DNA from: Limnochordia bacterium
Lineage (GTDB): Bacteria > Bacillota > Limnochordia > Darwinibacteriales > DTU012
Length of the DNA: 64,000 nt
NCBI GenBank assembly: GCA_007116145.1
Contig: SKJB01000083.1
Location: 5,404-69,403, forward strand
Direction: 5' to 3'
In this document: piece by piece, positions 1 through 64,000 of the stretch
Position numbering within the stretch: the first letter of the stretch is position 1
Layout of the letters: the number at the start of each line of letters is the position of its first letter
Translations under genes and position numbers: made by a program
The notes under the pieces: generated by a model
The model's database searches: none
What the model saw: only the letters and a program-made list of their open reading frames with translations
What the model was told of the DNA's origin: nothing

Positions 1-92
1 TACACGCTACCTTCATTCGGTCTCTTCCCCTCTTCGATAAAAATACTATGATCCCATGCCCTACGTCGTTCTGACCTAACAACACTACCTCC

Positions 93-863
93 CTAAATAG
101 TCATAGCTCCAAACCCACCATCAACTCGCACCAGGGATCCTGTAACATAACTCGATGCTTTCTCTGATGCTAACCAGACTGTTACACCCTTTAACTCCTC
201 GGGTTTACCATAGCGATTAACTGGTGTATGCCTCATGATATCGGCTACTCGTTCGTCTGTTAGAATCTTACGATTCTGCTCTGCAGGGAAAAAGCCAGGT
301 ATAATTGCATTGACGCGAATATTATGCGGAGCTAATTCTCGAGCAAGGAACTGGGTCACACTATTCACTGCTGCTTTAGAAGCAGAATAGGTAAACACCC
401 TAGATAAAGGAGGACCTGAAGAAACCGAGGAGATATTAATTATACTTCCTCCTGTTTTTTGTGCTATCATTTTCTTAGCAAAAATCTGACTCGTCATTAC
501 CAAGCCTTTGAGATTAACATCCATAATAGCATCCCATTCATCCATTTTTAAGTCAAAAAACGGTGTCGAGCTGTTAAGTCCAGGTGCGTAGAGTAGGATA
601 TCAATCGATTTTGCCCAGTCCCAAATCTCATCTGCCGCTCTTTGGATACTATCTTGAACCGTTACATCTGCTACAAACGATTGAATCTCTCCGCCCATAG
701 CTTGAATTTGCTCTTCTACTTCAGTTCCTAGTTCTGCCTTCATGACAACAGAGGCAATTCTAGCTCCATGTTCAACAAATCCTTCAGCGACCGATCGTGC
801 TAACGTACTATTTCCACCAATTATTACTGCTGTTTTTCCTTTTAAACTAAATAAGTCACTCAT
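93..863 (-). CDS. SDR-family oxidoreductase (sugar-acid dehydrogenase-like)
   Basis: YSASK catalytic motif, IINISS, IRVNAIIPG, VDGG; glycine-rich motif is degenerate (IIGGNSTLA). Confidence 0.8.
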   Translation of the reverse strand: MSDLFSLKGKTAVIIGGNSTLARSVAEGFVEHGARIASVVMKAELGTEVEEQIQAMGGEIQSFVADVTVQDSIQRAADEIWDWAKSIDILLYAPGLNSSTPFFDLKMDEWDAIMDVNLKGLVMTSQIFAKKMIAQKTGGSIINISSVSSGPPLSRVFTYSASKAAVNSVTQFLARELAPHNIRVNAIIPGFFPAEQNRKILTDERVADIMRHTPVNRYGKPEELKGVTVWLASEKASSYVTGSLVRVDGGFGAMTI

Positions 864-897
864 CGTTATGTTCCTCCTTAAAATATATCACCTTGCA

Positions 898-2172
898 TTA
901 CAGACAGATAATATTTCCCTCACCATTAAAAGAGAAATCATAGGGTTCGCCGACAACCTCTAAATTTGGGTTCTTTCTTACCTCAGCCAGCATATTTTCA
1001 GAAACCTCAAGTCTACCGACATCTAACGTATTTTTAATCCGCACTAACCGAACCTTCGTAAAATCTAAAATATTACTCGTCTTGATGGCTGCTTGTATTG
1101 CTTGTCGATCATTATCTAGAGTTGTGGGAATCTTTGTGGGCGAGACCACGGTACTTGTAAGACCGTTTGCATAGATCTTTTGATAATCAACTTTTTTCAC
1201 ACAATAAGCGGTCGTAAAATCAGCAGATCCAATTCCATTGGCATTTCCTTCTGTCTCGTTTGTTAAATCTAAAACTACAATTTTCGTCACATCTGGACCA
1301 CCATGCGCGTACGGAGTAGGATACCGTCCTATTACATTCGGATCCATCCCATCACCACTAATGTTCTTACCGATTTCATCAACGACTAAAACATCAATCT
1401 GATCAAAGAACAAGCGTGGAATCCGCTGTTTAGCTTCTCGTTGTAACTCAATTTCCACAGTTTCAATGTCTTTAGCTAGAACAACACGCAATTTGAACAC
1501 CTTATCAAAAGGGTTCTCTACCGTTGCCACACCAAAGAGCACAGGTAACTTTTCCAGAATAATCCGTGCCATTGCAGGAACATGCTCAGCCATATGTTTA
1601 AAACCCAATTGATGACAGGTTTCTGCACCTTTTTGCTTTCCCAGACCAATGCTGAGCATTTTCATGAGACCACTTTCTATTGGACCACGAAATGCAGTAT
1701 GCGGTTTAACTCGATTAATTACCACAATACCATCGGCCTGCGATGCCAATGTATCGACATAAACAGGTAAGCCGTTTGGTAATTTCCCAATCTCAATCAC
1801 ATCCATTGAAGAGTGAATAGGGGCACCAACACTCTCCTCTGTAACACCTAAATGACGTAAAACTTCCCTTTGACCCTCTGCTGATGCTCCACCGTGACTA
1901 CCCATACTCGGTACAATAAACGGTTCTGCACCTGCCTCCTTAAGCACTTTGACAGTAATTCTTGTTATCTCCGAAATCTTGTCAACACCACGGCTACCAA
2001 CAGCGATAGCAATCTTCATTCCAGGCTTAATAAGCTCCAGAATGTTAGCTTGATTTAATTGTTGTTCTAGTACCCCTCCAACATCCTCTAGCTGTGTTTC
2101 GTCAAACTTCTGGCTTACACTTACCATGCGAGGAAGGGGAATATCTTTTACTAAATCAGCTACAATACTCAT
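898..2172 (-). CDS. LarA-like (DUF2088/lactate racemase domain) protein
   Basis: IAVGSRG, PSMGSHGG, NRVKPHTAF, IGKNISGDGMDPN motifs typical of this family. Confidence 0.7.
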   Translation of the reverse strand: MSIVADLVKDIPLPRMVSVSQKFDETQLEDVGGVLEQQLNQANILELIKPGMKIAIAVGSRGVDKISEITRITVKVLKEAGAEPFIVPSMGSHGGASAEGQREVLRHLGVTEESVGAPIHSSMDVIEIGKLPNGLPVYVDTLASQADGIVVINRVKPHTAFRGPIESGLMKMLSIGLGKQKGAETCHQLGFKHMAEHVPAMARIILEKLPVLFGVATVENPFDKVFKLRVVLAKDIETVEIELQREAKQRIPRLFFDQIDVLVVDEIGKNISGDGMDPNVIGRYPTPYAHGGPDVTKIVVLDLTNETEGNANGIGSADFTTAYCVKKVDYQKIYANGLTSTVVSPTKIPTTLDNDRQAIQAAIKTSNILDFTKVRLVRIKNTLDVGRLEVSENMLAEVRKNPNLEVVGEPYDFSFNGEGNIICL

Positions 2173-2219
2173 CCAATCACCTTCGTTTATCAGATTCTCT
2201 TATAATCCTCTTCATAATC

Positions 2220-2246
2220 AAAAGAGGATGGAGTTACCATCCTTTT
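2220..2246 (-). terminator. Probable intrinsic terminator after dapL
   Basis: Minus strand AGGATGG-TAACT-CCATCCT followed by CTTTT. Confidence 0.5.
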
Positions 2247-2264
2247 CAACTATAGGATTCTTTC

Positions 2265-3449
2265 TTACTTAGAATTCTCCTGCATGAAATTTATATTACT
2301 TTTGACTAACCGATCCATGGCTTCTTGTAAGCGAGCTTCATCGACTGTTAATGAGATCCGAAAATACCGATCCCCTTCAGCACCATAACCAATACCAGGT
2401 GTTATCACTACTCCTGTTTGCGAAAAAACATGGTCAGCAAATTCAATGGAGTTCATCCCGTTCGGTGTGGGTGCCCAAATATATATCGATGCTTGGGGTC
2501 GACCTAATTGCCATCCCATGGTAGTTAACGCTTCGATTACAATATCACGCCTACGCTTGTAAATAGCTAATTGTTCCTCCAATGCATCTTGACTAGAGTC
2601 CAGGGCGATCATGGCTCCATATTGTACTGCTTGAAAGGCTCCGGAGTCAATATTACTTTTTAAGGTGACAAGAGTTTTCACCACATCACTGTGCCCTACT
2701 ACCCAACCAATACGCCAACCAGTCATATTATGAGATTTGGACGGAGACCCAAATTCGATACCTACATCCTTTGCTCCAGGTACTTGCATGAAGGATAAGG
2801 GCTCATAACCATCATATCCCACTTCCAAATAAGCGGCATCATGAGCGATGAGAACATTATACTCCTTAGCAAACGCAACTACCTCGTGAAAGAATTGCCT
2901 GGTCGCTATTGCGCCCGTGGGGTTATTCGGATAATTAATATACATTAACTTTGCTTGGCGGCAGACATCTGTCGGGATATCTGAGAGTATAGGCAAAAAT
3001 CCATTCTCCGCCTTAAGAGGCATAAAATGACATTGACCGCCAGCAAGTGTAATCCCTGCCTGATAAACTGGATATCCAGGATCAGGTACTAGACCGACAT
3101 CACCAGGGTTGAGATAACAAAACGGCAAGTGAGCGATTCCTTCTTTTGAGCCTATTAAAGCTGCAACCTCACTAATGGGATCCAGTTGGACACCATACCT
3201 TCTTTTATACCAGTTTGCTACACTTTGGCGCAACGACTCCATACCGACTGAAGTAGGATACTGATGGTTCGCAGCCGTTTCGGCTTGTGCTTGTAACTCT
3301 GCAACAATGTGCTTTGGTGTTGGTAAATCGGGATCCCCAATGCCCAAATTAATTACATCAATACCTTGCTTCTTAGCATCACTGATCTTCGCCTCTAGTT
3401 GTGCAAATAAATAGGGCGCTAAGTTTTGTAAACGCTCTGCTTTTTTCAT
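2265..3449 (-). CDS. dapL: LL-diaminopimelate aminotransferase (class I/II PLP enzyme)
   Basis: LGIGDPD, IGSKEG, NYPNNPTG, SKSHNMTGWRIG; directly downstream of dapF. Confidence 0.8.
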   Translation of the reverse strand: MKKAERLQNLAPYLFAQLEAKISDAKKQGIDVINLGIGDPDLPTPKHIVAELQAQAETAANHQYPTSVGMESLRQSVANWYKRRYGVQLDPISEVAALIGSKEGIAHLPFCYLNPGDVGLVPDPGYPVYQAGITLAGGQCHFMPLKAENGFLPILSDIPTDVCRQAKLMYINYPNNPTGAIATRQFFHEVVAFAKEYNVLIAHDAAYLEVGYDGYEPLSFMQVPGAKDVGIEFGSPSKSHNMTGWRIGWVVGHSDVVKTLVTLKSNIDSGAFQAVQYGAMIALDSSQDALEEQLAIYKRRRDIVIEALTTMGWQLGRPQASIYIWAPTPNGMNSIEFADHVFSQTGVVITPGIGYGAEGDRYFRISLTVDEARLQEAMDRLVKSNINFMQENSK

Positions 3450-3465
3450 CTTTTCATGTTCCTCT

Positions 3466-4284
3466 CTACGAGTATATTGTGTATTCTCCTCGAAATACTA
3501 GTGTTGCTGGTCCAGTCATCCATACATGATTGTCACTCTTCCACTCTATATACAAGTCCCCTCCAGGCAAAGACACCTGTACATGTTTATCAGTTAGACC
3601 AAGGTGAGCTGCAACAACAGCACTAGCACACGCTCCTGTTCCGCACGCTAACGTGGGACCAACACCTCGCTCCCAAACTTTTACGTTGATATGCTGCCTG
3701 TTTACTAACTGCACAAATTCAATATTAGCTTTTGCAGGAAAGATAGGATTCGTTTCTAAAATCGGACCAATCTGATTAAGAACAACACTATCAACGGTCG
3801 AAACAAAGACAACACCGTGGGGGTTACCCATGGACACACCGTGAATCTCCCATTTGCGATCCAAAACTTGAATTGTATGTCCAAAAGAGGTGCCCTGGAC
3901 ATTCATGGGTATATCACGCACGTCTAAAATGGGTTCACCCATATCTACAGTGTAGAGGTTATTACGGACAGACACATCTCGACTAGCCTTTAACGTACCT
4001 ATTGTTAGGTGATCTCCTTGAACATAACCATAATCAAGCAAATGCTTAGCTAGACAACGAATGGCATTCCCGCACATTTCTGCCTCCGTTCCATCTGCAT
4101 TAAAAATACGCATTGTATAATCCTTATCTGGTTTGGTAATGAGTACAAAACCATCACTACCAATCCCAAAATTCCGATCACAGATCTCTCGTGCTAACCG
4201 GGGAGCTATCGCCAATAAATCCCCAGCAAAATCTTCCGTAAAAACAAAATCATTTCCTAGTCCCTGATATTTATAAAACTTCAT
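3466..4284 (-). CDS. dapF: Diaminopimelate epimerase
   Basis: GLGNDF, AEMCGNAIRC, SMGNPH, ERGVGPTLACGTGA. Confidence 0.95.
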   Translation of the reverse strand: MKFYKYQGLGNDFVFTEDFAGDLLAIAPRLAREICDRNFGIGSDGFVLITKPDKDYTMRIFNADGTEAEMCGNAIRCLAKHLLDYGYVQGDHLTIGTLKASRDVSVRNNLYTVDMGEPILDVRDIPMNVQGTSFGHTIQVLDRKWEIHGVSMGNPHGVVFVSTVDSVVLNQIGPILETNPIFPAKANIEFVQLVNRQHINVKVWERGVGPTLACGTGACASAVVAAHLGLTDKHVQVSLPGGDLYIEWKSDNHVWMTGPATLVFRGEYTIYS

Positions 4285-4413
4285 CGCATACCTCCATAAT
4301 GAAGTAGCCGCTATGAGGTCTTAATGCCCACAGAGCAGACAGTAAAGTTGAACCTAGTATACATAAAATTTATTGCTTTGTGTAAGATCCCAAACAAAAT
4401 ATACACGTATACA

Positions 4414-5658
4414 TTATGCGCGTGTTGTCCCTTTACCATAGACAATGTACTTGGTGGTGGTTAGTTCGTTTAAACCCATTGGTCCTCGGGCATGGAGCTT
4501 CTGCGTACTAATTCCAATTTCAGCCCCCATACCAAACTGAGATCCATCGGTAAACCGCGTTGAAGCATTAACATATACGGCTGCTGCGTCGACTTCTGCT
4601 AAAAAACGCTGGGCATGGGTATAAGACTCCGTAACAATCGCTTCAGAATGTCTTGTGCCGTAGCGAGCAATATGATCGAGCCCGTCATCGAAGGTTTTTA
4701 TTACACGCACCGCTAAAGTCAGGTCAAGATATTCGGTTTCCCAATCACTCTCACTAGCTAATTCAACATCAGGTAGGATCTGCTTTACTTGGGTGCAACC
4801 GCGCACAAGCACTCCCTTCGCTTTTAGTGCTTCATAGACTTGAGGCAAGAATTCATCAGCGACATCACTGTGGACCAACAACGTTTCGGCTGCATTACAA
4901 ACAGCTGGCCTTTGCGTCTTTGCATTAATGGTGATCGCACACGCATCCGCTAGATTCGCACTCTCATCAACAAAAATATGACAGTTTCCTACTCCAGTCT
5001 CGATCACAGGTACAGTAGAATGATTAATAACAGCTTGAATCAGCCCTGCCCCACCGCGCGGAATAATTACATCGATATATTGATTGAGTTTCATCATTTG
5101 CTGTACTTGGGCACGATCAGTATCTTCGACAATCTGTACGATTTCGGGCGACAATTCGACGTTTACAAGGGCTTGCCGTAAAAGCGCTACAATGCGTTGA
5201 TTAGAACGAACTGCTTCGCTTCCGCCCCGAAGAATAACTGCATTACCTGCTTTTAAACACAACCCTGTAGCATCAGCAGTTACATTCGGGCGCGCTTCAT
5301 AGATGATTCCGATTACACCAAGTGGAACACGCACTTTATTGATTTGTAGACCATTAGGGCGAACCATACCATGCAACACTTCACCGAGTGGATCAGGCAT
5401 ACTTGCGACCTCTCGCATTCCTTGTGCCATGTCCATAATGCGATCATCAGTTAGAGCTAGCCTGTCTAACAAGGCTCCACTAATACCTTTGTCCTGAGCA
5501 TTTTGCAAGTCGATTCTATTGGCCGATAGAATCTCATCCTTATTATTAATAAGAATTAAGGCCATTTCCTCTAATACCTTGTTTCTCAGTGAACTTTTTA
5601 CCCTTTGCCAAGTCCGAATAGCTTCTTTTGCTAACTTTGCCTTCTCAACGATCTCCAT
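4414..5658 (-). CDS. proA: Gamma-glutamyl phosphate reductase
   Basis: IIYEARPNV, VCNAAETLL, NASTRFTDG, ISTQKLHARGPMGL. Confidence 0.97.
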   Translation of the reverse strand: MEIVEKAKLAKEAIRTWQRVKSSLRNKVLEEMALILINNKDEILSANRIDLQNAQDKGISGALLDRLALTDDRIMDMAQGMREVASMPDPLGEVLHGMVRPNGLQINKVRVPLGVIGIIYEARPNVTADATGLCLKAGNAVILRGGSEAVRSNQRIVALLRQALVNVELSPEIVQIVEDTDRAQVQQMMKLNQYIDVIIPRGGAGLIQAVINHSTVPVIETGVGNCHIFVDESANLADACAITINAKTQRPAVCNAAETLLVHSDVADEFLPQVYEALKAKGVLVRGCTQVKQILPDVELASESDWETEYLDLTLAVRVIKTFDDGLDHIARYGTRHSEAIVTESYTHAQRFLAEVDAAAVYVNASTRFTDGSQFGMGAEIGISTQKLHARGPMGLNELTTTKYIVYGKGTTRA

Positions 5659-6778
5659 GACACTCTCTCCTCTCTAACATATCCATCATGACCATATTAT
5701 CACGATGAATTACTTCATCAAACGGGTGGTTTGGCAAGATATCCTCAACAGCAGATGAAATTTGCCCTTTAATAGACGCAACCTCTTGAGCCGAATAGTA
5801 GGATAACCCGCGGGCGATTTCGTGTCCGTGTTCACTGACAATCTGTACTAAATCACCTGCATTAAAACTACCTGTACAACGTAAAACCCCAGCAGGAAGC
5901 AGACTCTTACCTGCCTTCAGAGCCTGTTGCGCTCCGTCATCAACAACAATTTGACCATGAGGATGGGTATAGAATGCTAACCATCGCTTGCGACTCGGCC
6001 ATGCAACGGTTTGCGGGGAAAATAATGTGCCCACCGATTGACCAGCTACTAATTGTCCAAGTAAACCAGGTTTCGAACCATTCGTAATAACCATCGGAAT
6101 TCCAGAACACCGAGCAATCTTAGCGGCTTGAAACTTCGTCGCCATACCACCGGTTCCTAAAGAACCAACTCCGCCAGCAAGGCTCTCAATGTCCTTTGTG
6201 ACCTCTGCTATCACTGGAATCAATTGGGCATTTGGGTACTCTCGTGGATCTTTATCATAAACACCATCTATATCCGAGAGAACCACAAGTAAATCGGCAT
6301 TAATTAAATTAGCAACCATGGCCGATAACCGATCATTATCACCAAATTTAATTTCATCCACTGCCACTGAATCATTTTCATTCACAATAGGTACCACACG
6401 CTTATGTAAGAGATTCTCCAACGTATTACCACAATTTAAATAGCGATTACGTTGCTGTAAATCCTCCGCTGTTAATAACACCTGGGCACAAACATGACAA
6501 TATTCGGCAAATATCTTAGCATACACCTGCATGAGCATACCCTGACCAACTGCAGCAACAGCTTGCTTTTCAGGAATAGTTACGGGCCTTTTATCCATCC
6601 CTAAGCGACTCATTCCAGCGCCTATAGCTCCAGACGTTACGAGAACCACTTCATGACCCTCATTAACCAAATCGGATAATTCCCGCACCAAACGTTCAAT
6701 CTGACCAAGCTGTAGGCGTCCGTTTGGATACGTTAGAGTGCTGGTTCCTACCTTAACCACAATACGACTTTTCTTCAT
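5645..6778 (-). CDS. proB: Glutamate 5-kinase with PUA domain
   Basis: VVKVGTS, NENDSV, FGDNDRLS, GTGGMATK; overlaps the proA start. Confidence 0.97.
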   Translation of the reverse strand: MKKSRIVVKVGTSTLTYPNGRLQLGQIERLVRELSDLVNEGHEVVLVTSGAIGAGMSRLGMDKRPVTIPEKQAVAAVGQGMLMQVYAKIFAEYCHVCAQVLLTAEDLQQRNRYLNCGNTLENLLHKRVVPIVNENDSVAVDEIKFGDNDRLSAMVANLINADLLVVLSDIDGVYDKDPREYPNAQLIPVIAEVTKDIESLAGGVGSLGTGGMATKFQAAKIARCSGIPMVITNGSKPGLLGQLVAGQSVGTLFSPQTVAWPSRKRWLAFYTHPHGQIVVDDGAQQALKAGKSLLPAGVLRCTGSFNAGDLVQIVSEHGHEIARGLSYYSAQEVASIKGQISSAVEDILPNHPFDEVIHRDNMVMMDMLERRECHGDR

Positions 6779-6898
6779 AGCAATTCACTACTTTCCAACA
6801 TCGTTGTTCTATCTATTTTATCGCAATTGCTCTACAACAGCAACGCTTTTTTTGGCGGGCAACAAGGTATTCAGCGGTAAAATCATATACATTACATG

Positions 6899-6927
6899 TT
6901 GACAAAAGGATTCATACTCTATATAAT
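6899..6927 (+). promoter_or_regulatory. Sigma-A promoter of the aro leader/operon
   Basis: Perfect TTGACA-17 nt-TATAAT. Confidence 0.9.
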
Positions 6928-6959
6928 TGAGCAAACTAGAGAAACCGTGGGTGTGTGCG

Positions 6960-7106
6960 ATGACAACAACTACAAAAACAGCGAGCACACAAGTTAATAG
7001 TTTTGCTTATTATTTTAGCTGGGGCTATTATTTTTTTAGCGTTGGCTATTTTTATTGGAGTAGAGCAAAATATAAACGAATTCTAAAAGGATCCCACGCA
7101 GTGTAA
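6960..7106 (+). CDS. Aromatic-rich leader peptide (48 aa), putative attenuator peptide
   Basis: Hand translation MTTTTKTASTQVNSFAYYFSWGYYFFSVGYFYWSRAKYKRILKGSHAV*; 5 Phe, 7 Tyr, 2 Trp; lies between the promoter and the terminator upstream of DAHP synthase. Confidence 0.8.
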   Translation: MTTTTKTASTQVNSFAYYFSWGYYFFSVGYFYWSRAKYKRILKGSHAV

Positions 7107-7144
7107 AGACTGCTCCCTAGCAATTGTATTTAGAGGCTTTGTGT

Positions 7145-7171
7145 GGAGACTTTTAGCAAAGTCTTTTTTTT
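7145..7171 (+). terminator. Attenuator terminator in the aro leader
   Basis: GGAGACTTT-TAGC-AAAGTCTTT stem running into a T8 tract; its 5' arm can alternatively pair with 7085-7100. Confidence 0.8.
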
Positions 7172-7199
7172 ATTCAACAAATTAAAAGGAGGATTTCCA

Positions 7200-8213
7200 A
7201 TGGTAATTGTTATGAAACCCAATACGCCCCAAAGCGAAATTCACAGATTGCATGAGAAACTGAAAACGCTAGGCTTTGATGTTAATCTCTCGCAAGGGCA
7301 TAATTACACTTTGTTAGGTCTTATTGGTGATACTACCCAGATTAACGAAAGTCAATTACAGGCCAACACCTATGTGGATCGCGTTATGCGTGTTCAGCAC
7401 GCTTTTAAGCGAGCCAGCCGACACTTCCACCCCCAAGATACAGTCATTGATATTGATGGCCACAAAGTCGGTGGTGGTCACTTACTAATGATCGCAGGAC
7501 CTTGTGCGGTGGAATCCCAAGAACAGATACTTACTATTGCAAAGAGCGTTAAGGGCCTTGGAGCACAGTTACTGCGAGGCGGAGCATTTAAACCTCGCAC
7601 TTCACCCTATAGCTTTCAGGGCTTAGAAGAAGAAGGTCTAAAAGTTCTGCTCGAAGCAAAACGACAGACTGGAATGCCAATTGTGACAGAATGTGTTTCA
7701 TCGGAAACTGTTGATCTAGTAGCAAATTACGCAGATGTCCTCCAAATCGGAGCGAGAAACATGCAAAACTTTGCTCTCTTGAAAAAAGTGGGTCAAACCA
7801 AGAAAACAATTCTTCTGAAACGAGGTCTAGCTGCCACTATTGAGGAGCTACTGATGGCTGCAGAGTATATTATGTCCGAGGGAAACACGAACGTGATTTT
7901 GTGTGAACGGGGAATTCGTACCTACGAGACCTATACACGCAATACGCTAGATATCAGTGCAATTCCTGCTATCAAGGAATTATCGCATTTACCAATTATT
8001 TGCGATCCTAGTCATGCAGCTGGGAAGTGGGAAATGGTTGCACCCTTAGCCAAAGCAGCTATTGCAGCAGGAGCTGATGGTCTGATTGTCGAAGTACACC
8101 ATCAGCCGGAACTCGCTTTCTCTGACGGAGCCCAATCGCTCAAGCCCGAAAAGTATGGGCATCTAGTGTCGGCGGTTCAAAAAATTGCAGCAATCCAAAA
8201 TGCTTACGTTTAA
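7200..8213 (+). CDS. aroF: DAHP synthase type I-beta with N-terminal regulatory domain
   Basis: IAGPCAVES, RGGAFKPRTSPYSFQG, QIGARNMQN, DPSHA; start moved to ATG 7200 after AAGGAGG. Confidence 0.95.
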   Translation: MVIVMKPNTPQSEIHRLHEKLKTLGFDVNLSQGHNYTLLGLIGDTTQINESQLQANTYVDRVMRVQHAFKRASRHFHPQDTVIDIDGHKVGGGHLLMIAGPCAVESQEQILTIAKSVKGLGAQLLRGGAFKPRTSPYSFQGLEEEGLKVLLEAKRQTGMPIVTECVSSETVDLVANYADVLQIGARNMQNFALLKKVGQTKKTILLKRGLAATIEELLMAAEYIMSEGNTNVILCERGIRTYETYTRNTLDISAIPAIKELSHLPIICDPSHAAGKWEMVAPLAKAAIAAGADGLIVEVHHQPELAFSDGAQSLKPEKYGHLVSAVQKIAAIQNAYV

Positions 8214-8246
8214 TTGTGTTTGGATGAAAGGGGAGCACTCTACCAC

Positions 8247-9107
8247 ATGAAAAGAATAGCCTACCCTGGTGTTCCTGGGTCTTTTAGTGAACAAGCACTA
8301 ACTCAATACTTTCCTGGATCCGCAAAAAAAACGAACGTGAAACAATTTGAAGAAATTTTCACATTACTAGCCAATAACGAAATTGATTACGGAGTGCTTC
8401 CCATTGAAAATTCAAGCACAGGAGGAATTTTTGAGGTTTTTGACTTTCTCAAACAATATAATTTTTATATAGTCGGGGAGACATTCATCCATGTCACCCA
8501 TCATTTATTGGGAACATCTGGCACCACCCTTGCATCCATTCAAGCCGTGTATTCGCATCCACAAGGGTTTGGACAAAGCAGGGTTTTTCTCAAGCAGTAT
8601 CCCCATTGGATTGAGACCCCGTATTATAACACAGCTATAAGTGCTGAATATGTCAGTCAAGTAAAGGATATCACGAAAGCGGCTATTGCCAGCAAGCGTG
8701 CGGGAGAACTTTATGGTCTAGATGTAATTCAAGCTAATATCCAGGATGTCAATCACAATTATACCCGATTTGTGATCATCAGTCGCAATCTTGAAGTCAA
8801 AGTAACAGACACGAAAATTAGTTTACTCTATGCTCTGCCAAACAGTGTCGGTGCCTTATACAATAGTCTAGGAATATTCGCACGTTACAACATTGACCTG
8901 CTAAACCTGCAATCTCGCCCTATCAAAGACAAACCGTGGGAATGTTACTTCTACCTTGACTTGGTAGGTAATTTGGACAAGGACAACGTTAAAGCAGCAC
9001 TCTTAGAAATAGAGAAAATCAGTTACTCTCTGCAGATTCTCGGCAGCTATAGCGCTAGTGATGATAATGGAGGTTCCATAAGTTCATCAAAAAAAGGCTC
9101 TTCCTGA
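8247..9107 (+). CDS. pheA: Prephenate dehydratase (PDT-ACT)
   Basis: GSFSE, LPIENSSTG, SHPQ, NYTRF, SRPIK; ATG 8247 after AAGGGGAG. Confidence 0.9.
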   Translation: MKRIAYPGVPGSFSEQALTQYFPGSAKKTNVKQFEEIFTLLANNEIDYGVLPIENSSTGGIFEVFDFLKQYNFYIVGETFIHVTHHLLGTSGTTLASIQAVYSHPQGFGQSRVFLKQYPHWIETPYYNTAISAEYVSQVKDITKAAIASKRAGELYGLDVIQANIQDVNHNYTRFVIISRNLEVKVTDTKISLLYALPNSVGALYNSLGIFARYNIDLLNLQSRPIKDKPWECYFYLDLVGNLDKDNVKAALLEIEKISYSLQILGSYSASDDNGGSISSSKKGSS

Positions 9108-9117
9108 GCCTTTTTTT
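9089..9117. terminator. Bidirectional terminator
   Basis: A7-GGCTC-TTCCT-GAGCC-T7 between convergent genes. Confidence 0.8.
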
Positions 9118-9162
9118 GATCCCGCAATAACTTCAACTCAAAATTGATAAGAAACGTCCGAC

Positions 9163-9513
9163 TTAAGGGGCTACACGCTCTGAATCATTCACAAACTGAC
9201 GATAAAAGTACTCTCCTAGCGTCACTAGAATTGCAAAAGCTAGTAAAGTTGCGAAAGTAGTTCGAAATCCTGTAAGCAATCTAGCCATGATCCAAGCAAC
9301 AAGTGCAGCCATAATGCCGTCCGCCACTGAAGCGACGCTACTATCTGTTGTAGGTAGAATCATTCTATCCCCTATAAAGTAATTAACCGCTGTCGCAATA
9401 ATAGCATAAACGAAGACCAAACTAGCTGGATTAGTATCAAATAACGTTAGAGTGGATAATGCAAAAACAAACATCATGATAAACTTTATTCCTAAAGCTA
9501 TCGTTATTGTCAC
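9163..9513 (-). CDS. YndM/DUF2512-like sporulation membrane protein
   Basis: Four hydrophobic segments; IKF, YFIGD..ILP, VAD, GEYFY pattern. Confidence 0.7.
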   Translation of the reverse strand: MTITIALGIKFIMMFVFALSTLTLFDTNPASLVFVYAIIATAVNYFIGDRMILPTTDSSVASVADGIMAALVAWIMARLLTGFRTTFATLLAFAILVTLGEYFYRQFVNDSERVAP

Positions 9514-9531
9514 TATGTATCACCTCAGCCC

Positions 9532-9561
9532 TAGTATAACCTGGATAACACTGCGTTATAC
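9532..9561 (-). promoter_or_regulatory. Sigma-F-type promoter
   Basis: Minus strand GTATA-15 nt-GGTTATACTA. Confidence 0.6.
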
Positions 9562-9642
9562 CAGAATTTGGTCGTAATTGAGCGGCTCACAAGGATTATA
9601 CGGGATCCCTAACATATATGGGTATCAAGCATTCTATTCTGT

Positions 9643-9671
9643 GCATAGCATCTGCTAAAGCTGGCATACTA
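9643..9671 (+). promoter_or_regulatory. Sigma-G-type promoter for the ger region
   Basis: GCATA-17 nt-CATACTA. Confidence 0.65.
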
Positions 9672-9710
9672 TAAGCACTCCATAACTTTTAAACGTAATG
9701 AGGCGATCCT

Positions 9711-10190
9711 ATGCTTTTGCCCAATTTAGTCGGGCTATTATCGGTAATTCTACTGGTTGTAATGATGTTCTTTTTCGTACCTAGAGAAGAGGTCCGACAC
9801 TTGCTGCCTTTTGGCCTCACTTTCGGCTTTGGAACTGCAATAATTTTATTACTACTTATGCAAAACATCTACAACTTTTGGCAGTTTATTCAAACAGATT
9901 TTCTCTATCTCTTTAACATTCCACTGCTCATCTCAGCGGCTTGGATACCCACAGTTATAATTTTTGCCCATTGGGTCAAAAACGAAGTGTCGTTTATGAG
10001 GCTGTTGGTTACTATTAGCTTGTTTGCAGGCGGCGCAACACTAGTGCATTATTTCCTGATTGCTAATCAGATGCTTGTCTACGAGAACTGGAGCTTAGTA
10101 CTCACATTTACGGTATCGTTTATCATTCATGTTGTGATAACTGGTTATCTGTATATGGTAGGTAGAATAACCAAAATTGGGCTCACCTAG
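9711..10190 (+). CDS. Hypothetical multi-pass membrane protein upstream of the ger operon
   Basis: 159 aa, about 5 hydrophobic segments, GAGG RBS. Confidence 0.7.
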   Translation: MLLPNLVGLLSVILLVVMMFFFVPREEVRHLLPFGLTFGFGTAIILLLLMQNIYNFWQFIQTDFLYLFNIPLLISAAWIPTVIIFAHWVKNEVSFMRLLVTISLFAGGATLVHYFLIANQMLVYENWSLVLTFTVSFIIHVVITGYLYMVGRITKIGLT

Positions 10191-10253
10191 ACCACACAAT
10201 GTCTTTAGATAACTTTAGCATTAATGAATAATTCAGCTTTTTGACCAAATACT

Positions 10254-11729
10254 ATGACTATGAAACTATCTAAATCAATCGAAAAAAACCTCGAAATATT
10301 CCAGCAGAAAATTTTCCATGATGACGATGTTATCCGATACAGACGATTTACTCTGGGAAATACGCAAATAAAGTGCGGAATAATCTTTATTGATAGTATG
10401 ATCGATAAAGATTATCTTGGCGAGAACGTTATTTCTCCACTAACGCGCTGTAAATCGGAATCTATTCATTTACGCGAGATCTATCCATCCATTGAAAATA
10501 TCATTGCTGTCGAATCCCTAAGGATATCAAAAGGACTAGAGCAGATGATTGAGGGCATCCTCTACGGCGATGCCCTGTTACTCATTGACGGCACCGATTT
10601 AGGAATGATATTAAGCGTTAAAGGCTGGGAGTACCGCAGCATTAGTGAGCCCACTTCTGAGAGTGTAGTACGGGGATCTCGAGAAGGATTTACCGAGTCC
10701 ATCATCATAAACATCTCGCTACTGCGACGTAAAATCCAGGATTCTCGTCTAAAGTTTAAAATGCAGGAACTAGGCAGACGTACAAAAACGAAGATAGCTA
10801 TCTGTTATATCGAAGATCTGGTTTCGCCGCAAATCCTGCAGGAAGTCTTTGAACGGATCAACAAGATTGACATAGATGGCATTTTGGAATCTGGTTATAT
10901 TGAGGAACTAATCAAAGATTCTCCATTAAGTCCTTTTAAAACTGTGGGGCATACAGAACGTCCCGATATCTTAGCAGGCAAAATACTAGAAGGACGAGTA
11001 GGAATTCTCTGTGATGGAACTCCTTTTGTATTAACAGTACCCTTCATCTTTATGGAGGGGTTTCAAAGCAATGAAGACTATTACCGCAACTGGGCTTTAG
11101 CTTCTTTGGACCGGATGCTACGCTATGTCGGTTTTTTTATTACAACAAGCACTCCAGCCATTTATCTATCTCTAATCACCTATCACCAGGAAATGATTCC
11201 GACACCACTGCTCCTAAGCATCTCTGCCGCGAGAGAAGGAATCCCGTTCCCTACCATTTTCGAACTCATTGTGCTTGGATTAGTTTTTGAAATTCTGCGC
11301 GAGGGAGGAGTCCGTCTTCCTTCGCCAATCGGTCAAGCCCTTAGTATCGTCGGTGCTATTGTTTTAGGTGATGCAGCCGTAACTGCAAATTTTGTGAGCG
11401 CTCCTATGATTATTGTCATTGCTCTAACTGGAATCTCAAGCTTTGTGATCCCGCAATTTTTAGGGGTTGTGATTCTTATCCGCTTAGCCTTCGTTTTGTT
11501 TGCGTCCGTACTAGGACTTTACGGCTTTGTTTTTGCAGTCATTGGGCTATTTATTCACCTGATGTCAATTCGCTCTTTTGGTATTCCCTATATGACAGAG
11601 CTATCCTCATATAAACTCGAAGATGTTAAAGATACAGTGATCCGGGCCCCCTGGTGGTGGATGCAACGCCGGCCAAAACTGATCACAAAAAAAAATAGAC
11701 CGAAACGCAAAAGGATTGAAGGCAAATGA
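10254..11729 (+). CDS. Spore germination receptor A subunit (GerKA/GerAA family)
   Basis: RGSREGFTE, TERPD, DGTPFVL, REGIPFP, EILREGGVRLP. Confidence 0.93.
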   Translation: MTMKLSKSIEKNLEIFQQKIFHDDDVIRYRRFTLGNTQIKCGIIFIDSMIDKDYLGENVISPLTRCKSESIHLREIYPSIENIIAVESLRISKGLEQMIEGILYGDALLLIDGTDLGMILSVKGWEYRSISEPTSESVVRGSREGFTESIIINISLLRRKIQDSRLKFKMQELGRRTKTKIAICYIEDLVSPQILQEVFERINKIDIDGILESGYIEELIKDSPLSPFKTVGHTERPDILAGKILEGRVGILCDGTPFVLTVPFIFMEGFQSNEDYYRNWALASLDRMLRYVGFFITTSTPAIYLSLITYHQEMIPTPLLLSISAAREGIPFPTIFELIVLGLVFEILREGGVRLPSPIGQALSIVGAIVLGDAAVTANFVSAPMIIVIALTGISSFVIPQFLGVVILIRLAFVLFASVLGLYGFVFAVIGLFIHLMSIRSFGIPYMTELSSYKLEDVKDTVIRAPWWWMQRRPKLITKKNRPKRKRIEGK

Positions 11730-12865
11730 AGCACTTGATTCTCTTACTCATTGCAGCTCTACTCTTGGCTGGCTGTTGGAATTATCGTGAAATTGATAAC
11801 TTAGCCATTGCGTTGGGGTTAGCCGTTGACAAAGGTGAAGGCGACTCATATATAGTCACAGTTGAAATTATTAACCTCGAGGGAGCTGGGCCAGAGTCCG
11901 AATTTAAACCAACTACTGTCCAAGCACAATCCGATACGATTTTCGGTGCTATTCGCAGGCTCATCACAGTAACTGGCAAAAAACTTTATTGGGCCCATGC
12001 GAAAGTAGTAATTATCAGCGAAGAAATCGCACGTGAAGGTATCCTACCCATCCTAGACTTTGTGCAGCGCGATGCAGAAATTCGGTCAGATGTGTGGCTG
12101 TTAGTTTCTAAGGAAGAAACGGCTGCTGAAATTTTAGCAAGCACTCCACTCGTTGAATCAAGTATCTCGCAACAACTAAGTCAAATCTTACAACATCATG
12201 CTCCAGAGCCAAAATCAATTCCTGAAGAATTATGGAATTTCATGCAAAAACTCACAGCTCCAGGTATTGCCCCTGTAATAGCTACAGTTGGACTGGTAGA
12301 GCAAGGCGAAGAGAAGCTTACGCGTATTAAAGGGGTAGCTTTTTTTCGTAGAGATAAAATGGTGGGATGGTTAGATGGAAAGGAGAGCCTAGCTCTGTCT
12401 TACCTACTCAATGAGTCAATCTCAGGACTAATTGTACTACGGTACGAGGAATCGGGTCTTACCGCGCAAATCACTTATGAGGTTGTAGGTAATAAGACAG
12501 AGTTCCAACCCTTCATTAAAGATGATCAAATAACAATGGGTATCGTAACGAATCTCCAGGTTATTCTCGCAGAGGTAGCCAATCAAAAAGTGGATTTTAG
12601 TCAACCTAGTGTTCGTAGCAAACTAGAGAGCGATTTAGCAGAGCATCTTGAGGAATTGATGAAGCGCACAATTATCAAACTGCAACAATATAACAGTGAT
12701 GCGGTAGGATTGGGCAGTGTTTTACGGCGCAGAGACCCAGAAGCGTGGAAACTAGTAGCGGATGATTGGCCTGCAGTTTTTGGCAGCTTGCAAACGGATA
12801 TCCGAGTAAAACCCGTTATTCGCGCAAGTGCCTTGGTCTCAAAACCCATTGAAATGAGGGATTGA
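11726..12865 (+). CDS. Spore germination receptor C subunit lipoprotein (Ger(x)C)
   Basis: Lipobox LAGCWNYREID, LAVDKG, LYWAHAKVVII. Confidence 0.92.
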   Translation: MKHLILLLIAALLLAGCWNYREIDNLAIALGLAVDKGEGDSYIVTVEIINLEGAGPESEFKPTTVQAQSDTIFGAIRRLITVTGKKLYWAHAKVVIISEEIAREGILPILDFVQRDAEIRSDVWLLVSKEETAAEILASTPLVESSISQQLSQILQHHAPEPKSIPEELWNFMQKLTAPGIAPVIATVGLVEQGEEKLTRIKGVAFFRRDKMVGWLDGKESLALSYLLNESISGLIVLRYEESGLTAQITYEVVGNKTEFQPFIKDDQITMGIVTNLQVILAEVANQKVDFSQPSVRSKLESDLAEHLEELMKRTIIKLQQYNSDAVGLGSVLRRRDPEAWKLVADDWPAVFGSLQTDIRVKPVIRASALVSKPIEMRD

Positions 12866-12866
12866 T

Positions 12867-13094
12867 ATGCAGGTGGTCCTCCTCACTACAACTCTAATTT
12901 TGATAGTCATAGCTGAAATAAAACTTTGGCATCAGAAAGATACACCAAAAATTATCTTCTATTGTATCTTAATGCTTTGTGCTTATGGTTTATCGGTATT
13001 ACAGATGACTGAAACAACCATTTTCAATCCATCCGTACTTATTGAGACCATTATTTCGGCACTACAAAACGATAATAGCGAGGGTCTTAGATGA
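12867..13094 (+). CDS. Small two-TM protein, possible Ger receptor D subunit
   Basis: 75 aa, two hydrophobic helices, coupled between the C and B subunit genes. Confidence 0.6.
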   Translation: MQVVLLTTTLILIVIAEIKLWHQKDTPKIIFYCILMLCAYGLSVLQMTETTIFNPSVLIETIISALQNDNSEGLR

Positions 13095-14179
13095 AATTAG
13101 AAGTATTATCGGAGCAGCAAGCTATATCTCTTATGGTCCTCTTTATCTCAGGAAGCGCTGTAGTCCTGAGTATTGGAGGACAAGCTGGTGGTGATATCTG
13201 GTTAGCCGTCATTCTCAGTGGATTACTTGCACTTCCTATTGTGACTGTGTATGCTCGATTACATAGTCTTTATCCTCATTATGATGCTTTTCAGATAATT
13301 ATTGTGATCTTTGGCAACACGTTTGGGCGCTTGATCTGCCTGGTGTATACCTGGTTTGCCTTCCACCTTGGCGCACTTGTGCTACGTAACTTCGGTGAAT
13401 TTATTATTACAGTTGGTCTCGAAGAGACACCGCAGTTATTTCCAGTTACCTTGTTCGCTCTTCTCTGTTTGTGGATAGTGAAAGAAGGAATTGAGGTACT
13501 CGGACGCTGGAGTAATTTTTTCTTTCGCTTTGCTATTATTATCGTACTCATTACCACTGCACTTGCCTTGCCTGAACTGAATATGGATCACTTTCGCCCC
13601 TTTCTATTTAATGGTATAATGCCAGTACTCCAGGGTACTGCCAATGTATTTGCTTTTCCTTTTGCCCAGACTATCGTGCTCTGGCTAGCTTTTTCTGGCT
13701 TTCAAAAGCGCTCATCTCCATATAGGATCTACTGGTTAGGGATACTCATGGGAACTCTCGTAATCTTAATTATAACAACCTTAGTGGTAGCCATCATTGG
13801 AGTAGAAATATATAAGCACTCCTACTTTCCTGCTTACATTGCCATTGCTCGTTTAAATATCGCAGACTTTGTTCAGCGCTTAGAAATCATTGTTGCTATT
13901 ATGTTTATTATCAGTAGTTTTGTCAAAGTGAGTACTTGCTTATTGGCTACCTGCAAAGGAGTGGCTGCGATCACCAACTTTCACGACTACCGTTTTACTG
14001 TTACCCCTATTACACTACTTATGATTAGCACCTCGTATTTTCTTTTTGATGACATCATGCAGATGCTATTTTGGGCACAGGATATTTGGCCTATCTATGC
14101 ATTTCCTTTTCAAGTAATTCTCCCTATTATCGTCCTCATTGGTGGAGAGTACAGAGCAAAATCACTAAAGAAGCAGTAA
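13091..14179 (+). CDS. Spore germination receptor B subunit (APC-like permease)
   Basis: About 10 TMs, DIWLA, ETP, GIEVLGR, FVQRLE. Confidence 0.9.
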   Translation: MKLEVLSEQQAISLMVLFISGSAVVLSIGGQAGGDIWLAVILSGLLALPIVTVYARLHSLYPHYDAFQIIIVIFGNTFGRLICLVYTWFAFHLGALVLRNFGEFIITVGLEETPQLFPVTLFALLCLWIVKEGIEVLGRWSNFFFRFAIIIVLITTALALPELNMDHFRPFLFNGIMPVLQGTANVFAFPFAQTIVLWLAFSGFQKRSSPYRIYWLGILMGTLVILIITTLVVAIIGVEIYKHSYFPAYIAIARLNIADFVQRLEIIVAIMFIISSFVKVSTCLLATCKGVAAITNFHDYRFTVTPITLLMISTSYFLFDDIMQMLFWAQDIWPIYAFPFQVILPIIVLIGGEYRAKSLKKQ

Positions 14180-14211
14180 CTCAAAGCACTATTAAAACAA
14201 AGTACTATGTT

Positions 14212-14239
14212 GCAGGAATTAAAATTTGGATGTGGAACT
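14212..14239 (+). promoter_or_regulatory. Sigma-H-type promoter
   Basis: GCAGGA-17 nt-GAACT. Confidence 0.5.
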
Positions 14240-14277
14240 AATATGAATAGGAAGATATATACTCTATAGGGAAAGGG

Positions 14278-15450
14278 TTGGATGCTATGAAGGTAAATTT
14301 ATTCACTCTAATACTAATTGCATTTGTTACTGCAGGCTGTGCTACGATCGAGATTACTCCCCAACTACCTGGTGGCTTAGTTGGATACGTCTATATCCAA
14401 GAAGGTGTAGGAGCAGCTTCAACTGGTGAATCAGCAATCATTGTTAGCGGTGAAGTAATGAATGATCCAAACTATAAGCCTTTAACGGGAGCAAAGGCTA
14501 CGCTATCTGGTTCAAGTCCTGTGTATACGAACAGTTCTGGGAGATTTAGCATTGATGGAATTTCTCCGGGTTGGAAAAGTCTAACTATCGATCATGATAA
14601 TATTCGTCCCGTTCGTCAATCTGTAATCATTCAATCTGGAAAAACTACCTATCTCACCAACCAGAACAGTATAGACGCGGGGATTGGCTGGTATCTGATT
14701 ATTGGAATAGAACGTTATGGACATTTAGCATACCCACAATATTCCTCTATGGGGGCAGACAAAGATGCTACAAGTATCTGGGATGAATTGTTTTTAAGAA
14801 ACGATTTAGCCGGTATGGGAAAACTCTTAATCAATAGCGAAGCAACCAAAAAAGAGATCAAGGATTGGATTCAATATGCCAACACACATAGTAAGCCAAA
14901 CGATTATCTGGTAGTGTATTACGCTGGGTTGACTCTAGAACACATACGCAAGGATGAAGTCTATTATCCGACTACTGGTGGTCTACATCATATTCTTCCA
15001 TATGATGCACAATTAAGTAACAACAGCGATCTAGATCGAACCCTTATCAGCGATGGTGAATTAGAACTCTGGTTAAGTGATTTTAAAGGACAGGATGTAA
15101 CAGTTATTCTCGAAGCAAGCTACTCGGGTACCTTTATAGATGGTAATTCTACGTTTCCACTTCTACCATTTGCCTTAAGAAGAGCAGGTTACACCGTGAT
15201 TACAGCCACAGATAGTGATACCAAGGCAACTTATGATCCTCATCTAGGAGATTCTGGGCAGAGCGTTTTTACCCATTTCCTTGTCCATGGGCTACAAACC
15301 ATTAATACCGATGATGGTAAAATAACCGCTAACCAACTCTATGTACATGTTAGAGATGAAATGGCTTCCTACTTTGGGACTGCTCCTGACCGACATGTAC
15401 CCCAACTTTACGTAGGCCATTCCCGCTCCCCTGTCGTATATCGCTACTAA
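14278..15450 (+). CDS. Lipoprotein with beta-sandwich domain and caspase-like (C14) domain lacking the catalytic His/Cys
   Basis: Lipobox TAGC; TNSSGRFSIDGISPG; LIIGIERY, ATKKEI, YYAGLT, ILEASYSG, SVFTHFLVHGL, DGKIT, HVPQ. Start may be ATG 14287. Confidence 0.75.
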   Translation: MDAMKVNLFTLILIAFVTAGCATIEITPQLPGGLVGYVYIQEGVGAASTGESAIIVSGEVMNDPNYKPLTGAKATLSGSSPVYTNSSGRFSIDGISPGWKSLTIDHDNIRPVRQSVIIQSGKTTYLTNQNSIDAGIGWYLIIGIERYGHLAYPQYSSMGADKDATSIWDELFLRNDLAGMGKLLINSEATKKEIKDWIQYANTHSKPNDYLVVYYAGLTLEHIRKDEVYYPTTGGLHHILPYDAQLSNNSDLDRTLISDGELELWLSDFKGQDVTVILEASYSGTFIDGNSTFPLLPFALRRAGYTVITATDSDTKATYDPHLGDSGQSVFTHFLVHGLQTINTDDGKITANQLYVHVRDEMASYFGTAPDRHVPQLYVGHSRSPVVYRY

Positions 15451-15483
15451 TCGTTAGTCTAACTAAGAGCAGGAGGTTTTATC

Positions 15484-16254
15484 ATGAAAAAATTTGTTCT
15501 ATCAGTATTAATCGCTCTATTACTCACATCACCCGTATTAGCCTTTACACCAAAAGAATATGTATCCGATCGAATCATGGCAGTATCTTGGCTAACCAAT
15601 GATACAGTCTATGTGGCTATTGCTAATAATACCTTATCAAGAAATACCTATACGATTGAAACCTATGAAGCAAACCGTCGCAATCCTGTAGACCGCCAGA
15701 GTGTTGTGATCCCATCTCGTTCAGTACTCATTGAAGCATTCCCATTGCGCGCAAACCAGCTTCGTCAGGAGTGGCCGATTCAAGAAGTGGTGGTCGCGGA
15801 TCGCTACAATTCTGTAACCATCACTGTACAATACGACAAGTATCTAAGCGTTAAGGATTATGTGATGCGCGCCAATACGAACATTAATATTGATGTTGAT
15901 TTATTAGCAATTACTAGGAATACAAGTTATGGTCAGTTACTTGTAGACGATGAGTATAGTATCAACAGTGGAGGTCGCGGTCGTATCACGATTGGTGCAT
16001 TTGAGGGTGGTTACACCGTTTCCCACGGACGAAATCGGGTGGAATACCGTCCCCCATATATGCAACTAAGTATGCGGGCCCCCTTCATGCAAGGTGTGGG
16101 AATCTTGACCTTTGGGATGATGCACTTAATCGATGGACCTGGCAATAATTTCCGTGAATATATCCAAGGTCCTCAAATCATGGTATATGGTTCTGATGTC
16201 TGGTTAATTGATAACACCGTCCCCGCTAGGAGCTCTGATCGCGTAACAAAGTAA
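15484..16254 (+). CDS. Hypothetical secreted protein
   Basis: AGGAGG RBS, signal peptide MKKFVLSVLIALLLTSPVLA, beta-rich composition. Confidence 0.8.
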   Translation: MKKFVLSVLIALLLTSPVLAFTPKEYVSDRIMAVSWLTNDTVYVAIANNTLSRNTYTIETYEANRRNPVDRQSVVIPSRSVLIEAFPLRANQLRQEWPIQEVVVADRYNSVTITVQYDKYLSVKDYVMRANTNINIDVDLLAITRNTSYGQLLVDDEYSINSGGRGRITIGAFEGGYTVSHGRNRVEYRPPYMQLSMRAPFMQGVGILTFGMMHLIDGPGNNFREYIQGPQIMVYGSDVWLIDNTVPARSSDRVTK

Positions 16255-16266
16255 AGAATATCGCGC

Positions 16267-16299
16267 AAAAAGAACGGATCCGCTGAGCCGTTCTTTTTT
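16267..16299. terminator. Bidirectional terminator
   Basis: AAAAAGAACGG...CCGTTCTTTTTT between convergent genes. Confidence 0.8.
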
Positions 16300-16308
16300 G
16301 TGTGTACC

Positions 16309-17244
16309 TTAATCCCGATCAAATAACGTGGTAGAAAGATAGCGTTCGCCAGTATCTGGTAATAGTACTACGACCACTTTCCCTGCATTTTCGGGGCGTT
16401 GGGCTAAATGTGTCGCAGCATACACGGCTGCACCTGATGATATGCCCACAATTAGTCCTTCGAATTCCGCTAATTTCCGAGCTGTAGCAAAAGCATCCTC
16501 ATTACTTACTTTTACTACTTCATCATAAATTGCAGTGTTCAAAATTGCAGGGACGAAACCTGCACCAATGCCTTGAATTCGATGAGGTCCTGGAATTCCA
16601 CCTGATAATACAGGAGAATCAGTCGGTTCGACTGCTACGATCTGCACTTCAGGCTTGCGTTCTTTTAAGACCTCTCCCACACCGGTGATCGTCCCCCCTG
16701 TTCCGACTCCAGCAACAAAAATGTCCACCTCACCATCAGTGTCACTCCAGATCTCCTCTGCCGTAGTTTTCCTATGCATCCTAGGATTAGCAGGATTTTC
16801 AAACTGCTGAGGTATAAATGAATTTGGTGTTTCTGCAGCAATCTCTTGGGCCTTAGCGATTGCACCTTTCATTCCTTGCGCTCCAGGTGTTAAAACCAGT
16901 GTGACCCCATAGGCTCCAAGCAAATTTCGACGTTCAACACTCATAGTATCAGGCATAACTAAAACAAGCTTATACCCTCTCGCAGCAGCTACAAGAGCGA
17001 GCGCAATACCTGTGTTACCACTAGTGGGCTCAATAATCACACTATCCGGATTTAGTAACCCATCGTCTTCAGCCTGTTTAATCATGGCAAATCCGATTCG
17101 ATCTTTAACACTTCCACCTGGATTATAGAACTCTAGTTTGGCTATAACTCTTGACTTTAGCTTGTGCTTTCTGGCAAAGTTTGTAAGCTCTAAAAGCGGT
17201 GTATTTCCAATTAGTTCGGTTAAATTCCTAGCTACCTTCCTCAC
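16309..17244 (-). CDS. cysK: Cysteine synthase A
   Basis: [39 protein letters not shown]. Confidence 0.97.
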
Positions 17245-17265
17245 ACTAAATTCCTCCCAATATTA

Positions 17266-17290
17266 AATACCTAGTATTCTTACCAGATTA
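17266..17290. promoter_or_regulatory. Possible Rrf2-family (CymR-like) operator in the cysK leader
   Basis: Imperfect inverted repeat AATACCTAGTATTCTTACCAGATTA between promoter and RBS; the regulator assignment is inference. Confidence 0.3.
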
Positions 17291-17307
17291 TCCGATTTTA
17301 TTGTTCC

Positions 17308-17336
17308 ATTATATTTGTGTGATCCAATTCTGTCAA
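17308..17336 (-). promoter_or_regulatory. Sigma-A promoter of cysK
   Basis: Minus strand TTGACA-17 nt-TATAAT. Confidence 0.85.
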
Positions 17337-17459
17337 CATGTATACTTTGTCAATTTATGCGATTATCGTGTACACCCTTACCATTACTACCCAATCCATC
17401 CGTATACTATGGTAACCACGGAAACCTGCATTCGGCTTTAACAGGAGGATACGTTGTGT

Positions 17460-17514
17460 TTGACAGACGAACCAATATTTAGTACAATACAAATAGTTAG
17501 GTGCCTAACTATTT
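17460..17514 (+). promoter_or_regulatory. Sigma-A promoter and MarR operator
   Basis: TTGACA-17 nt-TACAAT followed by the perfect inverted repeat AAATAGTTAGG-TG-CCTAACTATTT (17491-17514). Confidence 0.8.
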
Positions 17515-17534
17515 TCCGAGAGGGGGATCCATGC

Positions 17535-17975
17535 ATGCATAAGCAAAACAACTCCATTGACTCCCTATTTATTAGCGTAGCGAAACTTCACTACAGTCGG
17601 GCTCAAGACCTATTTAATAAACTAGGCTTACATAGAGGTCAACCCCCTATTCTCTTTGTTCTGTGGGAACAAGATGGAAGAACCCAAAGAGAGATAAGTG
17701 AGCGACTGATGAGTACACCAGCCACCGTCACAGTCATTCTGCAACGTATGGAGAAAAGTGGATTCATTATCCGCAAGCCCGATCGCCATGACCTCCGTGT
17801 CTCCCGGGTTTATCTCACAGATAAAGGCAAGGAGATTCGCTCCGCTGTAGAGGATACGCTCAAAGATTTAGAAGCACAAACCTTCGCTAATTTTAACACA
17901 GAAGAGCTAGCCCTAATACGACGCTTTTTTATCCAAATTAAGGAGAACTTACTAAAACCAGGAGGAACAGCATGA
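17535..17975 (+). CDS. MarR-family transcriptional regulator
   Basis: GQPPILF, DGRTQREI, RMEKSGFI, DLRVSRVYLTDKG; start moved to ATG 17535. Confidence 0.9.
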   Translation: MHKQNNSIDSLFISVAKLHYSRAQDLFNKLGLHRGQPPILFVLWEQDGRTQREISERLMSTPATVTVILQRMEKSGFIIRKPDRHDLRVSRVYLTDKGKEIRSAVEDTLKDLEAQTFANFNTEELALIRRFFIQIKENLLKPGGTA

Positions 17976-19708
17976 TCAAATTATTCGCTTTTCTCAAACC
18001 CTATTGGAAAGTAGCCCTATTAGCCCCCTTACTAATGCTAGTTGAAGTAATTACCGATTTATACCAACCCTTATTGATGGCAAGCATTATTGACCAAGGA
18101 ATAGCCCAGGGTGATGTTTCGTTTATCATCCAGACTGGCATAAAAATGATTGGAATAGCAGTCATTGGGATGGTTGGTGGTTTTGGGTGTACTATCGCAG
18201 CAAGCATCGCCGCTCAAAGCTTCGGTGCTGATTTACGGACCGAACTATTTACGAGAGTGCAATCATTCTCGTTTACTAATTTGGATAAATTCAAGAGCTC
18301 TTCATTAATAACACGTTTAACAAATGACGTTACCCAGGTGCAAAATATTGTATTGATGTCCTTACGAATGATGGTCCGTGCCCCCCTACTCTGCATCGGT
18401 GGAATCATCATGACCGTTCGGATTAATCCACAATTAGCAGCCATTCTTCTCGTGGCGATTCCCGTATTAGTAATCGCTATGGGATTTATTATTAAAGCTG
18501 GGTATCCCCTTTTCTCCATTGTGCAACAAAGACTAGACAGGGTAAATAATGTGATGCAAGAAAATCTCGCTGGTGTACGCATCATTAAAGCCTTTGTCCG
18601 CGGTGATCAAGAAAAGAAACGTTTTGCTAAGGCAAATGCTGATCTCATGGAAATCACAATGAAAGCTTCACGCCTTGTGGCATTAGCGATGCCATTAATC
18701 ATGTTAATCATGAATTTGAGTATCGTAGCGGTTCTCTGGTTTGGCGGGATTCAAGTTAATGCTGGCACCATGCAGGTCGGTCAGGTTATAGCCTTTATAA
18801 ACTATATGACACAAATTCTCTTCTCTCTAATGATGGTAGCATTTATTTTTATCATGATATCACGTGCTAAAGCATCGGCGGACCGCATATGTGAAGTTAT
18901 TGAAACCCAGGTAGATATCGAAGACAGTCCATTGGCCACCGACTTCAAGCCCGAAGCTGGTCATGTAGTCTTTGACAATGTTAGCTTTCAGTATGCAGAA
19001 GCCCAGGGAGATCCCGTGCTAAAGAATATCAGTTTCTCTGCGAATCCAGGAGAAACCGTTGCTATTCTTGGAGGAACCGGTTCAGGAAAAACTACTCTAG
19101 TCAGTCTCATTCCACGGCTATACGATGTAACGGCTGGCCGAATTTTGCTTGACAATCAAGATATTCGCCACATCAAACTCCAAACCTTACGCCAAGCTGT
19201 AAGTATTGTATTGCAGGATTCTCGACTTTTCACAGGTACTATTGGAGATAATATCCGGTGGGGCGATGAGGAAGCAACCGATAGTGAGCTGCGGCAAACA
19301 GCCGAGATGGCTCAAGCTCATGAATTCATCACGAAGTTTCAAAAAGGTTATAATACGATGCTTGGACAACGAGGTGTGAATGTCTCAGGAGGGCAAAAAC
19401 AGCGTATTTCCATTGCACGAGCTCTTTTAAAAAGACCATGCATATTAATTCTTGACGATAGTACGAGTGCAGTGGACTTAGGGACCGAAGCTCGCATCCA
19501 ACAGGCACTACAAGCGCGCAAGAGCAACACAACTACATTTGTAATCGCACAACGTATTACATCCGTTATGCATGCAGACAAAATTCTTGTGCTTGATGAC
19601 GGAGCCATCGTGGCGTCTGGTACCCACCAACAATTACTAAATACGAGCCCTATTTACCAAGACATTTACCAATCACAGCTCGGCGAGGAGGATGTCATTA
19701 ATGGCTAA
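17972..19708 (+). CDS. Heterodimeric ABC exporter subunit (degenerate site)
   Basis: TMD plus NBD; GGTGSGKT, VSGGQKQR, ILDD and IAQ substitutions. Confidence 0.93.
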   Translation: MIKLFAFLKPYWKVALLAPLLMLVEVITDLYQPLLMASIIDQGIAQGDVSFIIQTGIKMIGIAVIGMVGGFGCTIAASIAAQSFGADLRTELFTRVQSFSFTNLDKFKSSSLITRLTNDVTQVQNIVLMSLRMMVRAPLLCIGGIIMTVRINPQLAAILLVAIPVLVIAMGFIIKAGYPLFSIVQQRLDRVNNVMQENLAGVRIIKAFVRGDQEKKRFAKANADLMEITMKASRLVALAMPLIMLIMNLSIVAVLWFGGIQVNAGTMQVGQVIAFINYMTQILFSLMMVAFIFIMISRAKASADRICEVIETQVDIEDSPLATDFKPEAGHVVFDNVSFQYAEAQGDPVLKNISFSANPGETVAILGGTGSGKTTLVSLIPRLYDVTAGRILLDNQDIRHIKLQTLRQAVSIVLQDSRLFTGTIGDNIRWGDEEATDSELRQTAEMAQAHEFITKFQKGYNTMLGQRGVNVSGGQKQRISIARALLKRPCILILDDSTSAVDLGTEARIQQALQARKSNTTTFVIAQRITSVMHADKILVLDDGAIVASGTHQQLLNTSPIYQDIYQSQLGEEDVING

Positions 19709-21557
19709 AAATAGCCCAGAAGAAAACCAATCAAACCAGCGTCAGACTAGCACAAGCGTGCGCCCAGGCGGCTTAGGCCGGGGTGGCCTCGGAATGGGGA
19801 TGCCAGTTGTCAAAGCACAAAACCCAAAACAAACCCTCAAACGACTCTGGCACTATATGATCCAGGAAGCAAAGACACTTGCTGTAGTTTTTGCTCTGGT
19901 GGTTGTTGGAACCGTTTTAATGCTCACTGGACCGTATTTCATCGGAGTTGCCATTGATCGCTATATTACTCCTGGAGATTTTCCAGGACTATTACGGTTA
20001 TCTGCCCTTATGCTGAGCATATTTGTTGTCAGCGCTCTTTGTACCTGGCTGCAAAACTACTATATGATCGGTTTGTCCCAAAAAATTATTGCCCAAATGC
20101 GTAAAGACTTATTTGCTAAACTACACACCCTTCCCCTGCGTTTCTTCGATAGTAAGCCCCATGGAGAATTAATGAGTCGTTTAACCAACGACATTGAAAA
20201 TATTAGCAACACACTAAACTCAAGTACTACCCAAGTGTTTGCTAGTATCATAGCTATCATGGGTGCATTTGCAATGATGATTTATTTAAGCCCGTTGCTC
20301 ACAATATTTAGTTTGTTTACAATTCCCATTATGATAGTGGCCACGAAAAAAATTGCCAAAGGAACCCGAACATACTTTGCAGCCCAACAAAAGAATCTTG
20401 GTGATCTTAATGGTTTAATCGAAGAAACCATCTCTGGGCAGCGAGTCGTAAAGGTGTTCTGTCGTGAAGAAACTCTTATCCGCCAGTTTAACCAGGACAA
20501 TTTAAAGCTAAAAGAGGCTGGAATTAAAGCTCAGATTTATTCGGGTATTATTATGCCCTTTATGAACGTTTTGAATAATCTAAGCTTTGCGATCCTTGCT
20601 GGATTTGGCGGTTGGCTGGTGATTCAAGGCGCGATCACTGTGGGGGTGATTGCGAGTTTTATCAGCTACTCTAGACAATTCACTCGACCTGTAAACGAAC
20701 TTGCTAATCAATTTAATATGGTACAATCAGCCATTGCTGGAGCCGAACGCTTCTTTGAAATCATGGATGAAGCACCAGAAACTAAAGATGCTCCTAACGC
20801 TGTGGCGCTCAAAGAGATTGGAGGCAATGTCGACTTTACTGATGTATCTTTCTCTTACATGTTAGATACCCCAGTCTTAAAGCATGTAGACCTCCACGTT
20901 ACATCCGGCCAAACGATTGCTTTAGTAGGGCCCACAGGTGCAGGTAAAACCACAATAATAAATCTATTAACCCGCTTTTATGAGATAAATCAGGGAAGCA
21001 TTACCATTGATGGCAAGAACATCCAAGACATTGCACGCAACAACCTACGGCAACTGTTGGGGATTGTATTGCAGGATACCTTTCTATTCTCTGAATCAGT
21101 ACGTGAGAACATTCGCTATGGCAAATTGGAAGCCACAGATGAGCAAGTGGAAGCTGCAGCCAAGTTAGCAAATGCAGATACATTTATTCGCCGTCTACCC
21201 GAGGGGTATGACACTGTCTTAACAGAAGATGGTGGGAACTTGAGTCAAGGCCAACGTCAACTGATTGCTATTGCTCGTGCTCTACTCGCTGATCCAGCTA
21301 TTCTCATCCTCGACGAGGCTACAAGCAGTGTCGACACACGAACAGAAATACACATTCAAGAAGCAATGCTCCATCTCATGCAAGGAAGAACTAGTTTTGT
21401 CATCGCCCATCGCTTAAGTACAGTTCGTGATGCAGATACTATCGTAGTAATAAACGATGGAGAAATCATTGAACAAGGTACCCATGAAGAATTATTAGCA
21501 CAGCAGGGATTTTACCACCAACTCTATATTAATCAATTTAGTCGGCAAACAGCATAG
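19701..21557 (+). CDS. Heterodimeric ABC exporter subunit (consensus site)
   Basis: GPTGAGKT, LSQGQRQ, ILDEATS, IAHRL; start at ATG 19701 after GAGGAGG. Confidence 0.93.
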   Translation: MAKNSPEENQSNQRQTSTSVRPGGLGRGGLGMGMPVVKAQNPKQTLKRLWHYMIQEAKTLAVVFALVVVGTVLMLTGPYFIGVAIDRYITPGDFPGLLRLSALMLSIFVVSALCTWLQNYYMIGLSQKIIAQMRKDLFAKLHTLPLRFFDSKPHGELMSRLTNDIENISNTLNSSTTQVFASIIAIMGAFAMMIYLSPLLTIFSLFTIPIMIVATKKIAKGTRTYFAAQQKNLGDLNGLIEETISGQRVVKVFCREETLIRQFNQDNLKLKEAGIKAQIYSGIIMPFMNVLNNLSFAILAGFGGWLVIQGAITVGVIASFISYSRQFTRPVNELANQFNMVQSAIAGAERFFEIMDEAPETKDAPNAVALKEIGGNVDFTDVSFSYMLDTPVLKHVDLHVTSGQTIALVGPTGAGKTTIINLLTRFYEINQGSITIDGKNIQDIARNNLRQLLGIVLQDTFLFSESVRENIRYGKLEATDEQVEAAAKLANADTFIRRLPEGYDTVLTEDGGNLSQGQRQLIAIARALLADPAILILDEATSSVDTRTEIHIQEAMLHLMQGRTSFVIAHRLSTVRDADTIVVINDGEIIEQGTHEELLAQQGFYHQLYINQFSRQTA

Positions 21558-21571
21558 AGCAATAACGAGGG

Positions 21572-21595
21572 AAGCCCCCGAAAGGCAGGGGGCTT
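21572..21595. terminator. Hairpin between convergent genes
   Basis: AAGCCCCC-GAAAGGCA-GGGGGCTT. Confidence 0.6.
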
Positions 21596-21845
21596 ACTCG
21601 AGAGAAATATGCACTACTTCAGCGGATACACCAGTCAGTGTATTTAATTCGAGCTGCAACTTAACTGCTTCATCCTTATTGCTTAGCTCTAGAATAATAA
21701 AACCATCATCTACACATTGATCATTGACTTCATGCAGACCCAGTCGAGAGCGAATAAAGCAGCCATATTTTGTGAACAATTCTTGAACTGTTACTGCAGA
21801 TTCTCTACGCTTATCAAGTAAAACTACTACAACATTGCGTGCCAT
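21594..21845 (-). CDS. Small ACT/NikR-C-like protein (TM1266 iron-only hydrogenase regulator-like)
   Basis: R.ESA..VQ.L.T.YGC.I..RLGLHE...GFIILEL pattern. Confidence 0.6.
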   Translation of the reverse strand: MARNVVVVLLDKRRESAVTVQELFTKYGCFIRSRLGLHEVNDQCVDDGFIILELSNKDEAVKLQLELNTLTGVSAEVVHISLE

Positions 21846-21863
21846 CCAAACACCCCTTTTTAT

Positions 21864-22877
21864 TTATTCGCTTGGTTCAGCTACTATCGCTGACCAGCCC
21901 TTCCCAGAGTACGCATTATACCCTCTAGTGTGCGCATATCCATAAAGCATTTTTACTCCTATATTCCCTTGCTCAAGTATATATCCATAGGTCGATCCGC
22001 CACTAGCGTTTTTAACGGCAGACAACGAGGAGAGATTATCCGTTAGGGTTCCCTCTCGACTCCGACTAGCAATAACCACGCCCTGACTATTTACCAAATA
22101 GATGAGACCGTCATCACTAACTTTTGCACTGTCCAAAATATCAAGGACATAATCCCAGTTAAACCGAGTGGTAAACACCCCGAGAGCCTCGCCACTGTTG
22201 GAGTAAACAGGGCACGAATAGGATACGGTATACCCGCCAACAGACTTTGAGAAATACATGTCCGAAACATAGACTTCCTCTTCTTGCATCGTTTGCTTAA
22301 ACCACTCCCTCTGCGATACATCATGCCCTATCTGCGTTTGATCTACACCTGCAGCCACAATTTTACCTGATCGGTCTACCAAAAATAGGTCATAATACAC
22401 CTCATAGATATCTACAATCTTTTTCATCAATTCACTAGCACTTTGTTGTGTATCTTGCGATGGTTCCGCCAAACATTGCCGAATTTTCATGAACGTAGAC
22501 CAAGCTTGTACATCACAATTTCGCTCAAATAAATTGCGATCTACTTTATCAATTGTATCATACGCTAGATCAGCTAAGCGCACAGCCATAATGTCATTTG
22601 CTCTTGTTTGAATGTTTTGGATTAGTTGATAACTATCTTGATTTGAGATCCGACTTTGATCAGCAAATCTTTTAATCTCATCGGCTACAACCGAGAAACC
22701 TCGTCCTGCATCTCCTGCTCTTGCTGCTTCTATGGCAGAGTTTAAAGCCAACAAATTAGCTTGCTTAGCAATTCCATCTATAGTCTTAGCCACCTGACCC
22801 ATTTCCTTATTGGCCGCTTTCAACTGGTTTAGCAAAATAGAAATACTCTGTTGTTGATTTGCTTCTCTTTCAGACAT
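21864..22877 (-). CDS. Soluble chemoreceptor-like protein: N-terminal MCP signalling hairpin, C-terminal Cache-like domain
   Basis: [34 protein letters not shown] near the N-terminus; [27 protein letters not shown]; no TM segment. Confidence 0.8.
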
Positions 22878-22970
22878 GTTTATCAGCTCCTTCTCAACTA
22901 CATTACCATAAAAGTCGCTTTAACGGGATAAACTACGCTATGTATACCTGTATTATTACTTCCATCCGAA

Positions 22971-25250
22971 CTAGAATGTATACTCCTTGCTCACAAAAGT
23001 AGAATCTGTGTGATATCTAGCCCCCGGATTACTCATCCTGTCAATAGGACGTGGACGAACGGTGACATTAGACACTAAGGGCCAACCATGGCTTTGATCC
23101 AGCACGATTAGGTGTAAGTCATCAGTAGGATAGTAATGGAAAGCTAATTCGATTCCATCCGTTGGTAGTCCGTGAAATCGTAGTCCCCAGTACCAGTCAG
23201 CTTCAAATTGATTAGTTATTTTGTATCCATTAACGCTACTTGCTAGTAAGGAAACATTATTTAATAGATACACTGTAAGAGTAGGAGCTTGTCTCAGTGA
23301 GCTAGCTTTCAAAACAAGGGAACGTACTCCAGCCGCGCTAATTTCATCGGATACTACGACTAATTCTGGTGCTTGTAGATAAGGTACCACCTCTGCTTTG
23401 GCACTTGTGTATATGGCTCCAAAAGGAGATAGCGCCACAAGCTTATCCTGTACACTTTCCAGAAACAAGTCTTTCATAGTACCATCGACTTTCCGATCCA
23501 GTGTTGCCCAAACAGCCTGGTTAGTTGTGGCATCTAGCAAGTAAAAAAGACTTGTTCGCTTGGGGTGATTTCCACTATGACCTTGACTTGTTAACATAAT
23601 AAGCACTGCCAAACTCGCAACGATACAGACTGTGGGTAGTATTCGCCCATCCCATTTCTCCCATATAAATAAAGGCATAACTAGAGTTAACAAGAGCACC
23701 CAGAGTAACGCTCCTAGTAGTGGCTGTGCAAGTGTCATGGCTAAAAACAGCATCCAAATCACTGGCATACATATGAGTAGAGCTGGGAGTATACTAACCC
23801 ACTTAACCCACTCCTCATACCAACTTTCTTGCTTTGTTTCACTGAAAAATAAGACGCCGACACCAATTAAGATAGATAGCAAAGGCCAGGCTAGAATGTA
23901 ACTAGCACCAGGCATAAACCCACTAATAAGAAGTAACACAACAGATAGAACAATTAACGATCCCATGGTTTTTCCATAGTAACCTAAACCCTTAGTAGCT
24001 AAGGTATAGAGGCTCATAGTGACGCCACCACTTAACCCCATAAATACCACAAAGTAATTGGAACTTTCATACGTATCTTGATTAAGTTGCAACACCGTCT
24101 GTACAAGCCATAGTATTCCCAGACTAAGAAATACACAAGTCAGAGCCACCCCACAACCACGGAGAATCTGGGGCCACTTAACATACGATCGAGTGACACC
24201 TATCCAGATCAGTACCACAAACAGAAATACTAGTACCAAACTAATTGGCATCACAAAATTCTTACTGTAGTGAAGAAGAAACTGTCGGGCAACAGTAAAA
24301 TAAACGGCATCAGTCGTTGCCTGTTGGTCTAAGGAAATCTGACCAAAGTGACGAGCCAACCCCAAAGCATATTCGCCATGATGCTGCAGACTGCCCAGAT
24401 CAAGCCGAGCTAAACTATCCTTAGCCGAATGGTAATAGGCCATATCTGAAACGATACTAAACCCAAGGCCATTAACACCAGCATCTGTAATAACTCGAAA
24501 GTCATTATCAAAACTTAAAAAGTGATACACATCTTGACTGACTGAACTAGCAAAGGGATAGTTCACAGCTTTTGCTAGCTGTTGCACTAGCCACCCATTG
24601 TTAGCACTGGTTTCAAACATAAATACAGGACCATTAGGACCCTGGCCTTCAAAATTGAAAACCATCTTTACCTCGTCAAAGAAGGGATGCTCTCGCACAA
24701 AAGCTTGGGCTCCTAATAAGCCGTACTCATGACCATCTGTAAACAAGATTATGAGATCGTTACGAAGTGGCCCTTCTGCTGCAATAAGTCGAGCCATCTC
24801 CAATAGAGCAACCACACCCATGGCTGTATCACCCACTCCTGGTCCCGTTTGCACAGAGTCGTAATGAGCAACAAAAAGGACTGCACCCGAAGAATTTGTC
24901 CCAGGAAGGCGCCCCACCACATTAGTAATAGACGCCGATTGAAAAGGCACCGACCTCAAATCTCCATCCACAATGGTGGTTTGCTGCAAAGTGGAATCTA
25001 ACCCATAACGCTGTAGTTCGTCCTGTAGGTAATGATACGACATTTTGTGATATGCAGAACCTGGGATACGAGGGTGTTGCCCAATTACACGTAAGTGATC
25101 AGAAGCTTGATAGGCTGAAAAATTCGAGTCTTGATTCTTAGGTATGGCTGAGGGCGGAATCAGCTGCAGCGCACTAACCCACATCAAAAGCCCTAACAAG
25201 ACTAATTTAGCGAAATTTTCGATAAATCGTCTTCTAGGCATAAAACTCAC
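22971..25250 (-). CDS. M28-family metallopeptidase with multi-TM region (ERMP1-like architecture)
   Basis: AHYDSV, GVGD, TDGHEYGLLGA, NFEGQG, YYHSAKD, followed by about 8 TMs. Confidence 0.8.
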   Translation of the reverse strand: MSFMPRRRFIENFAKLVLLGLLMWVSALQLIPPSAIPKNQDSNFSAYQASDHLRVIGQHPRIPGSAYHKMSYHYLQDELQRYGLDSTLQQTTIVDGDLRSVPFQSASITNVVGRLPGTNSSGAVLFVAHYDSVQTGPGVGDTAMGVVALLEMARLIAAEGPLRNDLIILFTDGHEYGLLGAQAFVREHPFFDEVKMVFNFEGQGPNGPVFMFETSANNGWLVQQLAKAVNYPFASSVSQDVYHFLSFDNDFRVITDAGVNGLGFSIVSDMAYYHSAKDSLARLDLGSLQHHGEYALGLARHFGQISLDQQATTDAVYFTVARQFLLHYSKNFVMPISLVLVFLFVVLIWIGVTRSYVKWPQILRGCGVALTCVFLSLGILWLVQTVLQLNQDTYESSNYFVVFMGLSGGVTMSLYTLATKGLGYYGKTMGSLIVLSVVLLLISGFMPGASYILAWPLLSILIGVGVLFFSETKQESWYEEWVKWVSILPALLICMPVIWMLFLAMTLAQPLLGALLWVLLLTLVMPLFIWEKWDGRILPTVCIVASLAVLIMLTSQGHSGNHPKRTSLFYLLDATTNQAVWATLDRKVDGTMKDLFLESVQDKLVALSPFGAIYTSAKAEVVPYLQAPELVVVSDEISAAGVRSLVLKASSLRQAPTLTVYLLNNVSLLASSVNGYKITNQFEADWYWGLRFHGLPTDGIELAFHYYPTDDLHLIVLDQSHGWPLVSNVTVRPRPIDRMSNPGARYHTDSTFVSKEYTF

Positions 25251-25315
25251 CCCTTACGATCAATTTTTCTCATTATAATACTTCGAGTTGCTAGGGAATT
25301 AACCTGCATAGGAAC

Positions 25316-25361
25316 AAAAAAAGAATGTCACGCAATGTACGAATTCATTCATTGTGTAACA
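25316..25361 (-). terminator. Terminator after the dapB-like gene
   Basis: Minus strand TGTTACACAATG...CATTGCGTGACA-TTCTTTTTTT. Confidence 0.65.
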
Positions 25362-25382
25362 GCCCTGCAATTTATTGCTGTA

Positions 25383-26120
25383 TCATAGAAACTCCCCTAA
25401 ATCTGTAACTAAGCGTTCAAAGCGATTAATGCTTAGAATTGCCTTAGCCACACCTGGACCATAGCACTGTCTGTCACTTACATCATGTTGGATGGTCAGG
25501 GATTCACCATCGCCCCCAAAAACCACCTCTTGATGGGGCAACACTCCAGATAAGCGTAAACTATGGGTGGATATATCTTTATGTTTAAAGCCTGATACTT
25601 TTTTCATTTCCTTCACCATTAACTTCGATGTCCCCGATGGACATTCCCTCTTATCAGGATTATAAATATCGACAATCGCTGCTTCGTTGAAGACTTGAGC
25701 TGCTAACCGCGCAGCTTGCAACATTATTAAAGCCCCCAAAGAAAAGTTAGGGATAAGAGCACCGCCTAACCCATGTTTCTCACACAGCCGACTAAACGCT
25801 TGCATCTCATCAGCACTAAATCCTGTGGACCCGATAATTGGGTGAATTCCCAACAAAACACTGGGAAGAAAATGTTCCTTTGCCACTTCAGGTGGACTAA
25901 AATCCACCCAAATTGTCGGACTTGTCTTATCCACTGCCTCACGAAAGTTGTCAAGAATTGGTACTTGGCTATCAAAATTTGCTAAAACACAGCGCATGTC
26001 ACTACCTACATACTTACGGCCTAATACTCCTACCACATTCATATCAGCCCGAGACGACAAATAACGAACGACTTCACGACCAGTCTTACCCGTTCCTCCA
26101 GCAACCATTACACGATGCAT
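25383..26120 (-). CDS. DapB-like reductase with altered substrate loop
   Basis: GGTGKTG, VDFS, IGSTG, PNFSLG, K..CPSGT, HSLR, HQEVVFG. Confidence 0.75.
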   Translation of the reverse strand: MHRVMVAGGTGKTGREVVRYLSSRADMNVVGVLGRKYVGSDMRCVLANFDSQVPILDNFREAVDKTSPTIWVDFSPPEVAKEHFLPSVLLGIHPIIGSTGFSADEMQAFSRLCEKHGLGGALIPNFSLGALIMLQAARLAAQVFNEAAIVDIYNPDKRECPSGTSKLMVKEMKKVSGFKHKDISTHSLRLSGVLPHQEVVFGGDGESLTIQHDVSDRQCYGPGVAKAILSINRFERLVTDLGEFL

Positions 26121-26188
26121 AGGTATCCCCCTAAACGTTTGTCGACAAGCTCGTTTTCATTTATATTCGAGAATAAACCGTTATATGC

Positions 26189-26228
26189 AAAAGAAAAGCC
26201 TACCGGTGTATAACCGAATAGGCTTTTT
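26189..26228 (-). terminator. Terminator after the transaminase-reductase gene
   Basis: Minus strand AAAAGCCTATTCGG-TTATACA-CCGGTAGGCTTTT-CTTTT. Confidence 0.75.
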
Positions 26229-26231
26229 CTA

Positions 26232-28865
26232 TTATGCGTGTTTACGTTCGTTCACTACAGTCTTTCTACGAGTTTCCACAACACGCTGCCAAATATCCTC
26301 CGATAACGGTAAATCGAAACTACGGAATCCAGCGAGCTTAAATCCGTGAACAGTCGCTAACTTTCGTAATCGATTCAGATGATCCAAATTCAGGTCCGCA
26401 CCAATACTAGTATTCTCGTAAAGGTGTTCTAATCCTAGCATCATAGTCTCTGACATACAAGCGTAAGCGGTCCCTACGTCAAAACCAAAATTCCAACCTA
26501 AGTCTGGCTTTCCTGGCACTTCAATGATACCGCCATCCATCACTAGTACATCACTACGATTCTCTAAAATATCACGATGAACATTAGCTGGACGAGACAT
26601 ATCACAAATCAATGCGCCCCATTTTACCATATCGGATGTTATCATAGCATCCGTACTACTTGTTGCTGCGAGGATAATGTCAGCTTTTGGCAACCAATGC
26701 TTGTGATCAACAGTTAGTGTAATCGGACAGCCATTAGCTAATTGGTCCTTTGCAACATCAATCCATACTGATAGCGGAGAATCTAGCTCAGGAAGATTCG
26801 CTAAGTTGGCAACATACGAACCGATACTGCCCGCTACAAATGTTTTTCCTAGGCTTAGCTGCTTAGCTAGATACTGAAATATTTCAGCTACTACTTTAAG
26901 CATCCGATATTCACTTTTCTCGGGTCGATCAGGATTACCCACTAAGATAAGCTCCTTAACATCCTCTGACAATAGAATCGCCGAAGCTTTTCCAATAGCA
27001 CCACCGGCTCCAACCACTGCTGCTGTAACATCAGCCAGTTCCATACCCAACCGTGTTGCACCGATGGTTAGGGCTTCTACACCAGATAGCACCGTGTAAC
27101 TATTTCCAGTGGTCAAAGGAACTTCCACCTGGCTTAATAACGAACGACCACCTGCTGTAACCACGGATGTATAAGCACCGAGTCCCACAATCTTAGCACC
27201 GCGACTTACTGCTAGCTCAATTGCCGCGGTCATTTCTGATAACACTTTGTCTCTAGGCATGGCCCTCAATTCTTGAGCAGTGCGAGGCACTGCAATGAAA
27301 TCGCCAAACGCACTCTTCCCAGCAGGGCTCGAAATCCTCACACTTGCGACTAAGAATGGTTCAACCATATCGCTCCAACGAGCGGACAAATCACCTAATT
27401 GCTCAATGTCAAATACACGTAAGCTCTCATCAAAATCGGAGTAATTCTTCATATCAATAGGATGAATTAAAAAAGCAAATCGACCTTCATTGGGATCTTC
27501 GACAGACTCAATTACTGGTCGCGGCGCATTCACCCCCGCATTATGATCGGGCACTTCAAAATCAATTAAATGTCCTAAAAATGCTGCTGTATTCCGTTTG
27601 GCTAACATGGCCACCGCACGTTCAATACTAACTAACGCTCGTTCAATCTGCTCCATTGTAGTTATCAATGGTGGTTCAATCCGAATTACGCTTGCTCCAT
27701 TTAGCGTTGGAGCTACTCGCAAGCCTTCAACATTTAGCAAGTAGCTGGCGATCATCGGTGTTAATATTTCTTGCTCGGCCATAACGCCCAATAAGCTTTC
27801 AGGATACAAAGAACGGGAATTGCCAAAATCGATCCCTAACATAAACCCTCGTCCGCGAATTGCTTGGATAATCTGCGGGTATCTTTTTTGAATCTCAAGT
27901 AAACCGTTTTTAAGAATGGCGCCTTTATGAGCCACCTCTTGTATTAATCGTCCATCATCACACGTCAATAGATCTAAGACTTTAAGTCCAACACGACAGG
28001 CTAATGTATTACCACCAAATGTGGACGAGTGCTTCATTCCAAAATCATCTGTATATACATCAGCCGTACACAATACTGCTCCAATGGGTACCAACCCGCC
28101 ACCCAAAGCCTTGGCTAATGTCATAATATCAGGCGAAACACCTTCAGCATTACAAGCAAATAAGTGACCGGTTCGACCTAACCCAGTTTGTATCTCATCA
28201 AATATGAGTAAAACACCATACTCAGCACAGATAGCCTTTGCCTCAGCTAGATAACTTTTTGGTGGTTCGATAATACCACCCTCGCCTTGTATCGGTTCAA
28301 TGATAAAAGCGGCTATATCTTGTCCTTGACTGGACAATACTGCACGAAGTTGCGCAATATCACCATAGAGAATATATTGAAACCCAGCTACCGGTGCACC
28401 AAACACTGTTTGATACCCACTATTCCCAGTTGCTGACAAAGCTCCTAGTGTTTTCCCATGAAAACTATTGTGTGTGGTTAAAATTCCCATCCGACCAGTC
28501 TTTGCTCTTGCGAGCTTAATAGCGGCTTCAACTGCTTCGGCTCCGCTATTAGCAAATGTTACTTGAGTTAATCCTGATGGCGCAACCTCAGCTAGACGCT
28601 TTCCTAAAGCACCTGCTGCTTCCAATAGTGACGGCTGGGTAAAACTTGGTTCTAAGCTTGCTTGGATATCATTAACTGCTTGCCAAATCTCAGGCGGATT
28701 AAAGCCAAAAGGTAACGCTCCGTAAGCAGCGATAAAATCCAGATACGATTTACCTTTATGATCATAAAGATAACAGCCTTCTCCTTTTACATATTGCTTA
28801 TCTAACCCTATTTCGACTAGGCGTTTACCTAGGTACGGATTAATATTTTCTAGATACGGGTGCAT
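26232..28865 (-). CDS. Class III aminotransferase fused to an acyl-ACP/thioester reductase-like domain
   Basis: NSGAEAVE, FHGKT, EPIQGEGG, DEIQTG, AKALGGG; C-terminal FAFLIHP, GLGAYTS, TTGNSYT, GAGGAIG, DMSRP, YACMSE; ATG 28865 after GGGAGG. Confidence 0.85.
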   Translation of the reverse strand: MHPYLENINPYLGKRLVEIGLDKQYVKGEGCYLYDHKGKSYLDFIAAYGALPFGFNPPEIWQAVNDIQASLEPSFTQPSLLEAAGALGKRLAEVAPSGLTQVTFANSGAEAVEAAIKLARAKTGRMGILTTHNSFHGKTLGALSATGNSGYQTVFGAPVAGFQYILYGDIAQLRAVLSSQGQDIAAFIIEPIQGEGGIIEPPKSYLAEAKAICAEYGVLLIFDEIQTGLGRTGHLFACNAEGVSPDIMTLAKALGGGLVPIGAVLCTADVYTDDFGMKHSSTFGGNTLACRVGLKVLDLLTCDDGRLIQEVAHKGAILKNGLLEIQKRYPQIIQAIRGRGFMLGIDFGNSRSLYPESLLGVMAEQEILTPMIASYLLNVEGLRVAPTLNGASVIRIEPPLITTMEQIERALVSIERAVAMLAKRNTAAFLGHLIDFEVPDHNAGVNAPRPVIESVEDPNEGRFAFLIHPIDMKNYSDFDESLRVFDIEQLGDLSARWSDMVEPFLVASVRISSPAGKSAFGDFIAVPRTAQELRAMPRDKVLSEMTAAIELAVSRGAKIVGLGAYTSVVTAGGRSLLSQVEVPLTTGNSYTVLSGVEALTIGATRLGMELADVTAAVVGAGGAIGKASAILLSEDVKELILVGNPDRPEKSEYRMLKVVAEIFQYLAKQLSLGKTFVAGSIGSYVANLANLPELDSPLSVWIDVAKDQLANGCPITLTVDHKHWLPKADIILAATSSTDAMITSDMVKWGALICDMSRPANVHRDILENRSDVLVMDGGIIEVPGKPDLGWNFGFDVGTAYACMSETMMLGLEHLYENTSIGADLNLDHLNRLRKLATVHGFKLAGFRSFDLPLSEDIWQRVVETRRKTVVNERKHA

Positions 28866-28912
28866 AGTGAACCTCCCATTCTCGTATGTACACATTTTTG
28901 TGCACAAACATA

Positions 28913-29716
28913 TTATAGCAAGTTTTTACAGAAAACACAATGCCTTAGTTTGGATAGATTGACATATTCGATTGCGATTACCGTCAGAAATCCCATCCCG
29001 ATCCAAAAAATATTACGTAAGTTCCAGATATCTATAAGCAGCATGGGTACAGACCCAAGTATCATACCAGCTAACAACGCTAAAGTAACCCTTGGATAAC
29101 GAGTTAATAGAAAGCTCATAACCCAGGCTAATAGGATTAAACCGCCAATAACACCAAGTGCAAAGGGAATAAGAAGTGAGAATTGTAGTTGGACAACGGC
29201 CTGAAGTGTTAACTCATATAGACCTAATATCACTAAGACTGTTGATCCACTAATTCCAGGTAATAACATGGCTGTACTTGATAAAACTCCAGCTATAAAC
29301 ATGCCAAGAAAAGGGTTTTTCCCTAAGTCAATAAATGCACTAGTACCAAAAGTAAATGCAGCGACGATCACAAAACCTAGCAAAAACAGGGGACAGATAA
29401 GTCCCTGGCGACCGGGTCCAATCTTTTTAATCACTACCCAGACAGACGCTAAAATAAGACCGGTTAATACGCTTTGTGTACCCGTGGGATAGGATTCTAA
29501 GATAAAAACAACCCCTCTAGAAGCCAACAAAATACTAAATATTACCCCGAGCCCAAAGGGTAGCAGCTTTTTAATGCACAGCTTCTTTAACGCATCAATT
29601 AATTCATCATAAAAGCCTAACACCAACATTGTTGTCCCACCACTAATCCCTGGTAATACATTTGCGAAGCCTAGGGGCAAACCACGTAGAAACCATAGTA
29701 GGCACTTTTTTATCAT
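28913..29716 (-). CDS. DUF368 protein (undecaprenyl-phosphate translocase family)
   Basis: Two repeats, PGISGGT and LPGISGS; multi-TM. Confidence 0.85.
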   Translation of the reverse strand: MIKKCLLWFLRGLPLGFANVLPGISGGTTMLVLGFYDELIDALKKLCIKKLLPFGLGVIFSILLASRGVVFILESYPTGTQSVLTGLILASVWVVIKKIGPGRQGLICPLFLLGFVIVAAFTFGTSAFIDLGKNPFLGMFIAGVLSSTAMLLPGISGSTVLVILGLYELTLQAVVQLQFSLLIPFALGVIGGLILLAWVMSFLLTRYPRVTLALLAGMILGSVPMLLIDIWNLRNIFWIGMGFLTVIAIEYVNLSKLRHCVFCKNLL

Positions 29717-29812
29717 ACTATTTCCTCCAATTCAATTATAACTATTTTATTACATTCTTCGCTGTTAAGCAAGACAATATTTTTGTTGGAACGGGCTAGT
29801 TCATGCCTGTTA

Positions 29813-29840
29813 GCAGGATTCTCGTAAGCAGATCAAGAAT
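29813..29840 (+). promoter_or_regulatory. Sigma-H-type promoter
   Basis: GCAGGA-18 nt-GAAT. Confidence 0.55.
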
Positions 29841-29866
29841 ATATAAGAAAAAAGGGGGGCAAATTC

Positions 29867-31132
29867 TTGAAGCGACCAATTCAATGTACACTCCTCATTC
29901 TGCTTTTGTGCATCAATGCTCCTACAGGGCGAGCGCAGAAACAGCTAGATGTTTTTTTTCTGCCAGAACAAGGATTTTTACGAGTAGACAGCAGCTTACT
30001 TGTAGACATCAATGGCGATTCATTCGAATTTGAGTTATTCCCAAATGCACAGATTACAGCATTATGGATTCCTAACTTAGCAAAGTATACGATTGAACGA
30101 ACACGTAGTCAGACAACTGTTCGTATAGTTTTACGTGAGCCTACTACTTCTCCAACAGTCTTAGATCTTGTTTACGAAGGATTCCTTGCTCATTCCCATC
30201 ATAGCACCGCCGGGATCCTAGACCAAAGCTCGCTTTGGTTTCCTAGCTTCTTCATACCAGTAACATCATCACCAATGCAGATTACTGTACCGAGAGGGAT
30301 TACAGCTATCTTACCAGGAATACTACAGAATCACCGAGAAACGGATTTCTCTATTTATACCTGGGAAATCGAAGGCTATCCAATACTACGATTTGGATCA
30401 GAGTTACTCCTTGAACAAAGGGACCAAATTGATACCCATATAGATACCCATATAGATCAAGAAGAAATCATAGAAGAGGAAGTCATTGAGGAAACCATTG
30501 ATGTGGATCAAGCCGAACTCATTAATACCATTGCACGGTGGGACCAAGCACTAGCTAAGCGCGATAGAGTCAAGCTAGCATCGCTGATTCATCCCGAATT
30601 TGATCAACAGGAGGCGTTCATGTCCTATTTAGTCGATCGTCCTAGTTATATCGAGACGTTTTCGACACAGCTAACAGATCTGGAGATCCGTGACATGTAT
30701 TCTTTGGTTACTGGCTACCTAACAACAAATACACCTACCATTTATCAAACAACATCGAGCTGGCAACAGCAAGGTAAAGCGTGGCTGTTACGCAACTTCA
30801 ACATGCGACCACTACCTGAGCTACCAAACGCTGAACTACTCCAAACATTAGAACACTGGTTTGCTTCATTTTATTATGCGGTAAAAAATAGCGATAGCAC
30901 CTGGCTAACTCGTCATCTGCAAGTACCACCTACGCAGATGCAACCCATAATGCAATTTCTAGAATCATTAGGGAGCGACTATGAGTGGGAGATACACTCA
31001 CTTATTCCAAGGGATCTTGAAGTAATTACGCTCATCTACCTTCCCAACCAGGTAAGACTCAAGCTTATTTATACTATGATACCCACTGAAACAACATGGG
31101 TAGTCTCTGACCTTAAGGTAATTCCACTTTGA
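29867..31132 (+). CDS. Hypothetical secreted multidomain protein
   Basis: TTG start after AAGGGGG, signal peptide, acidic linker with a 12-bp tandem duplication (30431-30454). Confidence 0.75.
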   Translation: MKRPIQCTLLILLLCINAPTGRAQKQLDVFFLPEQGFLRVDSSLLVDINGDSFEFELFPNAQITALWIPNLAKYTIERTRSQTTVRIVLREPTTSPTVLDLVYEGFLAHSHHSTAGILDQSSLWFPSFFIPVTSSPMQITVPRGITAILPGILQNHRETDFSIYTWEIEGYPILRFGSELLLEQRDQIDTHIDTHIDQEEIIEEEVIEETIDVDQAELINTIARWDQALAKRDRVKLASLIHPEFDQQEAFMSYLVDRPSYIETFSTQLTDLEIRDMYSLVTGYLTTNTPTIYQTTSSWQQQGKAWLLRNFNMRPLPELPNAELLQTLEHWFASFYYAVKNSDSTWLTRHLQVPPTQMQPIMQFLESLGSDYEWEIHSLIPRDLEVITLIYLPNQVRLKLIYTMIPTETTWVVSDLKVIPL

Positions 31133-31134
31133 TC

Positions 31135-31190
31135 CATGAACACGAATAAACCTCCCCATAGGTTACTGGGAAGGTTTATTCGTGTTCATG
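31135..31190. terminator. Long hairpin between convergent genes
   Basis: 19-bp perfect stem CATGAACACGAATAAACCT/AGGTTTATTCGTGTTCATG. Confidence 0.75.
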
Positions 31191-31202
31191 AACTGCTATA
31201 CT

Positions 31203-31904
31203 TTAAAAATGGATTCCGACACTAATATACGGACCACCCAGTTTAAATCCTTTATCCGTCTCGGGATCTAATTCTTGTGATCGATATCCTGCTTTGCCAA
31301 CAAAAAACGGTATCCGATAATCTAATCCTAAGTCCCACCCAGTCCACATAGCAGACTGATCGTTACCATGGAGAGTTTGTAAACTTGGCCCAATCTCGTA
31401 AATGGCGGAGATTCGCAAACTACGTATCAGCTCCATACCTACGCCGCCTGCATAAGTCAGTCCATGATAAATCCCACTTTCTACCTCAGTAGCACCATCT
31501 GCTTTGAACACATTTCCTGACACCCGGTACCCAACAGAACCTATAACAGAAATCCCATTAACAAGCAATGGCCAATCAACGCGAGCGCGACTTGTCATAC
31601 CACCGACAACATATAACTCCTGATCAAGTGCACCAATACTGTCTGCGTCTAAATTATCACGTAATAAATGGAATAAGTCCGCTATGCGTTGGCGATCTCC
31701 AGCGAACTCGAACTCACTCATTAAGCGGATGGGGCCAATCCCCAGTAAGGTAAACTCAGCTCTTTGCATATGCCCTAAATCTTCTGTTGCCGGTGTCTCT
31801 GGGTTTTGAAGTATCCAAATGTCTCCCGTAAGCTCTAATGCAGAAACAGAGATAGTAAAAACCAACAACATAATAATAGCCAATCCTACACTTTTTCTAC
31901 TCAT
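31203..31904 (-). CDS. Putative outer-membrane beta-barrel protein
   Basis: Signal peptide, alternating amphipathic strands, C-terminal GPYISVGIHF. Confidence 0.6.
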   Translation of the reverse strand: MSRKSVGLAIIMLLVFTISVSALELTGDIWILQNPETPATEDLGHMQRAEFTLLGIGPIRLMSEFEFAGDRQRIADLFHLLRDNLDADSIGALDQELYVVGGMTSRARVDWPLLVNGISVIGSVGYRVSGNVFKADGATEVESGIYHGLTYAGGVGMELIRSLRISAIYEIGPSLQTLHGNDQSAMWTGWDLGLDYRIPFFVGKAGYRSQELDPETDKGFKLGGPYISVGIHF

Positions 31905-31949
31905 GCGTGAACGCCTCCCCTAACAGAATTAATAACTACATAGTACTTA

Positions 31950-31977
31950 ATTCGCAATCACAAGTCCTTTCTCCTTC
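31950..31977 (-). promoter_or_regulatory. Sigma-H-type promoter
   Basis: Minus strand GAAGGA-18 nt-GAAT. Confidence 0.5.
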
Positions 31978-32071
31978 CGACAACTGTAAAATCGATGCAT
32001 ACGGATACTTACAATAATTGACACTGCTAACAACAGAAAAACCCAGCTGTCTTCAATCATAGCATGATAGT

Positions 32072-32965
32072 TCATCTCTCTTGTAATAGAGCGAGCATAT
32101 CAGCAGGCAGAGTTGCTCGTACTACTACCTCTTGTCCCTGGCGCGGATGTAAAAATCGTAAACTCCAGGCATGCAATGCTTGACGACCAATCAGCGAGCT
32201 TGGCGTATGATACATCTGATCACCAATAACCGGAAACCCCAGCCATGATAAATGTACCCGAATTTGATGGGTGCGTCCTGTGGCTAGACGGAGTTGGACT
32301 AATGATAGGTCTTTGTATTCCTTAATCACTCGATAATAAGTGGTGGCTTCTTTTCCGCCTGCTACCACTCCACGCCGCAAACCATGACCTTCTCCACTAT
32401 CTAGTCGGGCGATTGGTTGTGTTATCACTCCTGATTTATCGGGTAATATCCCCTGTACAATTGCTAAGTAAGTGCGTTCTAAATGTGTAGTACGTAGTTG
32501 CTCACCGAGACTACGATAAGCGTATGGTTCTTTCGCTACTAATAGTACACCAGAAGTTTCTCGATCGAGTCGGTGCACCAATCGAATTTTGCGTTCCATT
32601 CCCTTCTCTTGCCACAGGTAAGCCAATCCGTTAGCTAACGTTCCATCAGGATAAGACCGTGTGGGATAGACAGCGAGGTCTGGTGGCTTATTAACCACTA
32701 ATAACGAATCATCTTCGTAGACAATAGTAAGTGGAATCTGTTGGGGCACCACACTTGTAGCTGCATCGGCAAACTGAATCCGTATTCGATCACAAGCGAC
32801 GACTCGTTGGGTAATAAAAGCAGGTTCACCGTTTAGAAACACACCTCCACCTTGCTTCATGCGTCGCAAAAGACCGCGACTGAGCGCTAAGCGCCCATAA
32901 ATTATATCTTTAATCATCAGTCCAGACTCTGAAGATAATACCTCCACATCTAATCCTGTTTCCAT
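32072..32965 (-). CDS. RluA-family pseudouridine synthase
   Basis: VNKP, HRLDRETSG, TGRTHQIRVH, QALHA. Confidence 0.93.
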   Translation of the reverse strand: METGLDVEVLSSESGLMIKDIIYGRLALSRGLLRRMKQGGGVFLNGEPAFITQRVVACDRIRIQFADAATSVVPQQIPLTIVYEDDSLLVVNKPPDLAVYPTRSYPDGTLANGLAYLWQEKGMERKIRLVHRLDRETSGVLLVAKEPYAYRSLGEQLRTTHLERTYLAIVQGILPDKSGVITQPIARLDSGEGHGLRRGVVAGGKEATTYYRVIKEYKDLSLVQLRLATGRTHQIRVHLSWLGFPVIGDQMYHTPSSLIGRQALHAWSLRFLHPRQGQEVVVRATLPADMLALLQER

Positions 32966-32977
32966 ACAATCATCCTT

Positions 32978-33844
32978 TTAATTTCCGCCATGTGAACGTT
33001 GGGTAGAATGTCTTGTTACCCAAATACTGGTCTTGAGCTTAGATACAAACATCCCGATTGCAAACTCTAACGTAGCAACTAGTACCACAGTAGCACCTGG
33101 AGGGGCTCCTACATGATACGATATAAGTAAACCAAACCAAGTAGCCAGCAGGCCAAAAACACCTGCTAGCATCATCATATGTGACAACCGTTTTGTGAAT
33201 AAAGAAGCTGTTGCAGCTGGAGTAATCAGTAGAGCCATCACTAAAATAACACCCACAGCCTGCAGTGAGACCACAACCGATATGCCAACCATAATCATTA
33301 GTAGCATTTGTAACCCAACAACTGGTAAGCCTGCGGCTTCAGCCCCCACAGGATCAAAAGAAACAAAGACAAGTTGCTGAAAAGCTAGAATCATTAAGGC
33401 ACCAATAACAATAACAGCACCAGCGATCCAGTACAACTCCAACAGACGAATTCCTAACACGGATCCTAACAATAGGGCTGACAAATCACCCGCAAAATTC
33501 GGCATAGTCGTCATGAGTATCACACCAAATGCAAATGCTCCAGTGAATAAAATGGCCAAAGCTGTATCATTTCTTATTTTAGCACTCCTGTTTAAGAATG
33601 TCACTCCCACGGCTGTAATCAACGCAAAAATCATCGATCCGATATACAAGTTGATCCCTAATAACAAAGCTACTGCAATCCCGCTAAACGAAGTGTGTGC
33701 AATAGCATCTCCAATAAAGGCGAGCCCTTTTAACACAATAAATGTCCCTATAACCGCTGAGAGCACAGCGACTAGAGAGGTACCTACTAAAGCTCGCGTC
33801 ATAAACATATATTGAAAAGGCTCAAATAACCACTCAACGATCAT
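32978..33844 (-). CDS. Mn/Zn ABC transporter permease
   Basis: GDAIAH, SFDP, VGVILVMALLITPAATA; start moved to ATG 33844. Confidence 0.92.
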   Translation of the reverse strand: MIVEWLFEPFQYMFMTRALVGTSLVAVLSAVIGTFIVLKGLAFIGDAIAHTSFSGIAVALLLGINLYIGSMIFALITAVGVTFLNRSAKIRNDTALAILFTGAFAFGVILMTTMPNFAGDLSALLLGSVLGIRLLELYWIAGAVIVIGALMILAFQQLVFVSFDPVGAEAAGLPVVGLQMLLMIMVGISVVVSLQAVGVILVMALLITPAATASLFTKRLSHMMMLAGVFGLLATWFGLLISYHVGAPPGATVVLVATLEFAIGMFVSKLKTSIWVTRHSTQRSHGGN

Positions 33845-34607
33845 GAAAAGACACCTCACCTGTTGGTTTCATTATGGGGAAATGCCTAGCGAATAATTTT
33901 GTGAGAATATCGGCATCTAAGACTTTTGAAGGAACACCTGACACCACAACATGTCCATTCAAACCTAGTACACTATCGAAGTGCTCCGCCAAGCAGTTTA
34001 GATCATGGGTAGTAATTACAATGGTATGCCCCTGACTCTTAAGACTCCAGAACAAATCCAACAGGTCATGTTGAGCAGCAGCATCTAACCCTGTAGCTGG
34101 TTCATCCATAACTATTAGTCTCGCCTGTTGCGCAAGTGCTCTTGCGATAAATACTCTTTGCCTTTGTCCTCCCGACAATTCCCCGACTGGCTGGTTGGCA
34201 ACATGGGACATTCCTACCTGCTCAAGGCAGGAACGGGCAAATAATCCATCATCTTTAGAGGTTTTCTGAAACCATTTTAAGTGGACCAACCTCCCTTGAA
34301 GAACCACTTCCAGACTGGTTATCGGGAACAACCAGTCCACCTCTTCCGCTTGGGGTAAATAGGCAATTTTACGCCTCGCCCAAATAGGACTCTTACCAAA
34401 TAATGTCACCTCACCTCGATTAGGGTGTACCATACCTAATAAGGTCTTTAATAAGGTAGATTTGCCTCCGCCGTTTGGTCCGATGACCGCAGCAAGTGTA
34501 CATTGGTTTACAATCCACGAAACCTTATCCAAAACTACTTTTGATCCGTAAGCTACTGTGAGCGAATCTACATTAATCGCCGAATTCATCTGTTGATCGT
34601 CGTTCAT
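33834..34607 (-). CDS. Mn/Zn ABC transporter ATP-binding protein
   Basis: GPNGGGKST, LSGGQRQR, MDEP, THDL. Confidence 0.93.
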   Translation of the reverse strand: MNDDQQMNSAINVDSLTVAYGSKVVLDKVSWIVNQCTLAAVIGPNGGGKSTLLKTLLGMVHPNRGEVTLFGKSPIWARRKIAYLPQAEEVDWLFPITSLEVVLQGRLVHLKWFQKTSKDDGLFARSCLEQVGMSHVANQPVGELSGGQRQRVFIARALAQQARLIVMDEPATGLDAAAQHDLLDLFWSLKSQGHTIVITTHDLNCLAEHFDSVLGLNGHVVVSGVPSKVLDADILTKLFARHFPIMKPTGEVSFHDR

Positions 34608-35500
34608 TGTAGTGCCTCTACCAATACACGTCCGTTGTGGCGCATCATTGCGATATACGAAGGCACAGCTTCCGATAAGCTATCACTGTACAATGTATAT
34701 ACCTTACCATCGACCTCTTGAGCCACAGCCTGGGCATAGCGGCTACCTCCACTTATCTGAGGCTCTGTAAAGATTACCTTTCGAGGCAATGCTGCTAATA
34801 ACCTGACCAACTGCGCCATATCCCTTGAACTCGGTTCTCGATCAGGATTAACGACTAAAAATCCAACAACATCAAATCCGTACTGATCCGCTAAATAACG
34901 AAAGCCATCGTGATAGGTTATAATCTGCCGATTGTCCTTAGGTATTAGTTCTACTTGTTGAAATAACCAAGCATCTAACTCCATTAATTTATCGAGGTAA
35001 CGCTGGGCATTTTCATCATAATACTGGGCGTTTTTAGGATCTAATTCCTTAAGTGACTGTTGAATCTTTTTTACATAATCCATCGCATACCGAACACTTA
35101 ACCAGAAATGCGGATCGCCTTCATCATGGGCGTGGTTAGTAAATGTTGGTCCTGGCAGTGGTGTTAACCCCGCAGACAGAACAACTATTGGCAAATCGGG
35201 TCGAGCTGCATTACTAATTAAGCGGTCCACCCATAATTCTAGTCCAAGACCATTGTAAAAAAGTACATCAGCACTCGCAATACTGCGAGCTTCCCGCGGA
35301 GTTGGCTCCCAGCTGTGAGGATCACCACCGAGAGGAATAATTGAGGTTACAGAAACCTTATCCCCCCCCACTTGTTGGATAAAGTCTGCTAATACCGAAA
35401 ACGTGGCCACTGCTCTTAAATTAGCGCTAGCATTTCCTCCCCATACTGCGAATACCAGCAGTACGCTAACAAGACATCCTAGCATCTTAAAGTTTCTCAT
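34604..35500 (-). CDS. Mn/Zn ABC transporter substrate-binding protein (ZnuA/TroA family)
   Basis: DPHSWEP, NGLGLE, DPHFWL, YHDGF. Confidence 0.93.
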   Translation of the reverse strand: MRNFKMLGCLVSVLLVFAVWGGNASANLRAVATFSVLADFIQQVGGDKVSVTSIIPLGGDPHSWEPTPREARSIASADVLFYNGLGLELWVDRLISNAARPDLPIVVLSAGLTPLPGPTFTNHAHDEGDPHFWLSVRYAMDYVKKIQQSLKELDPKNAQYYDENAQRYLDKLMELDAWLFQQVELIPKDNRQIITYHDGFRYLADQYGFDVVGFLVVNPDREPSSRDMAQLVRLLAALPRKVIFTEPQISGGSRYAQAVAQEVDGKVYTLYSDSLSEAVPSYIAMMRHNGRVLVEALQ

Positions 35501-35569
35501 GTGTATCCTCCTCGTACTTTATCATCTTTTTTCTTCCTTGCTAGCATTAAAATTCTATCACAGAACTTA

Positions 35570-35584
35570 TGATACTTAGTATCA
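35570..35584. promoter_or_regulatory. Fur-family 7-1-7 operator
   Basis: TGATACT-T-AGTATCA upstream of the metal ABC operon, next to a Fur-family gene. Confidence 0.6.
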
Positions 35585-35626
35585 GTTGTTCACATAAAAA
35601 GCAAAAAATATGCATTCGGTCAGAAA

Positions 35627-36076
35627 TTACTTATCACAACCTCGACAAACACCATATAGATCTAGATGATGCCCTTGAATACGATACCCTGAACGCTTAG
35701 CTATCTCGTTTACATTCGTTTTCATCGGACATTCATCTAAATAACTTATTTCGCCACAGTGACGACAGATGATTCGATCATGGTGGTGATCCTCAGTGTG
35801 ACAATGACTGGCGTTTATTGTAGCGGCTGATAATTGATAATGCTGGCATCCTTCCTCTAAATGTACCCGGACCAAAACATCCAATTCCTGTAATAGCTTA
35901 AGCGTGCGAAAGACTGTAGCACGACCGATGCCTTGTTCTTTCAATTGCGCATACATTTCTTCAGCAGTAAAGGGATATAGCGATTTGCACACCATATCGA
36001 CTACATTTTGCCGAGCTATTGTTAAACGAAAGCCTTTTTGCTTTATAATTTCAGTTAAATGCAATGCATCCACCAT
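35627..36076 (-). CDS. Fur-family metalloregulator
   Basis: RLT..R, GRATVFRTL, HHHD, CxxC...CxxC. Confidence 0.9.
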   Translation of the reverse strand: MVDALHLTEIIKQKGFRLTIARQNVVDMVCKSLYPFTAEEMYAQLKEQGIGRATVFRTLKLLQELDVLVRVHLEEGCQHYQLSAATINASHCHTEDHHHDRIICRHCGEISYLDECPMKTNVNEIAKRSGYRIQGHHLDLYGVCRGCDK

Positions 36077-36224
36077 CAGCGATACTCCTTTTTGTCAAAC
36101 CAGGTATGATCTAACTATAGCACTTTTTGACAAATTCGGCAACAAAGTAAATAGCTCCCAAAAGGGAGCTTTCTTGGCTAAAAACATCAGAATGGCAATC
36201 CTAAAGCTCTAGATGCGTCCGTCT

Positions 36225-37577
36225 CTAAGACTTTAAGCGTTTTTCTAACTCTAATTTCTGCTCTTCAAACCCTGCCTTACCTAGCAGGGCAAACATGTTC
36301 ACTTTATACGCTTCAACCCCTGGTTGATCAAAGGGATTGACACCTAGTAAATACCCACTTATAGCGCATGCCTTCTCAAAGAAATACGTTAATGCACCAA
36401 AATAATAAGGGCTGATTTCAGGAATACCAAGTACTAAATTGGGAACACCTCCATCAGTGTGGGCTAAAAGTGTCCCTTTAAATGCTTGTTGATTGACAAA
36501 ACTCATGGTTTTTCCAGCTACAAAGTTTAGTCCATCAATGTTTTCGGGATCAGCTGCAATTGTAAAATCATGTTTTGGTTTATCCACAACGAGAACAGTC
36601 TCAAATATGTTTCGCAATCCTTCTTGAATATACTGACCTAATGAATGTAGATCGGTCGTAAAGTCAACCGAAGCTGGGAAAATCCCCTTTTGATCTTTCC
36701 CTTCACTTTCACCAAATAGTTGCTTCCACCATTCAGCAAAGAAGTGAAGATTAGGATCATAATTTGCCATTATTTCAGTTGTTTTACCCTTACGATATAG
36801 AATATTACGAACAGCTGCATATTGATACGCTGCATTTTGGGAAAGATCGGGACTGCTATACCATTCTCGTGCATCTGCAGCACCACACATCATAGCTTCG
36901 ATATCTACACCACTAACGGCAATCGGTAACAACCCTACCGCTGTTAGAACCGAAAAACGGCCTCCAACATTATCCGGAATAACAAAACTTTCATACCCAT
37001 TTGCATCAGCTAATTGCTTGAGTGCTCCACGCGACTGATCTGTGGTGGCATAAATCCTCTTACTTGCTTGTGCTACACCATATTTCTTTTCAAGGTAATC
37101 CCGAAAAATTCGAAATGCCAACGCTGGTTCCGTTGTGGTCCCTGATTTGGAAATAACATTGACCGAAACATCCTTACCTTCAAGTACTTCAAGCAGTTCC
37201 TGAATATAGGTTCCACTTACATTCTGCCCGACAAAAAACACCTGGGGTGTCTTTCTTTGGGATTTTTCGAGTAAATTCTGAAACGAATGAGTCAACATCT
37301 CAATTGCTGCTCGAGCACCTAAGTACGATCCCCCAATCCCAATTACAATGAGAACATCAGAATCTGACTGAATTCTACTGGCAGCTTGTTGTATGCGAGA
37401 AAATTCTATTTGATCATAGTTAATCGGCAAATCCAACCAACCAAGAAAATCATGGCCAGCTCCTGTTTTTTCATGCAGTTTGTAATGTGCAAGTTTAACT
37501 TCCTCGCTGAGATATTGCACCTCATGTTCTTTAAAAAAACTAAGAGCATTACTGTAGTCAAAATTCAATGGATTCAT
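36225..37577 (-). CDS. pgi: Glucose-6-phosphate isomerase
   Basis: [42 protein letters not shown]. Confidence 0.97.
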
Positions 37578-37730
37578 CGATTATGGCTCCTTTATAATAG
37601 AGATATATAACTAGTACGCCAATTGTTTCTAATACCCTGCCTGTATATCCAAAATTTGACTAATTTCCTTAGTAATCGCAAACGTTTTGTGATACACTTA
37701 TCTTGTCCAAATTAAACGAGGTGATATGCT

Positions 37731-38441
37731 TTGATTATCGGAATAGTTGGTGCTATGGAAGCTGAAGTTAATGGCTTGCTCCAAATGCTTGAACACAAGA
37801 GCCACAGTATAAAAGCTAGTTTAACCTTCTATCAAGGTATGCTAGCTGGCAAATCTGTGATTGTTGTCCGTTGTGGAATAGGCAAGGTAAATGCCGCGAT
37901 CTGTACGCAAATACTGATCGACCACTTCCACGTAACAGCCATAATTAACACTGGTGTCGCAGGTGGTATAAGTGGTAGTGTCGAGATTGGCGATATCGTT
38001 ATCAGTAGTGCCGCACTCTATCATGATTTTGATACGACTATTTTTGGTTATCCTTTAGGGCAGATTCCGCAGATGGAAAAGAGTTGTTTTGCTGCCGATC
38101 TTATCCTAGGAGAGTGTGCACTTACTGCATCGAGGACTATAGTGGGAGCGAAAAGAACACACTTCGGAGTCGTCGTAAGTGGAGATCAGTTCATTTCATC
38201 CCTTGAGCGAAAGGCACAAATAGCAACGGTATTTCAAGCTACCTGTGCAGAAATGGAAGGAGCAGCGATTGCTCATACTGCCTGCTTAAATACCCTACCT
38301 TATGTGATTATTCGCACCATATCTGATAAAGCTGATAACAGTGCACCTGATAACTTTGATGCATTTACTGAGAAAATCATCCCAAGCCTAAATCAGATAG
38401 TCCACGCTACTGTAGATGCTTACTCGGTCTGTTCTAGTTGA
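37731..38441 (+). CDS. mtnN: MTA/SAH nucleosidase
   Basis: IVGAM..E, GIGKVNAA, SGDQF, EMEGAA, RTISDKA. Confidence 0.93.
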   Translation: MIIGIVGAMEAEVNGLLQMLEHKSHSIKASLTFYQGMLAGKSVIVVRCGIGKVNAAICTQILIDHFHVTAIINTGVAGGISGSVEIGDIVISSAALYHDFDTTIFGYPLGQIPQMEKSCFAADLILGECALTASRTIVGAKRTHFGVVVSGDQFISSLERKAQIATVFQATCAEMEGAAIAHTACLNTLPYVIIRTISDKADNSAPDNFDAFTEKIIPSLNQIVHATVDAYSVCSS

Positions 38442-39154
38442 TAAAGTGACCAATACTTAAGTATGCCAGTAGCTAAGGCTTCAGCTATGGACTGGCGAAA
38501 TTGTGGATCTGTAAGCTTTTGCAGATCCGTCTCGTTGGTTAAAAAGCCAACCTCGATCATAATCACTGGAGGCTTTGCTTTTAACACCATTAAGTTGCTG
38601 CGCGGAACGATAAATGTGTGATTCATGGTTTGCACGCGCTCAAGCTCATCAAAAACAGTTTGGGCATACTGCCTATCAATGTAGGCGTTACGCATATAGA
38701 AAACGATTGCACCTTTTTGTTCTGTATCCTTTGCCGTATTTATATGCACACTCATACCTAACTTACCACTATGAAGGATTTTATAGCGGCCTAAAAGATC
38801 CCTTTGATGGCGTGTTTTTCCTTGATCGGCTAGGTGGGTCACATCAGTATCGCTGTCGCGAGTTAGACCAACCTTTAACCCAGCATTCTCTAAGATGTCG
38901 CGCAGGCGCAAAACAATATCGAGTGTGATATCCTTTTCATAAACGGCATCAGCCCCAACTCCACCAGAGTCAACTCCACCGTGTCCTGCGTCTAAAACAA
39001 TATCATACTCTGCAGTAGTTGTAACAATTGCAGCTGTCATCACCGCTAGATGATAAGTATTTGGAAGACTAAGACCAAATAGAGCGAGTGCTAAAAGGGT
39101 AAAGGCTAATAAGTATCTCTTTGTGATGGTGACATAGATGAATTTCCGAGGCAT
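38420..39154 (-). CDS. N-acetylmuramoyl-L-alanine amidase (Amidase_3, CwlD-like)
   Basis: LDAGHGGVD, EKDI, LTRD, SVHIN, IEVGFLTN; N-terminal TM. Confidence 0.85.
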   Translation of the reverse strand: MPRKFIYVTITKRYLLAFTLLALALFGLSLPNTYHLAVMTAAIVTTTAEYDIVLDAGHGGVDSGGVGADAVYEKDITLDIVLRLRDILENAGLKVGLTRDSDTDVTHLADQGKTRHQRDLLGRYKILHSGKLGMSVHINTAKDTEQKGAIVFYMRNAYIDRQYAQTVFDELERVQTMNHTFIVPRSNLMVLKAKPPVIMIEVGFLTNETDLQKLTDPQFRQSIAEALATGILKYWSLYQLEQTE

Positions 39155-39239
39155 TAAGCACCTCTCCCTTCTGTTCCGTTATCTCTATGTATATGTCTTA
39201 GTAGCTTGACACATTCGCTAAATTAAGGGAGGGCTTATA

Positions 39240-40211
39240 ATGAAATCAATTGGCGAAGCACAACAACGATTGCCCAAAGAGTATGTAGAGAAATTATACC
39301 AATATTTTACAAGTTCAGTTGCAGATAGAATTCTCCAAGGATGCACCAATGATCGCAGCCCATCCCTACGGGTGAATACACTGAAAGCAGACTCGCGCAC
39401 AATTATGCAACAATTACAACAACAGGGAATCAAATATAATCGGGTATTATGGTATTCCGATGGTCTTGTAATTACAAATGCGAAAGAACGGCGTATTGAG
39501 CAACTAGATTGTTATCATAAGGGAGAAATCTATTTACAAAGCCTATCTAGCATGATTCCTCCTCTCCTGCTTCGACCACAAACCAATGAAAAAGTAGCAG
39601 ACTTGACAGCCGCTCCTGGTAGCAAAAGTACACAGCTTGCCTGCTTAATGCAAAATCGCGGATACATTTTAGCTTCCGAAATTGACAAGATTCGAGTGCA
39701 GAAACTTCAATATAACATAGAAAAACAAGGTGCGTCTATTGTTGAAGTAATTTGTACGAACGGCGTCCAGGTTGGACAACAATTACCGGAATACTTTAAT
39801 CGAATACTACTTGATGCTCCGTGTAGCGGAGAGGGTCTCTTTCTGATCACGCAACCGCAAACATACCGTAGCTGGCGGGCTAAATTAGTCAGGCGCTGCA
39901 TAAACACGCAACGTCGCTTATTTAAAAGTGCTTTTAGCGCTTTAAAACCAGGCGGAATTTTGGTGTATTCAACTTGTACCTTAAATCCAGAAGAAAATGA
40001 AGAAATTGTGCAAGAAGCTCTAGACTATTATGGTGAGCAACTAAAAATACTAGAACCCGCGCTAAAGATACCTCAAGCAATGCCAGGCCTTACTGAGGTT
40101 AGAGGCAAAAAAATGCATCGTGATTTAACCCATGCTATACGTGTGGTACCGAACAGTTTATATGAGGGTTTTTTCTGTTGTGTATTACAAAAGAGGAGAG
40201 GGAGCGTATAA
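39240..40211 (+). CDS. RsmB/NOP-family RNA m5C methyltransferase
   Basis: LRVNTLK, DLTAAPGSK, DAPCSG, VYSTCT. Confidence 0.92.
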   Translation: MKSIGEAQQRLPKEYVEKLYQYFTSSVADRILQGCTNDRSPSLRVNTLKADSRTIMQQLQQQGIKYNRVLWYSDGLVITNAKERRIEQLDCYHKGEIYLQSLSSMIPPLLLRPQTNEKVADLTAAPGSKSTQLACLMQNRGYILASEIDKIRVQKLQYNIEKQGASIVEVICTNGVQVGQQLPEYFNRILLDAPCSGEGLFLITQPQTYRSWRAKLVRRCINTQRRLFKSAFSALKPGGILVYSTCTLNPEENEEIVQEALDYYGEQLKILEPALKIPQAMPGLTEVRGKKMHRDLTHAIRVVPNSLYEGFFCCVLQKRRGSV

Positions 40212-40231
40212 TAACGCATCCTCTCCTCTTT
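40190..40231. terminator. Hairpin between convergent genes
   Basis: AAAGAGGAGAGG...CCTCTCCTCTTT. Confidence 0.7.
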
Positions 40232-40232
40232 A

Positions 40233-40799
40233 TTACACTCGACTGCCTGGTTTCGTCATTGGCACATTGGAATCGCATAACCAACAATTCTCTGGTTGAT
40301 AGGTCTTAATATCTACACTCACTAACGAGACAAACGGCACACCAAAGTCCGCCTTACCACCACTGCGATCAACAATGGATGCTACACCTTGAACCTGACA
40401 ACCAATATCGTCCACTATCTTGAGAACTTCTTTTACTGATCCTCCTGTGGTCACTACATCCTCCACAACAAGAATGCGTTCGGAAGGTTCCAGGTGAAAA
40501 CCACGACGCAACTGCATAACTCCATCTTGGCGTTCCGCAAAGATAAAACGACAATCTAGGGAACGAGCTACCTCATAGCCCATATTAATGCCGCCAATCG
40601 CTGGAGCCACCACTGTATCGATCCCACTAGGTAGCTTTGACAGTAATTCTGCCACAATTCGTCCAGCAACACTAGGACGTTCAAAAATCGTAGCACACTG
40701 CATATATTCTGCACTGTGCAGACCCGATGTTAAGCGAAAGTGCCCCGATTTCAAGACCCCTATCTCCTTAAATAGCTCCAATATCTCCTGATTTGTCAT
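40233..40799 (-). CDS. pyrE: Orotate phosphoribosyltransferase
   Basis: GHFRLTSGLHS, VVEDVVTTGGS, KPGSR. Confidence 0.95.
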   Translation of the reverse strand: MTNQEILELFKEIGVLKSGHFRLTSGLHSAEYMQCATIFERPSVAGRIVAELLSKLPSGIDTVVAPAIGGINMGYEVARSLDCRFIFAERQDGVMQLRRGFHLEPSERILVVEDVVTTGGSVKEVLKIVDDIGCQVQGVASIVDRSGGKADFGVPFVSLVSVDIKTYQPENCWLCDSNVPMTKPGSRV

Positions 40800-41494
40800 G
40801 AAACCATCTCCATTTCTACAAGAATTTTAGCAAACGCCTCTTGGGGATCCGAACTAGCAACGATCGGCCGACCTATAACAAGGTAATCGCTACCTGCTTG
40901 TATTGCCTCTTTTGGTGTCATTATCCGTTTTTGATCTTGTGTTCCGCTACCAGCTGGTCGTACTCCTGGTGTTACTGTAATAAAATCGGTACCCAATTTC
41001 GATTTTAGTAAACCTACCTCTTTCGGCGAACAAACGACACCGTGTAAACCAGCTTGCTGGGCCATACTCGCATAGTGAAGTACACAGTCTTCAATAGAAC
41101 CAGAGATTTTTAGCTGCGTGTTTAAAACCTGTTGATCGGTGCTCGTTAGCTGAGTAACCCCAATCAGTAAAGTCTCACCTGTAATCGCTTCCCGCGCTCG
41201 TTGCATCATCTCTAATCCGCCAGCACAATGCAAGTTTAAAATATCGCATCCCAGCTGCGACAAAACCTGTATTGCACCATAAGCAGTATTAGGAATATCA
41301 TGTACCTTAAGATCGAGGAAAACTTTAAGACCCATCTCTTTTAAACACACAATTAAATCGGGACCAGTGCTATAAAACAGCTCCATCCCTACTTTCACAA
41401 ACTGTGCTTGTGGTATTTTCTTTAATATTGCTAAAACATCCTGCTTAGTACGTAAATCTAGAGCAATAATAATTCGCTCTGCTGTATTGATCAT
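40796..41494 (-). CDS. pyrF: Orotidine-5'-phosphate decarboxylase
   Basis: IALD, KVG, DLKVHDIPNT, TPGVR, DQKR, GRPI. Confidence 0.95.
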   Translation of the reverse strand: MINTAERIIIALDLRTKQDVLAILKKIPQAQFVKVGMELFYSTGPDLIVCLKEMGLKVFLDLKVHDIPNTAYGAIQVLSQLGCDILNLHCAGGLEMMQRAREAITGETLLIGVTQLTSTDQQVLNTQLKISGSIEDCVLHYASMAQQAGLHGVVCSPKEVGLLKSKLGTDFITVTPGVRPAGSGTQDQKRIMTPKEAIQAGSDYLVIGRPIVASSDPQEAFAKILVEMEMVS

Positions 41495-42405
41495 AACACA
41501 CACCCCCGTATTTCTGCTAACGACGTAATCGCATTATCCACCATAAATTCTTTAATCTGATCAATAATAGTAGGACAAGCATAGGGATCGGTAAAATTAG
41601 CCGTTCCAACCATGACAGCCGTTGCTCCTGCCATCATAAACTCAATGGCATCCGCTCCAGTAAAAATACCACCCATCCCGATAATCGGGATGGAAACAAC
41701 CTTTGCTGCTTGATAAACCATGCGCACAGCTACAGGCTTAATTCCAGGTCCCGAAAGCCCGCCGATTCCGTTTGCAAGAACAGGTTTGCGTCTGTGAATA
41801 TTTATTTCCATCCCAATTAAAGTATTAATTAAACTAATTCCATCAGCACCGCCTTGTTCAGCAGCCTGTGCCATATCGCCGATAGAGGTTACATTAGGTG
41901 AAAGCTTGACGAACAGCGGAAGAGCACAAACTCGCTTAACCATTTGCACTAAATCCTGTAACACATGAGGATCAACACCAAAGCTAATTCCTCCACACTT
42001 AACATTCGGACAGGATACGTTTAGCTCAACAGCATGGGCTAATTCACAATTAGCGATTGCTTCGGAAACTTGGCAGTATTCGTCTTCTGTTCTACCTGCC
42101 ACATTGACAATTATCGGTACATTCTGCGTAGATAACCAGACGAGTTCCTCCTGTACAACCTTCTGCAGACCTGGGTTGGCAAGACCAATCGCATTTAGCA
42201 TCCCACCACGCACTTCTGTAACTCGCGGTGTAGCGTTTCCTAACCATGGCTCTAGGGTGGTTGCCTTTACGACGACAGCACCAAGTGTTTCTAAAGCGTA
42301 ATACTGTGCATACTCACGTCCATAGCCGAAACAACCTGAAGCCGGCATTACTGGATTCTTAAGCACCAATCCGGCTAAATCTACTGTTAGGTCTGGCTTA
42401 TTCAC
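41491..42405 (-). CDS. pyrD: Dihydroorotate dehydrogenase B catalytic subunit
   Basis: PASGC, NAIGL.NPG, NVSCPN, KLSPNV, GGLSG. Confidence 0.95.
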   Translation of the reverse strand: MNKPDLTVDLAGLVLKNPVMPASGCFGYGREYAQYYALETLGAVVVKATTLEPWLGNATPRVTEVRGGMLNAIGLANPGLQKVVQEELVWLSTQNVPIIVNVAGRTEDEYCQVSEAIANCELAHAVELNVSCPNVKCGGISFGVDPHVLQDLVQMVKRVCALPLFVKLSPNVTSIGDMAQAAEQGGADGISLINTLIGMEINIHRRKPVLANGIGGLSGPGIKPVAVRMVYQAAKVVSIPIIGMGGIFTGADAIEFMMAGATAVMVGTANFTDPYACPTIIDQIKEFMVDNAITSLAEIRGCVL

Positions 42406-43169
42406 AATGTCACCTCCCGCCAATCAAAGACTGGTCCTTCCTTACAAATTCGTTTTGCTGCTTGCTTATTTTCACTGCTACATACACATCCATAGCATGC
42501 TCCCACCCCACAAGCCATACGCTCTTCTAATGACACGTATCCTTTTACCTGCGTTTCCACAAAGAGTTCTTTAATGGCTCGTAACATGGAAGTCGGACCA
42601 CACGAGTATAGATACTGCCATTTTTTCTCATAATACGGCTCCGCTACGATAGCCTCAGTGACATAACCCTTCTTTCCAACAGATCCATCTTCGGTTGCGA
42701 TAGTAACGTTACCGAGAGGCGCAAACTTATCGAGCCAAAAACAATCCTGTTGATCACGAAAGCCTAGTAAAATATCCAACTGCCCCACGATCGGCTGCAA
42801 TTCCTTCGCTAATAGATATAATGGTGGTACACCAATACCTCCACCGACAATCAATACAGCACCTGCCGTGCTCTGAATGGGAAAACCGTGACCTAAAGGC
42901 CCAAGTACATCGAGGCTATCCCCCACTCTCCGCTCACTTAACCATTTTGTCCCTGCCCCAACTGCTCGTAATACAATTGTCATACGCTGCTTTATTCGAT
43001 CAACAGCTGCGATACTTATAGGACGGCGAAGGATATGATCGTAATTCTCTCCGATCCGAATATTAACAAATTGTCCAGCTTGGATGGAGTCATAGGGGAA
43101 TGGACCATTGAGTACTAATTCCCAAATATCCGCACTAAGGTTGGTGATCTTTGCTACATTAACTCTCAT
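42402..43169 (-). CDS. pyrK: Dihydroorotate dehydrogenase electron-transfer subunit
   Basis: RRPIS, GPLGHGF, GGGIGVPP, MACGVGACYGC...C.EGPVF. Confidence 0.95.
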   Translation of the reverse strand: MRVNVAKITNLSADIWELVLNGPFPYDSIQAGQFVNIRIGENYDHILRRPISIAAVDRIKQRMTIVLRAVGAGTKWLSERRVGDSLDVLGPLGHGFPIQSTAGAVLIVGGGIGVPPLYLLAKELQPIVGQLDILLGFRDQQDCFWLDKFAPLGNVTIATEDGSVGKKGYVTEAIVAEPYYEKKWQYLYSCGPTSMLRAIKELFVETQVKGYVSLEERMACGVGACYGCVCSSENKQAAKRICKEGPVFDWREVTL

Positions 43170-43298
43170 GTCAGTCCTCCTAGTAACTTGCTCAGAAATG
43201 TGCTTCAAGACGCACAATAACAATGCCTGATCTTTCCACTAGCGTAAAAAGACAGGGGTGTCCTTCTTCGTATAGCAAACACAAAAAGTTACGTACAA

Positions 43299-44558
43299 TT
43301 AAGTGTGGGAGCGATATTTCTCCGTTCCACAGACCAACGTTAGCACAGGCCAACCAGCGAACGTCTGACCAACAAAAGGAGAGTTTGTCCCTTTACTAAA
43401 AAAACCGTCTTGCGAAACTTGTCGTTCTACGGTTAAATCAAGGACTACTATGTCAGCCTCAGATCCTACAGAAAGTTGTGGAAATTCTCCGCTAATTATT
43501 GCAGGCCCATGTGTTAAACACTCTAGCATTCGCAGAAACGATAGTTTATTGGTTTGCACTAAGTGCGTATAAACAACGGAAAAGGCAGTTTCTAGACCCG
43601 TGACACCAAACGGTGATCCAGCTTTCACGCCATTTTCCTTCTCGAATCCATGAGGAGCGTGATCGGTAGCAATTACATCAATAATACCATCCCGTAACCC
43701 ACTAACTAATGCATCACGGTCATAACGACTCCGTAGGGGAGGCTTCATCTGGTAGTGCCCTAGAGGTTCCTGAATATCTTCATGCGTTAGAACTAAATGG
43801 TGTGGTGTAACCTCAGCACTTACCGGCAATCCCTGTGCTTTCGCTTGCGCAATCAATTCCACCGACTCGGCACAACTTAAATGGGCTGCGTGATAGGAAC
43901 ATCCAGTTTCAGCGACAATCTGTAAATCCCGTTCAAGCATTTGGTATTCAGACTCCGCTGGAATATCTTGATAAAACAGTCCAGAACCCACAAGAGATTT
44001 ATCCTCTAAGTGATTGACTAACACAGCGTTAACGTTTGCAATTGCTTTCATGGATTGCAGAACCTTTGCCTTCGATAGAGGATCTCCATCATCAGAAAAC
44101 AGTCGAATTCCATTCTTACGTAGCGTCGCATAGTCGACGAGTTCCTGCCCCAAGCGACCACGAGTTAGAGCGGCAATTGGATGAACATTAACCATAGCAG
44201 TCTCATTACATCGTCGGGTAAATGCAGCTATAATTTCTGGGTTATCTAGGGTTGGTGTGGTGTTTGGCATCGCGTATACAGAGGTAAAGCCACCGGCTGC
44301 AGCTGCCTTCGTCCCTGTAGCAATCGTCTCCTTACTTTCTCCTCCTGGTTCTCGTAAGTGCACGTGCAAATCAATAAACCCTCTACTAATAATTAAGCCC
44401 TCAGCGTCATAATCAGTGACAAAGCCCTGAAACTTGTCACGCAGAGCTTGCGCTTGTTCGCCAAACGCTACAATGATTCCATCAATAATTAAGACATCTT
44501 CAGATATCAATTGATCATTTCGGTATACTAATCCCTTACGCAGAAACCAATTTTTCAT
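43299..44558 (-). CDS. pyrC: Dihydroorotase
   Basis: DLHVHLREPG, MPNT, EVTPHH, ATDHAPH. Confidence 0.95.
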   Translation of the reverse strand: MKNWFLRKGLVYRNDQLISEDVLIIDGIIVAFGEQAQALRDKFQGFVTDYDAEGLIISRGFIDLHVHLREPGGESKETIATGTKAAAAGGFTSVYAMPNTTPTLDNPEIIAAFTRRCNETAMVNVHPIAALTRGRLGQELVDYATLRKNGIRLFSDDGDPLSKAKVLQSMKAIANVNAVLVNHLEDKSLVGSGLFYQDIPAESEYQMLERDLQIVAETGCSYHAAHLSCAESVELIAQAKAQGLPVSAEVTPHHLVLTHEDIQEPLGHYQMKPPLRSRYDRDALVSGLRDGIIDVIATDHAPHGFEKENGVKAGSPFGVTGLETAFSVVYTHLVQTNKLSFLRMLECLTHGPAIISGEFPQLSVGSEADIVVLDLTVERQVSQDGFFSKGTNSPFVGQTFAGWPVLTLVCGTEKYRSHT

Positions 44559-45435
44559 TGCTACCTCCTTGTAAACACCATTCTAAGACAGCCATCCGCA
44601 TGGCTACTCCATTACTCACTTGCTGTAATATCCGACAACGGCTATCCGTCATCGCTTCATCTGATATCTCCACATTACGGTTTACCGGGCCTGGATGCAT
44701 AATGATGGCACTATTTTTTATCAATGTTAGTCTATCCCGATTTAAACCAAAACTTTTATTATAGTCACTAATTCCTCCGCAATTCTCATGGCGCTCATGT
44801 TGAATCCGTAACATCATCACTACATCAGACTGCGCTACAGCCTGATCCATATCAACCCAGGGTACATCAGCTAACTCCTGCGCTTTGTATTGGTTCGGAC
44901 CAGCAAACATCACATTCGCACCCATTGTACGAAGCAAATGTAGGTTAGAACGGGCAACTCGACTATGCATAACATCACCAACAATAGTAACATTTAATCC
45001 GCGCAAGGAACCAAAGTGTTGTTGCATTGTTAGTGCATCTAATAAAGCTTGGGTCGGATGCTCTAGAGCGCCAGAACCAGCATTAACTAAAGATAGCTCG
45101 CAATCCATGCCTGCAACCATACTCGGCCAATCCTCTTTATGCCGTATTACTGCGAGATCAACTCCGAGAGCTTCTATCGTCTGCAGTGTGTCAATCAGCG
45201 ACTCGCCTTTCTGGACACTAGAATTCTTCACTGAGAAATCCAAAACCGTTAAGCCTAACCGATGGGCTGCCATTTGAAACGAGAGGCTAGTACGTGTGCT
45301 AGGTTCGAAAAACAAATTCACCACAGTTGCCCGTTTCTTCCAAGAGTAATCTTGATTCACAAATAACTGGGCGCGCCGCAATAATGCTTCAATTGTTCGT
45401 TCATTCAAATACTTTGTACTCGTCAATGAAAACAA
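44536..45435 (-). CDS. pyrB: Aspartate carbamoyltransferase
   Basis: FFEPSTRT, HPTQALLD, HSRVARS, LRIQHER, HPGPVNR. Confidence 0.96.
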   Translation of the reverse strand: MFSLTSTKYLNERTIEALLRRAQLFVNQDYSWKKRATVVNLFFEPSTRTSLSFQMAAHRLGLTVLDFSVKNSSVQKGESLIDTLQTIEALGVDLAVIRHKEDWPSMVAGMDCELSLVNAGSGALEHPTQALLDALTMQQHFGSLRGLNVTIVGDVMHSRVARSNLHLLRTMGANVMFAGPNQYKAQELADVPWVDMDQAVAQSDVVMMLRIQHERHENCGGISDYNKSFGLNRDRLTLIKNSAIIMHPGPVNRNVEISDEAMTDSRCRILQQVSNGVAMRMAVLEWCLQGGSNEKLVSA

Positions 45436-45481
45436 TGAAATCCCTCCTATGGAGAACCTTTACGTCTAAACATGGGTAGCC

Positions 45482-45514
45482 AAAAACAAGACTCCTACCA
45501 GTTGGTAGAAGTCT
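45482..45514 (-). terminator. pyr leader attenuator terminator
   Basis: Minus strand AGACTTCTACCA-AC-TGGTAGGAGTCT-TGTTTTT upstream of pyrB. Confidence 0.75.
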
Positions 45515-45563
45515 AAACATACATAGAGTAAGACGTGAGAACACGCTACTTTTGTATAGACGT

Positions 45564-45596
45564 CCTTCCCAACCTCACTGGATTGGATTAAAGGTC
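45564..45596 (-). ncRNA. PyrR-binding RNA element 2
   Basis: Minus strand GACCTTTAA-TCC-AATCCAGTGAGGTTGGGAAGG, matching the UUUAA...ARUCCNGNGAGGYU consensus. Confidence 0.8.
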
Positions 45597-45619
45597 CATT
45601 GTAATGTAATTGTCTATGC

Positions 45620-45648
45620 TTTTCTAAGCCTCTCTGGACTTGTTAAAA
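45620..45648 (-). ncRNA. PyrR-binding RNA element 1
   Basis: Minus strand TTTTAACAAGTCCAGAGAGGCTTAGAAAA. Confidence 0.8.
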
Positions 45649-45662
45649 CTCTAGCTACGTCT

Positions 45663-45692
45663 AGTGTACCAGACAGAATATAACTATGTCAA
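45663..45692 (-). promoter_or_regulatory. Sigma-A promoter of the pyr operon
   Basis: TTGACA-18 nt-TACACT with TG extension. Confidence 0.7.
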
Positions 45693-45711
45693 CATAAATA
45701 AGAGAATAACT

Positions 45712-46341
45712 CTACGTCAGATCAATAAGTACAACTCTTGCTGGTGCCGCTTCCACGCTCACAATTCTAAGAGGTGCAGCGAGCATGAAATATTCACCCG
45801 CTGGCACATCCTTTAACCGGAGACCTTCGATAATAATAATATCCCGTTTTAGTAAGCTAATGTGTGTCTCATGTTGAGGCTGGCTCCGTTCTATGCCTAA
45901 AGCATCGGTACCCACACCAGCTATTTGCTGTTCGACTAAATACTCCGCACCAGTTCTTTCTAAAAAGACAAAATTCAAGTCAAAGGTAGTATCACAATAG
46001 GAATTGCGAGTTTTAAATAACACAAAATCCTGAGACTCTATATCATAATGCTGTAAATCCTCGCGCGTAATGCGATCTTTGACAGATGTCAAGTCTAGCA
46101 CTTTCACGTTCCGCACCAAACGTTCGATTGAAGTATGGTCAATTGTTAATCCATCCTCGATAAAATGTAATGGAGCATCCACATGAGTACCCGTGTGCAT
46201 GTCAAGAGATACACGTGTCTCGCGTCCCCCTTGCCCATTTTCATAATCACGTGTAACTTGAAACTCTGGTCGTCGCTCGTCTCGATCCTTCCACACTTGC
46301 ATCAGTGGATGAATTTCCATTGAAACATCATATATCTTCAT
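45712..46341 (-). CDS. Cyclase-family (KynB-like) metal-dependent hydrolase
   Basis: HTGTHVDAPLHF, VGTDALGIE, IIEGL, EAAPAR; start ATG 46341. Confidence 0.88.
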   Translation of the reverse strand: MKIYDVSMEIHPLMQVWKDRDERRPEFQVTRDYENGQGGRETRVSLDMHTGTHVDAPLHFIEDGLTIDHTSIERLVRNVKVLDLTSVKDRITREDLQHYDIESQDFVLFKTRNSYCDTTFDLNFVFLERTGAEYLVEQQIAGVGTDALGIERSQPQHETHISLLKRDIIIIEGLRLKDVPAGEYFMLAAPLRIVSVEAAPARVVLIDLT

Positions 46342-46343
46342 CG

Positions 46344-47837
46344 TTAACTCCCTCCCTCTTGGAACCACTCACGTCCATGCTTTCGCATGAGAAAATCCGC
46401 TTGGGCTGGACCCCAGCTTCCTGCTAAATAAGGAACTGTCTGCTTTTCTTCAGCTTGCCACTCTTGGGCAATCTTATCAACAAAGCTCCAAGAATGCTTT
46501 AGTTCATCCCACCGTGTAAACAAAGTAGATTCACCCCGAATTACATCATAGAGTAACCGTTCATAGGCCTCGGGAGAATTCAATCCTTCATAGCAGTTTT
46601 GACAAAAATCCATCGAAACAGGAACAATTGACTGAAGAGTTCCTGGTCGTTTTGCATTAAATTTAAGATAAATGCCTTCATCCGGTTGGACACGAATAAT
46701 TAGCAAGTTAGGTTCGAGTTTGCCACTTTTAAAATACAATACTCCTGGAAGTTTTTTATAACTAATAACTATTTCCGAATACTTCTTCGGCATCCGCTTA
46801 CCTGTCCGCAGGTAAAATGGAACACCCGCCCAGCGAAAATTTTCTATCCGGGCTTTCAAGGCAACGAATGTTTCCACCTGAGAATCAGCGAGTACTCGGT
46901 CCTCATCGGTATATGCCTTTACCTGCATATTATCCACCACACCGGGTCCGTATTGTCCACGCACCACATCTTCGCCGTCAATGTAGAGCGAGCGAAGAAT
47001 CTTTACTTTTTCATCACGAATAGATTCCGTATCTAGATCCACAGGGGGTTCCATGGCGATCAATGATAGTAACTGTAACATATGGTTTTGGACCATATCC
47101 CGCAAAGCCCCTGCTTGCTCATAATATGGTCCCCGTCCCTCAACACCGACGGTCTCCGCAAATGTGATTTGTACATGATCAATATACTTATTATTCCAGA
47201 GTGGTTCAAATAGTGTATTGGCGAATCGCAACACCAAAATGTTTTGCACCATTTCTTTACCAAGATAATGATCAATGCGATAAATATTTTGCTCCGCAAA
47301 CGTATGACGAATATCTTCATTCAACTGTGTTGCCGATACAAGATCCCGACCAAAAGGTTTTTCAATCACAACGCGTTGCCAAGAATTTAGATTCTGAGCC
47401 ATTTTATGTCCGTGAATTTCCTTTGCAATCGGTGCAAAGTGCTCTGGAGCTACTGCTAAAAAGAACACACGATTTCCTCGTGTCTGGTAGATTTCATCAA
47501 GTTCTTCCAACCGTGTTTGGAGACCATCATAGCTTGTGGAATCATAAAAATCGAGATTATAGTAATGAAAGCTTTGCAGAAATGCTTCATCTTCAGCTCT
47601 CAACTCTAAACGAACGCGTGAGAAGTCATGAATGGAAGATATCACATCGGAGCGGAGTTCATCCCCCGTCTTCTCCCGCCGCCCAATAGATACCACTGCA
47701 AATTGCTCAGGCAAATGCCCATCCCTAAACAGGTTATACAACGCAGGATAGAGTTTGCGTTTCGTTAAATCCCCAGTAGCTCCGAAAATCACTACGATGC
47801 ACGGGTCAAGAACTGTCTCCGCTTTCGTTTTAAGCAT
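46344..47837 (-). CDS. zwf: Glucose-6-phosphate 1-dehydrogenase
   Basis: GATGDL, EKPFG, RIDHYLGKE, DMVQNH, RWAGVPF. Confidence 0.97.
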   Translation of the reverse strand: MLKTKAETVLDPCIVVIFGATGDLTKRKLYPALYNLFRDGHLPEQFAVVSIGRREKTGDELRSDVISSIHDFSRVRLELRAEDEAFLQSFHYYNLDFYDSTSYDGLQTRLEELDEIYQTRGNRVFFLAVAPEHFAPIAKEIHGHKMAQNLNSWQRVVIEKPFGRDLVSATQLNEDIRHTFAEQNIYRIDHYLGKEMVQNILVLRFANTLFEPLWNNKYIDHVQITFAETVGVEGRGPYYEQAGALRDMVQNHMLQLLSLIAMEPPVDLDTESIRDEKVKILRSLYIDGEDVVRGQYGPGVVDNMQVKAYTDEDRVLADSQVETFVALKARIENFRWAGVPFYLRTGKRMPKKYSEIVISYKKLPGVLYFKSGKLEPNLLIIRVQPDEGIYLKFNAKRPGTLQSIVPVSMDFCQNCYEGLNSPEAYERLLYDVIRGESTLFTRWDELKHSWSFVDKIAQEWQAEEKQTVPYLAGSWGPAQADFLMRKHGREWFQEGGS

Positions 47838-47949
47838 GTATATCACTCCCTCAAAAATTTCTGCAATCTACTCACTTCTGACAGAATACCCGAAATGGGG
47901 AAAATATGCAAACTGCAACTCCACTTGGTTTTCGTAGTTTCTGAGAGTC

Positions 47950-48402
47950 TTAGTCCATTTGGGAGAGCAATTCAAACAACGATGCAAAAAACTTCTGATC
48001 GTCTTGTTTACCCCGAGCAGCAGGACCTTTCGTACGCCCCCCCGCTCGACGAATCTTTGCTTTTACCGCTCTTTCTTCTAACATAAACCGGATATCGTCC
48101 TCGTGATAGATCCGTCCATTCGGTGCTAACACCTTGCCGCCCTTACCGAGAACAAGAGCCGCTAAACCCCAGTCTTGCGTAACCACTAAATCACCCGCTT
48201 GAACACGATTTATCACAGCTAGATCAGCAGCTTCTTTTTCATTACCGACAGTAATGTGTTCACTATTATTAATAACATGATTAAATGAAGCAATTGTAAT
48301 GAGTCGATACCCAAATCGACTTCGTTCTTTTTGGAGCAAAACCAAGCAGTTCTTCGGACAAGCATCCGCGTCGACAATAATCTTTGCCTTCAATATCATC
48401 AC
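47950..48402 (-). CDS. YaiI/YqxD (DUF188) protein
   Basis: VDADACP, AAD, DLVVTQDWGLA, RTKGP. Confidence 0.85.
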   Translation of the reverse strand: MMILKAKIIVDADACPKNCLVLLQKERSRFGYRLITIASFNHVINNSEHITVGNEKEAADLAVINRVQAGDLVVTQDWGLAALVLGKGGKVLAPNGRIYHEDDIRFMLEERAVKAKIRRAGGRTKGPAARGKQDDQKFFASLFELLSQMD

Positions 48403-48596
48403 CCATTCTCGCTACTCGTTAATGATATACTATACGAATAGCTATACCACCACATGACCGTAGCAAAAGCCTGTTACGAATACTAAGAATACTAATTGTT
48501 CATGTTAAGAATCTGTGTAATTGACTGTTTTTGCAGGATAACCCCTAAGATAACCGGAAACTATAGGATAAACCAATAAATGGAGGTGTATTATTT

Positions 48597-48920
48597 TTGA
48601 GTTTATCGGAAAAAGCAAAGGAATTAGCTTTAGCAGTAAAGGATACAGAGGAGTATAAAAATCTAACCTCTGCACAAACACGTGTTAAATTGGATCCTGC
48701 TGCAAGTCAATTAATCGAAGAGCTTCAAAAGGTCCAAGAATCGTTACAAGCATCACAAGGGGAAGGTAAAGAAATATCACCAGATCAAATTCAACACTAT
48801 CAGACGTTAGAGAGTCAAGCCCATGCGAACCTGACTCTTACTAATTTATTAAAAGCACAACAAGCTTTCAGTGAAATTATGAATCAGGTTAATCAATCGA
48901 TTACACAGGAACTCTTCTGA
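48597..48920 (+). CDS. YlbF/YmcA/YheA-family protein
   Basis: A.ELA..V..TEEY helical pattern, AQQ.F..I...VN; GGAGGTG RBS. Confidence 0.8.
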   Translation: MSLSEKAKELALAVKDTEEYKNLTSAQTRVKLDPAASQLIEELQKVQESLQASQGEGKEISPDQIQHYQTLESQAHANLTLTNLLKAQQAFSEIMNQVNQSITQELF

Positions 48921-48930
48921 TCACTACACC

Positions 48931-48957
48931 AGCAGCCTCTTGACAAGGCTGCTTTTT
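48931..48957 (+). terminator. Intrinsic terminator
   Basis: AGCAGCCT...AGGCTGCT-TTTT. Confidence 0.75.
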
Positions 48958-49077
48958 GCTGTTTTTTAACAAGTTTGATCCAAAAAGACAAAGGAAAACT
49001 AGAAAAAATGACGAATTCAGTCATGTACAAGCGTATACTTGTATAAAGGTATGCAATAAAATAACGAGGTGAATGTA

Positions 49078-50337
49078 TTGATACAACAAGAACAATCCAA
49101 CCCCTTTTTAATCGTGCAACAGCAATTAAAAGAAGCTGTAGACAAAATGAACCTACCCAATGATGTTTATGAGATCCTTAAGCATCCAAAACGCGTATTA
49201 ACCGTTTCCGTACCAGTAAAAATGGATGATGGAACCCTTAAAACATTTATTGGGTACCGCTCCCAACATACAGACGTTATTGGTCCGACCAAAGGCGGAA
49301 TCCGCTTTCATCCTGATGTAACGGTAGATGAAGTTAAAGCGTTATCAATGTGGATGACCTTTAAATGTGGTGTTGCTGCTCTCCCATACGGTGGAGGAAA
49401 AGGTGGCGTTATTTGTAATCCAAAAGATCTAACAAACGGTGAATTAGAACGCTTAAGCCGCGGATTTGCCCAAGCGATAGCACCGATTATCGGTCCCGAC
49501 AAAGACATACCCGCACCCGATGTATATACAAATGGCCAGATTATGGCATGGATGATGGATGAGTATAACAAAACGCAAGGTGGAATTAATAATCCTGGCG
49601 TTATCACTGGTAAACCGATTATTCTTGGGGGTTCTCTTGGTCGGGATACCGCAACTGCCCAGGGATGTATCTATACCATCCGCGAAGCTGCCAATAAAGT
49701 CGGCATCCAATTATCAAAAGCCACCGCAGTCATCCAAGGTTTTGGTAATGCAGGTTCCCATGCAGCCCGATTGCTCGCCAATCTTGGCGTAAAAATTGTG
49801 GCTGTCAGTGATTCAAGAGGTGCTATCCTAAATCAAGCAGGCCTCGATGTGGATACACTCATCACCTATAAAGAGAGCAACAAATCCGTTGTCGGTTTCC
49901 CTGGATCTCAGGAGATTCCAGCAAGCGAAATCCTGACCTTAGCATGTGATGTTCTTGTTCCCGCTGCTTTAGAAAATCAGATTACTGCAAGCAATGCTGC
50001 CGATGTGCAAGCAAAATTAGTTGCTGAGGCAGCGAATGGTCCAACAACACCTGAGGCAGATAAAATCCTTGCACAAAAGGGCATTATTGTAATTCCAGAT
50101 ATTCTAGCAAATGCTGGTGGAGTCGTTGTTTCCTATTATGAATGGGTACAAAACCTAACTGGTTATTATTGGTCTGCTGAAGAAGTAAAAGAAAAATTAG
50201 AAGCCCAAATGGTTAAAGCGTTTGATCAAACTTGGGCAGTCAGAGAGAAATATGGCGATGTGGATCTACGTACAGCTGCCTATATGGTTTCATTAGAACG
50301 CATTACTGAGGCCCTTCGTTTACGAGGTTGGATTTAA
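49078..50337 (+). CDS. Glu/Leu/Phe/Val dehydrogenase (glutamate dehydrogenase)
   Basis: KGGIRF, GGGKGG, DIPAPD, QGFGNAG, EAANGP, NAGGV; TTG 49078 follows GAGGTG. Confidence 0.93.
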   Translation: MIQQEQSNPFLIVQQQLKEAVDKMNLPNDVYEILKHPKRVLTVSVPVKMDDGTLKTFIGYRSQHTDVIGPTKGGIRFHPDVTVDEVKALSMWMTFKCGVAALPYGGGKGGVICNPKDLTNGELERLSRGFAQAIAPIIGPDKDIPAPDVYTNGQIMAWMMDEYNKTQGGINNPGVITGKPIILGGSLGRDTATAQGCIYTIREAANKVGIQLSKATAVIQGFGNAGSHAARLLANLGVKIVAVSDSRGAILNQAGLDVDTLITYKESNKSVVGFPGSQEIPASEILTLACDVLVPAALENQITASNAADVQAKLVAEAANGPTTPEADKILAQKGIIVIPDILANAGGVVVSYYEWVQNLTGYYWSAEEVKEKLEAQMVKAFDQTWAVREKYGDVDLRTAAYMVSLERITEALRLRGWI

Positions 50338-50347
50338 GTTTAATCAC

Positions 50348-50389
50348 AATAATTAAGAAGTGGCAAAGAGATGCCACTTCTTAATTATT
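50348..50389. terminator. Long hairpin between convergent genes
   Basis: AATAATTAAGAAGTGGCA-AAGAGA-TGCCACTTCTTAATTATT. Confidence 0.75.
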
Positions 50390-50427
50390 ATATCTTCCGC
50401 CATATCCCGTCTACTACACTACTCGTG

Positions 50428-52825
<2,398 letters not shown>

Positions 52826-52991
52826 TTACTGGTATATATATCATACCCCATACTAGTACTTCGACTTATTCGGGCTAAATCCTTTTAGAGAGGGGAGTTT
52901 GTTAGACCATCTCGCATCCATGACTATTGCCGTTATTCCGAACTAACTAAATTGCTATCCTTTAACACTCTAGAACGCGTGGCTCGCCTCA

Positions 52992-54278
52992 TCAATAATG
53001 TATAGTTTCTTTTTTTTCTGTCTCTATATTAACAAGTCCAGGTACATTTAATGTCGCAAAATAGTCAGCTGGTGTTTCCGCCCGTCGAATACAGCGCGTT
53101 GATCCATCTAAACGCAATAACACTTCCGCTGAACGCAACTTGCCATTGTAGTTATAACCCATGGCAAACCCATGTGCTCCAGTGTCGTGGATGACCACGA
53201 AATCACCCAACTCGATTTTTGGTAGCATTCGATCAACAGCAAATTTGTCATTGTTCTCACATAGTCCACCTGTAATATCATATTTATGATCACAGGGATC
53301 AAGCTCTTTACCCATTACTGTAATGTGATGATAGGCACCATACATCGCTGGTCGCATAAGATTGGCTGCACAAGCGTCCAACCCAATATACTCCTTATAA
53401 ATGTGTTTTTCGTGTAATGCGCGTGTAACAAGGCATCCATAAGGCCCTAACATGAAACGTCCAAGCTCAGTAAAGATTGCTACATCATCCATCCCTGCAG
53501 GCACAAAAATCTCTTCATACGCTTGTCGAACACCTTCACCAATCGCAAAAATATCACTGGCTTCCTGCTCTGGGCGATACGGTATCCCAATTCCTCCAGA
53601 AAGATTAATGAAGGCAATATGGACCCCCGTTTCTTCCTGTAGTTCTACTGCAGTTTGGAACAGAATTTTTGCAAGCGCTGGATAGTATTCATTGGCCACT
53701 GTGTTACTCGCTAAGAACGCATGCAATCCAAAGTGCTTAACGCCTCTTTCTTTTAATATCAAAAAACCTTCTCGCAACTGATCTCGTGTAAAACCATACT
53801 TGGCTTCACCTGGGGTATCCATAATATGATTATTAATGGCAAAAGCGCCTCCAGGATTGTATCGACAACTAATAGTCTCTGGGATACCTGCTACTGTCTC
53901 CAAAAATTCAATATGGGTGAAATCATCTAGGTTAATTGTTGCATCCAATTTGCGTGCCGCAATAAAATCTTCCTCTGGCGTAACATTAGAAGAGAACATA
54001 ATCTGATCTCCTTGAAATCCAACTGCTTCCGCCATCATTAACTCGGTCAATGAAGAGCAATCGACTCCAAACCCTTCATCCTTTAGGATCTGTAAAATGG
54101 TGGGGTTTGGAGTAGCTTTTACAGCAAAATACTCCATAAATCCTGGATTCCAACTAAACGCTTCCTTTAATTTTCTTGCGTTTTCTCTGATTCCTTTCTC
54201 ATCGTAGAGATGAAACGGAGTGGGATACTCAGAGGTTATCTCCTGTACTTGTTTTAGGGTTACAAATGGTTTTTTCAT
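52992..54278 (-). CDS. lysA: Diaminopimelate decarboxylase
   Basis: FAVKA, INLSGG, ELGR, RPAMYG, LCENND, GAHG.AMG.NYN. Confidence 0.88.
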   Translation of the reverse strand: MKKPFVTLKQVQEITSEYPTPFHLYDEKGIRENARKLKEAFSWNPGFMEYFAVKATPNPTILQILKDEGFGVDCSSLTELMMAEAVGFQGDQIMFSSNVTPEEDFIAARKLDATINLDDFTHIEFLETVAGIPETISCRYNPGGAFAINNHIMDTPGEAKYGFTRDQLREGFLILKERGVKHFGLHAFLASNTVANEYYPALAKILFQTAVELQEETGVHIAFINLSGGIGIPYRPEQEASDIFAIGEGVRQAYEEIFVPAGMDDVAIFTELGRFMLGPYGCLVTRALHEKHIYKEYIGLDACAANLMRPAMYGAYHHITVMGKELDPCDHKYDITGGLCENNDKFAVDRMLPKIELGDFVVIHDTGAHGFAMGYNYNGKLRSAEVLLRLDGSTRCIRRAETPADYFATLNVPGLVNIETEKKETIHY

Positions 54279-54979
54279 AATTTATTACCGCCCTTTCTTA
54301 GTTCGATTAAGGTAATCTCATTGCGCAATGCATCTTTAAAAAGGTCAATTAGGTTCTTACTTCTCGAATAAAGACAAGTAGACTCGGCACCGTCGGATAT
54401 ATCACCTGTTAAAACATCCGTTGAATCCGCTATTAGACGGATCTGATTAGCCTCCTTATCCGCACGATAGATGGTGGCACCAGGAAGATCAAGAGCGATG
54501 TCTGTAATAATCACAACCTTAATCCCACGGAGTAGTCCATCTCTTAGCGCAGGCAGGAGATGCTCGAGGATTTTCTTAGAAAGCGAGAGATATACCCGTT
54601 CGTCAGCCTCTACAATCATGGTCTGCATTTTGTCTAGGATATGATTTTCACCTTTAACTGTGATGTATCCGGTAGGCTGTGCCCGTGCTTGAGGCATCAC
54701 GGATATCAACTTCTGTTTCAACTCTTGCATTCTGCGAATATTGTTCGTGCAAAACTCTTCGAGAGCAACGGCTGTGTACCGATTTGCCGAACCCTCCATC
54801 ACATACGCGGCTCCTTTATCCACTAAACTCGCTAGTGATGTATAGGCATTAGATCGCGAAATACCTGTTAATTTAGCCACCTCATAACCAGTACTATCAC
54901 CTTCTGTATGTAATGCAATATAAATTGTTGCTTCTTGTCTTGTGAGGTTGAACTGTGTTAGTAACTCGACTACATCCAT
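54275..54979 (-). CDS. TrmB-family transcriptional regulator
   Basis: E..IY.AL, TGYEVAK.TGISRSNAY..L.SL..KG. Confidence 0.88.
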   Translation of the reverse strand: MDVVELLTQFNLTRQEATIYIALHTEGDSTGYEVAKLTGISRSNAYTSLASLVDKGAAYVMEGSANRYTAVALEEFCTNNIRRMQELKQKLISVMPQARAQPTGYITVKGENHILDKMQTMIVEADERVYLSLSKKILEHLLPALRDGLLRGIKVVIITDIALDLPGATIYRADKEANQIRLIADSTDVLTGDISDGAESTCLYSRSKNLIDLFKDALRNEITLIELRKGGNKL

Positions 54980-55010
54980 CTAAAACACACCTCCATTCAC
55001 CTTATACTAA

Positions 55011-55058
55011 AGTGTTCCTGTTTAGGAATACTATACTACGAATTTGTCAGTTTGTCTA
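55011..55058 (-). promoter_or_regulatory. Promoter with overlapping palindrome (putative TrmB operator)
   Basis: Minus strand TAGACA-17 nt-TATAGT; inverted repeat AGTGTTCCT-GTTT-AGGAATACT at 55011-55032. Confidence 0.55.
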
Positions 55059-55175
55059 CAAGAAAAGTCGGCAGGATGTTATCCTAACCGACTAATGTCT
55101 ACTATTTTTTAGTATAATATACAGCGCCCTTTCAATATAATCTCCCTCAATATTGGAGACATTAGTTTAGCTCCC

Positions 55176-55840
55176 TTAAGTCCGGATTAGTTTTGGTACG
55201 ATAAAGCTCTTATCAACATAAAAATATCCACGCACAAACAAAGTAGAATCGTCAATCTTGTAATCATGTAAGGAACCGCTTACGCCTAACCAATCAGGAT
55301 TAAAGCCAAAATCAATCATCTCTACTCCTGGAAAATGTAGATACGGCAGGAGTTGAGAAAAACTTATATTGATCGACTATTGGATCGATGATACAGAGTT
55401 CACTCATTTTTCTCTTGGCATCCAACTTACACTCTACAAAGGTTTGCTGTTCCGATATGGGAGCAAACCCGAATTTGGGACAAAAATCCAAGACACTATC
55501 ATTGGCAAAAAAGGAAACATGGTGTCTCTGAATACGTGTCCAAAATACAATTCATAATCTTTCGTGACAACCCCTGACCACGATATTCCTTCCTTGTTGC
55601 AACTGCACCCACTTGCAGACAATCTAATGGGCGGTCATCCACTAGCAGTTTCATCCTAAAAACAGACGCATTCGCCAGCATGGTGTTGTTTTCAATGATG
55701 GAATAGCTTTCATAATCCTTCCCCCACAAATTGTGGCTAAACCAGGTATCAAAACTGAATCCAAACACTTGCATAATTAAGTCATTATATTGATCTTTAA
55801 AACTTGCAGTGGCCGTAAGGCCATTGGTCATTTTAGTCAT
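55176..55840 (-). pseudogene. GNAT acetyltransferase pseudogene
   Basis: VATRKEYRGQGLS in the first frame; continues FANDSVLDFCPKFGF after a shift at a T6 run; a further frame gives IDFGFNPDW...LFVRG...LIRT*. Confidence 0.75.
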
Positions 55841-56140
55841 CGTATACCTCCTTAAAAAAAGACTGGAAGAAGATACTACCTTCTTACAGCCCAAACATAT
55901 CTAAACACAACCCAAACCAGGTGCCAATTCGCACAGATTAGGTCTGTATTTGATGTTTTGTTTTACCACGGCAAGAAAAGCAAGTTACCTGCTAATGCTG
56001 TCCAAAAAGAGCGCACAAAATAAACCGTAATAATACTTCAACGCTCCTTGGACAAAGCTATTAATTTAGAGTCAAATTAATATTGGCAATTAGCTGGTGT
56101 CATAATTATACTTTCCTCCCACTGATATTCCCTAACTCCA

Positions 56141-56332
56141 CTACTTAACTTCCTTTACTCGACCAACAATTCCACTCTCAAGCATCACCTTTATACCGTG
56201 ATGGTGATCAGAAGATTTTGTAAGAATCCGTTTGACAACACCTTCTGTTAGCTTACCACTACGTTGATCTTGCTTTTGCACAACCATAACAGTAACTCCT
56301 ATGCTAATACTGCTTCTCTTCGTTCCGTCCAT
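56141..56332 (-). CDS. YwbE (DUF2196) family protein
   Basis: MDG..R, K.DQRSGKLT.G.V..ILT.S..H.HGIKV.L.SG.VGRV. Confidence 0.88.
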   Translation of the reverse strand: MDGTKRSSISIGVTVMVVQKQDQRSGKLTEGVVKRILTKSSDHHHGIKVMLESGIVGRVKEVK

Positions 56333-56436
56333 TAGTCCATCCTTTCAAACTACCTAACACTGCAGGTTGCTTACACATATTTTCTTCTAGCATACCATAT
56401 CCTCTCTATCTCATGCTAAACAATGTGCTAACTAAG

Positions 56437-56539
56437 GAACCGCCGTATACCGAACGGTACGTACGGGTCTGTTATCCCGATATCGGGATAAGTGGTGTGG
56501 GAGGTCCGCTACTCAACAATGTGTAGCCTCCTACCCGAT
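56437..56539 (+). mobile_element. Group IIC intron relic (domains V-VI only)
   Basis: GAACCGCCGTATACCGAACGGTACGTACG..[insert]..GTGGTGTGGGAGG...CCTCCTACCCGAT, with the IIC CGC triad and AY 3' end; no RT ORF upstream. Confidence 0.8.
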
Positions 56540-56541
56540 TT

Positions 56542-59500
56542 TTACTTAATGCTTGCGTGATATTCCTGCAGAGGCTTTATCGTACTTTGGTTTAGTTCTG
56601 TCTCTTTGTAAGATTTGATGCCCTTAACACTAGCATTCGCAGCAGCAAGTGTTGTCAAATATGGTATTTTATGCTTAATCGCTGCCTTACGGATATAGGA
56701 GTCATCCGTTTGACTATGCTTGCCAATTGGCGTATTAATAATCAAGTTAATCTCTTTATTCATCATTGCATCCACTATATTTGGTCTGCCATCATTAATC
56801 TTCTTGATGCTTTCTGCTACAATACCGTTTTGGTTTAGATATTGACTGGTCCCTTCCGTTGCTCGAATTAAGAAACCAAGCTCTACAAAACCGCGAGCAA
56901 TTTCTAAGACAGCCATTTTATCAGGATCAGATACACTAATAAGTACCGTCCCTGAAGTGGGCAAGGATACTTGTGTCGCTTCTTGCGCCTTAAAGAAGGC
57001 TAAACCAAACGAATCTGCAATACCTAACACTTCACCGGTGGAGCGCATCTCAGGCCCTAACAGTGGATCAACTTCCGGAAACATGTTAAAGGGGAATACC
57101 GCTTCTTTGACCCCGAAATGCATAATTGTTGACGCTGACAAAGTGGGTACAATTGGCGCTCCACCCATAGTAGCTGTCATAATGACATTAGTAGCAATAC
57201 GAGCCATTGAAATGTTACAGACTTTTGACACTAGTGGCACAGTCCGAGATCCTCGTGGATTAGCTTCCAAAACATAGACAGTATCATCAGCAATTGCATA
57301 TTGGATATTCATTAAACCTATTACGCTTAATTCCTGTGCAATTCTCTTTGTATAGTCGTTGATCGTCGCTATATGTGACTCAGATATACTGATAGTAGGA
57401 ATGACACAGGCCGAATCCCCTGAATGAATTCCTGCTAGTTCAATATGTTCCATCACAGCAGGCACAAAAGCATTCACACCATCAGAGATCGCATCGGCTT
57501 CAGCTTCAATTGCATTAACGAGAAATCTATCAATTAGTATCGGCTTCTCTGGGCTAACATCCACAGCTGCTGACATATACAATTCAAGCATCTCTTGATC
57601 ATAAACAACCTCCATTCCCCGTCCACCAAGGACATAAGAAGGACGTACCATTAGCGGATAACCAATCTGAGCTGCAATTGCTAGTGCTTCTTTAGCATTG
57701 CTAGCCATACCGGATTCTGGCATAGGAATCCCTAACTTTTCCATGCTTTGGCGAAATAAGTCACGATCCTCCGCTAAGTCTATACTTTCAAGCGCTGTTC
57801 CAAGAATCCGGACCCCCTCTTTGGCTAGGTCGTTTGCAATATTTAATGGAGTTTGACCGCCAAATTGTACGATAACCCCGATTGGATTTTCTTTCTTATA
57901 AATGCTCAAAACGTCCTCTACAGTCAGAGGCTCAAAGTATAGTTTATCTGACGTATCATAGTCGGTAGATACAGTTTCTGGGTTGCAGTTAACGATTATC
58001 GTTTCATACCCTAAATCCCGTAGCGCTAACGCAGCGTGCACACAACAGTAATCAAATTCAATGCCCTGTCCAATGCGGTTAGGTCCGCCACCTAAAATCA
58101 TCACCTTCTGCTTCGTGCTTACTGTAGTCTTATCCTCGGCATTATAGGTAGAGAAATAGTAGGCAGCATCTTCAACTCCGCTTACTGGCACTGGCTCCCA
58201 GCCTTCAACCACCTCTAGGGCCATTCGGCGATCGCGGATACACGTTTCAGTTCGATTCAAAAGCTTGGCGAGATAACGATCCGCAAACCCATCTCTCTTT
58301 GCCTGAATTAAGAGCTCATCAGGTAATTCAATCTCCGTATACTGCAGAATTTTCTCTTCTAATAGCACCAAATCTCGCATCTGCTCAATAAACCAAGCTT
58401 TGATATGGGTTAAGCTGTGTAATTCGTCCACAGATGCTCCTTTTCGCAGTGCTTCATACATGATAAACTGGCGCTCGCTTGAAGGCTCAATGAGCATCTT
58501 TAATAATTCTGGCAGTGTTTTCTCATTAAAATCCTTGGCAAAACCTAACCCATAGCACCCAATTTCTAACGAACGAATGGCTTTCTGGAATGCTTCTTTA
58601 TAGTTTTTGCCGATACTCATCACTTCGCCGACAGCCTTCATTTGAGTTCCTAATTTATCTTGAGCACCTTTAAATTTCTCAAAAGCCCAACGGGCAAACT
58701 TTATTACCACATAATCACCAGACGGGGTATATTGATCTAGTGTTCCATCACGCCAGTAAGGTATCTCATCTAAGGTTAGACCAGCTGCTAACATGGCAGA
58801 AATCAGGGCTATTGGAAACCCAGTCGCCTTAGAAGCAAGTGCTGAAGAGCGAGATGTTCGTGGGTTAATCTCAATAACTACAATTCGTCCAGTCTTCGGA
58901 TCGTGGGCAAACTGAACATTAGTTCCACCAATAACTTCAATGGCTTCCACAATTCTATACGCATAATCCTGCAAGCGCTGTTGTAGATCTTTGCTAATTG
59001 TGAGCATCGGTGCAGAACAAAATGAATCCCCTGTATGAACACCAACAGCATCAATATTTTCAATGAAACAAACAGTGATCATCGTATTGTTAGCATCACG
59101 CACTACCTCAAGCTCGAGTTCTTCCCATCCTAGAACCGATTCCTCAACAAGGATCTGTCCAACCAAGCTAGCTGCAATACCTCGCGTGGCGACTACTCGT
59201 AACTCTTCAAAATTATAGACGAGCCCACCGCCTGTTCCACCCATGGTGTAAGCAGGACGAATAACGACTGGATACCCTAATTCAGCTGCAATTTCTTCTG
59301 CTGCCTCCACACTAAAGGCTGGTCTACTCTTGGGCATTTCAATACCGAGTTTATCCATGGCTGCTTTAAAAAGAATTCTATCCTCGCCTCTTTCTATCGC
59401 ATCGAGTTGCACACCGATGATCTTCACATCGTATTTGGCGAGAACGCCAGCTTTATCCAATTCGGTACAGAGGTTAAGTGCAGATTGCCCTCCTAAGTTC

Positions 59501-59763
59501 GGTAGAACAGCATCTGGACGTTCACTCGCAATGATATCGGTTAAGCGCTTTAAATTTAGCGGTTCAATGTATGTAGCATCAGCAATTCCTGGGTCTGTCA
59601 TAATTGTGGCTGGGTTAGAATTTACTAGAATAATTCTATACCCTAAATTGCGTAAGGCCTTACATGCTTGCGTTCCTGAATAATCAAACTCACAGGCTTG
59701 TCCAATGATAATTGGCCCCGATCCGATAATCATAATCGTGTTGATATCTAGACGTTTTGGCAT
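56542..59763 (-). CDS. carB: Carbamoyl-phosphate synthase large subunit
   Basis: GSGPIIIGQACEFDYSG, GGGPNRIGQGIEFDYC, MGS domain; start ATG 59763 after GGGGGAG. Confidence 0.97.
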   Translation of the reverse strand: MPKRLDINTIMIIGSGPIIIGQACEFDYSGTQACKALRNLGYRIILVNSNPATIMTDPGIADATYIEPLNLKRLTDIIASERPDAVLPNLGGQSALNLCTELDKAGVLAKYDVKIIGVQLDAIERGEDRILFKAAMDKLGIEMPKSRPAFSVEAAEEIAAELGYPVVIRPAYTMGGTGGGLVYNFEELRVVATRGIAASLVGQILVEESVLGWEELELEVVRDANNTMITVCFIENIDAVGVHTGDSFCSAPMLTISKDLQQRLQDYAYRIVEAIEVIGGTNVQFAHDPKTGRIVVIEINPRTSRSSALASKATGFPIALISAMLAAGLTLDEIPYWRDGTLDQYTPSGDYVVIKFARWAFEKFKGAQDKLGTQMKAVGEVMSIGKNYKEAFQKAIRSLEIGCYGLGFAKDFNEKTLPELLKMLIEPSSERQFIMYEALRKGASVDELHSLTHIKAWFIEQMRDLVLLEEKILQYTEIELPDELLIQAKRDGFADRYLAKLLNRTETCIRDRRMALEVVEGWEPVPVSGVEDAAYYFSTYNAEDKTTVSTKQKVMILGGGPNRIGQGIEFDYCCVHAALALRDLGYETIIVNCNPETVSTDYDTSDKLYFEPLTVEDVLSIYKKENPIGVIVQFGGQTPLNIANDLAKEGVRILGTALESIDLAEDRDLFRQSMEKLGIPMPESGMASNAKEALAIAAQIGYPLMVRPSYVLGGRGMEVVYDQEMLELYMSAAVDVSPEKPILIDRFLVNAIEAEADAISDGVNAFVPAVMEHIELAGIHSGDSACVIPTISISESHIATINDYTKRIAQELSVIGLMNIQYAIADDTVYVLEANPRGSRTVPLVSKVCNISMARIATNVIMTATMGGAPIVPTLSASTIMHFGVKEAVFPFNMFPEVDPLLGPEMRSTGEVLGIADSFGLAFFKAQEATQVSLPTSGTVLISVSDPDKMAVLEIARGFVELGFLIRATEGTSQYLNQNGIVAESIKKINDGRPNIVDAMMNKEINLIINTPIGKHSQTDDSYIRKAAIKHKIPYLTTLAAANASVKGIKSYKETELNQSTIKPLQEYHASIK

Positions 59764-59800
59764 TATAGTCTCCCCCATTTGGCATTCGTGAGCCAAAATT

Positions 59801-59859
59801 TGTTTATAATTATGCAAAGCGTTATTATAATTATACATTTCATCTATTAGAAATGTCAA
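59801..59859 (-). promoter_or_regulatory. carB promoter with tandem ARG-box-like sites
   Basis: TTGACA-18 nt-TATAAT overlapped by AATGTATAATTATAATAA-CGC-TTTGCATAATTATAAACA (18-3-18). Confidence 0.65.
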
Positions 59860-60133
59860 TTAGATTCTTTAAAATTTCTTGCATTTTAGCGCTAGAAACC
59901 TGCTCGAAAATGTGCTTGTAAGACGCACAATAACAATGTACCTGATCGTTTCACTCATTAACTCCTTATAGATTATACCATCTATGCGCGATATAATAAA
60001 GCATAGAAGTACAAATGCTAAACGAAGGGGAGCGGGCTGCATATGAGTTACACGATCTATATTGTCTATGCTTTCCAAAATCGTGAACAAGTGGTATAAT
60101 ATCAGTATCTCATAATAGTGAAAGAGGATACTA

Positions 60134-61609
60134 ATGAAAAATAGCTTTAACCAACTAGGAATATCACCTCCAATCTTAAAAGCGTTAGAAGAAATGGGTT
60201 TTGATGAGCCCACAGAGGTACAAGCCAAAGCCATTCCCCATATCTTAACTCGCAAGGATCTAATGGTTATTTCGAAGACAGGTAGCGGCAAGACAGCAGT
60301 TTTTGGCGTTTCAATGCTACAATTAATTAATCCAGGTGCCGAAGGACCTCAGGGTCTTATTCTTACCCCGACTCGGGAACTTGCCGTCCAAGTAGATAGC
60401 GATCTCAGGTTGATGTCGAAGCATCTACGGCAAAAAACCACCGCTGTATACGGGCAGCATAATATCAAGAGTGAGATTGACGCTCTCAAGAGGGGCGTTT
60501 CTATCGTTACCGGAACACCCGGCCGAGTTTATGATCACATTCGCCAAAAGAATCTAGTGACAACAAATTTGCGTTTCTTAGTTCTTGATGAAGCGGACAG
60601 GATGCTCGATATGGGCTTTATTGATCAAGTGGTAAGAATCATTAAAGCCTTGCCAAGAGATCGAGTAACACTCTTATTTTCAGCCACAATACCTCCAGAA
60701 ATCCAACGGATATGCAGAGAATACATGAAAAAACCCTTGATGATTGAGATGGAATCCGACACAAAAACAGTCGATACCATTGAACAAGTCTATTATCGTA
60801 TGGAGAATAATGAAAAGCGTAAGCAGTTAAACAATTTGCTCCTCTTTGAGCAACCTAAGAGTTGTATGATTTTCTGCAATACACGAATTGCCGTTGATCG
60901 CGTGCAAAGCTTCTTATCAGGCAAAGGATATGCTTGCCAATCGTTACACGGTGATATCCCCCAAGGACGACGGTTAAAGACCATAGAACAATTTAAGCAT
61001 GGAGAGTTTCATATATTGGTGGCTACAGATGTTGCAGCCCGCGGCATTCATGTGGATAGCCTGTCATTGGTTATTAACTATGATGTGCCCCTCGAAAAAG
61101 ATAGCTATGTACATAGAATAGGACGCACTGGCAGAACAGGGAATCAAGGTCGGGCCATTACTATGGTTACAGGGGAGGACATTATGAGCCTGTATGCTAT
61201 AGAGGAGCATATTGGTGCCCTAATTACGGAGGCAGAATTACCGTCAAAAGCAATCCTGAGCGAACGCAAAATTACGGCAAAGCAGTGGATTCAGGCAAAC
61301 GCACTGAAGAATATCCCCACGAAACCTCCATCAAAATCTAGGCCCAAAGAATTTAATAAAAAGCGAACTCCGCACAAGAAATCCTCTTCACGAAACAAAC
61401 AAAGAGAACGGTCATTCGAAGTCAGGCAAGCTCCACAAACGGCAAAAAAAGATGAAGTAGCACAGCAACGAATAGAGCAAAAGAAAACAGTTGCTCCAAT
61501 TGCTAAAGCAGCTGTAGTAAACCCTGCGAGCGAAATCATTAAAGTCCAAGCCACTTCAGCAAAGAAACCACTCCTCGAGCGTATACTGCAGCGTATACGC
61601 AAAAAATAA
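60134..61609 (+). CDS. DEAD-box RNA helicase with basic C-terminal tail
   Basis: Q motif, KTGSGKT, PTRELA, DEAD, SAT, HRIGRTGR. Confidence 0.95.
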   Translation: MKNSFNQLGISPPILKALEEMGFDEPTEVQAKAIPHILTRKDLMVISKTGSGKTAVFGVSMLQLINPGAEGPQGLILTPTRELAVQVDSDLRLMSKHLRQKTTAVYGQHNIKSEIDALKRGVSIVTGTPGRVYDHIRQKNLVTTNLRFLVLDEADRMLDMGFIDQVVRIIKALPRDRVTLLFSATIPPEIQRICREYMKKPLMIEMESDTKTVDTIEQVYYRMENNEKRKQLNNLLLFEQPKSCMIFCNTRIAVDRVQSFLSGKGYACQSLHGDIPQGRRLKTIEQFKHGEFHILVATDVAARGIHVDSLSLVINYDVPLEKDSYVHRIGRTGRTGNQGRAITMVTGEDIMSLYAIEEHIGALITEAELPSKAILSERKITAKQWIQANALKNIPTKPPSKSRPKEFNKKRTPHKKSSSRNKQRERSFEVRQAPQTAKKDEVAQQRIEQKKTVAPIAKAAVVNPASEIIKVQATSAKKPLLERILQRIRKK

Positions 61610-61655
61610 GTTGCGATAAAGTGGACAGCCAATTTCGAGCTTGTCCTCTTTTACC

Positions 61656-62330
61656 TCAACTACAAAAAGTCTCTGTTTCTCCATTTTTTATCGCTTGAGC
61701 CATATCCTCAACACTTTTTAAAGGCCTTGCAACGTGCAGTCCACACAACCTGCCAAGCTGACCTCTGTGATTGTCTGACCCAGCTACTTTCAACAAATTG
61801 TAGTTGTCCGCATATTGATCGGCAAGTCTGTTCTCGAAATCCGTTCTACCAGAATTAATAATTTCTACAGCATCAACCTTGCGAGGTAGTAACCGAATCA
61901 TAGTGATAAATGGTGCTTCACGAAATGGATGCGCATGTACAATAAACCCTCCGTGAGCATGGACAAGATCACAGTACTCATTAACACTAAGGCTAAGTAA
62001 ATCTGGATGATCGAGCAACCATTGCTTATCTAGCCCATATGTCAAAAAGTGCGTACCTCCGTGGGAATACTCCCAACCAAAAAATACATCTATCCCAACT
62101 CGTCGCCCCTCGGCATACGCTTTGTCATACCCTTGGCAAAATTGTTCTATACGTTCAGTCCACGGAATCTCTTTGGGAACCGTTGTATTACCATTTAAGA
62201 AATGATCAGTGATACACATTCCCTTAAAACCGCAAGATTGATAAAACTGAGCAAGTTCAACAGCAGAGATTCTTGAGCATTTACTTACTTCAGATGTATG
62301 TGTGTGCGTCTCATATTTGTATAATTGCAT
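61656..62330 (-). CDS. PHP-domain protein
   Basis: ETHTHT, ITDH, HAHPFR, AGSDNH. Confidence 0.85.
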   Translation of the reverse strand: MQLYKYETHTHTSEVSKCSRISAVELAQFYQSCGFKGMCITDHFLNGNTTVPKEIPWTERIEQFCQGYDKAYAEGRRVGIDVFFGWEYSHGGTHFLTYGLDKQWLLDHPDLLSLSVNEYCDLVHAHGGFIVHAHPFREAPFITMIRLLPRKVDAVEIINSGRTDFENRLADQYADNYNLLKVAGSDNHRGQLGRLCGLHVARPLKSVEDMAQAIKNGETETFCS

Positions 62331-62581
62331 CTATAACGCCCTCTCCCTAACTACTAAAGCTACTACAAAATTCCACTTGGTTTTCGTTGTTTCTGATTAT
62401 GCTACCTTTGCGTCGAAAACGTAACTTTTCGGGTATGCTAAACGATGAAGTAGTCGTAGTATTTACTTCGGCACACATATCACAAAAATCCTGCTCTAAT
62501 TCATAAATGATGATCTTATCTGGTAGCACAGCCTCTTTCAATCCATCTGCACGATGGACATGCTCAGCTTCAACCCCTGTC

Positions 62582-63103
62582 TTATTTGCGATGTTTTCGT
62601 GTTAACCCTTTCAAGAAATTCCTTGCGTAATGGTCACCGCACTCTCTATAATGCCTATGCCCTGCTTTTCTAAATATAGCACTTAGTTCCCCTTTACTTA
62701 CAACAACTCCTGCTATTTCCCAGATATCAAGCATATCTTCGCTTGTTAATGCTAGTGCTATCTTAAGTTTCTTTAGCAATACATTATTAACGCATCCATC
62801 CTTTATGGATCGTGTTGGTCCTTTCGTTTGACCTGGTTTTGGTTCCTGATTCCCGCGTTTAAAGATGATAAAACCATTCAGAAATGACTCCACCATTCGA
62901 TCACTACATTTTAGCATCCAATTTTTGGCTGTAATATCACTACTAGTGTCAGCGGATCTGTGACCATCCTCTATTGCTGTGAGCATACCTAACACTTGTT
63001 CTTTCGTTACTTCAATACCACCAAGTTCAAATATTTCTACCATATCTGTATCTTTGATATCTAGAGCATACCGTAATCTAACTAATATATCATTATTGTC
63101 CAA
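62582..63103 (-). CDS. DUF1456 (YehS-like) protein
   Basis: NNDIL.RLRYAL, FLNG.I..KRG, NN..LKKLKIAL, ELSA.FR, RNFLKGL; TTG start after GGGAGG. Confidence 0.85.
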   Translation of the reverse strand: MDNNDILVRLRYALDIKDTDMVEIFELGGIEVTKEQVLGMLTAIEDGHRSADTSSDITAKNWMLKCSDRMVESFLNGFIIFKRGNQEPKPGQTKGPTRSIKDGCVNNVLLKKLKIALALTSEDMLDIWEIAGVVVSKGELSAIFRKAGHRHYRECGDHYARNFLKGLTRKHRK

Positions 63104-63173
63104 TGATAAAAGCCTCCCTTTATCTATCAACTGACCCGCTCTTGATCTCCTCTATGGCCGGTCAATTCTGTCA

Positions 63174-64000
63174 TCAGGTACCGCAAAACGTTTGGTAAGG
63201 GCTGTCTGATTGCTCAGGTACTATACAGTAATCAGCCTGTTTAAGGGAATAATTATATGGATTTGCGAGAACATCGAGTAATCTCTTCATCACGCTATAG
63301 TCTCCTTGTTCTACTGCTGCATCCAGTGCTTCTTCAACTCTATGATTGCGAGGGATTATTGCAGGATTAGAGGTACGCATCAATTGCTGAGACGAGTCTT
63401 CTGTTTCCTGCTGTCTGCCTAATCTTGCTCGCCACCGCTTATGCCATTGCGTAAACTCTGTACTACTAAGCAAATCTGTATTCTTTGGCGCCTCAGACGT
63501 TAATGCGCGAAAGGTGTTTGTATAATCGGCGTGATACGTTTGCATCATTTTAAGCAGTTCGTCAATTAGAGATTGATCCTCTATCTCTTCGTTAAACAGT
63601 CCCAATTTTGCTCTCATTCCTGCCAGCCAATTTTGGTAATACACTTTACTAAAACCCCTAAGCGCATCCTGTGCCTGTTCAATTGCTCGCACTTGATCGA
63701 CATGCAGCAACGGTAGAAGAGTTTCAGCAAAGCGCGCAAGATTCCAACTGCCAATAGAAGGCTGATTCCCATAGGCATAGCGTCCCTGATGATCAATAGA
63801 ACTAAACACAGTTGTTGGATCATAATCGTCCATGAAAGCACAAGGACCATAATCTATGGTTTCACCGCTTATGGTCATATTGTCTGTGTTCATTACACCG
63901 TGTATGAAACCGACTAGTTGCCACTTGGCAATCAACTCAGCCTGACTTTTGATCACTCTCTGAAGTAGCGCAAGATATCGACTCTCAGCCGCTTCTACCT
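63174..64000 (-). CDS. SelO/YdiU-family protein adenylyltransferase (5' end outside the window)
   Basis: [37 protein letters not shown]; the frame stays open to the window edge. Confidence 0.9.

Follow-up and report, generated by a model that had tools for sequence, protein, structure and literature searches.

What does a protein that joins an aminotransferase to an acyl-thioester reductase do in a Limnochordia bacterium? The question is raised by a minus-strand gene of the window, the whole stretch of 64,000 nucleotides that was analysed. A preliminary description had read this gene as a TamH-like enzyme making long-chain amines for an undescribed amino-lipid or envelope modification, possibly together with the DUF368 gene next to it. 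The features concerned are listed below.

26232..28865, minus strand: transaminase-thioester reductase fusion gene, 877 aa (single uninterrupted ORF)
27612..28865, minus strand: class III PLP transaminase domain, residues 1-418 (PF00202, E 2e-99)
28110..28112, minus strand: PLP-binding Lys252 in LAKALGGG (invariant in 16/16 aligned rows)
26235..27485, minus strand: AAR-like acyl-thioester reductase domain, residues ~461-877 (homology to PigE and AAR)
26991..27011, minus strand: GAGGAIG nucleotide-binding glycine motif, residues 619-625 (motif and alignment)
26457..26459, minus strand: predicted catalytic Cys803, equivalent to SeAAR C294 (alignment; invariant in 28/28 rows)
28872..28877, minus strand: GGGAGG ribosome-binding site of the fusion gene (sequence)
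28913..29716, minus strand: DUF368/PF04018 polyprenyl-phosphate transporter-like gene, upstream neighbour (Pfam E 1.6e-44)
25383..26120, minus strand: dapB, downstream neighbour (TIGR00036, above cut-off)

The fusion is encoded by a frame with zero internal stops over 26232-28865 on the minus strand. Its start is likely the ATG at 28865, judging from the sequence, because the GGGAGG ribosome-binding site lies at 28872-28877. A promoter and terminator scan gave counts around chance level (8 vs 11.7; 5 vs 4.4). The class III aminotransferase announced for the N-terminal part was recovered as Pfam Aminotran_3 at residues ~25-418 (E 2e-99) within this one ORF, and its best solved relatives are PigE (4PPM, E 4.5e-84) and PatA (E 8e-81). 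In parallel, the suggested alignment of the C-terminal domain with PigE and AAR was carried out and both turned out to be homologous: PigE's N-terminal domain (4PPM) with an E of 3.5e-24, PigE having the reverse domain order as had been said, and Synechococcus AAR (6JZQ) with an E of 7e-11.

All the motifs quoted in the preliminary description are present, with FLIHP at 465, GLGAYTS at 561, TTGNSYT at 585, the Rossmann motif GAGGAIG at 619 and YACMSE at 801. YACMSE pairs with FACFAE of AAR in the alignment, which places Cys803 on C294 and upholds the assignment of an AAR-type domain with a predicted catalytic cysteine. By motif match, 119 of the 120 full-length homologues retain the reductase Cys and 117 retain the PLP-Lys motif. 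The fused reductase domain carries a ~70-residue insertion as compared to stand-alone reductases. Named homologues of the fusion come from Limnochordia, Candidatus Darwinibacter and Symbiobacterium thermophilum, the latter being 55% identical to the host fusion over 871 columns. The protein therefore combines the features by which a TamH-type fusion was recognised, that is an N-terminal class III transaminase with its PLP lysine and a C-terminal AAR-homologous domain with GxxGxxG and the predicted catalytic Cys. The TamH-type fusion is genuine and intact, and its setting in primary metabolism is new.

The transaminase part is close to PatA and the protein bears the JGI label acetylornithine/putrescine aminotransferase. 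In addition, dapB or dapF is found nearby in 15 of the 21 fusion loci, all of which would fit an enzyme of amino-acid or polyamine metabolism that transaminates ornithine, diaminopimelate or putrescine. Nevertheless, the fusion scores below the family cut-offs for argD (316 vs 410) and PatA (336 vs 612), and a careful tree (28 rows taken from quick-tree candidates plus one adjacent-pair transaminase) places it outside the ArgD clade with a support of 100/100. A separate argD sits in the arg operon of the host, which also has a DAP dehydrogenase over cut-off and a DapL-like enzyme with 571 bits, slightly below the cut-off of 593. The conserved reductase Cys would moreover be left unexplained. 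This function is thus highly improbable, and so is the ornithine/acetylornithine alternative that had been raised beforehand as what could overturn the proposal. Likewise, a role in lysine or arginine synthesis was rejected, as other host genes cover both. The dapB gene itself adjoins the fusion in 7/21 loci and was judged to be a syntenic neighbour only.

In the same careful tree, the window transaminase groups with fused enzymes (100/100), natural-product-type proteins among them, and the tree does not resolve this clade as the sister group of the stand-alone transaminases. The other transaminase (TA) tree and the reductase (TR) tree are quick trees; the fused clade also holds adenylation-ACP-TA-TR and PKS-fused proteins and, in the quick TR tree, is distinct from the Deinococcota reductases. 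The company of these proteins, together with the fact that the closest characterised enzymes work in such pathways, could suggest that the amine goes into an alkaloid or pigment that is secreted, which is the case for TamH, PigE and koreenceine-type fusions. The genome speaks against it. A whole-genome search found one ACP and one ketosynthase, both within the fab cluster, and when 9 proteins of a prodigiosin locus were compared with the host genome only the two PigE pieces matched. The tambjamine/prodiginine gene set (pyrrole genes, dedicated carrier, condensing enzyme) was not found in the host genome by these searches, which supports the absence of a natural-product cluster, as had been noticed around the gene. 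Furthermore, the fusion keeps a constant place between housekeeping genes across 21 loci, which have no biosynthetic neighbours in common. In the order of the host, the reductase domain was observed in 38/41 genomes with a single match each, the one exception being a genome in which the domain is split over two contigs. The gene is near-core and single-copy in small genomes, and this alternative is very unlikely.

The upstream neighbour was correctly named as a DUF368 gene, but the functional link that had been drawn from it did not survive. The suggested check of neighbourhood conservation found DUF368 near the fusion in 3/21 loci and directly adjacent to it in the window only. The gene is present in 34/41 genomes of the host's order, mostly sited away from the fusion, and has no match in the Thermus or Deinococcus control genomes. 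DUF368 was consequently rejected as a partner, its adjacency being unconserved and its location elsewhere in most genomes, and the neighbour was judged incidental and outside the system.

A survey of 251 genomes of the phylum indicated that the reductase is common and mostly a stand-alone gene. It is then preceded by a HTH gene and by a gene for a 300-aa protein, here called c0, in the order HTH, c0, reductase, between dusB and greA-lysS. The c0 protein is without a local Pfam match and bears the Atlas name 'quinate 5-dehydrogenase'. Among 20 loci chosen for a strong stand-alone reductase, c0 was found in 17 and the HTH gene in 15. An independent set of 80 loci was chosen on c0 rather than on the reductase or the fusion; the gene that follows c0 is an intact reductase at 36 of them, the fusion at 3 and a relic at 7, while none was recognised in 28 and 6 were unreadable. 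Across the phylum, c0 is present in 191 genomes, the reductase in 165 and a transaminase of the related type in 145. All three occur together in 143/251 genomes and none of them in 57. With the queries used, both reductase and transaminase are missing from 28 of the 191 genomes that carry c0; in 3 of the 7 c0-only genomes inspected, the gene in the slot is decayed or unrecognisable. The transaminase profile is not fully specific, because E. coli PatA passes the cut-off of the survey (1.8e-137).

Another reading would have the c0-linked reductase chiefly feed ether, plasmalogen or diol lipids with fatty aldehyde or alcohol, with the transaminase as an accessory. Indeed, 21 of the 165 reductase-positive genomes are without a transaminase at the cut-off, START-like lipid-binding domains are found fused to some reductases, and the lipids described for Meiothermus include long-chain diols. 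This is quite unlikely, since the transaminase is nearly always accompanied by the reductase (144/145 transaminase-positive genomes) and is fused or adjacent to it with its Lys retained. In 3 genomes, an unfused transaminase directly precedes the reductase, in the same order as in the fusion.

The c0 gene was found in 39/41 genomes of the host's order and, in the host, at G000:C80:1102-2016, unlinked to the fusion. A plasmid search for c0 gave no match. According to its predicted structure (pLDDT 88), c0 is an AAR-fold protein, with AAR as best match (Z 14.4, rmsd 4.1, 250 aligned) and a carmabin terminal amidation domain as second (Z 12.6, rmsd 4.8, 253 aligned). Its conserved columns contain no cysteine and a profile comparison with the reductase family returned nothing (probability 1.3%). 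Two c0-reductase fusion proteins were found in the library. When the reductase domain and c0 were predicted as a complex, the score was 0.01, and this was counted neither way. The carmabin domain is described as a putative amide-forming enzyme with an invariant Cys (bioRxiv 10.1101/2024.10.28.620694), and the role of c0 consequently stays speculative.

Where the fusion occurs, the split genes tend to be displaced. A stand-alone transaminase of the related type is missing in 33/35 fusion genomes and present in 109/130 reductase-positive genomes without fusion. The slot after c0 was read in 18 fusion genomes; it is empty in 6, the host included, and holds a Cys-less relic in another 6, an unrecognisable ORF in 2 and the fusion itself in 2, while 1 genome has a diverged copy that retains Cys and in 1 the contig ends there. 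The host genome itself reads dusB-HTH-c0-greA, with the reductase slot empty. Related genomes among those counted are not independent, although the fusion is distributed over 16 families of the sample. From the displacement pattern and the contents of the c0 slot, the most economical interpretation is that the fusion takes over the task of the split reductase-transaminase pair.

Which task this could be is suggested by the organisms that carry the split form. The phosphoglycolipids of Thermus, Meiothermus and Deinococcus contain an alkylamine amide-linked to glycerate (PMC3035268, PMC3398001), and such a lipid is the chemical marker of Deinococcus-Thermus (PMC3035268). N-glyceroyl alkylamines were obtained from Moorella thermoacetica too (PMC13274423). 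An article of 2022 reports the third-chain enzymes of these phosphoglycolipids as not identified (PMC9636437), and our literature search, mostly of openly available papers, found no gene assignment for the alkylamine lipid pathway.

In Deinococcota, the reductase is present in 101/101 genomes and c0 in 99/101, in several of them beside efp-accB-accC. Both Deinococcota loci scanned with Pfam have the reductase joined to a PlsY acyltransferase domain. A second PlsY paralogue of the host genome (C50:33904) was considered separately and set aside; it adjoins a glycosyltransferase-like gene and no tie to the system was found. The AAR profile matches 4 of 14 control genomes, namely Synechococcus, Thermus, Deinococcus and Methanocaldococcus, and for the Methanocaldococcus match we have no explanation.

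Records of Meiothermus, Neomoorella, Thermovenabulum and Thermoanaerobacter contain c0, reductase and transaminase, and their transaminases score well above their own argD-like paralogues. In Deinococcota, 42/101 genomes pass the transaminase cut-off, with a profile that is not fully specific. Five that fail it have proteins of a long-branch ~480-aa clade or ArgD-like proteins (E 1e-88 to 1e-100), and the divergent candidates among them score no better than ArgD-like paralogues. The fusion lineages thus share reductase and c0 with Deinococcota, and all three parts with Meiothermus and Neomoorella, lineages of known producers of N-glyceroyl alkylamine lipids.

Taken together, the catalytic residues and domain content observed here make it very probable that the fusion produces a primary amine from an acyl thioester. 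The observed distribution and split-gene displacement further suggest, with somewhat better than even confidence, that it is a housekeeping acyl-ACP-to-alkylamine synthase for N-glyceroyl-alkylamine phosphoglycolipids. The proposed long-chain amine for a membrane lipid was therefore retained as most likely, while the lipid need not be undescribed, as N-glyceroyl alkylamine phosphoglycolipids fit the gene distribution and the target is probably this known class.

What follows is inferred, for the reaction as well as for the chain length and the final lipid. By analogy with TamH and AAR, a fatty acyl chain would move from the single ACP of the cell onto Cys803 and would there be reduced to an aldehyde by NAD(P)H. 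Taking the amino group from Glu or Ala, the PLP domain, through Lys252, would turn the aldehyde into a primary amine, which would next be coupled to glycerate by an amide bond and attached to phosphatidate. Co-inherited c0 may serve an adjacent step, the choice of step being a matter of speculation, and no amide-forming or phosphatidyl-transfer enzyme was identified. That the amine ends in N-glyceroyl alkylamine phosphoglycolipids is rather likely; this end product is drawn from other taxa, as the literature search found no lipid data for the host's class.

The same chemistry could also serve a different, undescribed lipid or envelope modification, with or without DUF368. The lack of any lipid analysis for the host's class in the literature search leaves room for it, as do the lack of an identified downstream ligase and the separation of the fused clade from the Deinococcota reductases. 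But what the fusion replaces is the very c0-linked reductase found in producers of the known lipid, and the adjacency of DUF368 is unconserved, so that such a modification is unlikely.

In a broader reading, which we hold to be about evenly balanced, the fusion would be the missing alkylamine synthase in one protein, c0 would act at or near the glyceroyl-amide step, and reductase, transaminase and c0 would form an ancient lipid pathway of Deinococcota and deep-branching Bacillota. If so, the pathway would be common to Deinococcota and most deep-branching Bacillota, the N-glyceroyl alkylamine lipid would occur much more widely than has been reported, and the natural-product fusions of the tambjamine type would be related to an enzyme of primary membrane-lipid synthesis. 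One protein with two domains that apparently replaces the split genes offers a direct test of the missing lipid step. The synthase assignment, if true, would also give a natural role to thermophile fusions so far studied only as biocatalysts, and would provide genetic markers of a lipid class from hot and anaerobic habitats. It would further call for the reannotation of widely mislabelled genes, namely those of acetylornithine aminotransferase, shikimate-dehydrogenase-like reductase and quinate 5-dehydrogenase.

The TamH-type assignment of the preliminary description is supported; the enzyme type is already known from TamH and from the Thermaerobacter and Thermincola fusions published in Bacillota (PMC10829540), and the new part is the role. 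By description, the host fusion resembles TmFusion, TsFusion and TfFusion of Thermaerobacter and Thermincola, which also come from thermophilic Bacillota and have an N-terminal class III transaminase and a C-terminal AAR domain. Their transaminase domains are active on aliphatic aldehydes with Glu, Gln or Ala as donors; according to the main text, they were published without reductase activity or natural substrate determined, and this main text has 0 occurrences of lipid, membrane, alkylamine, Thermus or Deinococcus (PMC10829540).

PtTamH of the tambjamine YP1 pathway converts C12 acyl-ACP to aldehyde and then to amine using NADH and Glu (PMC9594044). It resembles the host fusion, again by description, in domain order and in its catalytic Lys and Cys, but it belongs to a pyrrole cluster with the dedicated adenylation-ACP partner TamA, whereas the host fusion is near-core and has no such partner. 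In the same way, both domains of PigE (prodigiosin; PDB 4PPM; NF053554) are homologous to the host fusion (E 4.5e-84 and 3.5e-24), yet in reverse order; the host protein reaches 531 bits against the NF053554 cut-off of 850 and has no pig cluster. Cyanobacterial AAR (TIGR04058; PDB 6JZQ) shares the reductase domain, with Cys803 on C294, but is a stand-alone enzyme of an alkane pathway, while the host reductase is fused and scores 81 bits against a TIGR04058 cut-off of 450. Finally, the N-glyceroyl alkylamine phosphoglycolipids need a primary amine of the C15-C17 type, and their producer lineages carry the split reductase and c0. In these producers (Deinococcus, Thermus, Meiothermus, Moorella) the reductase is stand-alone or fused to PlsY, whereas in the host it is fused to the transaminase.

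Upstream of the fusion gene, which joins a class III transaminase to an acyl-ACP reductase (AAR)-type thioester reductase, a divergently transcribed gene was found at 20 of 21 loci. Its 421-aa product has no match in Pfam or NCBIfam. The window also holds diaminopimelate genes; since a DapL-like aminotransferase and a DAP dehydrogenase occur in the same genome, diaminopimelate is reachable by two routes.

29867-31132, plus strand: 421-aa protein
2268-4284, minus strand: DapL-like aminotransferase and dapF-like gene

Unlinked to the fusion in this genome are an HTH gene and c0, an AAR-fold protein named 'quinate 5-dehydrogenase' that has no conserved Cys. The c0 protein is present in 191 of 251 genomes of the phylum and in 99 of 101 Deinococcota. 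Open frames of 300-377 aa that follow c0, from several families, are Cys-less reductase relics, which may have retained a non-catalytic role.

C80:1102-2606 (L228): HTH gene and c0
L234:4427-5332, L235:5843-6802, L238:6123-7253, L240:2891-3805, L241:2775-3755, L069:14196-15302: Cys-less reductase relics

The reductase is also joined to other domains. Proteins of adenylation-ACP-transaminase-reductase and transaminase-reductase-adenylation order (P0126, P0128, P0149, P0129; L207:6606-10793) are fatty-acid-to-amine designs within one gene, and MMPL and lipoprotein-sorting genes adjoin the copy on a Leisingera plasmid. A START/polyketide-cyclase lipid-binding domain (P0207, P0227, P0234, P0247, P0261, P0267) is a possible aldehyde carrier. 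Deinococcota have a PlsY-reductase fusion, whose PlsY domain may carry out an acyl-phosphate-dependent step in making the alkylamine phosphoglycolipid. Class III transaminases of about 480-490 aa, forming a long-branch clade in Deinococcota genomes without the Thermus-type enzyme, are candidate alkylamine transaminases.

L171:6408-8081, L172:6147-7814: PlsY-reductase fusion
L211:6723-8180, L212:6425-7882, L213:6300-7778, L214:6170-7603: class III transaminases, Deinococcota

In the control-genome search, the AAR profile matched Methanocaldococcus jannaschii, and Deinococcus radiodurans gave no match to PF01066 (CDP-alcohol phosphatidyltransferase). In the prodigiosin locus of Pseudoalteromonas xiamenensis, the pigE-like gene (L206:5998-8550) is recorded as two frames, of 488 and 395 aa.
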